Assembly: GCA_964202905.1 (NCBI GenBank)
Contig: CAXNJO010000001.1
Location: forward strand, 800,001-864,000
Length of the DNA stretch: 64,000 nucleotides
DNA from: Polyangiales bacterium
GTDB taxonomy: Bacteria; Myxococcota_A; Polyangia; Polyangiales; JADJQN01
Direction: 5' to 3'
Shown here: piece by piece, positions 1 to 64,000 of the stretch
Numbering within the stretch: the first letter of the stretch is position 1
How the letters are laid out: each line of letters starts with the position of its first letter
Notes under the pieces: model-generated
Told to the model about the DNA's origin: nothing
What the model saw: only the letters and a program-made list of their open reading frames with translations
The model's database searches: none
Translations under genes and position numbers: made by a program

Positions 1-203
1 GAAGGCGCCCTCGGGCGCGGGGCCGACGCGCCTCAAGATCGTGCGCTGATCCGCCTCTTCGCCGCGCTGGCGGCGCGCGGTGCAGACACCGCAAGGATGT
101 TGCGATGTCGCGCGCCCGGTGGCCCGCGAACACCGCGCCGCCCGCGGACACCGCGTCACCCGCGGACGTCGCAAGGACGTTGCGATGTCGCGCGGCGCGG
201 CGA

Positions 204-698
204 TCACGCCGCGATGGGCGTGTTGCGGCGCGCGCCGAGGTGCAGCGGAGAGCGCCAGGCCTCGTCGCCGCGGCCGGGGAGCACCGTGCGCGAGGGGACG
301 CCATCGAAGGCGACGCCCATCGCCGGCTGCTGACCCGCCTGCACCCAGGCGATGCGGCATGGGAACACGTACTCGACGCCCGAGGCCACGAGGCCGACGC
401 GCACGATCGTGCGGTCGCCGACCGCGCCCGGTGACGCCGTGACGATGGCGAGGCCCCCACCGGAGGCGTTGAGCACCTGCCCCGCGCCGAAGCCGCCCGG
501 CAGCGTGAACTGCACGCCGACGGGGGAGGGCACGCGCGGCATGCCGCGGCGCGGGTCGCGGCCCGGCGTGTCGCCCGAGAGCAGCTGCTCGAGGCCGAGC
601 AGGTGGGCGCGCTCCTCCGCGTCGAGGGCGATCGCGAGCTTCTCCTCCTTCGCGAGGAGCAGACGGTAGGCGTAGACCATCTCGAAGAAGTCGTGCAT
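204..698 (-). CDS. PilZ-domain protein
   Basis: Start taken at MHDFFEM; RRGMPR (RxxxR) followed by NASGGG (D/NxSxxG), the c-di-GMP-binding PilZ motifs. Confidence 0.75.
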   Translation of the reverse strand: MHDFFEMVYAYRLLLAKEEKLAIALDAEERAHLLGLEQLLSGDTPGRDPRRGMPRVPSPVGVQFTLPGGFGAGQVLNASGGGLAIVTASPGAVGDRTIVRVGLVASGVEYVFPCRIAWVQAGQQPAMGVAFDGVPSRTVLPGRGDEAWRSPLHLGARRNTPIAA

Positions 699-926
699 CG
701 CAGGCTCCGCGTTCGTCGTGGCGTGGACGTCCCGGCGAAGAGGAAGTTTCAACGTTCCGCTCAGCAACCCCCGTGCCGTGCGGGATCTTCCCGCGATCAC
801 GCGGCGTCGCGCGTCGACGTGACGGGGCCGCGGCGCCACGGCGCGACATCCCTGTCACGGCCGTGACGTTTTCCCCACGGTGGCCCCTCGCCGCGTCGCG
901 CGCCGCGTGCGACACGTGACGACGCG

Positions 927-2348
927 ATGGATCTCTTCGACGACGCCGACGCGCGCAGCCCGGATGGCGCGCCCCTCGCCGAGCGCATGCGCCCCGCGCG
1001 CCTCGAGGACGTCGTGGGCCAGGCGCACCTGCTCGCGGAGGGGAAGCTGCTCGCGGGCGCGATCCGCGGCGACCGCGTGCCCTCGATGATCCTCTGGGGC
1101 CCGCCCGGCACGGGGAAGACGACGCTCGCGCGGGTCATCGCGGGGGAGACGCGCGCGCGGTTCGCCGCGTTCAGCGCGGTGCTCGGCGGCGTGCCGGAGC
1201 TGCGGAAGCTGCTCGCGGAGGCCGCCGAGGAGAAGCGGCTTCACGGCCGCCGCACGATCCTCTTCGTCGACGAGATCCACCGCTTCAACAAGGCGCAGCA
1301 GGACGCGCTCCTCCCGCACGTCGAGCGCGGCGCGGTGGTGCTCGTCGGCGCGACCACGGAGAATCCGTCGTTCGCGGTGAACGCCGCGCTGCTCTCGCGG
1401 GCGCGCGTGTTCCGCCTCGAGTCGCTCGGCCCCGAAGCGATCGTGCGCCTGCTCGAGCGCGCGCTCGCGGACGGCACGCGCGGGCTCGGCGGGCTCGGGC
1501 TCCTCGTCGACGCGGACGCGCTCGCGGCCATCGCGGAGGGCGCGCGGGGCGACGCGCGTCGCGCGCTCGACGTGCTCGAGACGGCGGCGCGGCACGCGGT
1601 CGCGAGCGGCGCGCCGCGGCTCGACGCGGCCGTCGTCGACGAGGCGCTCGCGCAGCGCACGTTGCTCTACGACAAGAGCGGCGACGCGCACTACGACGTC
1701 GTCAGCGCCTTCATCAAGTCGCTCCGCGGCACGGACCCGGACGCCGGGATCTATTGGCTGATGCGCATGATCGAGGCCGGCGACGACCCGCTCTTCGTGC
1801 TGCGGCGGATGATCATCTTCGCGAGCGAGGACATCGGCAACGCCGACCCCAACGCGCTGCACGTGGCCGTCGCCGCGGACGCCGCGTTCCGCAGGCTCGG
1901 CATGCCCGAGGGGCTCTTCGCGATCGCGCAGTGCTGCACCTATCTCGCGACCGCGCCCAAATCGAACGCGAGCTACGTCGCCTTCACCGCGGCGAAGGCC
2001 GACATCGAGGCGCACGGCGCGCTGCGCGTCCCGCTGCGGCTCCGCAACGCGCCGACCACGCTGCTCCGCCGCGAGGGGCACGGCCGCGACTACCGCTACC
2101 CGCACGACGAGGGCGGCTTCGCGCGCGGCGAGAGCTACCTGCCGGAGGGGCTCGAGGGGCGCCGCTACTACGTGCCGAAGCGCAGCGGCTACGAGCAGCG
2201 CATCGCCGAGCGGCTCGCGCGGCTGCGCGCGGAGGGGCCGCCCGTCGAGGAGACATCGGCGTCGAGGCCGCCCGATGCCGACGGGGAGGCTGCCGACCCA
2301 GGGGCGCAGGACGTCGCGGGGGACGCGCCCGGTCGCGCGTCGCCCTGA
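927..2348 (+). CDS. rarA: Replication-associated recombination protein A (RarA/MgsA AAA+ ATPase)
   Basis: PLAERMRP, Walker [50 protein letters not shown]. Confidence 0.95.
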
Positions 2349-2393
2349 GGCCGCCGCCTTCGTGCCTGCGTCCGTTCGCCACAAAGCGCGCCA

Positions 2394-2422
2394 TTGACCC
2401 CCGCGCGGCGTTCCCGTAGTTT
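2394..2422 (+). promoter_or_regulatory. Putative sigma70-type promoter of the PAS/GAF kinase
   Basis: TTGACC-17 bp-TAGTTT just upstream of ATG 2436. Confidence 0.45.
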
Positions 2423-2435
2423 CGCGGCGCTCGGG

Positions 2436-4892
2436 ATGGAGATTCAGCCGAAGGACGTGGGCGGGGAGATTGACGCGCTGCGTCAAGCCCTCGCCGAGGA
2501 GCGCGCCGCGCGTGTCGACGCTGAGTCACGTCTCGCGGCGGAGCGCGCCGCACGCGCCGAGGCCGAGGCGCGTCTCGCGGCGTCGCCTTCTGTCGCGGAC
2601 GACGACGAGCGCCGCGCGGTCGAGCGCGCGCTCGCCGAGACGCTGGTCGCCGTGGACGCGGGCTACTGGGAGATCGACCTGCGCTCGGGCAAGACCGTGT
2701 GGTCGGACGGCGCCTACACGCTGATGGGCTATGAACCCGGCAGCGTCGAGCCCTCGAACGATCTCTGGCGCGCGTGCACGCACCCCGACGACTACGCCCG
2801 CATGATGGCGGGCCCGCTCGAGCCGAACATCGAGACGGATTACCGGATCGTGCGGCCGGACGGGACGATCCGCTGGGTGCGCTCGGCGATGAACACCGTA
2901 TTCGGGTCGGACGGTGCGCCGCACCGCATGCGCGGGATTCTCGCCGATTGCACGCGGGAGCGCGAGGTCGCGCGGCAGCTCGCGCGGCTCGCGGAGGTGG
3001 CGAGCCGCACCGACAACGGCGTCGTGATCACCGATCTCGATGGCCGCGTCGAGTGGGTCAACGAGTCCTTCATCCGGCGGACGGGCTGGACGCTCGCGGA
3101 GTCGCTCGGCAAGACGTCCTTCGACCTCGTCGTCGGCCGTCACAGCGATCGGAAGACCGTCGGACGGCTCATCGAGCACGTGCTCGCGCGCGAGCCGTTC
3201 ACCGTCGAGTTGCTCACGTATGCCCGCAGCGGGCGGCAGTCCTGGATGCATATCGAGTCGCGCGTCGCGCGCGACGAGCACGGCGTGCCGACGGGCTTCA
3301 TCGCGATCGAGACGGACATCACCGAGCGGCGCATCGCGGCGAGCCGCGACAGCCTCTCGCAGCGCGTCGCGGCGCTGCTGCTCGAGAGCAGCGCGATCGA
3401 GTCGGCGGCGGGGCAGCTCGTCGCGGAGCTGGTGCGCGAGCTCGACATCCGGGTCGCGCAGCTCTGGGTCGTCGATCCGGCGCGCCCGGAGCTCGTGCAC
3501 GTCGCGGGCGCCGCCGCGGAGATCTGCGGCGACGCGGGCTCGGCGTTCATCGAGGCGACGCGCGGGCTGGGCTTCGCGCGCGGACTCGACCGGGACGTGG
3601 GGGTCGGGCTGCCCGGCGTGGCGTGGGGGACCCTGCGCACGTTCACGGTCGACGAACTCTCGACGCCGAACGCCGACCGAGGGCGCTCGCGCCGCACCGC
3701 GGAGGCGGCCGCAGCGGGGGTGAACTCGTTCTGCGCGACGCCGATCCTCGGGCCGGGCGGCGTGCTCGGGGTGATCGAGATCGCGGGCACCTCGTACTAT
3801 CCCGGGCACGAGCAGCTTCCCGCGCTGCTCGAGCGCGTGGCCGAGCAGTTCGCGGCGTTCATGCGTCACGAGCTCGTGCGCCGCGCCTTCCGCACCGTGT
3901 TCGACCAGAGCCCGGACGCGCTCCTGCTCGTCGACGTCGACGGCCGCGTCCGTGCCGCCAACACCCGCGCGCACGCGCTCTTCGCGGACGCCGACGGCGC
4001 CGCCATCGACACGCTGATCGACGGCGCCGCCGCGCTCGTCGGCGCGCGGCTCGCCGCCACGGCGCACGACGACATCGACGCGCACGCGCTCCACCGCTGC
4101 GAGGCGCGCGGCGCCGCTGGGGCGTTCTCCGCGGAGCTGAGCATCTCGGCGACGCCGGGCTCCGAGCAGCAGGCCGCCATCCTCGCGGTGCGCGACCTGA
4201 CCGAGCGGCACCGCATGGAGGCCGCGCTCACGCGCTCGCTTCGCGAGAAGGAGACGCTGCTCCGCGAGGTCCACCATCGGGTGAAGAACAACCTGCAGAT
4301 CGTCTCGAGCCTGCTCACCCTGCAGGGCGAGACGCTCGCGGACGCCGGCGCGCGCGCGGCGCTCGCGGACATGGTCCATCGCGTGCGTTCGATGTCGCTC
4401 GTGCACCAGCAGCTCTACGGCACCGAGAACCTGCACGGCGTCGATCTCGGTGAGTACGCGCTCACCCTCGGGCGCCACCTCAAGAGCTCGCTCGCGCCGG
4501 ACGCCGTGATGTCCTTCGCGACCGAGCGCGTCGAGGTCGCCATCGACGTCGCCGTGCCCTGCGGTCTCGTACTCAACGAGCTCGTCACCAACGCGCTCAA
4601 GCATGGGCGCGCCGCCGATGGGAGCTGCACGATCACCGTCGAGGTCCGGGACGCCGGCGACGCCTTCGTCCTCGTCGTCGCCGACCGCGGGCGGGGTTTC
4701 CCCGCGGTTCCCGCCGTCTCGACGTCGCTCGGCCTGCATCTCATCCGCACGCTCACGCGGCAGCTCCGCGGCAAACTCGCGATCGACGGCGGGGACGGCG
4801 CGCGCGTCTCGCTCACGGTGCCCGTTGCGCCGCGGCCACCCTCGGACGTGCCGCCGTTCGCCGCCGGTCCGAACGCCTCTACGCCGCGCTGA
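2436..4892 (+). CDS. Cytoplasmic PAS-PAS-GAF-PAS sensor histidine kinase, HisKA_2 type
   Basis: PAS/PAC motifs (WEIDL..HPDD..DGTIRWV; DNGVVITDLDGRVEWVN), GAF segment, H-box EVHHRVKNNLQ, NELVTNALKH, DRGRG. Confidence 0.9.
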   Translation: MEIQPKDVGGEIDALRQALAEERAARVDAESRLAAERAARAEAEARLAASPSVADDDERRAVERALAETLVAVDAGYWEIDLRSGKTVWSDGAYTLMGYEPGSVEPSNDLWRACTHPDDYARMMAGPLEPNIETDYRIVRPDGTIRWVRSAMNTVFGSDGAPHRMRGILADCTREREVARQLARLAEVASRTDNGVVITDLDGRVEWVNESFIRRTGWTLAESLGKTSFDLVVGRHSDRKTVGRLIEHVLAREPFTVELLTYARSGRQSWMHIESRVARDEHGVPTGFIAIETDITERRIAASRDSLSQRVAALLLESSAIESAAGQLVAELVRELDIRVAQLWVVDPARPELVHVAGAAAEICGDAGSAFIEATRGLGFARGLDRDVGVGLPGVAWGTLRTFTVDELSTPNADRGRSRRTAEAAAAGVNSFCATPILGPGGVLGVIEIAGTSYYPGHEQLPALLERVAEQFAAFMRHELVRRAFRTVFDQSPDALLLVDVDGRVRAANTRAHALFADADGAAIDTLIDGAAALVGARLAATAHDDIDAHALHRCEARGAAGAFSAELSISATPGSEQQAAILAVRDLTERHRMEAALTRSLREKETLLREVHHRVKNNLQIVSSLLTLQGETLADAGARAALADMVHRVRSMSLVHQQLYGTENLHGVDLGEYALTLGRHLKSSLAPDAVMSFATERVEVAIDVAVPCGLVLNELVTNALKHGRAADGSCTITVEVRDAGDAFVLVVADRGRGFPAVPAVSTSLGLHLIRTLTRQLRGKLAIDGGDGARVSLTVPVAPRPPSDVPPFAAGPNASTPR

Positions 4893-4901
4893 CCACGAAC
4901 G

Positions 4902-6531
4902 TCAGGCCGCGCGCGCGTCGTCCTCCTCGCGCGGGCAGTGCACGGTGAAGCGCGCCCCCGCGGGCGTGGACTCGACCTCGAGGCGCGCGCGGAGCTGGCG
5001 CACGAGCGACTCCACGATCTGCGCGCCGAGCGAGCGGCGTCGCAGCGTCGACCACGCTTCCGTGAAGCCGCGCCCCCCGTCGGACACGCGCAGCACGAAG
5101 CGGTCCGCCCCGCGCCGCACCTCGATGGTGACGCGGCAGACGCCGTCCTCCCCGCGCCCGTGCTTGAAGGCGTTGGTGATGAGCTCGTTGAGGATGAGCC
5201 CGCACGGGAGCGCCTGCGCGAGCGCGACGGGGAAGGCGTCGACCTCGACCCGCAGCTCGCTGCGCGGATCGAACGCGCCGCGCAGCTCCCCGGCGAGCGC
5301 GCGCGCGTATTCGCCCAGTTCGATCGAGGCGAAGTCCGTCCCGCTGTAGAGCTGCTGGTGGATGAGCGCCATCGTGCGGACGCGGTGCGTGCTGTCGTCG
5401 AGCGCGGCGCGTGACTCGGGCGTCGTCGCGGTCGAGGCCTGCATGCTGAGCAGGCTCGAGACGACCTGCAGGTTGTTCTTCACGCGGTGGTGGACCTCCT
5501 GCAGGAGCGTCTCCTTCTCGCGCAGCGCCAGCGAGAGCCGACGCTCGGCCTCGACGCGGAGCGCGACATCCGTCGCCCCGACGAGGGCGAAGCGCTCGCC
5601 CGCGATCTCGAGCGGCACGACGCGCGTCTCGACGACGAGCGGCGCCCCGTCGGCGCGGCGTGCGCTGCCGATTCGGTCTGCGCGTGCGTCTGAAGTCGAT
5701 ACCATCGTCCGTGATGCCCGTGCATCGGCGCGCGGCGGACGCGAGCGCCGGGTCGTCGAAGAGCGCGCCGAGCGTGCGCGGCTCCGCGGCGCCCTCCGCG
5801 CCGAAGAGGGCGCGCGCGGCCTCGTTGCGCTGCGCGATCCCGCCATCGGCGTCGACCACGAGCAGCGCCTGCGGCGTCCGCGCGAAGAGCTCCTCGAACT
5901 GCCGGTGCAGCGCGGCCTCGCGCGTCGCGAGCGCGCGGAGGGCGCCGCGGCTCTGCGCCTCGAGGGCGAGCGCGCGCTCGAGGCCGCTGACGAGGTAGGT
6001 CGCCGGCAGCCCGACGAAGCTCGCGACACACACGATGCTCGACGCAGTGGTCACCCACCACGCGAGCTGGACGGGCGTCCCCGCGATCGTCCAGGGCGCC
6101 GTGTCGCTCACGACGCCCCAGAGCACGATCATGCTCGCGACGACGCCGACCTGCGCGATCCAGAAGGCGCGCCGATCGAACAGGACCCCCGCGAGCGCGG
6201 GCACGGCGCCGAGCCACACGGCCCCGAGACTGAGCGGGCCGACCACGGCGAGGAGCACGTGTCCCGCGAGGCCCGGCAGCAGCGTGATGAACATCGCGCG
6301 CACGCGGTCAGGGAGGCGCGCGCGCCAAGCGATCACGAGGAGCACCCAGCAGACGGCGTCGAAGACCGCGATCGCGGGGACGTCGTTGAGGAGCGAGAGC
6401 CAGATGCCGCCGATGACCGGCACCGTCGCGAGCACGGCGATGGCGGCGATGAGCTTGTCGAGGATCGCGGCGCGGAGACCGTCGAACTCGAGGGAGTCGC
6501 GCGCGGGCTCCGGCTCGGGGTCGGGCGGCAT
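4902..6531 (-). CDS. Membrane-bound PAS sensor histidine kinase, HisKA_2 type (frameshift near 5700)
   Basis: N-terminal TM helices and PAS start in frame 4879..6531; PAC, EVHHRVKNNLQ and NELITNAFKH in frame 4902..6029. Confidence 0.85.
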
Positions 6532-6584
6532 CGGCCGCGAGGATACGCCGCCGGGCCGCGCTTGTGGCGGGGGGACGCGCGCGT

Positions 6585-7815
6585 ATGTCGCTGCGCATGC
6601 AGAACCTGCGACCGACGGGCCCCGCGGTACCGCACGCGACGGATGTCGCGGCCGACCTGATGCTCCGCTTCGCCTCGCGCACGGGCCTCGCGACGCGGCA
6701 TGCGCCGCGCCGCTACCTCTGGACGGACGCGTTCGCCGTCCGCAACTTCCTCGCCCTCGCGCGGCGCACCGGGGACGCGCGTCACCGCGAGCTCGCGCTG
6801 CGCCTCGTCGATCAGGTGCACGCGGTGCTCGGCCGCCACCGCCCCGACGATGCGCGCACGGGCTGGCTCAGCGGACTCGACGAGCACGAGGGTGCGCGGC
6901 ATCCGACGCGCGGTGGGCTGCGCATCGGCAAGCCGCTTCCCGAGCGGCGCCCCGGCGAGCCCTTCGACGAGCGGCTCGAGTGGGATCGCGAGGGGCAGTA
7001 CTTTCACTACCTGACGCAGTGGATGCGCACCCTCGACGAGGTGGCGCGCTTCACGGGTGACACGCGCCATCGCCTCGCGGCGCGCGAGCTCGCGGGCGTC
7101 GCGCACGCGGCGTTCAAGGCGGGCGGCGCCCTGCTCGCGACGAGCCCCGACGAGCCACCTCGCCTCGCGTGGAAGATGAGCGTCGATCTCACGCGGCCGC
7201 TCGTCCCCTCGATGGGGCACCACGATCCGCTCGAGGGTTTTCTCACCTTTCTCGCGCTGCAGCCCGATGCCGAGCGGGTGCCCGAGCCTTGGGAGGGCGC
7301 CGATCTCCGGGGCGCGCTCGCCGATCTCGCGGTGCTCGTCGACGGGGCCGACTGGACGACGACGGACCCGCTCGGACTCGGCGGGCTGCTGACCGATCTG
7401 CGCCGCACCGAGCGCCTGATCGAGTCCGGCGCGCTCGGCGACGAGGCGCTCTTCGAGGCGATCGTGGTCGCCGTGCGCATGGGGCTCTCGCGCTACGTGC
7501 AGGAGAGCGAGCTTCGTCTGCCCGCGTCGCACCGCCTCGCCTTCCGCGAGCTGGGCCTCGCCATCGGCCTCGCGAGACGTCGCGCGCACGCTCGAGGAGC
7601 TGGGGGGACAGGGGCGTGCGCTGCCCGGCGCCGCGCGCCGCGCGGGGCTGCTCGCGACGCTCGCGCCGTACCAGCGTCTCGGCCCGGCGATCGTGGGCTT
7701 CTGGCTCGCGTCCGCGCACCGGGCCGCGCCGAGCTGGGTCGAGCATTCGGACCTGAACGACGTGATGCTCGCCGCGAGCCTGCTGCCCGCGCAGGGCCTC
7801 GACGTTGTCGCCTAG
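6585..7815 (+). CDS. Conserved hypothetical protein, possibly alpha/alpha-barrel (frameshift near 7580-7640)
   Basis: RRYLWTDAFAV, EWDREGQYFHYLTQWM and LAFRELGLAIGL in one frame; EHSDLNDVMLAASL..stop 7815 in another frame. Confidence 0.7.
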
Positions 7816-7870
7816 CGCGGCGGGGCGCGATCCCCCGGGGAACAGGCGCGTTCCCGGGGGATCGCCGCGA

Positions 7871-8533
7871 TCACGCGGGGGCGACGCGCAGCCGATCGTC
7901 GACACGCCGGGCGCCGCGCGTCCCGCGGGCCGCGCCGACGATCGCCTCCCGCTCGCCGTACGAGTCGACGACGCCGGACACGACCACGCTGCCGTCGAGC
8001 ACGTCGAGCTGGATGCGCCGCGCCTCCCGCTCCGCGTGGCGCTCGAGCGCCTCCTCGATCGCCTGCCGCACGTCGCCCACCGCGAGCTTCGCCGGCGCGA
8101 TCTCGAGGCGGTTCGCGATCCCGCGTACGCCCGCGAGGTTGCGCACCGCGCGCTCGGCGTCCTCGCGCTCGGACGAGAAATCGACGTCGCCGTCGAGCGT
8201 CACCCAGCCGTTCGCGATGGTCGAGCGGATGCGCTTGTCGGGCACGAGCACGTCCCACTCGAGCGCGTGCCGCACGGCGGTCGCGATCTCGGTGTCGGTG
8301 GGCTGCCCGACGCCGGGCACCTTCACCTGCACGTCGTTCGCGATGTCGAGGACGCCCGCGACGCGCTGCGCCGCGTGCAGCGCGGCCATCCGCTTCGCCC
8401 AGCTCGGGACGGTGCCCGTCAGGGTCACGATTCCGTCGGCGACCTGCACGCCGATATCCGTCTCGTCCACGCGCGTGTCCCAGGCGAGTTCGCGCAGCAC
8501 GTCCTTCTTGATCTCCGAGTCCGTACGCACCAT
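7871..8533 (-). CDS. BON-domain protein (OsmY-like, three BON domains)
   Basis: Repeated D.EI...L.WD / V.DG.VTL.G.V / GV..I.N.L units. Confidence 0.9.
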   Translation of the reverse strand: MVRTDSEIKKDVLRELAWDTRVDETDIGVQVADGIVTLTGTVPSWAKRMAALHAAQRVAGVLDIANDVQVKVPGVGQPTDTEIATAVRHALEWDVLVPDKRIRSTIANGWVTLDGDVDFSSEREDAERAVRNLAGVRGIANRLEIAPAKLAVGDVRQAIEEALERHAEREARRIQLDVLDGSVVVSGVVDSYGEREAIVGAARGTRGARRVDDRLRVAPA

Positions 8534-8767
8534 CGGGGTCCTCCGTCCATCGTCTCCGCGACCAGCGGCGGCTCCGACGCGCCCGCGGGAGTGCGGCGCG
8601 GCGCGGCACCACCGGCGTGGGAGGTCGGCGCGCGGACGCGCCTACGCATCCCCGATCGCAGGGACCGGACCCACCGAAACACGGGGCAGCGGCCCCCTCG
8701 CGTCTGCCCGCGCGGTGCGTGCGCCGCATCGGGTGGCCGCCGTGGATCTCGGCTAGAGTCACGCGCC

Positions 8768-9199
8768 GTGGCGAACGACGACGTACCGCAGAACGCAGCC
8801 CCCGCATCGCGCGCGCACCGGCACCCGTGGCTCGGCGCGATCGATCTCGCGACGGCGCTGCTGCTGCTCGGCGGTGTGTGGGGTGTGCTCCCGGCGCGCT
8901 GGTGGCCCGTCGACGTCGGCGCGTCGGTGCTCGGCGCGCTCCTGCTCGCGTCGGGCGCGGGGCTGCTCGCGGGGGCGCCCTGGGCGCGGCGCGTCGGGCT
9001 CGTCGCGGGCGCGGCCGCGCTCGTGCTCGGGCTCGCGCTCGTCACGACGCTCGCGCTCACGGCCTCGTACCTCGCGGGCCTCTACGGGCCCGTGGGGCGC
9101 GGCGGCGCGGTGATCCTCGCGCTCGTCGCTGCGCTCGCGCTGCCGTACCTCGTGATCTTCCCCGCGGCGCAGCTCGTCGCGCTCCGGAAGCCGGCTTGA
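8768..9199 (+). CDS. Small integral membrane protein
   Basis: GTG start, about 4 hydrophobic helices; stop overlaps the TTG start of the next gene. Confidence 0.7.
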   Translation: MANDDVPQNAAPASRAHRHPWLGAIDLATALLLLGGVWGVLPARWWPVDVGASVLGALLLASGAGLLAGAPWARRVGLVAGAAALVLGLALVTTLALTASYLAGLYGPVGRGGAVILALVAALALPYLVIFPAAQLVALRKPA

Positions 9200-11012
9200 G
9201 CGCCGCGCGCCTCGCCCGCGCGCTCGCCCTGTATGCGGCGCTCCTCGCGTGCGCATGCGTGTTCGTGCACGCGCGGACGCGCCTCGATCCCGCGCCGCTC
9301 CCCGCGCCAGATGCACGCGACGTGGGCGCTCGACGCGCTCACCGCGCTCGCCTCGGGCGATGACCGCTCCCGTGAGCCGCCCGCGAGCGCGCGCGCCTAC
9401 CGACCCGGCGGGACCCGGTCTTCGCGACGGCGTGGTGGCGCGGTCGTCCCGCTCGATCGTGCGACCGTGAGCCAGGGTGCGAGCCTCGCAGAGGCCGCGC
9501 GTGACGGAGCTCGGTCGCGCGCTCGCGACGGAGCCTTCGGTGGCCGGCCTGCGTCGCGGCGCGCGCAGCCCCCTCGCATACACCGTCGCCGTCACGCGCG
9601 GCCGCGGGCCGATCGTGCTCGGTGTGCCGCTGCTCGAGAACCTCGCGCTCGTGCCGCTGCTCGACGGGCTCGCGGCGACGATCGACGGCGAGACCGCCTA
9701 CCTCACGCCGGACGAGCTGCGCGCGGAGGGCACCTGGGATCGCGGTGTCCCGACGCCGATCCCCGATCTCACGATCGGCGCCGCCGTCGATGGCCTCGCC
9801 TCGCGCCTCGCGCGGGAGCTCGGACACGACGCGGAGGCGCTCGCCTCGCGCGGCCGCGTCGAGCGCCTGCGCGTCACCGCGCTCGACCGCGAGCCCTACC
9901 CGCGCGAGACCGCGCCCACCGAGCGGGCGCTCCGCCAGGCTGCGCGCGAAGGCGCGGAGTTCCTGCTGCGCCACATGCGTCCCGACGGCAGCTACACCTA
10001 CGTCTACGATGGTCGTACGGGGCGCGACCACGGCGACGCCTACAACGTGCCCCGGCACGCGGGCACCTCGTACTTCCTCTCGCTCGTCGGGCGGCTCGAC
10101 GCGATGCCCGAGGCCCGCGCGGGTGCGCGTCGTGCGCTCTTCTGGCTGCGGTCGCGCGCGCGTCGCTGCGGCGGCGAAGATCGCTGGTGCATCGTCTCCG
10201 ACGACGGGCGCGTCGAGCTCGGATCGTCGGCGCTCGCGACGATCGCCGTCGCCGACTACCTCGCGGGCGGCGACGACCCGGAGCTGCGCCCGATGCTCGC
10301 GGGGCTCACCGCCTTTCTGCGCGCGCAGCAGCGCTCGGACGGCGAGCTCATGCACGAGTACGACCTCGCGGGGGGCCGCCCGATCGACGTGCAGCACCTC
10401 TACTACAGCGGCGAGGCCGCCTTCGCGCTCGTCCTCGCGCACGAGGCCGCGGGCGACCGCCGCAACCTCGAGGCCGCACGGCGCGTGATGCGGCACCTCA
10501 CGGGCGCGGGCTGGCGCTTCTTCGGCAGCCGCTACTACTACGGCGAGGAGCACTGGACGTGCATCGCCGCGGGCGCCGCGCGCCGCGTGACGAACACCGA
10601 CGCGGCGCTCGACTTCTGCGATCGCTGGGCTTCGTACAACCGCGCGCTCCAGTACGGCCCGGGCGAGACGCCGTGGCCCGTCTCGGGCGCGTACGGCGTC
10701 GGCCCGGTGATCCTGCCGCGCCTCACGCCGATCGCGTCGCGCACCGAGGCCTTCGTCTCGACCTGGGAGCTCGCCGCGCACCACGGACGCCGCGACGCGC
10801 CGCTGCGCCGGCAGATCGAGCGCGGCCTCGGCGCGCTGCTCCGCTACCGCTGGGCGCCCGGCCCGACGCATCTCCTCGCGCACCCGCTCGGCGCGCGCGG
10901 CGGCATCCCCGGCAGCCCGGTCGATCTGACGATCCGCAACGACTTCGTGCAGCACGCGGGGGCCGCGATGATCCGCTGGGCCGACCTGCTGCGCGCGGAG
11001 CGCGCGCGCTGA
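9196..11012 (+). CDS. Membrane-anchored hypothetical protein with predicted alpha-helical (six-hairpin-like) domain; several frameshifts in 9300-9510
   Basis: N-terminal TM LSAARLARALALYAALL; main ORF 9477..11012 with YNVPRHAG, YYSGEAAFAL, EEHWTC, RNDFVQHAG. Confidence 0.65.
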
Positions 11013-11024
11013 ATCACGGTTCAG
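11009..11024. repeat. Short palindromic element CTGAATCACGGTTCAG (copy 1)
   Basis: Identical 16-mer at 19579-19594; contains the TGA stop of the upstream gene. Confidence 0.7.
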
Positions 11025-11102
11025 TCGCGTCGCCAAACGGGTCACGGTGCGTCGCCGCGCCGCCATGTTTCCGCGCGGGTCGTGGCGCGTGGCGCGCGGG
11101 GC

Positions 11103-11279
11103 TCACGTGATCGCGCAGCGGGCGAGGGTGAGCGCGACGTCTTCCTGGGGAGGCGGGTCGCTGCGGCCATCGTCACCGACGAAGAGGAACTCCGGCGGGA
11201 GTCGGCCCTCGTCGAGGTAGCGGGCGAGAAGTTCGACGAGCTGCGCGTCCTCGACGGTGTGTTGATCGATGCGGCTCAC
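11103..11279 (-). CDS. Small hypothetical protein (58 aa), possibly a gene remnant
   Basis: GTG start; VSRIDQHTVEDAQLVELLARYLDEGRLPPEFLFVGDDG has protein-like composition, unlike the Arg-rich shadow frames. Confidence 0.4.
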   Translation of the reverse strand: MSRIDQHTVEDAQLVELLARYLDEGRLPPEFLFVGDDGRSDPPPQEDVALTLARCAIT

Positions 11280-11467
11280 GCATGCGCGGGAGGGTGGACA
11301 TCTTGGACCTCCGGGTACTGCGGGCGCTGTGCGTGCCTGCCCACCACTGTGGGGACGCGCGCGCCGAACGCGCAACCCGGCGGCGTTGCGCGCTGGACGC
11401 CCCTGTGGTCGCGTGCTCTCCTCCGCCCCGCTTGCGCGCACCCCGCGCGCCGCGAGGCACGCCTCCC

Positions 11468-12142
11468 ATGACCGCCACGCTCGGGGCCATCGCGCTCGGT
11501 CTCCTCGTCGGCGCGCGCCACGCGTTCGAGCCGGATCACCTCGCCGCCGTCGGCACGCTCGTGGCCGACGCGCGCGGTCCGCTGCGTGCGGCCTGGCTCG
11601 GCGCCGCGTGGGGGCTCGGGCACACCGTCGCGCTCGGCGTGGTCGCGTGCGCGCTCGCGCTGCTCGGTGCCGCGCTGCCGGCGGGGCTCGAGCGCGCGCT
11701 GGAGCTCGGCGTCGCGGCGATGCTCCTCGCGCTCGGCGTCCGCGGGATCGTCGAGGCGGTGCGCGACCACCGTCGCGGTCCGGCGTTCCGGCATGCGCAC
11801 GGCCTGCACGCGCACGCGCACGGCGGCGCCGGCGCGCACGTCCACGTCGCGGGGCGCACGCTCGCGCTGCGTCCCTTCGTCGTCGGCGTCGTGCACGGCC
11901 TCGCCGGGAGCGGCGCGCTCACGGCGCTCGCGACGGCCGCCTTCCCCGACGTGCGCGCGCGCCTGCTCTACGTGCTGCTCTTCGGGGCGGGCTCGGTGCT
12001 CGGGATGGCCGCGATCAGCGGGCTCGCCGGCTTCCCGCTCGCGCGTCTCGCGCGGTCACCGCGAACGCACCGCGCCTTCTCGCTCGCCGTCGCGCTCGGG
12101 GCCGTCGCGACGGGCCTCGCCTGGGGCTGGAGCGCCGTCTGA
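11468..12142 (+). CDS. NiCoT/UreH-like nickel/cobalt transporter
   Basis: RHAFEPDHLAAV, WGLGHT, His-rich loop HAHGLHAHAH, GVVHGLAGSG, FGAGSVLGM. Confidence 0.88.
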   Translation: MTATLGAIALGLLVGARHAFEPDHLAAVGTLVADARGPLRAAWLGAAWGLGHTVALGVVACALALLGAALPAGLERALELGVAAMLLALGVRGIVEAVRDHRRGPAFRHAHGLHAHAHGGAGAHVHVAGRTLALRPFVVGVVHGLAGSGALTALATAAFPDVRARLLYVLLFGAGSVLGMAAISGLAGFPLARLARSPRTHRAFSLAVALGAVATGLAWGWSAV

Positions 12143-12182
12143 GACGCGGCCTGCGCGGCGCCGCCGGCCCCGCGTCGCGACC

Positions 12183-12818
12183 TCAGCCGGGCGTGTAGGG
12201 CGTCACGCCATCGGGGCCGACGACGCCGACGATCGCCTCGAGCGCGGGCGGCTCGGGCTGCGCGAGCGCGCCCGCGACCGAGCCGACGAGGATCCACCCG
12301 AGGAGCCGCTCGTGCGGCGCGAGCCCGAGCAGCGCCGAGAGCGCGTCGCCCCGATCGAACGGCACGTTCTTCCACACCGCGCCGAGCCCGAGCGCGTGGG
12401 CGGCGAGCGCGATCGCGTAGCCCGTGCAGGCCGCGCTCGCGTGCTGCTCCCACTCGGCGATCTTGTGGCCGACGCGCGGCGAGGCGACGAGCAGCACCAG
12501 CGTGGGCGCGGCGAAGGCCTTGGCGCGCACCTTCTCGAGCGCCGCCTCCGGCGCGTCGGGGCGCGCCTCGCGCATCGCGCCGACGAGCGCCTCGCCCACG
12601 CGCGCGCGGCCCGCGCCCGACGCGACGAGGAAGCGATATGGCCGCAAACCCCCGTGATCCGGGACGGTGGTGCCCGCCTGCAGCAGCTGCGCGAGCTGCG
12701 CGGGGCTCGGCCCGGGCTCGACGAGCGCGGCGTGGCTGCGGCGCGAGAGGATCACCTCGATGGCTCCCTCGACCGGGGTGCGCGGATCGGGCGGGGCGGG
12801 CTTGCGGAGCAGCGACAT
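12183..12818 (-). CDS. Nitroreductase family protein (YdjA-like)
   Basis: [33 protein letters not shown]. Confidence 0.88.
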
Positions 12819-12904
12819 GGGCGGGGTTCTCGTGTGTCCCGGGGCGTCGCGCAAGCCGGTCGATCGCGGGCGTCGTCCGGCGTTATGGCGGAGCCGCATC
12901 CGGT

Positions 12905-12933
12905 TTGACAGTCGCGCACCGCTCTTCTACAAG
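12905..12933 (+). promoter_or_regulatory. Putative sigma70 promoter of metK
   Basis: TTGACA-17 bp-TACAAG; AGGAG RBS at 12991-12995 before ATG 13000. Confidence 0.65.
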
Positions 12934-12999
12934 CGCCGCTCGACGCGTCGCTCCCGTCCGCGCAGCGTGGCCGCGGGTGCCGACTTTCCAAGGAGATCC

Positions 13000-14316
<1,317 letters not shown>

Positions 14317-14340
14317 TCCCGGGCCGCTCCCGTTCCCCGG

Positions 14341-14370
14341 CGCGCCGCTGAACCACCATTCAGCGGCGCG
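14341..14370. terminator. Perfect 12-bp stem hairpin after metK (palindrome family copy 2)
   Basis: CGCGCCGCTGAA-ccacca-TTCAGCGGCGCG between convergent genes. Confidence 0.7.
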
Positions 14371-14409
14371 TTGCGTTGGGGGGCCGTGCGCGCGCGGTGC
14401 GCGGCGCGC

Positions 14410-15021
14410 TCAGGGGGCGGGGCGCGCCGCGAGGACCTCGGCGACGTCGGGCCGCCGCACGCGCCAGACGAGAAACGCGTACGCGAGCGCGAAGACGCCC
14501 GAGACGGCCGCGTAGAGCAGGAGCGCGATGCCGCCGAAGCCGGGCCCACCGCGCGCGAGCTCCGCGGCGGCCTCGGGGGGCAGTTGTCCGGCGGCCTCCG
14601 CGTAGCGCAGGTAGGCGCGATCGAGCTCCGGGTGCGCGCGCAGCGCGGCGCCGAACGAGACGCAGTCGCCCACCGTCCACGCGAGGTTCGCGAGCGCGGC
14701 CTGCGCGAGCCACCACGGGCCCGTGCGGCGCCCGACGACGAGCGTGCCCGAGGCGAAGAGGAGCAGCGCCGCGACCGCGAGCCCCGCGGCGCCGACGGCG
14801 CGGCGGTGTGCGGGCTTCAGCAGCGCGTCGCTCATCACGGCCGCGAACTCCGTGTAGGCCTGCAATTCGGCTTCGTTGCGGTGCCCTTGCAGCGCAGCCT
14901 CCGGGGGCGTCGCCGGCGGCGTCAGCGCCGAACACGAGCGCATCACCCCGCAGTTGCCGAGGATGAAGGCGAGGCCCGACACGAGGAGGATGGCGCGGGC
15001 GCCGCTGGGGATTCGAGCCAC
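14410..15021 (-). CDS. Hypothetical membrane protein
   Basis: 203-aa ORF with about 4 hydrophobic segments. Confidence 0.65.
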   Translation of the reverse strand: MARIPSGARAILLVSGLAFILGNCGVMRSCSALTPPATPPEAALQGHRNEAELQAYTEFAAVMSDALLKPAHRRAVGAAGLAVAALLLFASGTLVVGRRTGPWWLAQAALANLAWTVGDCVSFGAALRAHPELDRAYLRYAEAAGQLPPEAAAELARGGPGFGGIALLLYAAVSGVFALAYAFLVWRVRRPDVAEVLAARPAP

Positions 15022-15187
15022 CGGCGCGGATCTACTTCCGGGCCGCGCGCGCGCAAGGGGGCCGTGGGGACGCGCGCGGCGCGTGCCGGGTCACGCGGCC
15101 CGTGCCACGCTGCGAATCTTCCGCGGCGCGTCGTCGGCGGGTGTCGCTCGGTGGATGGGTCGCTCGGCCGGTCCAGGGGGGGAGACG

Positions 15188-15751
15188 ATGGAGCTCCGGA
15201 TCAACGTGGTGCTGCTCTCGATCCTCGCGTGTGCGTGGGCGACGTTGTCCACCTCGGAGCCCGCGGCCGCCCTCGATCCGGCCTCTCCGGCGACGCGTGC
15301 GCTGGCCGCCCTCGAGGACGATTTTGCCGTGCACCCGGGCGATCTCCGCCTCGCGCGTGCCCTCTCGACCGCCTACCTCGAGGTCGACCGCCCCGGCCTC
15401 GCCGTCGCCGCGCTGCGCGCCGCCGACCCCACGCTGCTCGAGGACCCGACCCTCGCGCACCGCCTCGCGCAGGCCTACGAGCGTAGCGGCCGCGTGCTCG
15501 ACGCCCTCGCGACGGCCGACCTCGCGCTGCAGCGCTGCGCGCGCGCGCTCGGCGCACCGGAGGCGTCGGAGGTGACCCCGGTGCCGCGCTTCGGCTGCTC
15601 GGAGCGCACGTACGCGTCGCTCGACGTCCACCGCAGCGCGCTCGGCCACATGGTGCGCTGGGGCGTCGCCGAGCCCGCATCCGACGCGCGCGCGGCCGTC
15701 GCCTACCGCCTCGCGACCCGCTCGGCGACGCTCGCCTCCGCCGCGGAGTAG
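15188..15751 (+). CDS. Secreted helical (TPR-like) hypothetical protein
   Basis: GGAG RBS, signal peptide MELRINVVLLSILACAWA, helical repeat-like LAQAYERSGRVLDAL. Confidence 0.65.
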   Translation: MELRINVVLLSILACAWATLSTSEPAAALDPASPATRALAALEDDFAVHPGDLRLARALSTAYLEVDRPGLAVAALRAADPTLLEDPTLAHRLAQAYERSGRVLDALATADLALQRCARALGAPEASEVTPVPRFGCSERTYASLDVHRSALGHMVRWGVAEPASDARAAVAYRLATRSATLASAAE

Positions 15752-15909
15752 CGGCCGGCGCAACCCCAGGCCGCTGCGCGCGTCTATCCGCGCGGGCGGA
15801 GGCGCCCTCGCGCGCGGATTCGGGGTGATTCAGCGCTGCCGCGGGACGGCGCCGCGCGGTGCGCCCCTTCCCCTCGGGGCGCGGCGACCCCATTCTGCCC
15901 AGTCGGTTC

Positions 15910-17643
15910 ATGCATCGCATCGTCCGAGCGTTCGAAGCCGCGAGGCCCGCCGCGACCCCCGACTTCACGTCGACGCGCCTCGCGTGGCTCATCAAGCTGC
16001 GCTGGCTCGCGCTCGCGGGGATCGGCGCGGGCGCCCTGCTCGCGGCATCGGGCGCGTACCCTGGCGTGCACTGGCGGCTGCTCCTCGGCTCCGCGGCGGT
16101 CGGCGCGGCCTACAACGGCGCGCTCTTCGTGTGGATGCGGCGGAGTGGCGCGGCGGACCACGCGCCCGAGCGCGCCCGCCGCCTCGCGACGGCGCAGGCC
16201 ATCGTCGACATGCTCCTGCTCACGGTCGTGCTCTGGGCGGCCGGGGGCGTCCGCACGCCGTTCGTCGCGCTCTACGTCTTCCACGTCGCGCTCGTCGGGA
16301 TGCTCGGCGGGGCGCGCGCGACGCTCGTCGCGGCATCGGTCGCCGTCGGATGCGCGGGGCTGCTCGCGCTCACGGACTTCATGCCCGGCATGCGCATCGG
16401 CGTCTGGCACCCGAGCGAGACCTGGCAGCACGTCGCCGATTTCGCGGCGTTCACGAGCACGATCGGCGCGGTGGCGTACATCGTCACGCACGCGATGAAC
16501 GAGCTGCGTGCCCGCGAGCGCGCGCTCGGTGACGCGCAGGCCCGCGCCGCGCTCGAGCTCGAACTGCTCTCGACGACGCTGAACCAGCTCGACGCCGGGC
16601 TCGAGGTCGTCGGGTCGGACGGCGCCATCGTCTGGCGCAACAAGCGCGCCGAAGAGCTCGCGCCGTTCGCGGGCGACGCGCGCTCCTGGGAGGGCGTCTC
16701 GTCGCCGCGCGGCGCGGGGAGGCGGCGTTTCCGCGCGCACCTGCCCGCGGGCGAGCGCGTCTACGAGCGGCACGAGCTGCCCCTCGAGGCCGACGCGCGG
16801 GGCCCGCAGCGCACGATGAATCTCTACCTCGACCACACGGCCGCGACGCTCGCGGAGCAGCAGCTCCTGCTCGCCGAGCGCCTCGCGAGCCTCGGCCGCG
16901 TCGCGCAGGGCGTCGCGCACGAGCTGAACACGCCGCTCGCCACGATCCGCACGCTTGCGACGGATGTGCGCGAGGTCATCGGTGTCCTGCGCAACCCCGA
17001 GACGGGCGCCGAGCGGCGCGAGGCCCTGCTCGTCGACATCGACGAGTCCGCGGCGCTCATGGCGGACGAGACGCGCCGCCTCGGGCGCATCACGCAGTCG
17101 CTGCTCGCGGGGGGCGACCTCGTGCGCACCGCGATCGACGGTCAGGTGCGGCTCGCGGCGGTCGTCGAGCGCGCGCGGGCGCTGGTGTTCGCCGGCGTGC
17201 AGGACGGGCCCGAGGTGCGCGTCGATGCGGACGTCGACGAGCTGAGCGTCGCGGCCGATTCGGACCGCCTCGTGCAGGTTCTCGTGAACCTTCTGCAGAA
17301 CGCGTCGGACGCGGTGCGGGATCGCGGCGCGCACGTCGCGGTGCGCGCGTGTCGGCAGGGCAGCACGGTGGCGCTCATCGTCGAGGACGACGGCCCCGGC
17401 GTGGACCCGGCGATCCGCGCGCGCCTCTTCGAGCCCTTCGCCTCGACCAAGCCGCCCGGCGAAGGCACGGGTCTCGGCCTCTACACGTCGTTCATGCTCG
17501 TCGAGGCGATGGCAGGCACGCTCTCCCTCGAGCCCCGCGAGGGCGGGGGTACCCGCGCGACGGTGCGCCTCCCGGCGGCGGCCACGCGGCGCCACCGCAC
17601 GCCCCATCAGGCCTTCGTGTTCGACCGAGGAGATGCACGGTGA
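15910..17643 (+). CDS. Membrane sensor histidine kinase (NtrB/PilS-like)
   Basis: Multiple TM helices, GVAHELNTPL, VNLLQNA, DDGPG, FEPFASTK, GTGLGL. Confidence 0.92.
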   Translation: MHRIVRAFEAARPAATPDFTSTRLAWLIKLRWLALAGIGAGALLAASGAYPGVHWRLLLGSAAVGAAYNGALFVWMRRSGAADHAPERARRLATAQAIVDMLLLTVVLWAAGGVRTPFVALYVFHVALVGMLGGARATLVAASVAVGCAGLLALTDFMPGMRIGVWHPSETWQHVADFAAFTSTIGAVAYIVTHAMNELRARERALGDAQARAALELELLSTTLNQLDAGLEVVGSDGAIVWRNKRAEELAPFAGDARSWEGVSSPRGAGRRRFRAHLPAGERVYERHELPLEADARGPQRTMNLYLDHTAATLAEQQLLLAERLASLGRVAQGVAHELNTPLATIRTLATDVREVIGVLRNPETGAERREALLVDIDESAALMADETRRLGRITQSLLAGGDLVRTAIDGQVRLAAVVERARALVFAGVQDGPEVRVDADVDELSVAADSDRLVQVLVNLLQNASDAVRDRGAHVAVRACRQGSTVALIVEDDGPGVDPAIRARLFEPFASTKPPGEGTGLGLYTSFMLVEAMAGTLSLEPREGGGTRATVRLPAAATRRHRTPHQAFVFDRGDAR

Positions 17644-19037
17644 CCCAGGGAAGCGTCCTGATCGTCGACGACGACCCCGAGTTCCGTTTCGCGATGCGCA
17701 AGGCCCTCGCGCGGCTCGGCTACGACGTGTCCGAAGCGCCCGGCGGTCGGGAGGCGCTGAGCGCCCTCGCCCGCGGGACGCCCCCGGACGCCGCGCTCCT
17801 CGACCTGCGCATGGAGGGGCTCGACGGGCTCACCGTGCTGCGCCGCCGCGGCTCGTGCCCGACGCGGATCATCGTGCTCACCGGGCATGGCACCGTGCAG
17901 GCCGCGGTCGATGCGATGCGCCTCGGCGCGTTCTCGTTCCTCGAGAAGCCCTTCGAGACCGAGGTGCTGAGGCCGCTGCTCGCGCAGGCCGTCGCCGAGA
18001 CGCAGCGCGCGCGCAGCGGCCAGGGTGCGCCGGTCCCGCGCCTCGTCGGGACGAGCGCCGCGATCGACGAGGTGCGCCGCTTCATCGCGCGCGTCGGGCC
18101 GACGGACGAGACCGTCGCGATCTACGGCGAGACGGGCACGGGCAAGGAGGTCGTCGCGCACCACCTCCACCTCGCGAGCGGCCGCGCGCGGCGCCCCTTC
18201 GTCGCGCTCAACGCCGCGTGCGTCCCGCGTGAGCTCTTCGAGAGCGAGCTCTTCGGCCACAAGAAGGGCGCGTTCACGGGCGCGACGGCCGATCACAGCG
18301 GCCTCTTCCGCGACGCGAACGGCGGCACGCTCTTCATCGACGAGCTCGGCGAGCTCCCGCTCGACAGCCAGGCGAAGCTCCTGCGCGCGCTCGAGACGCG
18401 GCACATCCGGACGGTCGGCGACAACAAGGAGACGTCCGTCGACGTGCGCATCCTCGCCGCGACGAACCGCGATCTCTGGGCGGAGGTGCGCGCCGGCCGC
18501 TTCCGCGAGGACCTCTTCTTCCGCCTGCAGGTCCTGCCCGTGATGCTGCCCCCGCTGCGCGCGCGGCTGCCGGACATCGTCCCCCTCGCGGAGGAGCTGA
18601 TGCTGCGTGTCTCCCCGCAGCCGCGCCTCTTCACGGCCGACGCCCGCGTCGCGCTCGAGAGCTACGATTGGCCCGGGAACGTCCGGGAGCTCTTGAATGT
18701 CTTGCGCCGTGTCTCTCTCTTTGCGGACGGCGAGGCGATCGACGGTGCGCTGGTGCGCCGGATGATCTCCGCGAGCGTCTTCGCGCAAGCCCACGCCGAG
18801 CGTCAGGAGCAACGAGTCATGCCCACCCCGCTTCGTAACCCCGAGCCGATGCTGCAGGACATGCCGGTGAAACCCATCACCACGAACCTGGCGGACGTCG
18901 AGCGCCAGCACATCGAGAGCGTGCTGCTGAGCATGGACCACAACATCACGCGCACCGCCATCGCGCTCGGGATCGACCGCCGGACGCTGCAGCGTAAGCT
19001 GCGCGCCTATGGCTACGCGAGCACCGGCGACGACTGA
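17640..19037 (+). CDS. Sigma-54-dependent response regulator (NtrC family)
   Basis: REC domain, GETGTGKE, GAFTGA, FREDLFFRL, WPGNVREL, Fis-type HTH; GTG start overlaps the kinase stop. Confidence 0.95.
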   Translation: MTQGSVLIVDDDPEFRFAMRKALARLGYDVSEAPGGREALSALARGTPPDAALLDLRMEGLDGLTVLRRRGSCPTRIIVLTGHGTVQAAVDAMRLGAFSFLEKPFETEVLRPLLAQAVAETQRARSGQGAPVPRLVGTSAAIDEVRRFIARVGPTDETVAIYGETGTGKEVVAHHLHLASGRARRPFVALNAACVPRELFESELFGHKKGAFTGATADHSGLFRDANGGTLFIDELGELPLDSQAKLLRALETRHIRTVGDNKETSVDVRILAATNRDLWAEVRAGRFREDLFFRLQVLPVMLPPLRARLPDIVPLAEELMLRVSPQPRLFTADARVALESYDWPGNVRELLNVLRRVSLFADGEAIDGALVRRMISASVFAQAHAERQEQRVMPTPLRNPEPMLQDMPVKPITTNLADVERQHIESVLLSMDHNITRTAIALGIDRRTLQRKLRAYGYASTGDD

Positions 19038-19566
19038 GCCCCGCTCCGAGCTGCGCCGCGCGCGCACCGCCTCACCCCGGCAGCGCGTTGTCGTCGGGGC
19101 CGCCACGGCGAGCAGCCTGGCCCTCGGCGCCGTGATCGTGGGCTGCGGGGGCGCGACCCTGCCCGGGGCAGAGAGCGCGGACGAGGACACGCCGCGCGAG
19201 CGCGTGGCCGTCGCGTTGCGGCTCGAGGACGCGGGCGTGCGCGCGGGGACGGACCTGCCCGAGAACCGCGTTGTGCTCGCGTTGATCCGCGAGGCCGACG
19301 GACGCACCGAAACCCACCGCGCCGATCTCGCCGGGGGTGCTTGCACGCACGCCGCGCCCACGGCGGGCGCGCTCGCGACGGTGGGTTGCTGGTGGGCCGG
19401 CGCGGGCGCGCGCTACGACCTCGTTCGCAGTGGTGACGCGTTGATCGTGCGCCGCGTGCGTCTCGACGAGGCGCTGCCGCACGAGCTGCCGGCCGAGCCG
19501 GTGCTGCGCGTCGCGCTCTCGGCGGCGGCCCGCGTCGACGTCGTCGCGTCCGACGCCGCGCGCTGA
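19009..19566 (+). CDS. Putative lipoprotein (start uncertain)
   Basis: Lipobox-like LALGAVIVGC; CWWAGAG motif. Confidence 0.55.
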   Translation: MATRAPATTEPRSELRRARTASPRQRVVVGAATASSLALGAVIVGCGGATLPGAESADEDTPRERVAVALRLEDAGVRAGTDLPENRVVLALIREADGRTETHRADLAGGACTHAAPTAGALATVGCWWAGAGARYDLVRSGDALIVRRVRLDEALPHELPAEPVLRVALSAAARVDVVASDAAR

Positions 19567-19578
19567 GGCCCCGCGCGA

Positions 19579-19594
19579 CTGAATCACGGTTCAG
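19579..19594. repeat. Short palindromic element CTGAATCACGGTTCAG (copy 3)
   Basis: Identical to 11009-11024; lies between convergent genes. Confidence 0.7.
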
Positions 19595-19660
19595 CGCCGT
19601 CCCCCTCTCGTGGCGAGCCTGTGCGCCCGCGCCGTGTCGGCGCCGTCCGCGGCGGCGCGG

Positions 19661-21483
19661 TCAGCCGCGCGGTGGCGCGTCGTCGTGCGTCCCGAGCGCG
19701 GCCCCCGAGCGCGACGTCTCGACGTCCGGCGGCGGCCCTTCGAGCGTGAGCACCACGTGGACCTCGGCGCCGCCGCGCGCCGCGGCGGGGTCGGCGCCGG
19801 GCGGCAGCGAGTCCCCGCGCGCGAGGGGCTCTGCGTCCCCGAGCTCGATCGTCGCGCCGTGCTCGCCGAGGATGCGGTGCACGATCGCGAGGCCGAGGCC
19901 GGTGCCGCCCGCGCGCGTCGTGAAATACGGCTCGAAGACGCGCTGGCGCTCACTGCCGGGCGGGAAGCCCGGGCCGTTGTCGCGGACGCGCAGCGCCACG
20001 CCGCCGGACGCGTCGGGCCCCGCGACGACCTCGACGAGGGCGGCCGTGCCCTCGCCTCCGCCGTGCCGCGCGCGGGCCGCCTCGGCCGCGTTCTGCACGA
20101 GGTTCACGAGCACCTGCGTGAGCTGCTCGCGGTCGGCCCGCACGAGGGGCAGCGTCCCTGCGACGCGCACGCGGAGCGGCACGTCGCGCGTGACGTGCAT
20201 CGCCTCGAGGTGCGCGAGTAGCTCGCGCAGGTCGAGCGGCTCCGGGCGCGGGCGCGGCAGCCGCGCGAAGCGGGAGAACTCGGTGACGATGCGCTCGAGG
20301 CGGCGCACCTCTTCGAGGATCATCTGCGTCGACTCCTCGAAGATCTCGGGGAAGTCGGGGTGCGCGCGCGCGTACGTCTTGCGCATCGTCTCGATGCTCA
20401 CCTGGATGGGCAGCAGCGGGTTCTTGATCTCGTGGGCGATGCGCTGCGCGATGTCGCGCCACGCGGCGATGCGCTCGGCGCGCACGAGGCGGCGCTGCGC
20501 GGTCGTGAGCTCGCGCGTCATGTGATCGAAGGCGGCCGTCGCGCGGCCCGCCTCGCCGCGCGGGCTGCCGCCGATGGTGGAGGCGAGATCGCCCGACGCG
20601 ACGCGCGCCGCGGCCGCCTCGAGGCTCGCGAGCGGCCGCGTCGTCGCCCGCGCGAGCAGAACGCCCATCAGCGCCGCGAAGAGCGCCGCCGCGAGCAGCG
20701 CGAGGCCCACGGTGCGATCGATCGCCGCGAGCGCTGCGCGGTGCGGCGCGTCGTCGCGCACGGCCACGACGCGCAGCGCCGGTGCGCCGGCCGCGTCGGC
20801 CAGCGTCGCGACGTCCCGCGTCGTACCCGGCATGACGCCCGACTCGCCCGCACCGCGCAGCGCGAGCCGCGTCGACTCGCCATCGGCCCCGAGCCCAGCG
20901 AGCAGACGCGCATCGAGCGCGCGGCCCGCGACGACGACGAGCGGCGCCGCGCCCGTGCCCGCGGTGCAGGCGACGAAGAGCGTGGGTGTGTTGCCATCGC
21001 CGCGAGATGGTGTCGTGTCCGACTCGGTGCAGGCCGCACGAAGGCGCGACTTCCCGCCGCGAGCGCGTCGCGGACCAGCGCCTCCTCGCGTCGCACGTCG
21101 CGCGTCGCCGCGGGCGCGCGGCCGAGCACCGTGCCGTCGGCGTCGAGCACGGTGATCGCGTCGGCGTCGAGCGACTGCAGCAACCGCGGGCTGCTCGCGG
21201 CGAGCTGCGTGAGCGCGTCCACTTCGGGCAGCCCCGCCTCGCGTGCACGCACGAGCGCGTCGATCGCCGCGTCCCCGTCGCACAGCCGCTCGACCCCGCG
21301 GCGGTCGCTCGCGAGGCGCGCGTCGAGCGCCCGGCGCGCGCGCGTGACGGCCTCGGCGAGGCGCGCGACGTGCGCGGCCTCGCGACGCGCCACGAGCGCG
21401 CTGCGCGCCCAGAGCCCCACGGCCATCGTCGGCAGCAGCGCCGCGCAGAGCACGGCGAGCACGACGCGGACGCGCAGGCTCAT
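19661..21483 (-). CDS. HAMP-domain sensor histidine kinase, NtrY-like (frameshift near 21040)
   Basis: N-terminal TM in frame 20668..21483; second TM, HAMP, WRDIAQRIAHEIKNPL, DNGPG and GTGLGL in frame 19661..21283. Confidence 0.88.
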
Positions 21484-21520
21484 CGCGTCTTCGCCGCGAG
21501 ACGCCGGGCGTGCGCGCGGC

Positions 21521-23938
21521 TCACGGACTCGCTCCCGCCGGCGCGTTCGAGTCGGTGCCGCCGAGCTGCTCCATGAGGAAGGTGCTCGGGTCCGCGACGC
21601 CCGGCGGCTGCGCCGTCCCGGTGGGCTGCGTCCCCTCGAGGAACACCTCCTCGAGCGCGCCAGGCATGCCCTCGTAGGCGAGGAGCCCGCTCACGGGGTC
21701 GATCGTCGCCACCATCACGCCCGATGGCATCGGGAAGTCGACGACGGGGCGACCCCGGAGCGCCGTGCCCGCGAGCTCGATCCACACGGGGAGCGCCGCC
21801 TTCGCGCCGCTCTCGCGCCGCCCGAGCGGGCGCCGGTCGTCGTAGCCGATCCACACCCCCGCCACGAGCTCCGGCGTGTAGCCCACGAACCACGCGTCGC
21901 GCGCGTCGTTGCTCGTGCCCGTCTTGCCCGCGATGGGGCGCGCGAGGCGCTTCGCGGCGGTCGCGGTGCCGGACTGCACCACGCTCGTCAGCATGCTCGT
22001 CAGCACGTAGGCCTCCGCGGGCGTCATCACCTCGCGTGGCGGCGGCAGCGCGGGCAGCGGCACGTCGCGGCCGTCGGGGCCCACGATCCGCCGCAAAAAA
22101 CGGGGTGCGGCCCAGGTCCCGCCCGCCGCGAACGTCGCGTACGCGTTGACGAGCTCGACGGGGCGCACCTCGCTCGCCCCGAGCGCGAGCGCGAGCGTCG
22201 GGACGAGCGGCGTCGAGAGGCCGAGCTGCTGCGCGAAGCCGACGGCCTCGACCGGCGTGACCTCCTGCATAACGTGCACGGCCACGAGGTTGATCGACTG
22301 CGCGACCGCCTCGCGCACGCGCACGGCGCCCTGATAGCGCCACGTCTCGTAGTTCTGCGGGCGCCACTGGTCGAAGACCTCGGGGGCGTCGAGCACGATC
22401 GACGCGGGCGTGATGCGGCGCGTGCGCAGCGCGAGCCCGTAGACGATCGGTTTGAAGGTCGAGCCCGGCTGCCGCACCGCCTGCGTCGCGCGGTTGAAGC
22501 CCGCGCCCGACGACTCGTAGCCGCCGACGACCGCGAGCACGTCGCGCGTGCGCGGGTCGATCACGACGACGGCGCCCTCCGGCCCCGGCTCGATGCGCGC
22601 CTCGGCCGCTGCGTCGGGCACGTCCGCGTCGGGGAGGCGCTGCACCGAGACGCGCACCCGCGCGCCGCGCCGTGCGAAGCGGCTCGCCGGCAGTGACTCC
22701 GGGTTGAAGCGCCGCGCGGCGTCGACGTCCACGAGCGCGCGGTACCCGCCGACGTCGAGCGCGATCGTGCCCGCCGCGTCGTCCGCGCCCGTCACGACGG
22801 CGTCGTACGTGTGTCCCGTCTGCAGGCGCGCGAGGCGCGGCGGCGGGCGCGGGGCGTTGCGGCGCGGCGGCGGCTCGTACGGCGCGCGGAGCGCGTGCCG
22901 CTGATCGAACTGCGCGAGCTGTGCGCGCAGCGCGGCGCGGGCCGCGCGCTGCGTCCCGAGATCGAGCGTCGTGTGGATCGTGTAGCCGCCCGCGTCGGCC
23001 GCCGCGTCGCCCACCAGCGCGCGCAGCTCCTTGCGCGCGAGCTGCACGATCTCCGGAGCGCGCTCGCCGTCGTCGCGCAGGGTCGCGAGGCGCGGCGCGG
23101 TGTCGCGCGCGGCGCGGATCGCCTCGAGGCTCAGGTCGGGCCAGTACTCGGCGCGCTTCTGCTCGAGTTGATCGAGCACGAAGCGCTGCCGCCGCCGCGC
23201 GGCCTCCGGGTGCGTGCGCGGCGAGAGGCGCGCGGGCTGCTGCGGCACGCCCGCGATGAGCGTCGCCTCCGCGAGGTCGAGGTCGCCGACGTCCTTGCCG
23301 AAGTAGAAGCGCGCGGCCTCCTGCACGCCGTAGCGCCCGTGCCCGTAGTTGATCGTGTTGAGGTAGAGCCCGAGGATCTCGTCCTTCGTGAACTCCTGCT
23401 CGAGGCGCCGCGCGAGGATCAGCTCCTTGATCTTGCGGGGCAGGCTGCGCTCGGGGCTGAGCAGCAGGTTCTTCACGATCTGCTGCGTGATCGTGCTCGT
23501 GCCCTGCACGCGCCGCCCGCTCAGCAGATGCCGCCCGAGCGCGCGCACGATGCCCGGATAGTCGAGCCCCTCGTGCCGGTAGAAGTCGGCGTCCTCGGCC
23601 GCGAGCACCGCGAGCACGAGCACGCGCGGGACCTGCCCGATCGGCACCACGGTGCGCCGCTCCGTGAAGAGCTCGTCGATGAGCGCGCCGTTCCGATCGA
23701 GCACGCGCGTCACCTGCGCGGGGCGGTAGCTCCGCAGCGCCGCGACCGAGGGCAGATCGCGCCCGTAGTACGTGAAGACGGCCGCGAGCGCGCCGACCGC
23801 GAACAACCCGCCGAGCAGCGTCAGCCACGCGAGGCGCCGCAGCCAGCGCCAGACGAACGACTCGCGCGGCCGCGGCGGCCGCATCACCGCGAGGGGCCTG
23901 CGCCCCGCGCCACCGGGATCGCGTCTCTCGTCTGCCAT
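21521..23938 (-). CDS. mrcA: Class A penicillin-binding protein 1A (transglycosylase-transpeptidase)
   Basis: EDADFYRH, GTSTITQQ, RKIKE, YLN..YG; transpeptidase motifs STFK, SIN, KTGT. Confidence 0.93.
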   Translation of the reverse strand: MADERRDPGGAGRRPLAVMRPPRPRESFVWRWLRRLAWLTLLGGLFAVGALAAVFTYYGRDLPSVAALRSYRPAQVTRVLDRNGALIDELFTERRTVVPIGQVPRVLVLAVLAAEDADFYRHEGLDYPGIVRALGRHLLSGRRVQGTSTITQQIVKNLLLSPERSLPRKIKELILARRLEQEFTKDEILGLYLNTINYGHGRYGVQEAARFYFGKDVGDLDLAEATLIAGVPQQPARLSPRTHPEAARRRQRFVLDQLEQKRAEYWPDLSLEAIRAARDTAPRLATLRDDGERAPEIVQLARKELRALVGDAAADAGGYTIHTTLDLGTQRAARAALRAQLAQFDQRHALRAPYEPPPRRNAPRPPPRLARLQTGHTYDAVVTGADDAAGTIALDVGGYRALVDVDAARRFNPESLPASRFARRGARVRVSVQRLPDADVPDAAAEARIEPGPEGAVVVIDPRTRDVLAVVGGYESSGAGFNRATQAVRQPGSTFKPIVYGLALRTRRITPASIVLDAPEVFDQWRPQNYETWRYQGAVRVREAVAQSINLVAVHVMQEVTPVEAVGFAQQLGLSTPLVPTLALALGASEVRPVELVNAYATFAAGGTWAAPRFLRRIVGPDGRDVPLPALPPPREVMTPAEAYVLTSMLTSVVQSGTATAAKRLARPIAGKTGTSNDARDAWFVGYTPELVAGVWIGYDDRRPLGRRESGAKAALPVWIELAGTALRGRPVVDFPMPSGVMVATIDPVSGLLAYEGMPGALEEVFLEGTQPTGTAQPPGVADPSTFLMEQLGGTDSNAPAGASP

Positions 23939-24004
23939 CCGTGTCTCTCGCGCGTCCGGGGCCGCATCTTGGCCGCGCGGGAAACAAAGTACAAACGCGC
24001 GCCG

Positions 24005-25459
24005 TCAGCCGAGCAGCGCCTCGAGCGGCCCCGCGACGAGCCGTGAACGCGGGTCGCCGAAGTCGTCGAGCGGCTCGCCCGCGAGCGTGCCGAGCGTGTT
24101 CCAGAGGTTCGAGACCTGTCGCCGCTCGGCGCTCTCGCTCGTCCACTCGGGGTAGATCAGCGTGCGGCCGCCGGTGCGCAGGCCGAGCGACTCGCCGCCG
24201 AGGAGCAGCACGGGCTGATCGTCCGAGCGCGCGTGATGACCGACGCCGTTGTCCGTCGTGTAGACGATCACGGTGCGGTCGAGCATCGAGCCCTCGCCGT
24301 CGAGCTCTGGCGTATCGCGCAGCTCGCGGGCGAGCGCGAGGACGGCGTCGACCTCCGCGCGCCACACCAGCCGCAGCTCGGCGCGGATGTCGGCGGCCGC
24401 GGCGTCGCCGTATTGATGGCAGAGCGCGTGCCGCTCGCCCGCGGTGCGCGGCCCGAGGCCATAGCGGAACGCGTGGAAGCCACCGCCCGTGCCCATGCCG
24501 ACGACGGCCACGTTCGTGAGGCCCGTGCGCAGCGCGGCGCTGACGGTCGCGAGCTGCGCGCGCATCGCGTCGAGCGGCGCGAGCTCGTTGCCCGGGCGCG
24601 GCGGCAGCGACGTCTCGCCGCTCGCCATGATCACCTCGCGGAAGCGCGACTGGTTGCCGAGGAGCTGCTCGAGCGACTGCGCATAATCGGCGGCCTGCGC
24701 GCGGGCGCGACCGGGTGGCGCCTCGTCGCGCGCGCGCGTCGCGTCGGCGTAGGCGAACTCGAGCAGGCGCGTACGACGGTCGAGCTGCGCGGTGTCGGAC
24801 GTCGCGAGCGGCCCGACGTACGCATCCCAGGCGGCGGTGTGCGAGAGCATGAGCGGCAGCGCGCGCCCCGCGCCCGAGGCGCACGTCTCGAACGACACCG
24901 CCGACGGGAACGACGACACGCCGACGCGCACCGCGGGCACCGGCGTGCGCCGCGCCCCGACCCCGCGCACGCAGTCGAGGTTCGCGAGGAAGTCGTCGAT
25001 CGTCACGCCGCCCGGGTCATTGCGCACCGTGCGCGTCGACGAGAGCACGCCGTGGTACGACGAGTGCCCGCCCGTGATGCCGAGCTCCGAGAGCCCCATC
25101 ACCACGGCCGCGCGCGACGCGAGGTCACCGAGCCCGGCGAGCGCGGGCGCCGTCGCGAGATCGCCCTCGATCGTCGCGAGCGTGCGGTGCGCCGCGCCGT
25201 AGCCGCGCACCGCGCCGTAGCCCTCGCCCCACCAGAGGTCGTCGCGCACGGCCTCGCCGCGGCTCGTCGCGATCCACGCCTTCGTCTCGCTCGACATCAG
25301 CGTCGCGGCGTCCATGCCGTTGCCCGAGAGGAAGAACACGAAGCGCGTCGGGCGCCCACCCGCCGCGCGCGCGGGCCTCCCGCGGCCGAGCGCGAGCGCC
25401 GCGACCGCCGCGCCTGCGCCCGCGAGAAATCCCCGTCGTCCGAGCCGCGGCGTCGTCAT
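24005..25459 (-). CDS. DUF1552-family Tat-exported protein
   Basis: Tat signal RRGFL, RFVFF..NG, TID..LA, HALCH, EGSMLDRT, NLWNTL; overlaps the stop of the upstream DUF1588-type gene. Confidence 0.8.
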   Translation of the reverse strand: MTTPRLGRRGFLAGAGAAVAALALGRGRPARAAGGRPTRFVFFLSGNGMDAATLMSSETKAWIATSRGEAVRDDLWWGEGYGAVRGYGAAHRTLATIEGDLATAPALAGLGDLASRAAVVMGLSELGITGGHSSYHGVLSSTRTVRNDPGGVTIDDFLANLDCVRGVGARRTPVPAVRVGVSSFPSAVSFETCASGAGRALPLMLSHTAAWDAYVGPLATSDTAQLDRRTRLLEFAYADATRARDEAPPGRARAQAADYAQSLEQLLGNQSRFREVIMASGETSLPPRPGNELAPLDAMRAQLATVSAALRTGLTNVAVVGMGTGGGFHAFRYGLGPRTAGERHALCHQYGDAAAADIRAELRLVWRAEVDAVLALARELRDTPELDGEGSMLDRTVIVYTTDNGVGHHARSDDQPVLLLGGESLGLRTGGRTLIYPEWTSESAERRQVSNLWNTLGTLAGEPLDDFGDPRSRLVAGPLEALLG

Positions 25460-28087
25460 GGGCCCACCTCCGTCGTGTCCGCGCGGTGCAGGAAGGTGTG
25501 GCTCCCGTAGAGCGCCGCGAGCGCGTTCATCAGCGAGCCGCCCTCGAACGCGGCCTCCATCTCGTGCAGCGTGCACGCGTCCGCGGGCGTCTCGTAGCGC
25601 CCCATGAAGTAGCGGAACACGTGCCGCAGAAAGCATCGCCGCGCGTGCGGATCGCCCGCGAGCTCGCGCGTGAGCGTGAGCGCGTCGTCGATCTCGACCA
25701 CGTCGTCGCGGCCCGGCCAGTCCTCGATCGTCGACGAGCCATCGGGCGCGCCGCCGTGATCGGTGACGCGGCGGAAGCCCGCGTGGTTGAAGATCTCGAA
25801 GGGCAGCCCGAGCGTGTTCATGCGCCCGTGGCATGCACCGTTCGCGCAGCGCACGTCGCCGCCGTCGGGGCCCATCGCCTCGGCGATCCGCGCGCGCGCC
25901 GTCGTCTCCGGCGAGGGCCGCAGCGACGCGTCGAGCTCGACGAGCTCGAGCCCCGCGACCGACTCGCAGAAGAGGTGCTCGCGGATCCACTTGCCGCGGA
26001 GCACGAGGCTCGCGTCGTTCTCGGCGTTGCCGCCATGCGCCGCCAGCCACGTCGGGTGCGTGAGCACGCCCGAGCGCTCGCCCGCGGCGAACTCGACCCA
26101 GCGTGCCGCGTGCGCCGGGTCGGTGAGCAGCAGATCGAAGATGGGCTGGGCGTTCTCGACCGAACTTGCGGGATATCGACTGCCATCTTCCACGATGGGC
26201 ACGCCCACGTCGTACATGCGCGAAGCGTGGAACCACTCGATCGGCGGATACGTCGCCGAGCACACGCCCACCGGCCGCCCGTCCGCGCCGAACGAGACCG
26301 TCAGGCACTTCTCGTCGCGGCCCTCGCAGCACTCGCGCTCGGTGCACGTGTATGGGTCGCACGCCGTCCCGGTGAGCGGGCGAGCCAGCCCGTAGGGCAC
26401 CGCGGGCACGCGGTACGTGCGCCCGAGCAGCAGCGCGCGGAGCACGTCCTGCCCGCCCGTCTCGGCCTCGACGACCATGCGCGCGATCGTGTCGTCGAGC
26501 TGCTCGACCATCCCCGGCTCCTCGACCGTCCCGCCGACGATGAGCCCATAGCCCGCGCTCACGAGCGCGTCGTGCCCGAGCGCATCCGCGCGCAGATCCC
26601 AGCGGCTCGTCTCGCCCGCCTCGTCCTTGGCGACCGCCGCGACGCTGCCGTAGTCGAAGTACTCGCGGAAGAAGCCCGCGATGCGTGGCGCGAGCCAGTA
26701 TTCGCCGCGGCGAGACGCGCGCGGATCGGGCGGATAGCGCCCGTAGTCGCGTTGCAGATTCGGCGCGGTACGTCGCGTCGAGCGTCGAGCGCCCGCCCGC
26801 GAAGCCGCTCGCGATCGCGAAGAACGAGGCGACGAACCCGCGCACGCCCGCGTCGGTGTCGAGCGTGCCCGCGCGCTGCGCCTCGCGGAACGCCGGGACC
26901 CAGGCGAGATCGGGGCGCGGATGACGGTGCGGCGGCGCGACGCCCGTCGGCAGATACGTCGTGAGCGCGCCCGCGAGCGCGACGGCGAGCTCGTCCGTGG
27001 TGAGCCTCCCCGTGGCGTCGCCCGCCTCCGCGCGGTGCAGCGCGCCGAAGAGCATGAACGACGCGTCGAAGACCTCGTCGAGCGCGCGCTGCCGCCGTGC
27101 GCCGAGCGTCGGCACGTCGAGCTCCGCCGTCGCGTTGCCCGACTCCGTGCGCAGCCGCGCGCGGGCCGCCTCGAGGTCCGTGCGCGAGGCCTCGAGCACC
27201 TCGTCGAGAAAATCGCGCAGCAGCGCGCGCTCCGCCGGCGAGGGCGCGCTGGCGTGCGTCGCATGCGCGAACGACGCGTCGATGAACGCGTCGCGACAGG
27301 CGTCGTCGGGCTGGTCCGAGGCGCTCCCGAGCCTGCGCATGCACGCGGTGTCGACGCCGAGCGCGCGCAGATCGCGCGCATACCAGGGCTGGTAGGCCCA
27401 GCCCGGCAGCGTGTGCGTCGCCGCGAGCGCGTCGAAGGAGAGCAGCAGCGACGACGCGTCGATCGACTCACCGGAGACGAAGGTCGAGTAGGGCCCCGAC
27501 GTCACGCCGAAGGGATTGGCGACGAGCGACGGCTCGGTGAGCACGCCGCCGAGCGCATGCACCCACTCCGCGTTGCCCACGCGCCGCACGCGCGGCGGAC
27601 CGGGCGGCGCCTCCGAGGGCAGCGCGCACGTGAAGAGCGCGTCCTGATCGCGCGTGTTCGGCGCGGGTGTGGGCCGCGGGGGCGGCGTCACGCACCCCGT
27701 CGGCGCGCCGGCCTCCACCCACGCGCGCACGAGCGCGACCTCGGCCGCGGGGTTCGCCGCGCGGGTCGGCGGCATGATGTCGGCCGGATCCGCTGGGTCC
27801 ATGCGCTCGAGCACGAGGGGGAACCGCTCCGACCGCACGAGCTCCGGCAGATCCGCCGCCGCGAAGCTCGGCCACCGCGGGCCGACCGGCAGATGACACC
27901 CCGACTGCGCGCAGGTCGCCTCCAGATACGTCCCCGCCTCGCGTTCGAGCGCCATCGCCTCGGCGTCGCAGACGTCGGGCGGCGGGGCCGGCGGCGGCGG
28001 CGGCGCAGGGTCCGTCGACCCACACGCCGCGAGCAGCAGCGCATGCGTGATCGCGAGCAGAGACGCCCGAAGCCGACTGCGGATCAT
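25456..28087 (-). CDS. DUF1588/DUF1585-type lipoprotein with cytochrome c-like domains (frameshift near 26765)
   Basis: Lipobox LLAAC, CAQSGCH..MPP..WV; C-terminal RSGVLTHP, RGKWIREHLFC, CANGACH, LGLPFE, RCF..FRYFMGR. Confidence 0.78.
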
Positions 28088-28237
28088 CCACCGACGGTAC
28101 GCCGCGCGAGGGGCGGGAATCGAGAGGGAAATAAGGACTCCGATCGAAGGGGAGGACCGACGACACGGCTCGCACCACTCGGCCGCATCCCCACGCAACC
28201 CATCAACCTCCTTGTTACGTCCCGCCCAATCCCTCTC

Positions 28238-28951
28238 TCACCCACCCCGCGCCCGCCTGCGCAGATGTTCGCGCACGATCTCTTCGGCGTGGTCGATCGA
28301 CTGCAACAGGAAGCGCGCGCGCAGCGCGTCGCGGTCGGCGTCGTCGAGGTCGCCGGGGGCGTCGGCGAGCGCGCTGCTCAGCGTGATGGCGGCGGCGACG
28401 CTCACGTTGAGCGACTCGACGAAGCCGCGCATCGGGATGCGGTAGCTGCCGTCGGCGCGGGCGCGCATCGCGGGGCTCACGCCGGCGTGCTCGTTGCCGA
28501 AGACCACCGCGACGCGGCCCGCGGCGGCGAGATCGCGCGGCTCGTGCGTGCCGTCCATCGCGGCGACGAGCACGCGGTAGCCGCGGGCGTGCAGCGCGTC
28601 GACGCAGTCTTCCGTGCGCGCGTGACGCACGAGATCGAGCCAGCGCTCGCTGCCCTTCGCGACGCGCGTCGAGGCGACGAAGCGCTCGACCGACTCGACG
28701 ACGTGCACCTCCTGCGCGCCGAAGGCATCGGCGCTGCGCAGCACGGCCGCGGTGTTGTGCGGATCGCTGAGCCGTTCGAGCACGGGGATCACGCGGCGCG
28801 TGCGGCCGGCGATCACCGCTTCGATGCGCGCCTTGCGCTCGTCCGTCGCGAGCGGCGCGAGCGCCTCGATCACGTCGTCGGCTGGGGCGGGCAGCGGCGG
28901 GCGCGCGGCGTGCGGCGCGAGGGGGGCGACCTCGGGGTGTTCTCGGCGCAT
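28238..28951 (-). CDS. trmH: SpoU/TrmH-family RNA 2'-O-methyltransferase
   Basis: DPHNTAAVLRSADAFG, FGNEHAG, IPMRGFVESLNVSVAA. Confidence 0.88.
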   Translation of the reverse strand: MRREHPEVAPLAPHAARPPLPAPADDVIEALAPLATDERKARIEAVIAGRTRRVIPVLERLSDPHNTAAVLRSADAFGAQEVHVVESVERFVASTRVAKGSERWLDLVRHARTEDCVDALHARGYRVLVAAMDGTHEPRDLAAAGRVAVVFGNEHAGVSPAMRARADGSYRIPMRGFVESLNVSVAAAITLSSALADAPGDLDDADRDALRARFLLQSIDHAEEIVREHLRRRARGG

Positions 28952-29038
28952 CGGCGCGCAGTCTGACGACGCGCGGCGCGGGCGTCCATCGTGTCTCGCG
29001 CTCGCGTTCGACCCGCGATTCGTGGCACCGTGCGCGGG

Positions 29039-30424
29039 ATGCGACGCGGCCGTGCAGCGCGTGGGCGGAGTGGATCGCGGCGTTCGCTCGTGCGCGCCAT
29101 GTTCGGCATCACGGGGCTCGCGCTTTCGCTGATCGGCGTCGGCCTCCTCCACGCACCGCAGGCGCGCGCGCAGACGATCTCCTCGCGCGCGTGGTCGACG
29201 CTCGAGCCGGGCGTGCGGCTGCTGACGGGGCGCACCACGGGCCCGACGACGCGCTTCTGGGCGCTCGAGATCGACCTCTGCGCCTCGCACGTGCACATGG
29301 CCGCGAGCGGGGTCGCGAGCAGCCGGCAGACGGCGTCCGCGTGGGGCGGGCGCGCGGGCGTCACCGCCGCGGTGAACGGCGACTTCTTCCGCACCGACAC
29401 GAGCACGCCCGTCACCTACGGGCAGTCGGTCGGCGCGGGGCGAGTGTGGCCCACGGCGCAGTCGGGCGAGGGCAGCGCCTACACGGGCGATTGGTACCAC
29501 CGGCGTTACGGTTGGATCGCCTTCGGCCCGGACTGGGTCGAGTTCAACCACACCGAGGCCGTGCGGCGCGCGGGCGGCACGACGCAGGGCTTTCTCCCCG
29601 GGCGCGCGACGACGGGCGAGGTGCCCGCGGGCACGGTCGCGCTCGTGAGCGGCTTCCCCGAGCTCGTCACCGAGGGGCGCGTCGTCACGTGCTCGAGCCC
29701 CACGGCGACCTCGTGTTTCACGGATCGCAGCGACATGCGCGCCCGGAATCCGCGCTCTGCGATGGGCCTCAGCGAGGATCGCCGCACCGCGTGGCTCGTC
29801 GTGGTCGATGGGCGCTCGTCGGTGTCGGCCGGGATGTACGGCACCGAGCTCGCGAACCTCATGGGCGCGCTCGGTGCGTGGCAGGCCTTCAACCTCGATG
29901 GCGGCGGCTCGTCGCAGCTCTGGGTCGATGGGCGCGGCACCGTGAACGCGCCCTCGGACGGCTCACCCCGCCCCGTCGCGAACCTCTGGGGCGTCTACGC
30001 GGGCACGGCGAGCGGCCGACCCGCGACGCCGGGGAGCTGCGTGCCGCCCGACGCGGGGATGCCCGACGCAGGCGCCAGCGACGCCGGGATGGGCGACGCA
30101 GGGGCCTCGTCCGACGCAGGCATCATGGAAGATGGGGATGTCGTCGGGGACGCAGCAGCCCCGCCCGATGCGGGTGCCGTGGCGGACGCTGCCATCGCAG
30201 AAGATGGTTCGACGTCGCGCGACGCGGGCGATCCCCTGGGCCCTGAGGCAGGGCCGTCGCGCCCCGTCGCGCACGGCACCATCGGCGAGTGCGCGTGCCG
30301 AGTCGGGGTGGGCTTCGGCCCGTCGGCGGGCGCGTCGGGGCCGCTGCGCGGGGCGCTCGGGGCGCTGCTGTTCGGCGCGGTCTTCGCGCGGCGTCGGCGC
30401 GGGCGCGGCTCCGCGTCAGCGTGA
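29039..30424 (+). CDS. Phosphodiester glycosidase (NAGPA/DUF2233) family surface protein with MYXO-CTERM-like anchor
   Basis: AAVNGDFF, NPRSAMG, VVVDGR, NLDGGGS, DAG-repeat linker, CACRV..LLFGAVFARRRR. Confidence 0.85.
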   Translation: MRRGRAARGRSGSRRSLVRAMFGITGLALSLIGVGLLHAPQARAQTISSRAWSTLEPGVRLLTGRTTGPTTRFWALEIDLCASHVHMAASGVASSRQTASAWGGRAGVTAAVNGDFFRTDTSTPVTYGQSVGAGRVWPTAQSGEGSAYTGDWYHRRYGWIAFGPDWVEFNHTEAVRRAGGTTQGFLPGRATTGEVPAGTVALVSGFPELVTEGRVVTCSSPTATSCFTDRSDMRARNPRSAMGLSEDRRTAWLVVVDGRSSVSAGMYGTELANLMGALGAWQAFNLDGGGSSQLWVDGRGTVNAPSDGSPRPVANLWGVYAGTASGRPATPGSCVPPDAGMPDAGASDAGMGDAGASSDAGIMEDGDVVGDAAAPPDAGAVADAAIAEDGSTSRDAGDPLGPEAGPSRPVAHGTIGECACRVGVGFGPSAGASGPLRGALGALLFGAVFARRRRGRGSASA

Positions 30425-30922
30425 GGCGTCGGGCGCGCCCGCGTCGGAAACGCCTGGATTCTCGGGCGATGGCGGCGGTGCGTCGAGCGGCGGCAACGCC
30501 GCGACCCACTGCGCGATGCAGCGCTGCTGCGCGGGGGTGAGCGGGTTCGCGGGGGGCATCGGCTCGCCGCACGGGCCCTGCGCGGCGACGACCTTGAGCA
30601 CGAGCAGGCTCGTCTCCGGGTAGGCGGGCGTGAGCAGCGGGCGGTCTCCGCAGGCCTCGTGCACCGACATCGCGCCGACGAGCCGCTCGGTGATCCCCGG
30701 GCTCGCGAGGTCGAGGCCGGCCTCGGGGTCGTCGCCGCCGTGGCAGTCCGAGACGCCGCACGCGGGGCGCAGCACCTGCAAACGCACATCCTCTTCGGTC
30801 AGACACGGACGCGTCGGATCCGGCACGAAGGTCGGTGTTTCCGGCACGTCCGCACAACCCACCATCGCCGCGAGTGCCAATCCCACGCTCGCTTTCGCGA
30901 AACCCACGCGCACGCGTGCCAT
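30416..30922 (-). CDS. Lipoprotein with c-type cytochrome-like domain
   Basis: Lipobox MVGC; CGVSDCH, GLDL, S.L..K, MPP, I..WV. Confidence 0.72.
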   Translation of the reverse strand: MARVRVGFAKASVGLALAAMVGCADVPETPTFVPDPTRPCLTEEDVRLQVLRPACGVSDCHGGDDPEAGLDLASPGITERLVGAMSVHEACGDRPLLTPAYPETSLLVLKVVAAQGPCGEPMPPANPLTPAQQRCIAQWVAALPPLDAPPPSPENPGVSDAGAPDASR

Positions 30923-30975
30923 TCCCGCGCTGCGCCGTCGAGACACGAATTGCGGAAAACCGCCGCGCATCGCGC

Positions 30976-32397
30976 TCAGGGCGCCGTGAAGACGCAGCGC
31001 GTGATCGGCTGCACGATGTCGCGCTGCACGTGCAGATAGTAGGCGCGGCCCGACACGAGCGCGGGCGGCGCGCCCGACGCGGGGATGCGCTGCACGGCGT
31101 TCGCGGGGAGCGTGCCGTACGCGGTGCCGCAGGCCATCGGCGCGGCGTCGGGCGCCACGTCGATCGACCACAGCGTGCCCGCGGGCGTGTCCCAGTTGGG
31201 CGGCACGCCTGGCGACTTCGAGCCCTCCTCTAGCACCGCGACGTAGCGCGCGGCGCCGCCCGTCCAGCGCACCGCGCCGTCGGCGTCGACGCCCACGCCC
31301 GCGGCGCACGGCCCGGGGGTGAAGTCGATGAGATCGCGGAAGAACGGCGCGAAAGGCGGCAGCGCGCGCGCCTCGGTGAGCGTGAGCCCGCGCCGCGTGA
31401 ACTCGGCCTCGGCGAAGCGCTGGAGCCGCGCGACGTCGGTGGTCGGCAGGCCCGTGCCCGTGCGGTCGAAGCCGTTGTTCTCGGTGGGCTGCAGGAAGCC
31501 GAAGGCCGTCGAGTCGGTGAAGCCCGCGAGCATCGCGAGGGCCGCGTCGCTCAAGGTATCCGTCCAGAGCGGGCCGGCCTCGGTGTCCCAGATCGCTGCG
31601 CCCGCGGGCGTGTCCGAGGCGGTGTGGCAGCACGCGCACGCGGAGGCCTCGGCCTCTTCCTTGAGCCACGCCACCTCGCCGAGGTACGCGGTGTCCGCGA
31701 GGCGCGGATCCGAGGTCGGCGGCGTCGTGCCCGCAGGGCGCGGGTAATAGGGCCGCTGCGTGAGCACCGTCGCGCAGCTCGCGTAGTCGGCGAAGCGGCG
31801 GCCCGGCTCCGTCGAGCCCGAGATGATCGTCGGCGTGCACACCTGCCCGCTGGGTCCGTTGCCGGCGGGCTCACCCGCGAGCGGATCGCGGCAGTCGGTC
31901 GCGAGCGGCGTGAAGGCGGGGCCCGCCGCGGGATCGACCGCGGTGCAGCCCGACTCGCACACGGGCGCGGGCACGAACGTGCCGCCCGCGAAGGTCTCGC
32001 ACGCCGTCTGCGCGTTGCCGCAGCGGTCGGGCGTGCCCGTGCTCGCCGTCGTGTAGCCGCTCGCCGCGACGTCGCCGACGACGCACACGCCGATCGTGTC
32101 GGGGAGCATGCACGGCGCCCCGAGCGCGAACGTGCCCGCGCGCCCGAGGAAGACGCGCATGCAGTCAGCGGCCGCACGCGCCTCCGTCCAGGTGCCGCGG
32201 TATTCGCGGCAGTCGTCCGACGCGGAGAACGTGTTGCGGTACGCGCAGCTCGCGAGGAAGGGCCCGCTCATCGCGCCGTCCACGTCGGGCGGCCCCGCGT
32301 CGGGCGCCGGCGGGGGCGGGGTCGCGTCGTCGTCGTCGCCGCACGCGGCGAGCAGGGAGAGGGCGGCGAGGAGCAGGGCAGGCGTGGCGCGGATCAT
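30976..32397 (-). CDS. Cys-rich lipoprotein with CACCH motif
   Basis: Lipobox LLAAC, many Cys, ACACCH heme-c-like motif. Confidence 0.7.
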   Translation of the reverse strand: MIRATPALLLAALSLLAACGDDDDATPPPPAPDAGPPDVDGAMSGPFLASCAYRNTFSASDDCREYRGTWTEARAAADCMRVFLGRAGTFALGAPCMLPDTIGVCVVGDVAASGYTTASTGTPDRCGNAQTACETFAGGTFVPAPVCESGCTAVDPAAGPAFTPLATDCRDPLAGEPAGNGPSGQVCTPTIISGSTEPGRRFADYASCATVLTQRPYYPRPAGTTPPTSDPRLADTAYLGEVAWLKEEAEASACACCHTASDTPAGAAIWDTEAGPLWTDTLSDAALAMLAGFTDSTAFGFLQPTENNGFDRTGTGLPTTDVARLQRFAEAEFTRRGLTLTEARALPPFAPFFRDLIDFTPGPCAAGVGVDADGAVRWTGGAARYVAVLEEGSKSPGVPPNWDTPAGTLWSIDVAPDAAPMACGTAYGTLPANAVQRIPASGAPPALVSGRAYYLHVQRDIVQPITRCVFTAP

Positions 32398-32492
32398 GCG
32401 CCGACGGACGTGGGGGCGATTCTGCCGCACGACCAGAGCGCCGCAGCGCGGGGCGCGGTCAGGGCGCGGCGCTCGGCCCCGAACGGCGCCGT

Positions 32493-33560
32493 TCAAGGGG
32501 CCGAATCGCCCTCGTCCGCGGACTCACGCCGCACGTCGAGGCAGCCGATGCGCCGGAAGACGTAGGGGGTGTTGATGTCGTAGGCGCCGTCGTTGTTGAC
32601 CGACTGGAACTCTTGACGCATCGCGTCAATCGTGCCGCTGAAGTGGTCGGGCGCGTAGTCGTGCGTGACGCCGAAGAGCTGCGGGCAGTGGTCGGCGACG
32701 AGGCGGTGCGTGCGCGCGCCGAAGGTGATCGCCGTGCCCTCCACGCGGCCGTTTGCGACCATCGCGTGCGTGGTGTCGTACTGGCCCGGCGCGCAGGGCG
32801 GCGGCGTGCGATCGGAGGGCGTGCCGTGCCAGATGCGCGAGCGGATCGTGCCCCTGACCGCGTCGCCCTCGCCGCGCTCGATGCGCAGCGTGAAGCGCAC
32901 CCACTGCCCGCCGAGCGCGGGCGAATATTGCAGCGCGCGCCACAGCCCGGCGATCGGGTCGTCGCAGGTCGTCGCCGCGGGCAGCAGCGCGCGCTGGCCC
33001 TCGACGCTCGTCGGCAGCAGCCCGGCGCTGCCCAGGATGAGGCGCCGCACGTCCTCGCCCGCCGCCCGACCGCCGCTCGTCTGCGCGGCCCCGGTGCCCC
33101 CAGCGGCCGCCTCGGTCGCGCGCTCTGGCGGCGCGCCCGCGGGCGTCGGCGTGGCCGCGGCAGGTGCGCCCGTGGCGAGCGCGACGGGGCTCTCGGGCGC
33201 ACGCAGCGCCTCGCGCGGGGCGGCCGCGCGCGCCGGTGCGGCCTGCGCGGGTGCGGTCTGCGCGGGCTCGGTCCGCGCGGACTCGGGTCGCTCTGCCTCG
33301 GGTGGTTCGGTCTGCGCGGGCTCGGGCTCGGTCTGCGCGGGCAGGGGCGGCGTCGCGGGACCCGCGATCGTGATGTCCATCGTCACGCCGCCGGCGCCGT
33401 GCGTGCCGCCCTCGCCGCCCGCGCGCGGTGCGCCGCCGAAGGTGAGCGAGCCGAGCATCGTCGCGACGTGCACGCACAGCGAGGCGAGCAGCGCGACGAC
33501 GAACGCCGTGCGGAGCGGCTCACGGCGACGGCGGACGGGCTGCGCGGGGGCCTGCGACAC
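32493..33560 (-). CDS. Membrane-anchored hypothetical protein with Pro/Ala-rich linker
   Basis: N-terminal TM (ASLCVH), PAQTEP repeats, Cys-containing C-terminal domain. Confidence 0.7.
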   Translation of the reverse strand: MSQAPAQPVRRRREPLRTAFVVALLASLCVHVATMLGSLTFGGAPRAGGEGGTHGAGGVTMDITIAGPATPPLPAQTEPEPAQTEPPEAERPESARTEPAQTAPAQAAPARAAAPREALRAPESPVALATGAPAAATPTPAGAPPERATEAAAGGTGAAQTSGGRAAGEDVRRLILGSAGLLPTSVEGQRALLPAATTCDDPIAGLWRALQYSPALGGQWVRFTLRIERGEGDAVRGTIRSRIWHGTPSDRTPPPCAPGQYDTTHAMVANGRVEGTAITFGARTHRLVADHCPQLFGVTHDYAPDHFSGTIDAMRQEFQSVNNDGAYDINTPYVFRRIGCLDVRRESADEGDSAP

Positions 33561-33565
33561 GCGGC

Positions 33566-34153
33566 TCAGTGTGCGTCGCGATCCGCGCCTTCGCCCGCGC
33601 CGCGCAATGCGCCCGATTCATGCAGCGTGCCCGCATCGCGTATCGACTCCGCACCGTCGAGCGCGCGCTGCACCTCCCGCGCGATCTCCGCCGACGCCGC
33701 GAGCGCCGCGTCCCGCGAGGCCAGGATGGTCGTCACCGTGCGCCCCACGATCGGATGCGACGAGCGCAGCCGCAGCCGCAGCGCGCCTGCATATCGCGAA
33801 GGCAGCCCGAGCGCCGTCACCCCCACGCGCGCGCCCTCGATCTCGCGCCACGCGACGTGCACCGACTTCCCGAAGAGCGTCCGCACGCGCACTCCGTCCG
33901 CCTCGACGAACACCGGCCCCTCATGCCGCTGCTGCGCGCGCACCGCGAGCAACACGAGCGCCGACACGAGCGCGAGGGCCCACGGTAGCCACTCGCCTTG
34001 CCCACGGCCGCGCGTCGCGACGTAGAGCGAGAGCGCGCCCGTGAGCGCGAGCGGCACCGTCGACGCAAGCGCGATGAGCCGACTCTGCGAGAGCAGCCGC
34101 GCGTCGCTGAGCTCGCGCCCCGCAGGGCGCTCGTTGCGCGGGATGGACGCCAC
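33566..34153 (-). CDS. Hypothetical 2-TM protein with bacterial PH-like domain
   Basis: Two TM helices followed by DGVRVRTLFG...VAWREI. Confidence 0.55.
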   Translation of the reverse strand: MASIPRNERPAGRELSDARLLSQSRLIALASTVPLALTGALSLYVATRGRGQGEWLPWALALVSALVLLAVRAQQRHEGPVFVEADGVRVRTLFGKSVHVAWREIEGARVGVTALGLPSRYAGALRLRLRSSHPIVGRTVTTILASRDAALAASAEIAREVQRALDGAESIRDAGTLHESGALRGAGEGADRDAH

Positions 34154-34269
34154 GCGCGCGAGCCTTGCGCGCGCCCGCCCGCACCGCAAACCCGCGCGCG
34201 ACGCCCCGCGGTTGAGGCGCACGGCGCCTGTGATAAGAAGCCGCGCCTCTCATCAAGGAGCCAGTGCGC

Positions 34270-34785
34270 ATGACGAATCCGACCGCGACCTTCGAGACCA
34301 GCCTCGGCGATTTCACCGTCGAGCTCTATCTCGACAAGATGCCGATCACCGCGAAGAACTTCCTCGACCTCGCGAAGAGCGGCTTCTACGACGGCCTGCA
34401 CTTTCACCGCGTGATCCAAGGCTTCATGCTCCAGTTCGGTTGCCCCTACTCGAAGGACCCGAACAGCGGCCGCGCGGGCACCGGCGGCCCGCCGCACGGC
34501 ACCATCGCGGACGAGCACCCGGCCGAGCACAAACTCAGCAACAAGCCCATGACGCTCTCGATGGCGAACACCGGCCGCCCGAACAGCGGCGGCTCGCAGT
34601 TCTTCATCAACACCGTCGACAACGCGCGCCTCGACTGGTTCTCCCCCGGCCCCTCGCGCCACCCCGTCTTCGGCAGCGTCACCTCGGGCGAGGACGTCGT
34701 CCGCAAGATCGAGACGGCCCCGACGCGCAGCGACCGCCCCGTCACGCCAATCCAGGTCAAGCGCATCGTCGTCACCGGCTACTGA
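34270..34785 (+). CDS. Cyclophilin-type peptidyl-prolyl cis-trans isomerase
   Basis: [44 protein letters not shown]. Confidence 0.96.
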
Positions 34786-34870
34786 GTCCGCGCATCGCGG
34801 GCGCGCGCGGCGATTCACGTCGCCCCTGCGCGTGCCCGCGGTCGCCGTCGTCGTGGTGCACACCGTGGGC

Positions 34871-34890
34871 GGCTGAGCCGCGATTCAGCC
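34871..34890. repeat. Short palindromic element (copy 4; minus strand CTGAATCGCGGCTCAG)
   Basis: GGCTGAG-ccgcga-TTCAGCC; contains the stop codon of the methyltransferase gene; convergent context. Confidence 0.6.
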
Positions 34891-35643
34891 CGCGTCGTCG
34901 TGCGTCCCGTCGCCGGGCGCGCCCTCGTCGCGCATCGCGTCCCCGCGCGTCGTGACCCCTTCGCCGAGCATCGCGAGCGTCAGCGTGCGTGCCTTTCGTG
35001 CGCGCCGGGCGCCGAGCTCGACGCCCACCGCGTCGAGGCCCAGCGCGTTGGCGACGGCGAGCACGGTGCCGTGTCCGCAGAACGGGTCGACGATCACGCG
35101 CGTCGGCGTGAGGCGCAGCACCGCGTCGCAGGCGGCGCGGCACGCAGCGACGCCCATGCCGCGCGTCCACGTCGTCGCGCCCGCGTCGGGAATCACATCG
35201 GCCATCGCCTCCCTGCGCGCGCGCTCGCGAAGCTCGTGCGCATCGCGATGCGCCCACGCGACGAGGTGCGAATACGCGGCGCGCCCGCGCGTCACTTCGC
35301 CCGGGGCCGCGCGCAGCACGATGCGGTGGAAGACGAGCCCCGCGCCCGCGCGCTCGGCGGCCCGCGCGACGAGCTGCGCCTTGTCGACCCAGCGCCCCTC
35401 GGCCTTCGTGTCCGTCTGGTAGAAGACGGCGAGTCCGTCGCCGGGCACGCCCGCGAGCACGCGCGCCGCGGCCTCGACGAACCACGACTCCCACGCCCCG
35501 CGCGTGAGTTCGGGGAGCTCCGAGGCGTCCGGCAGCGAGGTGATCACCGAGCAGCCCGCGAGCACCCCGCGCGCCGCGAGCCACGCGAGCGCGTCCTCTT
35601 GATGTACGACGCGCGTCGGGGTGCGCGGCTCCGCTTCGGCCAT
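34885..35643 (-). CDS. SAM-dependent methyltransferase, N4/N6 amino-MTase-like layout
   Basis: N-terminal DALAWL..VITSLPD, C-terminal VDPFCGHGT..GVEL. Confidence 0.78.
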   Translation of the reverse strand: MAEAEPRTPTRVVHQEDALAWLAARGVLAGCSVITSLPDASELPELTRGAWESWFVEAAARVLAGVPGDGLAVFYQTDTKAEGRWVDKAQLVARAAERAGAGLVFHRIVLRAAPGEVTRGRAAYSHLVAWAHRDAHELRERARREAMADVIPDAGATTWTRGMGVAACRAACDAVLRLTPTRVIVDPFCGHGTVLAVANALGLDAVGVELGARRARKARTLTLAMLGEGVTTRGDAMRDEGAPGDGTHDDAG

Positions 35644-35678
35644 GCGCGAGGGTAGCGCGCGCTCCCTGCGCCGCATCC

Positions 35679-35718
35679 TTGACCGATGTCGCATCACTGT
35701 CATATGACACTGTCGCAT
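35679..35718 (+). promoter_or_regulatory. Putative promoter/operator of the MerR-vWA operon
   Basis: TTGACC (35679), palindrome TGTCATATGACA (35698-35709), three TGTCRYAT direct repeats. Confidence 0.6.
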
Positions 35719-36373
35719 GACGGCGACCGACCGGCTCTGGACGCTCCCCGCGCTCGCGCACGAGCTCGCCGCCGTGCTCGCGCGGGGCGGCGTCGTCCCG
35801 GCCGATGGGCGAGCGCGCGAGCTGCCGGATGCGCGCACGATCCGCTACTACACGACGCTCGGCCTGCTCGATCGCCCCGCCGAGCTGCGCGGCCGCACCG
35901 CGTACTACGGCCGCAGGCACCTCGCGCAGCTCGTCGCGATCAAGCGCCTGCAGGCCGAGGGCCTCACGCTCGCCGAGGTGCAGGAGCGCCTCCTCGGCCT
36001 CACGCCGCGGCGCCTCTTCGCGCTCGCCGATCTGCCTGCGCCGGGTGCGCCCGCGCCGCTCGCCTCGCCCGCGCCGCCCGCGTCGCCCGTGAAGAAGCCC
36101 GCGCGCCGCTTCTGGGAGCAGCCGCCCGCCCCGCGCTCGGTGCCGCCTGCCGCGCCCGCACCGGTGGTCTCGCCCGCTGCGCTCAGTGTCGGTGTCGCGC
36201 TCGGCGAGGGCGTGCAGCTGATCTTCGCGCCCGCGCGTCCGCTCCGCGCCGCCGACCTCAGCGCGCTCCACGCCGCCGCCGCACCGCTCCTCGCCGCGCT
36301 CGCCGCGCGCGGCCTGCTCACGCCGGATTCGCTCGCCGCATCGCTCGCCACTTCGGACGAAGGAGACCACTGA
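35717..36373 (+). CDS. MerR-family HTH regulator
   Basis: RTIRYYTTLGLL..P..GR.AYY..HL.QL..IKRLQAEGLTLAEV. Confidence 0.88.
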   Translation: MTATDRLWTLPALAHELAAVLARGGVVPADGRARELPDARTIRYYTTLGLLDRPAELRGRTAYYGRRHLAQLVAIKRLQAEGLTLAEVQERLLGLTPRRLFALADLPAPGAPAPLASPAPPASPVKKPARRFWEQPPAPRSVPPAAPAPVVSPAALSVGVALGEGVQLIFAPARPLRAADLSALHAAAAPLLAALAARGLLTPDSLAASLATSDEGDH

Positions 36374-38885
36374 TGACCGCTGCCGCCCGTCCGCTCCCGT
36401 TGATGCCCGAGGTCGCCGTCTCCCCCGCGCACGACGACGCCGGCTTCGGCGCGCTCCGCACCGCGCGCGGCCTGCTGCCGCTCCGCGCGATGGACGTCGA
36501 GGCGCGCGTCGCCGGGCTCGTCGCGCACGTCGCGCTCGCGCAGACCTTCGTCAACGTCCACGCCGAGCCGATCGAGGCGACGTACATCTTCCCGCTGCCC
36601 GAGCGCGCGGCGGTCACGCAGTTCCGCTTCGAGGTCGCGGGGCGCGTCGTCGTCGGTGCGCTGCGCGAGCGCGGCGAGGCGCGCGAGGCGTACGACGCGG
36701 CGATCGCCGCGGGCCAGCGCGCGGCCATCACCGAAGAAGAGCGCGCGGGCGTCTTCACGATCCGCGTCGGCAATCTGCTGCCCGGCGAGGCGGCGACGGT
36801 GCGCCTCACGATGGTCGGCCCGCTCGGTTGGGACGGCGACGAGGCGACCTTCCGTTTCCCGCTCGTCGTCGCGCCGCGCTACGTCCCGGGAATCCCACTC
36901 TCCGAAACCCCCTCTGGAGACGGGATATCGCCCGATACCGACGCTGCGCCCGACGCGAGCCGCATCTCACCACCGGTGCTGTTGCCGGGATTCCCCAATC
37001 CCGTGCGCCTCTCGCTCACCGTGCACGTCGCGGGGGACGCGGCCGTGCTCGCGGGGCTGCGCGCCTCGCTCCACACCGTCGCGAGCGAGCCGCGCGAGGG
37101 TGCGTGTGTCGTGCGGCTGCTCCCCGGTGAGCGCCTCGATCGCGACTTCATCCTGCGCTTTCCGCTCGCGGGGGAGGGCGTCGCGCCGTCGCTCGTGCTC
37201 GCGCCCGACAGCGAGGGCGACGAGGGCACCTACCTGCTCACGCTCGTGCCGCCGCGCGGTGCACGGGCCGCCGAGCGCGCGCGCGATGTCGTCTTCGTCG
37301 TCGATCGCTCGGGCAGCATGGGCGGCTGGAAGATGGTCGGTGCGCGCCGCGCCGTCGCGCGCATGGTCGATACCCTCGACGCGCGCGATCGCTTCGCGCT
37401 CTTCGCCTTCGACGACGCGATCGCGACGCCGCCGGGACTTCCCGCGGACGCCTTCGCCGCGGCCGACGACCGCGCGCGCTTCCGCGCCGTCGAGTACCTC
37501 GCGGGCCTCGGGGCGCATGGCGGCACCGAGCTGCTCGCGCCGCTCGAGCGTGCGGCTGCGCTCTTCGGCCCGGAGGACGCGACGCGTGAGCGCATCCTCG
37601 TGCTCGCGACCGATGCGCAGATCGCCAACGAAGATCAGGTGATCCACGCGCTCGCCCGGCGGCTGCGCGGCGTGCGCGTCGTCGCGCTCGGCATCGACAC
37701 GGCGGTGAACGCGGGCTTCCTCGAGCGGCTCGCGCAGGGCACGCGCGGGATGTGGGCGCTCGTCGAGTCCGCGAAGCGCCTCGACGCCGCGATGGACCGC
37801 GTGCGTCGCCTGATCGCGCCGCCCGTGCTGCGCGACGTCGCGCTCGCCGCGGAGCCGGGCCTCGCGCTCGTGCCCGACACGCGGGCCCCCGCGCGCGCGC
37901 CCGACCTCGTCGCGGGCGCGCCGCTCGTCGTGAGCGGCCGCTATCTCCGCAACGCCTCGGCCCCCGATCTCGCGCTCACCATCACGGCCCACGACGCCGC
38001 CGGCGAACCCTGGCAGACGCGCGTCGTCGCCCGCACCGCGCAGGGCGAAGAGTCCGCCGCGATCGGCGCGACGTGGGCGCGCGCGCAGGTCCGCACGCTC
38101 GAAGATCGCCATGCGATCCAGCGCGACGGCACGCTGCCCGCGCGCATCGTCGCAACCTCCTTGCGGTATGGCGTGCTCTCGCGCTTCACGGCCTTCGTCG
38201 CGATCGACGAGCGCGTCGTCACCGAGGGCGGCGCGCCCGCGCGCATCGTGCAGCCCGTCGAGCAGCCGCAGGGCTGGGACGGCGTCGCCGACGACGCGGC
38301 CGGGCACCCCTTCTTGATGGATGCGCTGAGCCTCCTCGATCCCTGCGCATTTTCGCCTTGACTGAGTTCTCCGGAGCTCGCCCCCGACGCGGCCAGCGCG
38401 GGGCTGCACGCCGCAGCATGGCGAGCGGCGGCGCGCCTCCGCCCGCCGCGCCAAGGCCACCGCGCTCCGAGGGCACGCCCATCCCGTGGTCTCCGGCTCC
38501 GTCGCCTGCGCGCGCGAAGGGCTCTTCGTCGGGCGCGCCCGCCACGCCCGCCGGCCCCCTCGACGAACGCATCGCCGACCTCGTCACGCGCCTCGACGCG
38601 CTCGATTCGTCCTCCTCGATGCTCGACACGCTCAGCGCCCTCGTCACGGGCCGCGACCTCTGCGCCGAGCTCCTCGCGGGCAGTCCCGACACCGCGCAGC
38701 GCACCACGCTCACCGCGCTCCGCGATGACCTCGTGACCTTCCTCGCCTCACCCGCCGGCGCGCTGACCCCCGCCGACGTCGCCGCGCAGCTCGCCGCCCT
38801 GCGCACACGCCTCCTCGACGCGCTTCGCCCCCTGCTCCCCGCGCCCGCGCCCCCCTTCTGGAAGCGCCTTCCGTTCGGGGGCTGA
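36373..38885 (+). CDS. VIT + von Willebrand factor A domain protein (in-frame stop at 38361; probable frameshift near 38340 extends it to 38885)
   Basis: VIT: QTFVN..IEATYIFPLP..AV; MIDAS: DRSGSM, GGTEL, ATD; SRFTAFVA; AGGAG RBS and TGATG coupling to MerR. Confidence 0.85.
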
Positions 38886-38973
38886 TGCGCGTGGCGCGCC
38901 CCCCGCCTTGGCCCGCAAAACAGAAGCCCACCCCGCACCGACTCGTGTAGCGTGTGACGTTGAGGTGACGCGC

Positions 38974-41592
38974 GTGCAACGGACGAAGTCGGTGCGGGGC
39001 TGGCGGGGGCTCGTGGTCGGTGGGGCGTGCGTGGTCGCGGGCTGTGGCCCGGGCGACACGCCGCCTGCGATGGATGCGGGGGCCGATGCGGGGTCGGCGT
39101 GCGAGGCGCCTGCGGCTCTCCCGATCGGCAACGTCGAGGGGCATCCGAGTCCGCTCGGGGCGGCTTCCGGCGAGGCGCGCGCGGGGCGTGTGACGGCCGC
39201 GGATCTGCCGCCGGATCCGGCCGATCTCGCGCGCTGGACGGACGGCGACTACGTCGTCGCGAACGATCGCGTCGCGCTCGTCATCTCGCAGCCGGGGCGC
39301 TTCGATCGCTACGATCCGCACGCCGGGCGCGTGCGCGGGATCGCGCGCATCGCGGACGGGCGGCTCGTCGAGCCGGCGGACTTCAGCATCGCGCTGCTCG
39401 GGCTCGGGCGCTTCGTCGTCGCGACGGAGTCGGTGACGGTGCTCGCGGACGGCAGCGCGGGCGGCCCCGCCGTCGTGCGCGCGGCCGGCAACCTCGTGCC
39501 GATCGAGGCCGTCGGCGATGTGCTCTCGGCGCTGCTGCCCGGGCGTCTCACGGGCTTCCCCGCCGCGCTCGATTACACGCTCTCGCCCGACTCCGATCGC
39601 GTCGAAGTCAGCGTGACGGTGCGCGCCGGGGCGAGCGGCGCGGGTGTGCGCGGGACCACCGCTGCATTTCTGCAGGCCTATCGAATGCCACCGTGGTCGG
39701 TCGAAGGTGGGTTTGGCCCGGTCACCGGAGCACCTCGCTACGTCGCCTACGAAGACCCGGAATCGACGAGCTACGCATGGCTCGCCGCGCCCGCGGCCGA
39801 TGGCACGCCGGGCACGCTGCGCCCGCTGCTCTCGACGAGCGGCTTCGACTTCTTCACCGGCGAGGCTGAGGGGGTCCCCGCGTGCGACGAGCGACGGTAT
39901 GTGCTCGGCAGCTTCGTGATCGGCGCGGACCGCGGGCTCCCCGGCGTGCAGCGCGCGCTCGCCCGTGAGCTCGGCGAGACGCTGCGCACGGTGCGCGGCA
40001 CGCTCGTCGGTGCCGACGCCGACGCGCTCACGGGCGCCCGCATCCACCTCACCAACGCCGACGGAACACGGCATGTCACGCGCGCGCTGCTCGACGCGAG
40101 CGGCAGCTTCACGCTCGAGGCGCCCCCCGAGGCGACGCAGGCGTGGCTGTGGCGCGAGGGCGCGCCGCTCGAAGGGCCGTTTGCGATTGGCAGCGATGGC
40201 GCGGTGTCGATCACGCCGGCGGCGCTCTCGACGGTGCGCGTCACCGTGCGGGACGCCGGGGGCACGACGCCGCTCCCCGCGCGGGTCGCGCTCTTCCCCG
40301 TCATGGGCAGCCCGCCCGAGGCGCCCGAGAACTTCGGTGAAGTCGTCGCGGGCCGCGGCCGCGCGCGCCTCGCCTTCGTCGGTGCGACGGGCGATACCGC
40401 TTTGCGCGTCGCGCCGGGCAACTACCGACTCGTCGTCTCGCGCGGCTGGGAATACGAGCCGCTCGACCAGACGATCACCCTCGCTCCCGGTGAGCGCGCG
40501 AATGTGCCGGCCAATCTCACACGCGCGTTCGAGACGCCGAACACGATGTGCGCCGACTATCACATCCACACGCATCGATCGGTCGACAGCGCGGACAGCG
40601 GCGCCGACAAGGTCGCAGCGCTCGTCGCGGACGGGCTCGAGATCGCCATTCGCTCCGAGCACGAGTTCGTGAGTGATTTCCAACCGCTCATCGATACGCT
40701 CGGTCTCGCCGACTACGCGCGTGGGCTCGGTGGCGAGGAGCTCACCACCTTCACCTATGGGCATTTCGGCGTGTTTCCGCTCGAGCCGGACGCGTCGCGC
40801 CCCGGGGGCGGCGCGGTGCCGTGGTTCGGGCGCAACGCCCCCGAGGTGTTCGCCGAAGTGCGCGCGCGGGCGGAATCACCCCTGCTCATCATCAACCACC
40901 CTCGCGCGGGCGGGCTCAAACAGGGTTATTTCACCGAGACGGGCTACAACCCCGCGACCGGCACGGTGACGCACCCGGAGAACTGGGACGAGCGCATCGA
41001 CGTGCTCGAGGCCCTCAACGCGAGCGATTTCGAGAGCAACCGCGAGGGCACGATTCGCGACTGGTTCTCGCTGCTCGCCTCGGGCCGCCGCGTGATGATC
41101 GTCGGATCCTCGGACAGCCACCGCACGACGGGTGATCCCGTCGGTTATCCGCGCACCTGCCTCGCGCTCGGCACCGACGACCCGCGCACCGTCACGCCCG
41201 CGCAGGTCCGCGACGCGACGCGCGCCGGCGCCTCCTTCGTCACGGGCGGCATCTTCCTCGAGGTGAGCGGCCCGATGGCCATCGGCCCTGGCGGCGAGGC
41301 CACCGGCGTCGGCCCCCGCGCCTCCCTCGACGTCGTCGTGCGCGCCCCCTCCTTCATCGACGTCAACCGCCTCGAGGTCCTCGTCGACGGCCTGACGACC
41401 GAGACCATCCCCATCACCGCCGCCGATGCCGATCCGCTCGACGGCACCATCCGCCTCCGCGCGACGCTCGAAGTGGACGTCGCCGCCATGGGCTCCTTCG
41501 TCATCCTCCACGCCGCCGGCGACGAGGCCCCCGATCTCGCGTATGGCGACCGCCCGTTCGCGGTGACGAATCCGCTGTTCTTGCGGCGATGA
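38974..41592 (+). CDS. PHP-fold (CehA/McbA-like) metallohydrolase lipoprotein
   Basis: Lipobox VAGC, DYHIHT, SEHE, GEE, GHFG, INHPR, SSDSH. Confidence 0.85.
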   Translation: MQRTKSVRGWRGLVVGGACVVAGCGPGDTPPAMDAGADAGSACEAPAALPIGNVEGHPSPLGAASGEARAGRVTAADLPPDPADLARWTDGDYVVANDRVALVISQPGRFDRYDPHAGRVRGIARIADGRLVEPADFSIALLGLGRFVVATESVTVLADGSAGGPAVVRAAGNLVPIEAVGDVLSALLPGRLTGFPAALDYTLSPDSDRVEVSVTVRAGASGAGVRGTTAAFLQAYRMPPWSVEGGFGPVTGAPRYVAYEDPESTSYAWLAAPAADGTPGTLRPLLSTSGFDFFTGEAEGVPACDERRYVLGSFVIGADRGLPGVQRALARELGETLRTVRGTLVGADADALTGARIHLTNADGTRHVTRALLDASGSFTLEAPPEATQAWLWREGAPLEGPFAIGSDGAVSITPAALSTVRVTVRDAGGTTPLPARVALFPVMGSPPEAPENFGEVVAGRGRARLAFVGATGDTALRVAPGNYRLVVSRGWEYEPLDQTITLAPGERANVPANLTRAFETPNTMCADYHIHTHRSVDSADSGADKVAALVADGLEIAIRSEHEFVSDFQPLIDTLGLADYARGLGGEELTTFTYGHFGVFPLEPDASRPGGGAVPWFGRNAPEVFAEVRARAESPLLIINHPRAGGLKQGYFTETGYNPATGTVTHPENWDERIDVLEALNASDFESNREGTIRDWFSLLASGRRVMIVGSSDSHRTTGDPVGYPRTCLALGTDDPRTVTPAQVRDATRAGASFVTGGIFLEVSGPMAIGPGGEATGVGPRASLDVVVRAPSFIDVNRLEVLVDGLTTETIPITAADADPLDGTIRLRATLEVDVAAMGSFVILHAAGDEAPDLAYGDRPFAVTNPLFLRR

Positions 41593-41681
41593 AGGGTGTT
41601 CGCCCCCTGACCATCGCTGAGAGAGACAGGGACAGAGGTGGATTCCGGCGTTCATCCCTCCGTTGGCGTCCAGTACAAGAG

Positions 41682-41738
41682 TTCCTGAACGACGAAGCGC
41701 CAGACTCGTGGAGTCCGGCGCTCGTCGATCCTCAGGAA
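41682..41738. terminator. Long imperfect hairpin downstream of the rhodopsin operon
   Basis: Nested complementary pairs TTCCTGA/TCAGGAA, CGACG/CGTCG, AGCGCC/GGCGCT, GACTC/GAGTC. Confidence 0.55.
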
Positions 41739-41749
41739 TTCTGAATGGC

Positions 41750-41983
41750 TCAGGAGGCGGGGCTGCGGCTCACCCAGACACCAGCCGCCATCATCGCGAG
41801 ACCGATCACGATGACGTCGAGGGGCGTGAGGAAGTGCAGATGCGCCTCACGAACCTGCAGGACTACGCCCGCCACGGTCGCAGCGAGACCGAACCATCCA
41901 AGCGTGCGGGAGACCAGACGATGTGCGCCAGAGGCTTGTTCCTCGAGCGTCTCCCTGCCCTCCGAGGCGTTCATCGTGGTCAT
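41750..41983 (-). CDS. Small two-TM hypothetical protein coupled to the rhodopsin
   Basis: ATGA overlap with the rhodopsin stop; hydrophobic LGWFGLAATVAGVVL and VIVIGLAMMAAGVWV. Confidence 0.6.
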   Translation of the reverse strand: MTTMNASEGRETLEEQASGAHRLVSRTLGWFGLAATVAGVVLQVREAHLHFLTPLDVIVIGLAMMAAGVWVSRSPAS

Positions 41984-42777
41984 TCCGCCGCCGACGGGAC
42001 CACCGCGCCGGACGCCGTCTCACCCTCGGCGTCCATCTTCGCGCGCGCGATGCTGTAGATCATCAGGCCGTAACCGCACTTTGCGGTGATGTCCGCGAGG
42101 CTGTAGCCGACCTGAATGGCGACGACGCCGGTCGCGCCGAGGAACTCCGCGCCGAACCAGACGGGAAGCCCGTAGGTGATGGGGTAGAAGCCCCAGGTCC
42201 CGAGGAGGAGCAACTGGGTCATGAGGAGCTTGTGCTTCACTTCCCCCGACTCGCGCTCGGCGGCGCGCTTCAGCTCCACGAAGAGGACGTAGAGGATGTA
42301 GGCGAACGGCACCGAGCTCACGATGCCCCAGACGTTGCGCGTGCCCATGTCCGCGGACACTTCGCCGACGTAACCGGTGACGAGCATCAAGACCGTGGCG
42401 AGGATCAGGCGCGTCGTGATGGAGCCGCGAAGGGCCTTCGGAAGCTGAAGCACGGCCACGAGCTCGGCGACGAGGAGCGGGACGGTGAGGAGCCAGTCCA
42501 CGTAGCGGTACCCGTCGTTGAACGGCGTTCCGGTGGGAACATAGGCCCCGTTTTGAAGGCTGAAGGCATGCCCCCACGACTCGAAGATGCGGAAGTAGTG
42601 GTAGCCGGCGATGCCGACGACGAGACTCGACATGACGAGCGCGGGGCGGAAACGCGCGGACACCTGCCCGCGTGCCATCGTGAAGAACGCGAAGGAAGCG
42701 ACCATCGCCGCGATGGCGAGACTCAGCATGTTGTAGACGAGACTGTATTGGCCCAGCGAGAGCGTTGGGAGTTCCAT
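41980..42777 (-). CDS. Microbial rhodopsin, xanthorhodopsin-type DTE proton pump
   Basis: About seven hydrophobic helices; GYHY, FNDGYRYVDWLLTVPLLVAE (D-T-E), WGIVSSVPF, TWGFYP, retinal Lys in ADITAK; GAGGT RBS. Confidence 0.95.
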   Translation of the reverse strand: MELPTLSLGQYSLVYNMLSLAIAAMVASFAFFTMARGQVSARFRPALVMSSLVVGIAGYHYFRIFESWGHAFSLQNGAYVPTGTPFNDGYRYVDWLLTVPLLVAELVAVLQLPKALRGSITTRLILATVLMLVTGYVGEVSADMGTRNVWGIVSSVPFAYILYVLFVELKRAAERESGEVKHKLLMTQLLLLGTWGFYPITYGLPVWFGAEFLGATGVVAIQVGYSLADITAKCGYGLMIYSIARAKMDAEGETASGAVVPSAAE

Positions 42778-43247
42778 GGCACACCTCGGAATTCGGAAAT
42801 GCGTTCAGGTGCCCCCACGGCCAGTCACCGTGGAGGCAGCGCGATCCATGCCCGCTCATCGCAAGGACTTCGTGCGATGAGCCGTCTTCTCGCTTCGCGG
42901 CTCGGACCTTACGAGTCGCGCGGACGGTTTCGAGGGTCGAACTCCTCGGTCGTCAACGCCTCGTGCGAATCCCCCACGATTCAAGCTCCGCCACGCCTGC
43001 GCAGAAAAGCGACGCGCCGCGCGCCGGCGCTGCGCGCATCTCATTGTGCGTCGCGGCCGCGTCCTCCGTCGCTGCATGGCCGTCGGATTCGACATGTCGA
43101 CCATCACGCCGCGTGATCGACGTTTCGAATCAAGCGCTCCAGCGCGTCTCGCCCCGCAAAACGGCACATCGCGCACCGGCGTGAGCCGATGCGCGATGGT
43201 GCGGACAACGTCGGGTGGCGGTGCGCAGCGCGATGGCTGCGTCGGGC

Positions 43248-43751
43248 TCAGTGCCCGCCGGGCGGGGCGACGGCGCGGATGGGCGGGATCGCGGGGCCGC
43301 CGGGGCGGGCCTGGACGACCTGGGCGCCGACGCCGGGCTGGGCCTGGACGACCTGGATGCCCGCGCCGGGCTGGGCCTGGATGACCTGGACGCCGGCGGC
43401 GGTGGGGTCGGCGGCGATGGTCGGGACGGTGGGCATCACCGGGGGCGGCGCGACGGGGCGGGGGCGCGGGGCCTCGCGGAGGACGATGCGCGCGCCCGAA
43501 GCCGCGAGCAGGCCGCGCACCGACGGGTCGCTCTCGCGCACCGTCCAGCCGCGCGTGGAGGCGGGCTTTTCGGTGGGGGCGCCGGCGTAGGTGGCGCTGC
43601 GGGGCGGGGACTCGCGCGAGACCTGCATCGCGCGACCGCCGTTCAGCTGACCTTCGTACGTCTCGCCGGTGACGAGGCGCTCGCAGCCCGTGAGGGACAG
43701 TCCACCCAGTGCTGCCAGCAGAATCACCCGTCCGAGCCCTGCGCGCTTCAT
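43248..43751 (-). CDS. Putative lipoprotein with C-terminal 11-aa repeats
   Basis: MKR..LSLTGC lipobox; xQVxQAQPGxG repeated three times. Confidence 0.65.
   Translation of the reverse strand: MKRAGLGRVILLAALGGLSLTGCERLVTGETYEGQLNGGRAMQVSRESPPRSATYAGAPTEKPASTRGWTVRESDPSVRGLLAASGARIVLREAPRPRPVAPPPVMPTVPTIAADPTAAGVQVIQAQPGAGIQVVQAQPGVGAQVVQARPGGPAIPPIRAVAPPGGH
43307..43400. repeat. About three copies of a 33-bp coding tandem repeat
   Basis: GGGCCTGGAYGACCTGG recurring with a 33-bp period. Confidence 0.7.
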
Positions 43752-43849
43752 CCGAGCCTCCTCTTCGCGGCGCAGTGCGCCGTCGAGCCGACTGCGTGCC
43801 CCGAGTCGGCGTCGCGGGCAAGGAAAAAGTGTGCCGCGGCGCGACGGCG

Positions 43850-44317
43850 TCAGGGCCAGCCGACGAGCGCGCGCAGCAGCAAGCCGGCGCCGAGGCTCGC
43901 CGCGTTCGCCGCGAGGGACCACGCGAGCGCGCGGCGGACGCCCAGCGCGTGCAGCAGCGCCGCCTCGCCGGCCACGGCGAAGACCTCCGCGAGCGCGACC
44001 ATCGGGAGATACGAGAGTGGCAACCGCGGGAAGGCGAACCACACGAGCGGATGCGTGAGCGCGCTCGGCAGGAAGGCGAGCGCGAGCTGCGTGGCGAGGT
44101 GCGGTGTGCGGATTCGCGTCGCGAGCGTGGGATTCGCGGGGGAAAGATGGATGGAACGAATGGGATTCTCCGGAGGAAGAGAATCCTCATCAACCCGGCG
44201 AAAAGCGCGTGTGTAGAGAGGGATTTCGACGAGCTGCGTGAGCGCGAAGGCCGATGTCCACGCAGCGATCGGCGGGGCGAGGCCGAGCTGCGTGACGAGC
44301 CAGTCGGTGGGGTTCAC
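43850..44317 (-). CDS. Small membrane protein
   Basis: GTGA overlap with the upstream gene; TQLVEIPLY, THPLVWF, AEVF, NAAS in hydrophobic helices. Confidence 0.7.
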   Translation of the reverse strand: MNPTDWLVTQLGLAPPIAAWTSAFALTQLVEIPLYTRAFRRVDEDSLPPENPIRSIHLSPANPTLATRIRTPHLATQLALAFLPSALTHPLVWFAFPRLPLSYLPMVALAEVFAVAGEAALLHALGVRRALAWSLAANAASLGAGLLLRALVGWP

Positions 44318-45342
44318 GCGGCGGGGCGAGCGCGGCGGGCGCCCTCGAGGGCGAAGAGCACGAAGGCCGCGAGCTCGAGGTGGCCGTGGAAGAGGCCCGT
44401 GCGCAGGTAGAGATCGCGCGCGGCGGCCACGTCGAACAGGGCCCAGGCGACGAGGGCGAGCGTCGCGAGGGTGGTGAGCGCGAGCAGCGGTCGGCCGAGA
44501 TCGGCGACGAGCGCGCGCCAGCTCGCGGCGAACGTGCGCGGCGTGTCGCGGCCGCGGTCGTCTTCGGGGACCATCCGCAGCCACACCGCGTAATGCACGC
44601 TCTGCGCGAAGGCGAAGGAGAGCGTGAGTCGCAGCGCCCACTCGCCCGGTACGCGGCTCGCGAGCCACGGCACCTGCACCGTGGCGTCGAGGCCCTGGGG
44701 CGCGCTCCAGAAGAGGTCCGAGCGGTAGACGAGCGGCTCGAGGCCGCCTGCGGCGAGCAGCGCGAGCGCGAGCACGAAGAGCGCGAGCGGCAGGAGGTGC
44801 CAGCGCGTCGCGTGTGGCCGCCACGCCCACCAGAGCGCGAGCGCGACGAGGTTGTGCGCATGCGCGAAGCACAGATCCGTCCACCACGGCGCCCACCACG
44901 CGACCGCGCAGAGCGCCGCGGCGAAGGCGACCACGAGCGCGCGCTTCCACCACGAAGCGCCGCGCGCGATGAGCGCCGCGCCTGCCACGCCGAGCGCGCC
45001 CGCGCGCAGGCCCGCGCCGGACCACGTGGCCGCGATCGGCGCGGCGACGAGCAGCCAGAAGCCCCAGCGCTTGTGAAACGCAGGGCGGACGACGAGGTAG
45101 CGCACGTCCGCGAGGATGTGCGGCACGCCGAGCACGACCGGCCCGAGCGCGAGCAGCCACCACGGGACGAGCAGCGTCGCGAGCAGCGCCGCGCCGACGG
45201 CCAGCGCGCCGACGAGCGCGACGCGCAGCTCGCGGTCGCGCACGAGGCGCCGCGCCACCGGGCCGAGCGCGTGGAGCAGCGCGACGCGCACGCGATCGGC
45301 GGGCAGGAAGACGAGCTCGGCGGTGCCGCGCGCGGGGAGCAC
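44314..45342 (-). CDS. Polytopic membrane protein with four His motifs (putative metalloenzyme; start uncertain)
   Basis: GVPHILAD, HAHN, QSVHY and FHGHLE at TM boundaries. Confidence 0.7.
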   Translation of the reverse strand: MLPARGTAELVFLPADRVRVALLHALGPVARRLVRDRELRVALVGALAVGAALLATLLVPWWLLALGPVVLGVPHILADVRYLVVRPAFHKRWGFWLLVAAPIAATWSGAGLRAGALGVAGAALIARGASWWKRALVVAFAAALCAVAWWAPWWTDLCFAHAHNLVALALWWAWRPHATRWHLLPLALFVLALALLAAGGLEPLVYRSDLFWSAPQGLDATVQVPWLASRVPGEWALRLTLSFAFAQSVHYAVWLRMVPEDDRGRDTPRTFAASWRALVADLGRPLLALTTLATLALVAWALFDVAAARDLYLRTGLFHGHLELAAFVLFALEGARRARPAA

Positions 45343-45398
45343 GGGGGGAGGATACACGCGCGCGGAAGCGCGGCCTGCGGGCGCCGAGGAGCCGGCCG

Positions 45399-46593
45399 CT
45401 ACTCCCACGGGTTCTCGACGACGACGGCGTCGGGGACGATCACGAGGCCGACCCGCACGACCTCATCGGGCTCGGGCGAGACGCGCAGCGGCAGCATGGC
45501 GTCGTAGCGGGCGCGCGTGACGAAGTAGATCAGGCGCGGAGGCGGAGGCGCTGCGCCGGGGCGGCCGAACAACTCGTCGCGCCAGGTGTCGAGGAGCGCG
45601 CGGGTCTCCGCCGCATCGAGGCCCTGTGCGCGGGCGTCGCGCTCGAGCAGGCGGCGGAGGGCGCGGAGATCGCCGTCGCCGTCGCGGACGAGCGTCGCGC
45701 CGGGCGAGGTCGCGCCCGATGGCACGCGACCAGCGCACGAAGCGCGTGCCGTCGACGCGGTAGACGGTGGTTTCGGCCGCGTCGGGCAGACGCTCCGGCG
45801 GGGCGTCGCCGGGGCGCGCGCGGAAGGCGGCGCGGAAGGCGACGGGGCCGTCGTAGAACAGGAAGCGCTCGGCGCTGCCATCGGGCGCGAGGAAGAGCGA
45901 GCGGCCCGCGCGGCGCAGGCCCTCCCAGAAGTGGCCCGCGTGTGCGGGCGCGAGGCGTGTGTTGCCGCGCGCGGTGACGCGGCCGACGAAGCGCAGGCCC
46001 GGATCGCCGCCGTCGCGCAGGATCTGCGCGGCCGGGTAGTGCAGCCACGGGTCGCCGCCTGCGAAGCGCACTTCGAGAGACAGCGGTACGTCGTGCGCTG
46101 CGCGCAGGAAGATGACGGGTTTGCGCGCGACGGCGCCGCCGGGACCGGGCCGAACGTGTCCCCACGGGGCGGGGTCCGGCGCCGGGCGGGGCGGCGTCGG
46201 GCGCGGCTGAAGCTGCGGGCGCGGCGGGGGCACCGGCATGGGTTGCGGCTGCGCGCCGTGCTCGAGCGGCACCGAGGATGTGCCGTCGACGCGGTAGACG
46301 AAACGCGGTGATTCACGCGCGAGATCCTGGAGGTGCGTGACGTGCGTGCCCTCCGGGTCGAGGCGCCACACGCCCCACTCGTGCAGGGTGAGGCCGCTGC
46401 GCGCGCCGGGGCTGCGCCGTGACGGGCCGCGCTGCTGGGCGTGTACGGTGGGGGTCGCGATGAGCGCGCCGAGCGCGAGGGCGCTCAGGGTGAGGGTGAT
46501 GCGCGTGCGTGCACCGGAGACAGCCAGCCGGCCGGCTGTCTGGCGCGCGATGACGTCGGTGCGTGTGCGCAAGCGTGCGTTGGCGGAAGGCAT
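45399..46593 (-). CDS. Secreted conserved hypothetical protein (HEWG type; frameshift near 45720)
   Basis: Signal peptide; LHEWG, KPVIF and FLFYDG in one frame; GL..E..ALLDTW and LPL.VSP.P..VRV in the next. Confidence 0.7.
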
Positions 46594-46652
46594 CGCGGTG
46601 TCCGACGCACGACGCGCGGATTCGTGCTGTCCGGGCGTCATCGAGGGCGCCG

Positions 46653-48368
46653 TCACGGGGTCTGGGGGAGCGCGGGGGCGGTGCCCGGCGTGGGTTCGCC
46701 GCGTCGGCCGAGGTTCGCCTCGAGCCAACGGAGCACGCTGCGCCAGCCGCCGTCGGCGACGGGCGTCGCGTCGCCCTCGCGCCACGCGTCCTCGGCCGCG
46801 CGGGGGGCGCGCGCGGGCACCCAGACGTGGGCGCTCACGGGCGGCAGAAACGCGCGCTTGTCGACGAAGCCGTCGATGCGGGCGCGCAGCGCGAGGCGCG
46901 CGAGATCGCGCAGCGCGACGACGTTGAGCAGCGTCGCGTAGAGCACCGCGACCGGCCAGCCGAGCCCGCCCGACCCGAAGACGCAGAGCATCAGCCACGC
47001 GGAGCCGAGCAGACCCGCGGCGAAGCGGCGCGGGTGTGGCGAGAGCAGGTACCCCGCGCCGACGGGCACGAAGAGCCCGCCCGAGAGCACGCCGAGCGCG
47101 GCCGCGGCGCCGACCGTCGTGAGCGCCTGCGCGCGGAGGCTGCCGGCCTGCTCCGCGGGGAGGTAGCGCGTCGACTGGCCGCGTTGTGCGTAGCCCGGGA
47201 GCGCCTCGCGCGCCGCGTCGGAGTCGCAGCGCACGCGCACGAGGCCGGCCTCGCGCCCCGCGCGCTCGAGCACGGGGACGACGTGCTTTTCTTCTGCGGG
47301 ATACAGGTACAACACGGTCTCACGTAGCCCGCCGTGCGCGGTGCGGTCGATGAGCGACACCACGCGCGACGTCGACGTCTGCGCGAGCCCGAGGCGCGCG
47401 AGCGACGTCTCCGCGAGCGCGTGCACGCGGGGGCGCCAGAGCACGCGCGCGGCGAACCACACCGCGTCCGGCGCGAAGACGAGCCAGCCGCTCCGCACCC
47501 ACCCCACGACGGGCGCGCGGTAGGCGTAGGCGGGCACGCAGGTCGTCTGCGCGGGGTCGATCCCCGCGTCGCGGAGGGCGCGCGCGAGCCACGCGGGGGG
47601 CGCGGGCGTGGTGGGCGTGCCGTCGTCGGCGATCCAGCCGTGCGCCTTGCGCAGCAGCGCCCAGCCGATGCGGACGTGGATCAGCGTGAGCCGCACGAGG
47701 AGCGGCGCCGTCACGAGCCCGACCGCGAGGTAGACGAGCGCCGCGACGCCGAAGAGCAGGCTGTCGGCGTGCGCGAAGCCGAGCACGCACACGACGAGCG
47801 CGAAGAGGTCGTCGAGGAACGAGTGCGCGAGGCGCAGCGCGGGCAGCGGCACGAGCGAGAGCAGCAGGCGCGTGCCCGTCTTGCCGATCGTCGAGAGGAA
47901 GCCGAAGACGGTGCCGAGCGCGATCGACGCGACCATCACGGAGGTGCCGACCCACATCGCGCCGAGGTCGGCCGTCGCGAGCGGCGCGGCGAGCACGCGC
48001 ACCGCCTCGGGCGCGGCGTCGAGGGGCGTCGCGCGCGCGGTCGCGACGGCGATGAGCGCGGAGACGGCGACGCCCGCGAAGGGCCGCCACGCCGTCGAGG
48101 CGGGCACGAGCCAGCGCTCGACGAGCGGCAGCTTGTCGGCGAGCGACTCGAGGATCGACAGCACGAGGAAGAACGCGCCGAGCCCGTAGAGCAGCCCCGC
48201 GGGCCCGAGCGCGTGGAGCGCGTCGTGCAGGCGCGCGTCCATGACGAGCGCGGGCACCGTGTCGGGCGCGGCGAGCAACAGCAGCAGTCCGAACGGCAGC
48301 CAAGGGTTCTTGCCGGCCGCGGCGCTCCCCGCGACCGCCGCCATCACCGACGAGGGGACGCCATCCAT
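46653..48368 (-). CDS. DUF4126-like membrane protein with C-terminal extension
   Basis: AAGKNPWLP, ESLADKLP, S..DD pattern; multiple TM helices. Confidence 0.65.
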   Translation of the reverse strand: MDGVPSSVMAAVAGSAAAGKNPWLPFGLLLLLAAPDTVPALVMDARLHDALHALGPAGLLYGLGAFFLVLSILESLADKLPLVERWLVPASTAWRPFAGVAVSALIAVATARATPLDAAPEAVRVLAAPLATADLGAMWVGTSVMVASIALGTVFGFLSTIGKTGTRLLLSLVPLPALRLAHSFLDDLFALVVCVLGFAHADSLLFGVAALVYLAVGLVTAPLLVRLTLIHVRIGWALLRKAHGWIADDGTPTTPAPPAWLARALRDAGIDPAQTTCVPAYAYRAPVVGWVRSGWLVFAPDAVWFAARVLWRPRVHALAETSLARLGLAQTSTSRVVSLIDRTAHGGLRETVLYLYPAEEKHVVPVLERAGREAGLVRVRCDSDAAREALPGYAQRGQSTRYLPAEQAGSLRAQALTTVGAAAALGVLSGGLFVPVGAGYLLSPHPRRFAAGLLGSAWLMLCVFGSGGLGWPVAVLYATLLNVVALRDLARLALRARIDGFVDKRAFLPPVSAHVWVPARAPRAAEDAWREGDATPVADGGWRSVLRWLEANLGRRGEPTPGTAPALPQTP

Positions 48369-48522
48369 GGGGCGCGATCCTACGCGGCGCGCGCCACGGG
48401 CGCGAGGCGGTGTGGGGCGTGCAACGCCGCGCCGCGCGGTGGCCCGATGCCGCGCCGTCGCGCGCGTCCGAGCCGCTGACGTCACGCCTCTCACCGCGGC
48501 GTCGCTGCTAGCCTCGAGGCCG

Positions 48523-49356
48523 ATGCGCGTTCATCACCTCGACTGCTGTTCGATGTGTCCGTTTCCCGAGCGGCTCGTGAACGGGCGTGGATCGCTCTTC
48601 GCGCGCGGAAGGCTCGTGTCGCACTGCCTGCTCGTCGAGACGCCGCGGAGCGGGCTGGTGCTCGTCGATACCGGGATCGGGCGCGCGGATGTCGCGGCGC
48701 CGAGAGCGCGGCTCGGCGCGGGCTTCGTGGCGATGTCGGGGATCGTGAAACCCACGGAGGCGATGACGGCGCACGCGCAGGTGAGGGCGCTCGGCTTCGA
48801 CCCGCGCGACGTGCGGCACATCCTCGTCACGCACCTCGACCTCGATCACGCGGGCGGAATCGCGGATTTCCCGGAGGCGCGCGTGCACGTGCACGCCGAT
48901 GAGCACGAAGCCGCGCAGGCGCGCCGGACCTCGCAGGAGAAGCAGCGGTATCGCCCCGCGCAGTTCGCGCAGGTCAGCGATTGGAATCGCTATGCGAGCA
49001 CCGGCGAGCCTTTTCGTGGATTGGCCGCGGTGCGCGAATTGCCGGGTCTACCGCCGGAGATTCTCGCGATTCCGCTGCCCGGTCACACGCGCGGACATGC
49101 GTGCATCGCCGTCGACACCGGCGCGCGCTGGCTCGTGCACGCGGGAGATGCGTATTTCTCGAAGGGCTCGATCGAGGGTAACGGTGGCTGCTGGGGCATG
49201 GAGCGTTTCGAGCGGCTCGTCGCCATCGATCGGAGTCGACTCGCGGAGAATCACGCGCGCCTCGGTGCGCTCGCGCGCGCAGACGATGTGACGGTGTTCT
49301 CGGCGCACGATCCGGATGAGTTCGACGCGTTGCGCGCCTCAGCGCGGGCAGCGTAG
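48523..49356 (+). CDS. MBL-fold metallohydrolase (lactonase-like)
   Basis: LVDTG, THLDLDHAGG, PGHTRGH, AGDA, SAHD. Confidence 0.9.
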   Translation: MRVHHLDCCSMCPFPERLVNGRGSLFARGRLVSHCLLVETPRSGLVLVDTGIGRADVAAPRARLGAGFVAMSGIVKPTEAMTAHAQVRALGFDPRDVRHILVTHLDLDHAGGIADFPEARVHVHADEHEAAQARRTSQEKQRYRPAQFAQVSDWNRYASTGEPFRGLAAVRELPGLPPEILAIPLPGHTRGHACIAVDTGARWLVHAGDAYFSKGSIEGNGGCWGMERFERLVAIDRSRLAENHARLGALARADDVTVFSAHDPDEFDALRASARAA

Positions 49357-51672
49357 CGCACGCGCGAGGACCAGCAGCGCGCAGAACGCGAAGAGCGCGA
49401 ACGGGCGTGAAGCGCCGCGCGCAGGCCTCGCGCCGATGCGGCAGCCACAACCGCCTTCGAGGCTCGCTCCCGCGCGCGCATCGAGGCCCGCATCGGCCGC
49501 CGCACCGGCGTCGCGGTCGGAGCCTGCGTCCCGGGGGATGCTCGCATCGGAGTCGGCGCCTGCGTCGGTGTCGCTCCCCGCGTCGGGTCCGGACACGCCG
49601 CCGTCCACCGCCGGGGGCGGTACGGCTTCGACCGTCGCGATCAGCTCGAGATCGAAGGAGAGATCGCTCGAGGTGGCGTTGGCCTGTTTCGCGACGGCGG
49701 CGATCACGTTCGCGCCGGGCACGAAGAAGTCGGCCGGGATCGTGCCGGTCGCGACCTCGTTGTCGGCGGAGGCGGTCGTCGCCCACGCGGCGTGGTCCGT
49801 GACGTCGACATTGTGCGCGCCGACCTGCGTGCCGTTGACCCAGATCGCGACGCCGTCGTCGAAGGTCACGCGGTAGCGCGCTTCGGTCACGTTGCCATCG
49901 AGGGTGATGGTCTTGCGGAAGTAGACCGTCGGCACGTTAGGGTCGGCGTCGCGCACGGCCGTCGCCTCGTCTCCGTCGCCGTAGCCGAGCTGCGCGGGGC
50001 CCGTCGGCCAGCCGCCCGAGGCGGTGCGCCATGCGGTTCCGAGGTCTGCGCCGGTGTCTTCGTATTCCCAGACGCCGCCCGCGGGGATGAGCGTCTCCTC
50101 CACGGACGTCGAGAGCGTGAACTCGCCGCTCGTGTCGGTGTCGGCCGCGTCGCTCGTGCTCGTGATCGCGACGCGCACGCGCGTGCTCGACACGGCGGGC
50201 GTCGTCCACGTGAAGGTGCCGTCGTTCGGCGTGCCTGCGGCGATCGGGGTGAAGGCGCCGCTGTCGACGGCGTACGCGAGGTTCACGCTCGTCGCGGTGC
50301 TGCCCGCGCGCGACCAGGTGATGTCGAGGGGCGCGCCGGCGCGGTAGGTGCGGCCCGCGCTCGGGGCGAGCAGCCGCAGTCCCGTGGGCTTCACGAGCTG
50401 CACGGTGTCGGTGATGGCGCCCGTCGCGCGGAGGTTCGAGATCGTGAGCGTCGCGCCGTCGACGTCGACGAGGCACGAGCCGAGCTGCGGCTCGGTGAAG
50501 AACATGAGCGGGTGCACGGAGGCGCGGCCGACGCTCGCGCCGCCGTGTCCCGCGGTGACGAAGAGGTGCCCCGCGCCGTCGGCGACGTAGGGGCCGTCGC
50601 CCGCGGGATCGCCGTCGCGCGCGTCGACGATGTGGCCCGCCGCGGTGGTCGGCGTGTCGTAGGCGCCGTGCGCGAGGAAGGAGCGCTCGTAGATGTGCGA
50701 GTGACCCGCGAGGACGACGTCGACGCCGCCGGCCTCGAGGATCGGCAGGATGTTCTCGCGCATCTGGATGTGCTCGGCCTCGGTGTCCGAGTCGTGCGTG
50801 CCCTTCGTGTAGGGGCCGTGGTGGAAGAACGCGACGATCCACTCCTGCGTCGTCGCGGCGAGGTCGAGCGCGAGCCAGCGCGCCATCGCGCCCGTCGTGC
50901 CGCGCGGGGTCTCCGCAGAGTCGAGCACGACGAAGTGCACGTTGGCGTGGTCGAACGCGTAGTAGGCCTCGGTGCCGGACGCGACGCCGCCCGCCTCGCC
51001 CGCGGTGGGGAGCACGTAGGCCTCGTAGTAGGGGCCCGTCTGCGCGGCGGAGCTCGACGACGCGCCCTCGTGGTTGCCGATCGCGGGCCACGTCACGGTG
51101 TGCCGCAGGACCTCGGCGTAGGGCTCGAAGAAGCGCGTCGTGAACTCGGTCGTCGTGCCCCTGTCGTAGGCCATGTCGCCGACGTGCACGAAGAGGTCGG
51201 GCGGGCGGGCCGCCGTGTGCGCGAGCATCGCGTCGCGCACCGCGCGCTGCCCGGTGCCGCCCGTGCCGGAATCGCCGACGAGCCACACGCGGAAGGGCGT
51301 GCGCGCGCCGGGGAGCGGCGGCGTGACGAAGTAGTCCGCGGCGCTGCCCGGGCTCGCCGGCGGGCAGCTCTCTGCGCCCGTGGCGTAGTGGTAGCGGGTG
51401 GCGGGGGCGAGTCCGTCGATCCGGACGCTGTGCGCGGTGCCTGCGGGGCCCGTCGCGGTGTTCGTCAGCGAGGTGGGGGAGGCGCCGTAACAGACGCCGC
51501 TCGCGCTCGACGCGGTGGTGGTCGTCCACGCGACCGTCATCGAGGTGGGCGTGCCGCGTTGCAGGTAGGGCGCGCGCTGCGCGGACGCGGGAGCGGCGCA
51601 CACCGTGGTGGCCGCGAGCGCGATCAGCGCGTGGGCGGCGCTGCGCGTGAAAGTGCCGAAAAAGCGGCTCAT
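49339..51672 (-). CDS. Purple-acid-phosphatase-like metallophosphoesterase with beta-sandwich domains and MYXO-CTERM-like anchor
   Basis: PYLQ, GDSG, GDMAY, GNHE, HH, GHSHIYER; DAG linker; GCGCRIG plus hydrophobic tail. Confidence 0.9.
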   Translation of the reverse strand: MSRFFGTFTRSAAHALIALAATTVCAAPASAQRAPYLQRGTPTSMTVAWTTTTASSASGVCYGASPTSLTNTATGPAGTAHSVRIDGLAPATRYHYATGAESCPPASPGSAADYFVTPPLPGARTPFRVWLVGDSGTGGTGQRAVRDAMLAHTAARPPDLFVHVGDMAYDRGTTTEFTTRFFEPYAEVLRHTVTWPAIGNHEGASSSSAAQTGPYYEAYVLPTAGEAGGVASGTEAYYAFDHANVHFVVLDSAETPRGTTGAMARWLALDLAATTQEWIVAFFHHGPYTKGTHDSDTEAEHIQMRENILPILEAGGVDVVLAGHSHIYERSFLAHGAYDTPTTAAGHIVDARDGDPAGDGPYVADGAGHLFVTAGHGGASVGRASVHPLMFFTEPQLGSCLVDVDGATLTISNLRATGAITDTVQLVKPTGLRLLAPSAGRTYRAGAPLDITWSRAGSTATSVNLAYAVDSGAFTPIAAGTPNDGTFTWTTPAVSSTRVRVAITSTSDAADTDTSGEFTLSTSVEETLIPAGGVWEYEDTGADLGTAWRTASGGWPTGPAQLGYGDGDEATAVRDADPNVPTVYFRKTITLDGNVTEARYRVTFDDGVAIWVNGTQVGAHNVDVTDHAAWATTASADNEVATGTIPADFFVPGANVIAAVAKQANATSSDLSFDLELIATVEAVPPPAVDGGVSGPDAGSDTDAGADSDASIPRDAGSDRDAGAAADAGLDARAGASLEGGCGCRIGARPARGASRPFALFAFCALLVLARALRCPR

Positions 51673-52649
51673 CTCGCACCTCCCGTCGGCTGCGATGGGC
51701 GCCGCGTGGCGGCGTCGAGCAGGCGCCGCGCTTCCGGGAGTCGCGGCACGAGCGCGAGCGCGGCCTCGAGATCCGCGACGCCGCGCGCGTCCTCGCCGAG
51801 GCCGAGCAGGGCCTCGCCGCGTTCGGCGAGCGCGAAGGCCGAGGTGCGCCGCGCGAGCCGCGCGTCCGCGTCGTCGCGTGCGGCGAGGCGGGCGGCGCGC
51901 GCGTCGGCGGGGCGCTGCGCGGCGTCGAACACGCGGGCGCGGGCGAGCAGGTGCTGCGCGGTGACGGGCCCGGCGCCGCGCGCGGCCTCGAGCTGCGCGA
52001 GCGCATCCCCGAAGCGGCCGAGCACGACGGCGACCCACGCGAGCTCGGTGTGCAGCACGGCGCTCCCGGTCGCGGCGGCGCCCTCCGCGAGCGCGTCGGC
52101 GGCCTCCGCAAGGCGGCCTGCGCGCTCGAGGAGCTGCGCGCGCTCGAGGTGCGCGTCCACGTCGTCGCCGAGCGCGACGGCCGCCGCGAGGTCGCGGAGC
52201 GCACCTTCCGTGTCGCCCGTCTGCCGCAACACCTGCGCGCGCAGACGCAGCGCGTCGTGGTGCGGACCGACCTGCGCGAGCAGCGCGTCGAGCAGCGCGC
52301 GCGCCTCCGGCCAGCGCTCGGCGTCGGCGGCGACCTGCGCGCGGAGCAGGGTGATGCGCGGCTCCGCGGGGCGCAGCGCCTCGGCGATGCGCAGATCGGC
52401 GAGCGCCTCGCGCGGGCGCGACGCGAGCCGCAGCGTCTCGGCGCGGCGCAGCCGCAGCTCGAGGTCCGCGGGCGCGGCGGACACCTCGCGATCGAGCGCG
52501 CGCAGGCCTACGGAGCGGGGCGGATCGGCGGAGGCCGACCCGGACGCGGTGAGGGTGAGCGCGCAGAGCAGCGCGGCGACCGGGAGCCGCGTGCGGCGAC
52601 GGGGGGGACGCGGAGGGGGCGACACGCCGCGAAGGTACACGAGCCCCAC
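51669..52649 (-). CDS. Secreted tetratricopeptide-repeat protein
   Basis: Signal peptide; repeated RA..L...G...A..D units; ATGA overlap with the phosphatase gene. Confidence 0.8.
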   Translation of the reverse strand: MGLVYLRGVSPPPRPPRRRTRLPVAALLCALTLTASGSASADPPRSVGLRALDREVSAAPADLELRLRRAETLRLASRPREALADLRIAEALRPAEPRITLLRAQVAADAERWPEARALLDALLAQVGPHHDALRLRAQVLRQTGDTEGALRDLAAAVALGDDVDAHLERAQLLERAGRLAEAADALAEGAAATGSAVLHTELAWVAVVLGRFGDALAQLEAARGAGPVTAQHLLARARVFDAAQRPADARAARLAARDDADARLARRTSAFALAERGEALLGLGEDARGVADLEAALALVPRLPEARRLLDAATRRPSQPTGGAR

Positions 52650-52652
52650 GTC

Positions 52653-52708
52653 CGTGAACCCGATTCAATTTCGTGAACGTGGTTCACGTTCGTGAACGTG
52701 GTTCACGT
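52653..52708. repeat. Tandem palindromic 19-bp repeat (2 exact copies + 1 degenerate)
   Basis: TCGTGAACGTGGTTCACGT at 52671-52689 and 52690-52708; CGTGAACCCGATTCA at 52653. Confidence 0.8.
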
Positions 52709-52724
52709 GTGCGCCACGAGGGCG

Positions 52725-54551
52725 TCAGGTGCTCGGATTGGGTGCCGGGGCGACGCTCGCCGCGAGCGCCGCGCGCAGGTCGTCCTCGGTGAAGGGCTTC
52801 GAGAGGAAGGCGTCCATCCCCGCCTCGAGGCAGCGCGTCCGGTCGACGTCGCGCGCGTTCGCCGTCACCGCCACGACGAAGGGCTGCGCGTCGCCGCGGG
52901 CCGCGCACTCGGCGCGGATGTGCCGCGTGGCGGTGGGTCCGTCCATGCGCGGCATCTGCATGTCCATGAACACGAGGTCGAACGTGCGCGTGCGCAGCTG
53001 CGCGACCGCCTCGACGCCGTCGAGTGCCTCGTCGACGACGAGCCCGTGCCGCTCGAGGAGCGCGCGCAGGAGCATCGCGTTGATGGAGTTGTCGTCCACC
53101 ACCAGCGCGCTGCGGCCCGCGACATCGGGCGGCGCGCTCGGACGCTGCGGGGTGAGCGTGTCCCGCGGCACGGTCGGTGGCGCCGTCGCTTCGGTCGCGC
53201 GCTCGACCTCGAGCGGCACGACGACCGCGACGCAGGTGCCTTCCCCGAGGCGGCTCTCGAGCCCGATCGTGCCGCCCATCGCGCCGACGATGCGCTTGCA
53301 GATCGAGAGCCCGAGCCCGGTGCCCCCGTAGGTGCGCCGGATGGACGCATCCGCCTGGACGAAGGGCTCGAAGAGCTTCGCAGCGGCCTCGGGCGCGACG
53401 CCGATCCCCGTGTCCGTGACGGTCATGCGGAGCGCGGTGCGCCCCTCGCCCCCACGCACCGAGACCGCGAGCGCGACGCGCCCGGACTCCGTGAACTTCA
53501 CGCCGTTCGCGAGGAGATTCACGAGCACCTGCTGCAGCCGCGTGGCGTCGACGCGCGCGCGCTCGGGGACGTCGGGCGCGATGGCGAGCGTCAGCGCGAG
53601 GCCCTTCGCGGCGGCGCGGTCGGCGAGGATCTGCACCGCGGCCTCGACGATCGGGCGGAGCACGTGCGGCGCGGGCGTGAGGCGCAGGCCCTCGTGCGTC
53701 ATCTGTGCGAGGTCGAGCACGTCCTCGATGACCGCGCCGAGCAGCTGGCCCGAGGCGCGCAGCGTGTCGAGGTGGCGGCGCTGCGCCGGGTCGAGCCGTG
53801 AATCGGCGAGCAGCGTCGCGGCGCCGAGCACCCCGTGGAGCGGCGTGCGCAGCTCGTGGCTCACGACGGCGAGGAAGGTCTCCTTCGCGGCGAGCGCGTC
53901 CTGCGCGGTCGTGAGCGCGCGGGAGAGCGCCTCGGTGCGCGCGGCGACCTCGGCCTCGAGCGCCGCAGCCTGCCGCGCGAGCGCATGGTTCGCGTCTTCG
54001 AGCGCGCGGGTGCGCGCGGAGGCGCGCGCGTACGAGCGGAGGGCCGCGATGACGACGGTGTAGAGCTTCTGCGCGGTCAGCTCGGCCTTCGGCTCGTAGC
54101 CGTCGATTGCGTAGCGCAGGACGATCTCGCGCGGAGGCGCGAGGCCCGGCTGCCCCGTGCGCAGGACGACGCGCGTGTCGTGGTTGCCGAGGTGGTCGCG
54201 CAGCGCCTGCGCGACGAGGAGCCCGGCGTCGTCGGTGTCCATCACGACGTCGAGCAGGACGAGCGCGGTGTCGGGCTGCGCCTCGAGCGCGGCGAGGGCC
54301 TCGCGCCGCGAATACGCGGAGCGCAACGCGAGCGCGCGCCCCTCGAAGCGTGCGCCCTCGAGCACCATGCGCGTCACGGCGTGCAGGCCCTCGTCGTCGT
54401 CGACGACGAGCACCTTCCAGGGCGCGGGTTCGGGCGACGCCGTGTACGGGCCCCCATCGCCGCGCGTGTCGCCGACGACCGCGTCGTCATCGCCGAACAC
54501 GAGCGCGTCGTCGTCGGAGACGTTCTCGGCGGTCGGGGGGGAGGACGCCAT
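52725..54551 (-). CDS. Hybrid histidine kinase REC-HisKA-HATPase-REC
   Basis: VLVVDDD..LLDVVM; SHELRTPL, NGVKFT, DTGIG, GGTGLGL; VVDDN..MDMQMP. Confidence 0.93.
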   Translation of the reverse strand: MASSPPTAENVSDDDALVFGDDDAVVGDTRGDGGPYTASPEPAPWKVLVVDDDEGLHAVTRMVLEGARFEGRALALRSAYSRREALAALEAQPDTALVLLDVVMDTDDAGLLVAQALRDHLGNHDTRVVLRTGQPGLAPPREIVLRYAIDGYEPKAELTAQKLYTVVIAALRSYARASARTRALEDANHALARQAAALEAEVAARTEALSRALTTAQDALAAKETFLAVVSHELRTPLHGVLGAATLLADSRLDPAQRRHLDTLRASGQLLGAVIEDVLDLAQMTHEGLRLTPAPHVLRPIVEAAVQILADRAAAKGLALTLAIAPDVPERARVDATRLQQVLVNLLANGVKFTESGRVALAVSVRGGEGRTALRMTVTDTGIGVAPEAAAKLFEPFVQADASIRRTYGGTGLGLSICKRIVGAMGGTIGLESRLGEGTCVAVVVPLEVERATEATAPPTVPRDTLTPQRPSAPPDVAGRSALVVDDNSINAMLLRALLERHGLVVDEALDGVEAVAQLRTRTFDLVFMDMQMPRMDGPTATRHIRAECAARGDAQPFVVAVTANARDVDRTRCLEAGMDAFLSKPFTEDDLRAALAASVAPAPNPST

Positions 54552-54748
54552 CGCCGCGCCAACCCTAACGCCTCCCTGCACGCGCGTCATGCCGCGCGAT
54601 CACGCCGCGCGCCCGGTCGGGGCAGGTGCATCGGCGCGGCGCACCGCACCGTGCGGCGCGGGTGCCCGCGTGCTTCTCTTGGCGCGCCCGCGTGCGGGGC
54701 GGCGAGCCGACGGCGTCCGCGCGGCGCAGACCGGGAGAGAGCGGGTCG

Positions 54749-56335
54749 ATGTCGCGAGCGTCCGAGCAGGCCCCCCCCGTGCGCAGGTCTGCCCTGCGCC
54801 GCGCGATCGCGCGCTTCACCGCGCTCGGTGCCCAGCCCGACGAGGCGGCGACGGCCAGCGTCGCGCGGCGCACGCTCCTGCTCGGCGGGCTGCTGATGAG
54901 CGTGGGCGGCCTGATCTGGGGCGCGATTGCGCTCTCCGCGGGTCGGGCCTTCGCCTCGTCCATCCCGCTCGGCTACGTCGCGCTCACCGCGCTGAACTAC
55001 GCGACCTTCGCGCGGACGCGGGACTTCCGCCGCGCCCGCTTCGTGCAGGTCTTCATCAGCCTCGCGCTGCCGTTCCTGTTTCAGTGGTCCCTCGGCGGGT
55101 TCGAGTCGAGCGGCGTCGTGATGCTCTGGGCGATGGTGTCGATCGTCGGCGCGCTCACCTTCTCCGAGGCGCGCGAGACCTCGCTCTGGCTCGCGGTCTA
55201 CATCGCGCTCACCGTGATCAGCGGCGGGATCGACCCGTATCTCGCGGCCTGGATGGACTTCGCGCCGAGCGTGGCGGCGCGCGTCGGCTTCCTCGTCACC
55301 AACGTGGTGATGGTGAGCGGCATCGTCTTCGGCGTCGCGATCTATCTCAACGTGATTCGCGCGCGCGCGCTCCGCTCGCTCGAGCGCGCGAACGCCGACA
55401 ACGTCGCGTTGAACAACCGCCTCGCCGAGGAGGTCGTCGAGCGCGGCGCCCAGCTCGCGGAGTTGCGCGCGCTCCAGGCGCGGCTCGGTGAGCGCACCGA
55501 GGCGCTGTCGCGCTCGCTCGCGGAGCTGCGCGCGACGCAGGACGAGCTCGTGCAGCGCGAGAAGCTCGCGGCGCTCGGGCAGCTCGTCGCGGGCGTCGCG
55601 CACGAGGTCAACACGCCGCTCGGCGTCGCGTACACCGCGGTCACGCTGGCGCTCGAGCGGGTCGTCGCGCTCGAGGGGGCGCTGAGTGGCGCGGCGCCGT
55701 CGCGTCGGCAGCTGCTCGAGCTCGTCGGCGGGGGGCGCGAGGCGCTGCAGGTCGCGGCCACCAACGCGGAGCGCGCGGCGAGCCTCATCGCGAACTTCAA
55801 GCGCGTGGCCGTCGATCAGGCGAGCGAGGCCGAGCGCGAGGTGGAGCTTCGGGCCTACCTCGCGACCGTCGCCGCGAGCCTCTCGCCGCTGCTGCGTGGC
55901 GCGGACGCGGAGCTCCGCTGCGAGGGGCAGCCGATCACGGTGCTCACGCGCCCGGGCGCGATCGCGCAGGTCGTGACCAACCTGGTGCAGAACGCGCTGC
56001 TGCACGCCTTCGAGGACGACTCCTTCAGGGATGGGCGCGCCGCGCGTGTGATCACGCTGCGCTGCGGCCCGGATGGGGAGCACGCGTGCATCCAGGTCGT
56101 CGATCAGGGCGTGGGCATGCCGGAGGAGCTCGCGCGGCGTGTGTTCGAGCCGTTCGTGACGACGCGCCGCGGCTCGGGCGGGAGCGGGCTCGGCATGCAC
56201 ATCGTGCATCAGCAGGTCTACGAGGTGCTCGGGGGCTCGCTCGTCCTCGACACGGCGCCCGGGCGCGGGACGCGCGTCGCGATCCGGCTCCCGCTCGCGC
56301 CGCGTCAGAGCGCGCCGCCCGCAGCGGGCAATTGA
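54749..56335 (+). CDS. Membrane (about 6 TM) sensor histidine kinase
   Basis: TM domain, coiled coil, GVAHEVNTPLG, NALLH, DQGVG, GSGLG. Confidence 0.9.
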   Translation: MSRASEQAPPVRRSALRRAIARFTALGAQPDEAATASVARRTLLLGGLLMSVGGLIWGAIALSAGRAFASSIPLGYVALTALNYATFARTRDFRRARFVQVFISLALPFLFQWSLGGFESSGVVMLWAMVSIVGALTFSEARETSLWLAVYIALTVISGGIDPYLAAWMDFAPSVAARVGFLVTNVVMVSGIVFGVAIYLNVIRARALRSLERANADNVALNNRLAEEVVERGAQLAELRALQARLGERTEALSRSLAELRATQDELVQREKLAALGQLVAGVAHEVNTPLGVAYTAVTLALERVVALEGALSGAAPSRRQLLELVGGGREALQVAATNAERAASLIANFKRVAVDQASEAEREVELRAYLATVAASLSPLLRGADAELRCEGQPITVLTRPGAIAQVVTNLVQNALLHAFEDDSFRDGRAARVITLRCGPDGEHACIQVVDQGVGMPEELARRVFEPFVTTRRGSGGSGLGMHIVHQQVYEVLGGSLVLDTAPGRGTRVAIRLPLAPRQSAPPAAGN

Positions 56336-56396
56336 ACTCCCCGTTGCGCGCGCGGCCGGGTTAGCCTCGGCACCGACGAGCGAGGAGCACGACGCC

Positions 56397-57494
56397 GTGA
56401 CGACGATTCAAGCGCTGCCGACCGTCCTAGTCGTCGACGACACGCCCGAAAACCTCCAGATCATGAGCGCCCTGCTCAAGGGCCGCTACCGCGTGAAGGT
56501 CGCGAGCAGTGGGGAGAAGGCGCTGCGGCTGCTCGAGGAGGGTGCCTCACCGGACCTCGTCCTGCTCGACATCGTGATGCCGGGCCTCGACGGCTACGAG
56601 GTCTGCCGCCGCATGAAGGCGGATGTGCGGCTGCGCGCGCTGCCCGTCATCTTCGTCACCGCACGCGCCGAGGTCGAGGACGAGACGGCGGGGCTCGCGC
56701 TCGGCGCCGTCGACTACATCACCAAGCCGATCAGCCCCGCGATCACCCTCGCGCGCATCCAGACGCACATCGCGCTCAAGCTCGCCGCCGACGCCGAGCG
56801 CGAGCGCGCCGACGTGCTCGAGCGGGAGGTGCGGGTCCGCACCGAGGAGCTCTCGGCCCTGCAGGATGCGACGATCCTCGCGATGAGCTCGCTCGCCGAG
56901 GCGCGCGACAACGAGACGGGCAACCACATCCGGCGCACGCAGAACTACGTCCGCGCGCTCGCACTGCAGCTGCGCGACAACCCGCGTTTCTCCTCGTACC
57001 TCACGCCTTCGCAGATCGAGGCGCTCTACAAGTCGGCGCCCCTGCACGACATCGGCAAGGTGGGGATCCCGGACGCCATCCTGCTCAAGCCCGGTCGGCT
57101 CACCGCCGAGGAGTTCGAGGTGATGAAGACGCACACCACCCTCGGGCACGGCGCGCTCAAGGCCGCTGCCGACCGCCTCTCGGGGGACGCGAGCTTCCTC
57201 GAGTGTGCGGGTGAGATCGCGCTCTCCCACCAGGAAAAGTGGGACGGAAGCGGCTATCCGCAGGCGCTCCGCGGCGACGAGATCCCCGTCTCGGCGCGGC
57301 TCATGGCCGTCGCCGACGTGTACGACGCGCTCATCAGCCGCCGCGTCTACAAGGACCCGATGACGCACGCGCAGGCTTCGCAGATCCTCGCGGAGGGACG
57401 CGGCAAGCACTTCGACCCCGACGTGGTGGACGCGTTCCAATCCATCGCGGACGACTTCGCGGCGATCGCCCGCCGCTACGCGGATCACGAGTGA
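56397..57494 (+). CDS. REC-HD-GYP response regulator (RpfG-like c-di-GMP phosphodiesterase)
   Basis: REC; ETGNH, LHDIGK, HQEKWDGSGYP, ADVYDAL, HFDP. Confidence 0.94.
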   Translation: MTTIQALPTVLVVDDTPENLQIMSALLKGRYRVKVASSGEKALRLLEEGASPDLVLLDIVMPGLDGYEVCRRMKADVRLRALPVIFVTARAEVEDETAGLALGAVDYITKPISPAITLARIQTHIALKLAADAERERADVLEREVRVRTEELSALQDATILAMSSLAEARDNETGNHIRRTQNYVRALALQLRDNPRFSSYLTPSQIEALYKSAPLHDIGKVGIPDAILLKPGRLTAEEFEVMKTHTTLGHGALKAAADRLSGDASFLECAGEIALSHQEKWDGSGYPQALRGDEIPVSARLMAVADVYDALISRRVYKDPMTHAQASQILAEGRGKHFDPDVVDAFQSIADDFAAIARRYADHE

Positions 57495-57517
57495 AGACGA
57501 CCGGAGAGGGAGAGACG

Positions 57518-58435
57518 ATGTCCACCAGCGCGGAGATGGAGCGCACGCTCGAGAAGTTCGATCTGAGCCGCGCCGACGTGGAGCGCGTGCGCGAGGTCGG
57601 GCGGCTGCTCGACGGCGCCTACGAGACGATCGTGCAGGAGTTCTACGTGTGGCTGAGCGGCCACCAGGAGTACCGCACCTTCTTCGGCGGCAACGCGCGC
57701 ACGCTCGAGCGCGTCAAGAACTCGCAGGTCGAGCACTGGCGCGCGTTCTTCGCGGCGGAGCTCGACGACGCCTATTTCGCCTCGCGCCGCCACATCGGCT
57801 CGGTGCACGCGCACATCGATCTGCCGAACGACATCTACTACGCGGGCATGAGCGTCTCGCTGGGCGCGATCCTGCGGCAGCTGCGCGCGGTCACGCCGCC
57901 ATCGCCCGAACGGGAGTTGCTCGAGGCCGCCGTCACGAAGCTCGTCTTCGTCGACACCTTCCTCGTCGCCGACGAGATCTCCCGCATCCAGAAGGACAAG
58001 CTGCTCATCAACAGCAAGTCGCTGATGGAGATGTCCACGCCGGTCACGCCGATCTGGGAGGGGATCTTGCTGCTGCCGCTCGTCGGGATCGTCGACTCGG
58101 CGCGCACGCAGGACATCATGCACAAGACGCTCGCGAAGATCGCCGAGACGCGCGCGCGCATGTTCGTGCTCGACATCAGCGGCGTCGGCGCCGTCGACAC
58201 CGCGGTCGCCAACCAGCTCATCAAGATCACGCGCGCGACGCAGCTCATGGGCTGCGAGTCGATCATCTCGGGGATCTCGCCGGCGATCGCGCGCACGCTC
58301 GTGGAGCTCGGCGTGCAGGTCGGCGACGTGAAGACCACGGCGACCCTGCGCGACGCGCTCGAGCACGCGCTGAAGGCGATGGGGGGGGTCGACCGGCAGC
58401 TGCAGGGCCCGGCGTCGCGCGCCGAGTCGCGCTAG
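57518..58435 (+). CDS. rsbR: Sensor-globin + STAS stressosome protein RsbR
   Basis: Globin-coupled-sensor motifs EFY and RRHIGSVHAHI; STAS MSTPVTPIWEGILLLPLVG, VDTAVA, ISGISP.IA.TLV. Confidence 0.9.
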   Translation: MSTSAEMERTLEKFDLSRADVERVREVGRLLDGAYETIVQEFYVWLSGHQEYRTFFGGNARTLERVKNSQVEHWRAFFAAELDDAYFASRRHIGSVHAHIDLPNDIYYAGMSVSLGAILRQLRAVTPPSPERELLEAAVTKLVFVDTFLVADEISRIQKDKLLINSKSLMEMSTPVTPIWEGILLLPLVGIVDSARTQDIMHKTLAKIAETRARMFVLDISGVGAVDTAVANQLIKITRATQLMGCESIISGISPAIARTLVELGVQVGDVKTTATLRDALEHALKAMGGVDRQLQGPASRAESR

Positions 58436-58465
58436 CGCGGGCTCCCCACGACGGAAACGCGCGCG

Positions 58466-58852
58466 ATGTCCTCGCTCCTCGAAGGCAACGTGACGACCAC
58501 GCTCGTGCGCGGGAGCGTCGTCGTGACGTTTCCGGCCGAGCTCGCCGGCGGCCTCGACCGCGCGCAACACGCGGCGCTCGAGCGCGTCCGCGGCGCGGGC
58601 GCCCGCGCCGTGGTGCTCGAGCTCTCGTCGGTCCGCTTCATGGATCGCGCCGAGTTCGACGGGTTGCGCGCGCTCGTGGGGATGTTGCGCCTCCTCGGCG
58701 CGCGGACGGTGCTGGTCGGGCTGCGCCCTGGCGTCGTCGCCTGGTTGGTCGGCAGCGACGTCGATCTCCGTGGGCTCGAGTTCGAGCGGGACCTCGAGGG
58801 CGCGCTCGAGCGGCTCGGCGCCGACGGCCCGGACGGCGAGGCGCCCCGGTGA
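58466..58852 (+). CDS. rsbS: STAS protein RsbS
   Basis: AVVLELSSV.FMD, M.RLLGA..VLVGLRPGV; position between rsbR and rsbT. Confidence 0.85.
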   Translation: MSSLLEGNVTTTLVRGSVVVTFPAELAGGLDRAQHAALERVRGAGARAVVLELSSVRFMDRAEFDGLRALVGMLRLLGARTVLVGLRPGVVAWLVGSDVDLRGLEFERDLEGALERLGADGPDGEAPR

Positions 58853-59946
58853 GCGAGGCGCACGACGACGTGGTGTCGTTCCGCGTGAGCGCCGCCGCCG
58901 ACGTCGCGGGGGCCGCTCTGCAGATGTCGAGCCACCCCGTCCTCCGCGGCGCTTCGCCGACCGACCGCGCGCTCGTCGCGACGATCGTCTCCGAACTCGG
59001 GTCGAACGTCGTCAAATACGGGCGCCGCGGCGAGTTGTGTATATCTCGCACCGAGGAGGACGGCTGTGTGGACATCGAGATCCTCGCGGAGGACGACGGG
59101 CCGGGGATCGCGGACGTCGAGCGCGCGATGCAGGATCACTTCAGCACCGGCGGCACGCTCGGGCTTGGGCTGCCTGGCGTGCGGCGCATGGCGGACGCGT
59201 TCTCGCTGCGCAGCGCGCCGGGCGAGGGGACCGTGGTGCGCGTGACCAAGCGGATCGTCGGGCGCGCCACGCGCGCCTCGGCCACCCATGCGTCGATCGC
59301 CGCGCCGCGTGATTCGGAGCGGCCGCGCGCGTCGGTGAACGCGCCGCCGCTCGGAGCGGGCAGTGAACGGTGCGATCTCGGCGCGCGGCTGCGGACGTGC
59401 GAAGGCCATGCGGTGTCGGGCGATCGGGCGCTCGCGCTGCGCTGCGAGGGCGGCCTGCTGCTCGGGATCGTCGATGCGTCGGGGCATGGTCCCCGCGCCC
59501 ACGCGCTCGCCGCGCAGCTGGAGTACCTCTTTTCGGAAGAGGGGAGCGCGGACCTTGAGCGGCTGATGACGCGTTTCAACGAGACGCTGCGCGGCACGGT
59601 CGGCGCCGCGGCGGGCCTGCTCTTCGTCGACGAGGACGCGGCCACCTTCCGCTACCTCGGGGTCGGAAACACCCGCGCAGCGCTCGTGGGCGCGACCTCG
59701 TGGCGCGGCATCTCGCGCGACGGCGTGCTCGGCAGCGGCGCCGTGCGCTACCTGCTGCAGTCGGGGGATCTCGCCGCGGGGGACTTGCTGATGCTCTGGA
59801 CGGATGGCCTGCCCGAGCTCGGCTGCACGGCGCTCGCGAAGGCCAACGCCTTCCGCCCCGCGCAGGAGATCGCGGGCACGCTCGTCGCGCAGCTCGCGCG
59901 CGCCTACGACGACGCCGCGTGTCTCGTGCTGCGGTGGCTCCCATGA
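58849..59946 (+). CDS. RsbT-type Ser/Thr kinase fused to an RsbX/SpoIIE-type phosphatase
   Basis: [51 protein letters not shown]. Confidence 0.88.
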
Positions 59947-62693
59947 CCGAGCTCGGGGTCCTCTCGCTCGTGCGCGCCGAGGCGGTGTTCGAGGCGCGTC
60001 GCCGCGCCTTCGAGCTGGTGCGCGCGCTCGGTGGCGCCGAGAGCCACGCGGCCGGTCTCGCGTGCGAGGTGTCCGAGGTGGGGCGCTGGTTCGTCGCGCA
60101 CGCCGAGGCGCCTGCGTTGCACGTGCGCGCGGAGGGAAGCGGGCTCGACGCGCGCCTCGTGCTGCGCTTCGTGTCCGCCGCGCCGCTGCCTCCGTCCGCG
60201 CTCGCGTCGGGGCCTGCCGGCGCGCGGGGCGCGCGGCACGCGTCGTCGACGAACGAGGTCGAGGTGCGCTGCCCGGCGCCGGGCGCGGCGTGGCGCGCCG
60301 ACGAGCTCGACGCGCTCCGCGAGATCCTCGCGCGGCAGACGCGCGACGAGCTCATGGACAGCCTCCGCGCGAACAACACCGCGCTCGCCGAGGCCTCTGC
60401 GCGCGCGGACGCCGCGGCGCAGGCGAAGTCCGATTTCCTTGCGAACATGAGCCACGAGATCCGCACGCCGATGAACGCGATTCTCGGCCTCTGCCACCTC
60501 ACGCTCCGCACCGACCTCGCGCCCCGACAGCGCGATTACCTCGAGAAGATCGATGGTTCTGCGCGGCACCTGCTCGGGATCATCAACGACATCCTCGACT
60601 TCTCGAAGATCGAGGCCGGCAAACTCAGCGTCGAGCAGATCGAGTTCACGCTCGACGAGGTGCTCGAGAACGTCTCCAACCAGATCGCCGAGAAATGCGG
60701 CGCGAAGGGGCTCGAGCTGATCATCGACGTCGATCGCGCGCTGCCGCGCAAGCTGGTCGGCGACCCGATGCGCCTCGGGCAGGTGCTCATCAACTACGCG
60801 AACAACGCGGTGAAGTTCACCGAGCGCGGCGAGATCGCGATCTCGGTGCGCGTCGTCGAGGAGGCCGCCGAGACCCTCGTGCTGCGCTTCGCCGTGCGGG
60901 ACACGGGCATCGGGCTCAGCGAGGAGCAGCGCGCACGCCTGTTCCGCAGCTTCGAGCAGGCCGACTCGTCGACGACCCGCCGTTACGGCGGCACCGGCCT
61001 CGGGCTCGCGATCTCGCGCGGGATCGCCGAGAGCCTCGGCGGCGAGGTCGGCGTCGACAGCGCGCCCGGCGAGGGCTCGACCTTCTGGTTCACGGCGCGA
61101 CTCGGGCGCTGCGCGTCGGAGATCACCGCGCCGGCGATCCTCGCCGCCGACCTGCAGGACCTCGCCGCGCTGGTCGTCGACGATCACGAGCACGCGCGCA
61201 CCGTGCTCCGCGCGCTGCTCGAGGACCTCGGCCTGCGCGTCGACGCGGTCGCGTCGGGCGCGGAAGCGCTCGCGCGGGTCGCGGAGGCGGAGCAGATCGG
61301 CAAGCCGTACGCCTTCATGTTCCTCGACTGGCAGATGCCCGGCATGGACGGACTCGAGGTCGGTCGGCGTCTGCGCGACGCGCAGCTCGCCCGGCCCCCG
61401 ATCACCGTCATGGTGACGGCCTTCGGGCGGGACGACGTCGTCGGCGCGGCGCGGGCCGTGGGCATCGAGGGCATCCTCACGAAGCCGGTCAATCCCTCGA
61501 CGGTCTTCGACTGCGTCGCGCGTGGCCTCGACGCCGCGGGGGCGTCGCGTCGCGTGCCCTCGCCGCGCGCAGGCGATCCGCTCGCCGGGCTGCGCGCCAT
61601 CGCGGGGGCGCGGGTGCTGCTCGTCGAGGACAACGAGCTGAACCAGGAGGTCGCGACCGCGCTGCTCGGGCAGGCGGGCCTCGTCGTGGACGTGGCCGGT
61701 GACGGGCGCGTCGCCGTCGAGGCCGTGCAGCGCACGGCGTACGACGTCGTGCTCATGGACATGCACATGCCCGTGATGGACGGGCTCGCCGCGACCCGCG
61801 CCATCCGCGCGCTGCCCGGCTTCGGTGCGCTGCCCATCATCGCGATGACCGCGAACGTCATGAAGGGCGACCGCGAACGCTGCCTCGAGGCCGGCATGAA
61901 CGCGCACGTCGCCAAGCCGATCGAGCCGGCCGACCTCTGCGCGACCCTCCTCGCCTGGGTGGCGCCGCGCCCCGGTCTCGGTGCGTCGCCGGGCATCGAC
62001 ACGCCGCGCGACGCCGTCGGCGTGCGCGAATCGACACCCTCTCCGGAGATGGTCTCGTCGGTGCCGTCCGGAGCGCCGGCGGATGGCGAGTCGGACGCGC
62101 GCATCGCCGCCGCGCGGGCCGCGGGGCTCGACGTCGAGGGCGCGCTGCGCAGGCTCCTCGGCGACCACCGGCTCTATGCGTCGATGCTGCGCCGCTTCGC
62201 CGAGCGGCAGCGTGAGTTCGCGGCGCAGCTCGCGGCCGCGCTCGAAGCGGGCGACCTCGGGGGCGCCGAGCGGCTCGCGCACACCCTGAAGGGGCTCGCC
62301 GGCAACCTCGGCGCGGCGGATCTCGGACGGGAGGCGGGCGCGCTCGAGGCGCTCCTGCGCGATCGGGCGCCGCGCGATTCCGTCGAGGTCCAGGGCGCGC
62401 GCGCGTCCGTCTGTCTCGACGAGCTGCTCGCGCAGCTCGCCCTGCCGTCCGACGCCGCGTCCCCGTTGTTGGCGCCCGAGCCCGTCGACGTCGCCGCGCT
62501 CGCCGAGGTCACCGCGCGTCTCCGCGCGCTCCTCGACGAGGCGGACGCGGAGGCGATCGACGTGTTCACGACGCACGCGTCGCTCTTCCGCGCGGGCTAC
62601 CCGGCGCAGTTCGCCGCGCTCTCCGCGGCCGCCGACGCCTTCGACACCGACGCGCTGCTCGACGCGCTGCGGGCCGCCGTCCCCGCGGCGTGA
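59943..62693 (+). CDS. Hybrid histidine kinase HisKA-HATPase-REC-REC-HPt
   Basis: [25 protein letters not shown], two REC domains, HPt AHTLKG; ATGA overlap with the RsbT/X gene. Confidence 0.94.
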
Positions 62694-62764
62694 GCGCGCG
62701 CCACGGGGCCGCGCGCGCGGCTGGTCGCGGCGTCCCCGGCGTGTACGTGCGGGGCGGAGGCACG

Positions 62765-63058
62765 ATGGCCACGTCACACCCGACCGATCTCGAGAGGGGC
62801 CCGTTCTGCCAGAGCTGCGGGATGCCGATGAAGCGCCCCGAGGACTTCGCGACGGGCGTCGAGGGCTACCGCGTCAACGACGACTGCACGTTCTGCTTCG
62901 ACGCGGGCGGCTTCACCGATCCGTCGTTGACGATGCGCCAGATGATCGAGAAGTGCGTGCCGATGATGATGCGCAGCGGCATGCCCGAGCCCCAGGCGCG
63001 CGGGCTCATGGAGACCGTCATGCCGAAGCTGCGCCGCTGGCAGCAGCCCGAGCGCTGA
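62765..63058 (+). CDS. Putative zinc-ribbon protein
   Basis: CQSCGMP...CTFCF..G.F; ends PKLRRW; GGAGG RBS. Confidence 0.82.
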   Translation: MATSHPTDLERGPFCQSCGMPMKRPEDFATGVEGYRVNDDCTFCFDAGGFTDPSLTMRQMIEKCVPMMMRSGMPEPQARGLMETVMPKLRRWQQPER

Positions 63059-63079
63059 CGCGCGCCGCGCGCGATCGCG

Positions 63080-63880
63080 TCACGCGCGACGCAACACGAG
63101 GATCGCGTCGTCGAGCGCGTAGCGCGCGGCGTGCGCGTCGCCGCGGCTCAGATATGGCGCGCGCGCGAGTCGCTCGACGCAGAGCCCGAGCGGCGCGAGC
63201 ACGTGCGTGACGAGCGCCGCGACCGCGGGCTCCCAGTCGCGCGCGTCGTCGTCGGTCGGGAGCACCTCCTCGGCGTCGACGGTCCCGCCCGCGACGTGCA
63301 CGTGCGTCGAGAGCGGCAGCGGCGTCGCGACGAGCAGCCGTCCGTCGTCCGCGACGAGCGCGCACGCACGCTCGAGCAGCGTGAGCGGGCGCCGCGCGCG
63401 GTCGAGCACGTGCAGCAGCGCGACGACGTCGAAGCGTGCGTGCGCCCCGGCGGGCAAAGGCGCCTCCGCGAGATCGAGCGCGTGGCACGCGTAGCCCCGC
63501 GCGCGCAGTCGCCGCGCCATGCCGCGGGAGGTCTCGGTCGCCGTCACGCCATGGAAGAGCGGCGCGAGCGCGGCCGTGACGTCGCCCGAGCCCGCGCCGA
63601 CGTCGAGCAGCGTCCCGTGCGCGCGCGGCCCGAGCAGCGTGCGCCACTGCGCGGTGGAGAGCAGGTGCATCGGATAGAAGCCGAGCAGCGCGTTGGCGTC
63701 GTAGTCGCTGAGCCACGCGGCGAGCGCGTCGCGGGCATGCGTCGCGAACCGGCCATGCGGCGGTCGGGCGAGGAAGGCCCGCGTCTCCGCGTCGGGCGCG
63801 AGCGGGACGAAGGCGCGCGCGAGCGCCGTAGGGAGCCTCGCGAGGTCGCAGTCGTAGCGGTGCGGGGCGGCGGATTCCAC
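63080..63880 (-). CDS. METTL9/DREV-like class I SAM-dependent methyltransferase
   Basis: ANALLGFYPMHLLS, LLDVGAGSG, ATETS, LHVLDRA..P..LL, PYLSRGD..YALDDAILVL. Confidence 0.82.
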   Translation of the reverse strand: MESAAPHRYDCDLARLPTALARAFVPLAPDAETRAFLARPPHGRFATHARDALAAWLSDYDANALLGFYPMHLLSTAQWRTLLGPRAHGTLLDVGAGSGDVTAALAPLFHGVTATETSRGMARRLRARGYACHALDLAEAPLPAGAHARFDVVALLHVLDRARRPLTLLERACALVADDGRLLVATPLPLSTHVHVAGGTVDAEEVLPTDDDARDWEPAVAALVTHVLAPLGLCVERLARAPYLSRGDAHAARYALDDAILVLRRA

Positions 63881-64000
63881 GGCGCGCGGGTTGGGTCGCG
63901 CCGACCGGCGGCGACCTGGGGCGGAGCATGTGACGCGTCGCGTGCGACGGCGAGCGCCGCGGCGGGTGGTGCCGGCGCGCGCAGCGGTGCAGAACCTCCG

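Follow-up and report, generated by a model that had tools for sequence, protein, structure and literature searches.

The short gene directly behind a xanthorhodopsin in the window (the whole 64,000-nucleotide stretch of DNA analysed here) is real, and its product belongs to an unnamed family of two-helix membrane proteins encoded beside one branch of pump rhodopsins in aquatic bacteria. The small protein is probably a dedicated helper of its pump.

Table 1. Features of the rhodopsin locus, in window positions.
Feature	Position	Strand	Basis
Xanthorhodopsin-type proton-pump rhodopsin, 265 aa	42777..41980	minus	PF01036, E 2e-36; PDB 3ddl, E 1e-85
Small gene, 77 aa	41983-41750	minus	ORF, 77 codons
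ATGA start/stop overlap	41980..41983	minus	putative translational coupling
Strong stem-loop	41678..41742	unstranded	-42.6 kcal/mol; z -6.6; 0/200 shuffles

As the preliminary description of this locus had it, the ATG of the small gene (41983-41981) shares bases with the TGA of the rhodopsin (41982-41980), giving ATGA across 41983-41980. An in-frame ATG at Met4 (41974) is a possible alternative start that would yield 74 aa, and two database relatives (P0006 and P0008) are annotated from the equivalent position. Under the codon usage of the genome, the frame of the small gene scored highest of the six (0.18, against 0.08 or less). The plus-strand frame of 41750-41983 was rejected as a gene, the ORF sitting on the minus strand. 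A single-sequence search recovered three relatives at 71–84% identity, and a four-sequence profile searched against 1.84 billion representatives gave 16 matches, 15 of them short proteins like this one. Among 79 genome loci fetched by their rhodopsins, eight carried a short two-helix ORF directly behind the rhodopsin. Leave-group-out profiles recovered all eight subgroups tested; the weakest was the type represented by L011 and L022, whose membership rests partly on position because its scores of 18–31 bits lie within the range of chance membrane matches. Start and stop codons overlapped in 10 of the 20 family loci, and the intervening gap was at most 2 nt in 13 and at most 79 nt in all 20.

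If the gene were a shadow ORF or a decayed fragment, it would be one of the short ORFs expected in 73% G+C DNA, and its dN/dS was indeed above that of the rhodopsin in six of seven comparisons (0.12–0.41 for the small gene and 0.05–0.18 for the rhodopsins, with dS above 2, near saturation, in three of the seven pairs). However, dN/dS stayed below 0.42 throughout, the protein is intact at 63–98 aa in 20 of 20 loci from at least seven families, hydropathy and motif are conserved across the family, and a weak search among 8000 candidates found no longer homolog or longer form. The small gene is under purifying selection, and we consider the chance that it is non-functional to be negligible. Conservation beside homologous rhodopsins (20/20 clade loci) and dN/dS had been proposed earlier as checks, and the ORF passed both; nor is it a decayed fragment of a known gene, since no known family matched.

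We aligned 48 family sequences, omitting P0037 (a 410-aa repeat protein) and P0045 (128 aa). From these 48 sequences AlphaFold2 predicted a hairpin of helices 13–44 and 54–73 with a loop at 45–53 (pLDDT 83, pTM 0.64), in agreement with the two hydrophobic helices and loop originally read from the letters. The N-terminal tail is acidic, TM1 begins at about residue 23, and the protein stops four residues past helix 2. Acidic residues prevail in the loop (means of 2.0 D/E and 0.6 K/R), basic ones in the C-terminal flank (1.7 K/R and 0.7 D/E). Under the positive-inside rule, basic flanks of membrane helices face the cytoplasm, and both ends of the small protein are therefore predicted to be cytoplasmic (N-in/C-in).

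No column of the alignment is invariant. Conserved positions include a His at 19–22 (43 of 48 members), G32 (43), F51 (38) and G68 (46), as well as G25 (37), G61 (32) and W70 (27); D56 and the loop consensus D-L-x-F-[L/I] further mark the family. The His at 19–22 is on the cytoplasmic side, beside the acidic tail, and its register shifts (GAH versus GHY). Conserved small residues occupy one face of each helix (21/25/28/32/39 and 57/61/64/68), and these glycine-lined faces may serve to pack the two helices together or to contact a partner. The HLH to which the preliminary description drew attention is present in this loop (H48-L49-H50) but is not conserved, occurring in 1 of 48 members; on that count HLH was rejected as a metal site.

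Searches against Pfam and NCBIfam placed no member above cut-off, with at most 3 of 48 members matching any family at E < 0.1. DUF3040 (PF11239) was rejected at 17.8 bits and E 0.004, against a gathering cut-off of 24.7 bits, with 2 of 48 members at E < 0.1. A PDB profile search returned a designed repeat protein only, no single stretch being significant. Foldseek gave no match at E 0.001 or better, the best VIA match (Z 8.1) was at the level of generic hairpins, and the best ESM Atlas value, 0.88, is a lead only. A transducer membrane part was absent from the fold matches listed, which excludes nothing. Blh/Brp dioxygenases carry a ~270-residue BCD domain (PF15461); in contrast, the small protein gave no match to this model, which does detect true Blh beside other family members. 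Together with the lack of HAMP or MCP matches, this upholds the earlier statement that the ORF is neither a blh nor a transducer gene. We found no description of the family in the literature available, where a mention as a “hypothetical protein” in a figure or table could have escaped.

The upstream rhodopsin reads as an outward proton pump. Its best solved-structure match is Salinibacter xanthorhodopsin, and matches to Salinibacter ruber XR (3DDL), Kin4B8, psXR and Gloeobacter rhodopsin ranged from E 1e-85 to 5e-74; with these it has in common the DTE motif, the His, the Schiff-base Lys and the fenestration Gly. The key residues are H60, R91, D94, T98, E105 (DTE), D229 and K233; G151 corresponds to the fenestration residue G156 of SrXR. 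All 20 clade members have the DTE motif, the helix B His and the helix G Asp and Lys. The records behind the related rhodopsins have Myxococcota or deltaproteobacterial labels, with three labelled Pseudomonadota, so the host is probably a member of the Myxococcota. Rhodopsins have been noted in Myxococcota genomes in an account whose accessible part has no small partner (PMC10576062). The descriptions of the four solved structures, in the portions available, likewise contain no small protein subunit. XR-type pentamers were solved from purified rhodopsin alone (PMC12779958, PMC6677831, in the sections available), and the XR operons described in the available text of PMC13043013 combine XR with crt and blh genes.

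The small gene is linked to one clade of these rhodopsins. We searched a family profile built from 26 sequences against 401 genomes of the host phylum. It gave 21 matches, of which 12, the one in this genome among them, were genuine (E ≤ 9e-6), and all 12 were short ORFs adjoining a xanthorhodopsin; the gene is thus tied to the rhodopsin, as first supposed. The nine weaker matches (E 4e-5 to 1e-3; L099-L107) were discarded as ORFs of 120–556 aa with no rhodopsin in the locus. A rhodopsin match was present in 24 of the 401 genomes, among them all 12 that carry a member, and a member was absent from all 377 genomes without a rhodopsin match. The remaining rhodopsin-bearing genomes, with proteorhodopsin-like or other xanthorhodopsin branches, had no member; among their rhodopsins, one is cut by a contig end, one is split by a stop codon and one has 151 nt downstream. 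A wider profile (A3) added no genome from the same 401, its four weak matches lying in ORFs of 200–508 aa. Wherever DNA context was seen, which excludes the database proteins P0023-P0052, no family member lay away from a rhodopsin. Among close relatives of the host the rhodopsin and small-gene pair is patchy: the clade rhodopsin was absent from all 60, including a same-genus genome that is 80% complete.

In a quick IQ-TREE phylogeny without bootstrap, covering 101 rhodopsins after removal of 19 rows that were duplicates or broken, the partner-bearing rhodopsins formed one branch, with 20 of 20 inside it and 0 of 81 outside (SH-aLRT 91). Presence of the gene mapped to this tree as a single change, and none of 500 shuffles was as low. 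The branch adjoins Chloroflexota-labelled pumps that are without the small gene, which was also absent from 27 sister-clade xanthorhodopsin loci. Whole-genome searches, run without a positive control, did not find it in five out-of-clade hosts, nor, again with no positive control, in any of 251 genomes of the phylum of one sister-clade host. A possible exception is genome G270 (L174:3875-4123), where an 82-aa two-helix ORF has its stop right against the start codon of a xanthorhodopsin from outside the clade; the likeness of this ORF to the family is weak (hhalign 28%, E 6e-4). The tree of the small proteins mirrors the rhodopsin subgroups, with a median identity of 24% for the small protein versus 65% for the pump; clade pumps are 56–94% identical to one another. 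Because the 20 cases descend from one gain and are not independent, the linkage is evidence of long retention and not of mechanism.

G325 and G398, two genomes from a single genus, have a second family copy just upstream of the rhodopsin (L096:247-465 and L097:1489-1704), so that two copies flank the pump. These upstream copies arose by a duplication in the lineage of the two genomes; they are diverged, and both are under selection (dN/dS 0.17 and 0.24, with dS near saturation).

A set of rhodopsin positions is more strongly conserved in the clade than in the sister clade: 13, 17, 21, 24 and 28, which line one side of helix A; 223, 226 and 234, with 248, on one side of helix G; and 180, 184 and 187, where helix F starts. 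These are candidate contact sites; the helix A and G residues could instead reflect plain ancestry or internal A–G packing. Helix A also joins the pentamer contacts of an XR-type rhodopsin, according to the available part of PMC6677831.

Rhodopsin and small gene look like a two-gene transcript, because the next gene, for a CehA/McbA-type metallohydrolase ending at 41592, is convergent, and the stem-loop begins 8 nt past the small-gene stop, between the convergent genes. The stem-loop is single-copy in the genome, and its core is retained in the metagenome relative L108 while the flanks diverge. It lacks a U-run and was not called by a terminator scan; it likely forms the 3′ end of the two-gene transcript. 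No sigma-70-like promoter was found, and a hairpin upstream of the rhodopsin at about 42855-42883 (z -2.1) is not retained in L108. One freshwater RNA-library contig falls within the small gene (41733-41959, 2 differences) and another, from a relative, spans the gene junction (41934-42125, 22 differences); such contigs, which may be DNA, indicate presence only and neither strand nor level. They give no cover at 41364-41683, and none spans both genes in full.

Flanking genes vary by locus. With 37 of 112 neighbour ORFs scanned, they included Blh at five loci, MerR-type regulators at three and phytoene desaturase-like genes at three or four. The MerR-type regulators (306–350 aa; L150:9025-9963, L152:9126-10043 and L039:3844-4893) lie directly upstream of the rhodopsin; MerR was the sole domain detected in them, and they may be CarH-like B12 light sensors. 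In the window, a 364-aa membrane protein (with the His-containing motifs GVPH, HAH and HYAVW) and a 121-aa membrane ORF lie at 43853-45408 on the minus strand, about 1–2.6 kb upstream of the rhodopsin and on its strand. Neither matched Pfam or NCBIfam; as the search of this genome yielded no blh, one may speculate about a remote Blh-like role for them. An in-frame TGA breaks the out-of-clade xanthorhodopsin of L128 (G282:C197:38363-38992), and a soluble ORF with the motif DDDFGIVD lies just downstream of the xanthorhodopsin at L013, L082 and L083 (one locus labelled Chloroflexota, two Ilumatobacteraceae).

The closest precedent, by description and gene context, appears to be the bacterio-opsin-associated protein Bap (OE3107F/VNG1468H). 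As described in 2007 in the available sections of PMC1885257, Bap is a haloarchaeal protein of 50–70 aa, predicted to be two-pass and found only beside bacteriorhodopsin; it was compared with the membrane portion of the Htr transducers, and a role in insertion was proposed for it. It was later listed among genes of unknown function (PMC3184054, in the part available). Both proteins are small, two-pass, encoded right after a proton-pump gene and restricted to that context, and Bap is co-transferred with its pump rhodopsin gene. The present family is slightly longer (63–98 aa, 77 aa here) and bacterial, and accompanies a xanthorhodopsin clade, whereas Bap is haloarchaeal and accompanies the trimeric bacteriorhodopsin. 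Bap usually occurs with a Cdc48-like bac gene, in contrast to the neighbour ORFs and window neighbours scanned here, which include none. The preliminary description had called the ORF possibly undescribed; no family match was found, but a small two-pass protein beside a pump had been on record since Bap. The family may be regarded as a new, bacterial form of an arrangement on which haloarchaea had provided the one earlier report. HtrI and HtrII are also encoded beside a rhodopsin and also contain a two-helix hairpin. In contrast to them, the small protein has no HAMP or MCP domain and no Pfam match, and its partner rhodopsin retains the proton donor E105; no sequence match or significant fold match to transducers was obtained.

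We favour, with moderate confidence, the view that the small protein is a membrane partner whose translation is coupled to that of the pump and which either helps the pump to insert or assemble or remains attached to it. Ribosomes ending the rhodopsin would restart on the overlapping ATG, giving a fixed ratio of the two proteins, and the hairpin would insert with both ends in the cytoplasm. Its glycine-rich face would then pack on the exterior of the opsin, where it might aid insertion, folding or pentamer assembly, or persist as a small structural subunit. Such a partner would act in the role proposed for Bap, or like the two-helix anchor of an Htr minus the signalling tail. In its favour we count the exclusive linkage in both directions (12/12 and 0/377), the retention of the small gene where neighbours are not shared and with or without blh, the lack of room for a catalytic or signalling domain, the small residues conserved on one face per helix, the copies flanking the pump in two genomes, and the precedent of Bap. 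Fast evolution and the absence of an invariant column count against it. XR-type pumps in general need no partner, since the sister clade is without the gene and pentamers form from rhodopsin alone.

Other roles were weighed against this one. As an activity regulator, a permanently bound hairpin would tune or brake proton transport, and its His, so widely kept beside the acidic tail, may sense cytoplasmic pH. HtrII offers a parallel: it contacts helices F and G of SRII, and according to a title cited in PMC3274258 (seen in part) its association stops SRII from pumping. We nevertheless hold regulation to be unlikely: tight coupling would set a fixed ratio, which fits a structural part better than a switch, the His is absent from 5 of 48 members and drifts in register, and the full pumping set (H60, D94, T98 and E105) is complete in all 20 partner-bearing pumps. 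The hairpin could alternatively act apart from the pump in the same light response, for instance in membrane stress, as a leak for protons or by coupling the proton-motive force to another machine. Many small hairpins do act in such a manner, and GldL/PorL and respiratory-supercomplex subunits were among the fold matches. None of these matches was significant, however (Foldseek E ≥ 0.44), the best VIA score being one that any hairpin would reach, and no member whose DNA context was seen lay away from a rhodopsin, which makes such an indirect role distinctly unlikely.

Two further roles concern the pigments. The small protein could capture retinal from the membrane, whether scavenged or produced by enzymes encoded elsewhere in the genome, and load it into the opsin. 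No blh was found in 5 of the 12 genomes with the pair, this one included, and in three of these five (G137, G390 and G407, 89–93% complete, with intact pairs) no RPE65-type oxygenase was found either; the host genome has an RPE65-type carotenoid oxygenase. In several loci the small gene even lies between rhodopsin and blh. Yet it is equally retained where blh is adjacent (7 of the 12 genomes have a blh), the missing enzymes may be assembly gaps, and a hairpin of two helices offers no pocket in itself, so that we find retinal loading distinctly unlikely. Clamping a carotenoid antenna against the fenestration at helices E/F would suit the G151 of this rhodopsin, and crtB, crtI, a lycopene cyclase and a crtD-like gene are present elsewhere in the genome. 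This rhodopsin keeps four of the seven carotenoid-contact residues (as given in the available part of PMC3587595). Partner-bearing pumps, however, keep a mean of 4.6 of 7 versus 5.9 among the sister pumps that have no partner gene, a comparison in which clade kin are not independent. The site of SrXR G156 is Gly in 13 and Ala in 7 of 20 clade pumps versus Gly in 27 of 27 sisters, and the contact N191 is kept in 11 of 20 versus 27 of 27. Although the small protein might conceivably make up for the missing contacts, contacts that are less conserved with the gene than without it make antenna stabilisation the weakest of the three roles originally suggested, and in our judgement very unlikely.

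A second small two-helix family occurs near other xanthorhodopsins (L029:5762-5986, L052:2802-3044, L033:1235-1435 and L038:1162-1473). It is an unnamed hydrophobic hairpin of 75–81 aa, lying directly after the xanthorhodopsin in L029 and L052 (47% identical) and ~3.6 kb upstream in two Bdellovibrionota-labelled loci. In L029 and L052 the order is rhodopsin, small gene, cyclase-like membrane gene and blh-like gene, the last two identified by eye. The two small families share no profile similarity (hhalign probability 0.2%), and the second was not found in the 401 host-phylum genomes (no positive control). A bolder form of the partner hypothesis, which we put forward tentatively and as doubtful, is that the small protein is a stoichiometric, permanent subunit of two-component pumps whose output is tuned by the His-bearing hairpin, and that pump rhodopsins have recruited unrelated hairpins at least three times (Bap, the present family and that of L029/L052). 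The almost universal practice of expressing rhodopsins by themselves would explain why such a layer of hairpin subunits has been overlooked.

Pump rhodopsins of bacteria are usually viewed as one-protein light harvesters with retinal as their sole need. Retention of the partner in 20 of 20 loci while other neighbours change suggests a missing component of the pump. Should the small protein be no more than a folding aid that the pump can do without, the result would be a new but modest family of small proteins. If the role as partner is true, it would reopen the question, dating from 2007, of what haloarchaeal Bap does, and it might help the expression of rhodopsins that fold poorly alone.
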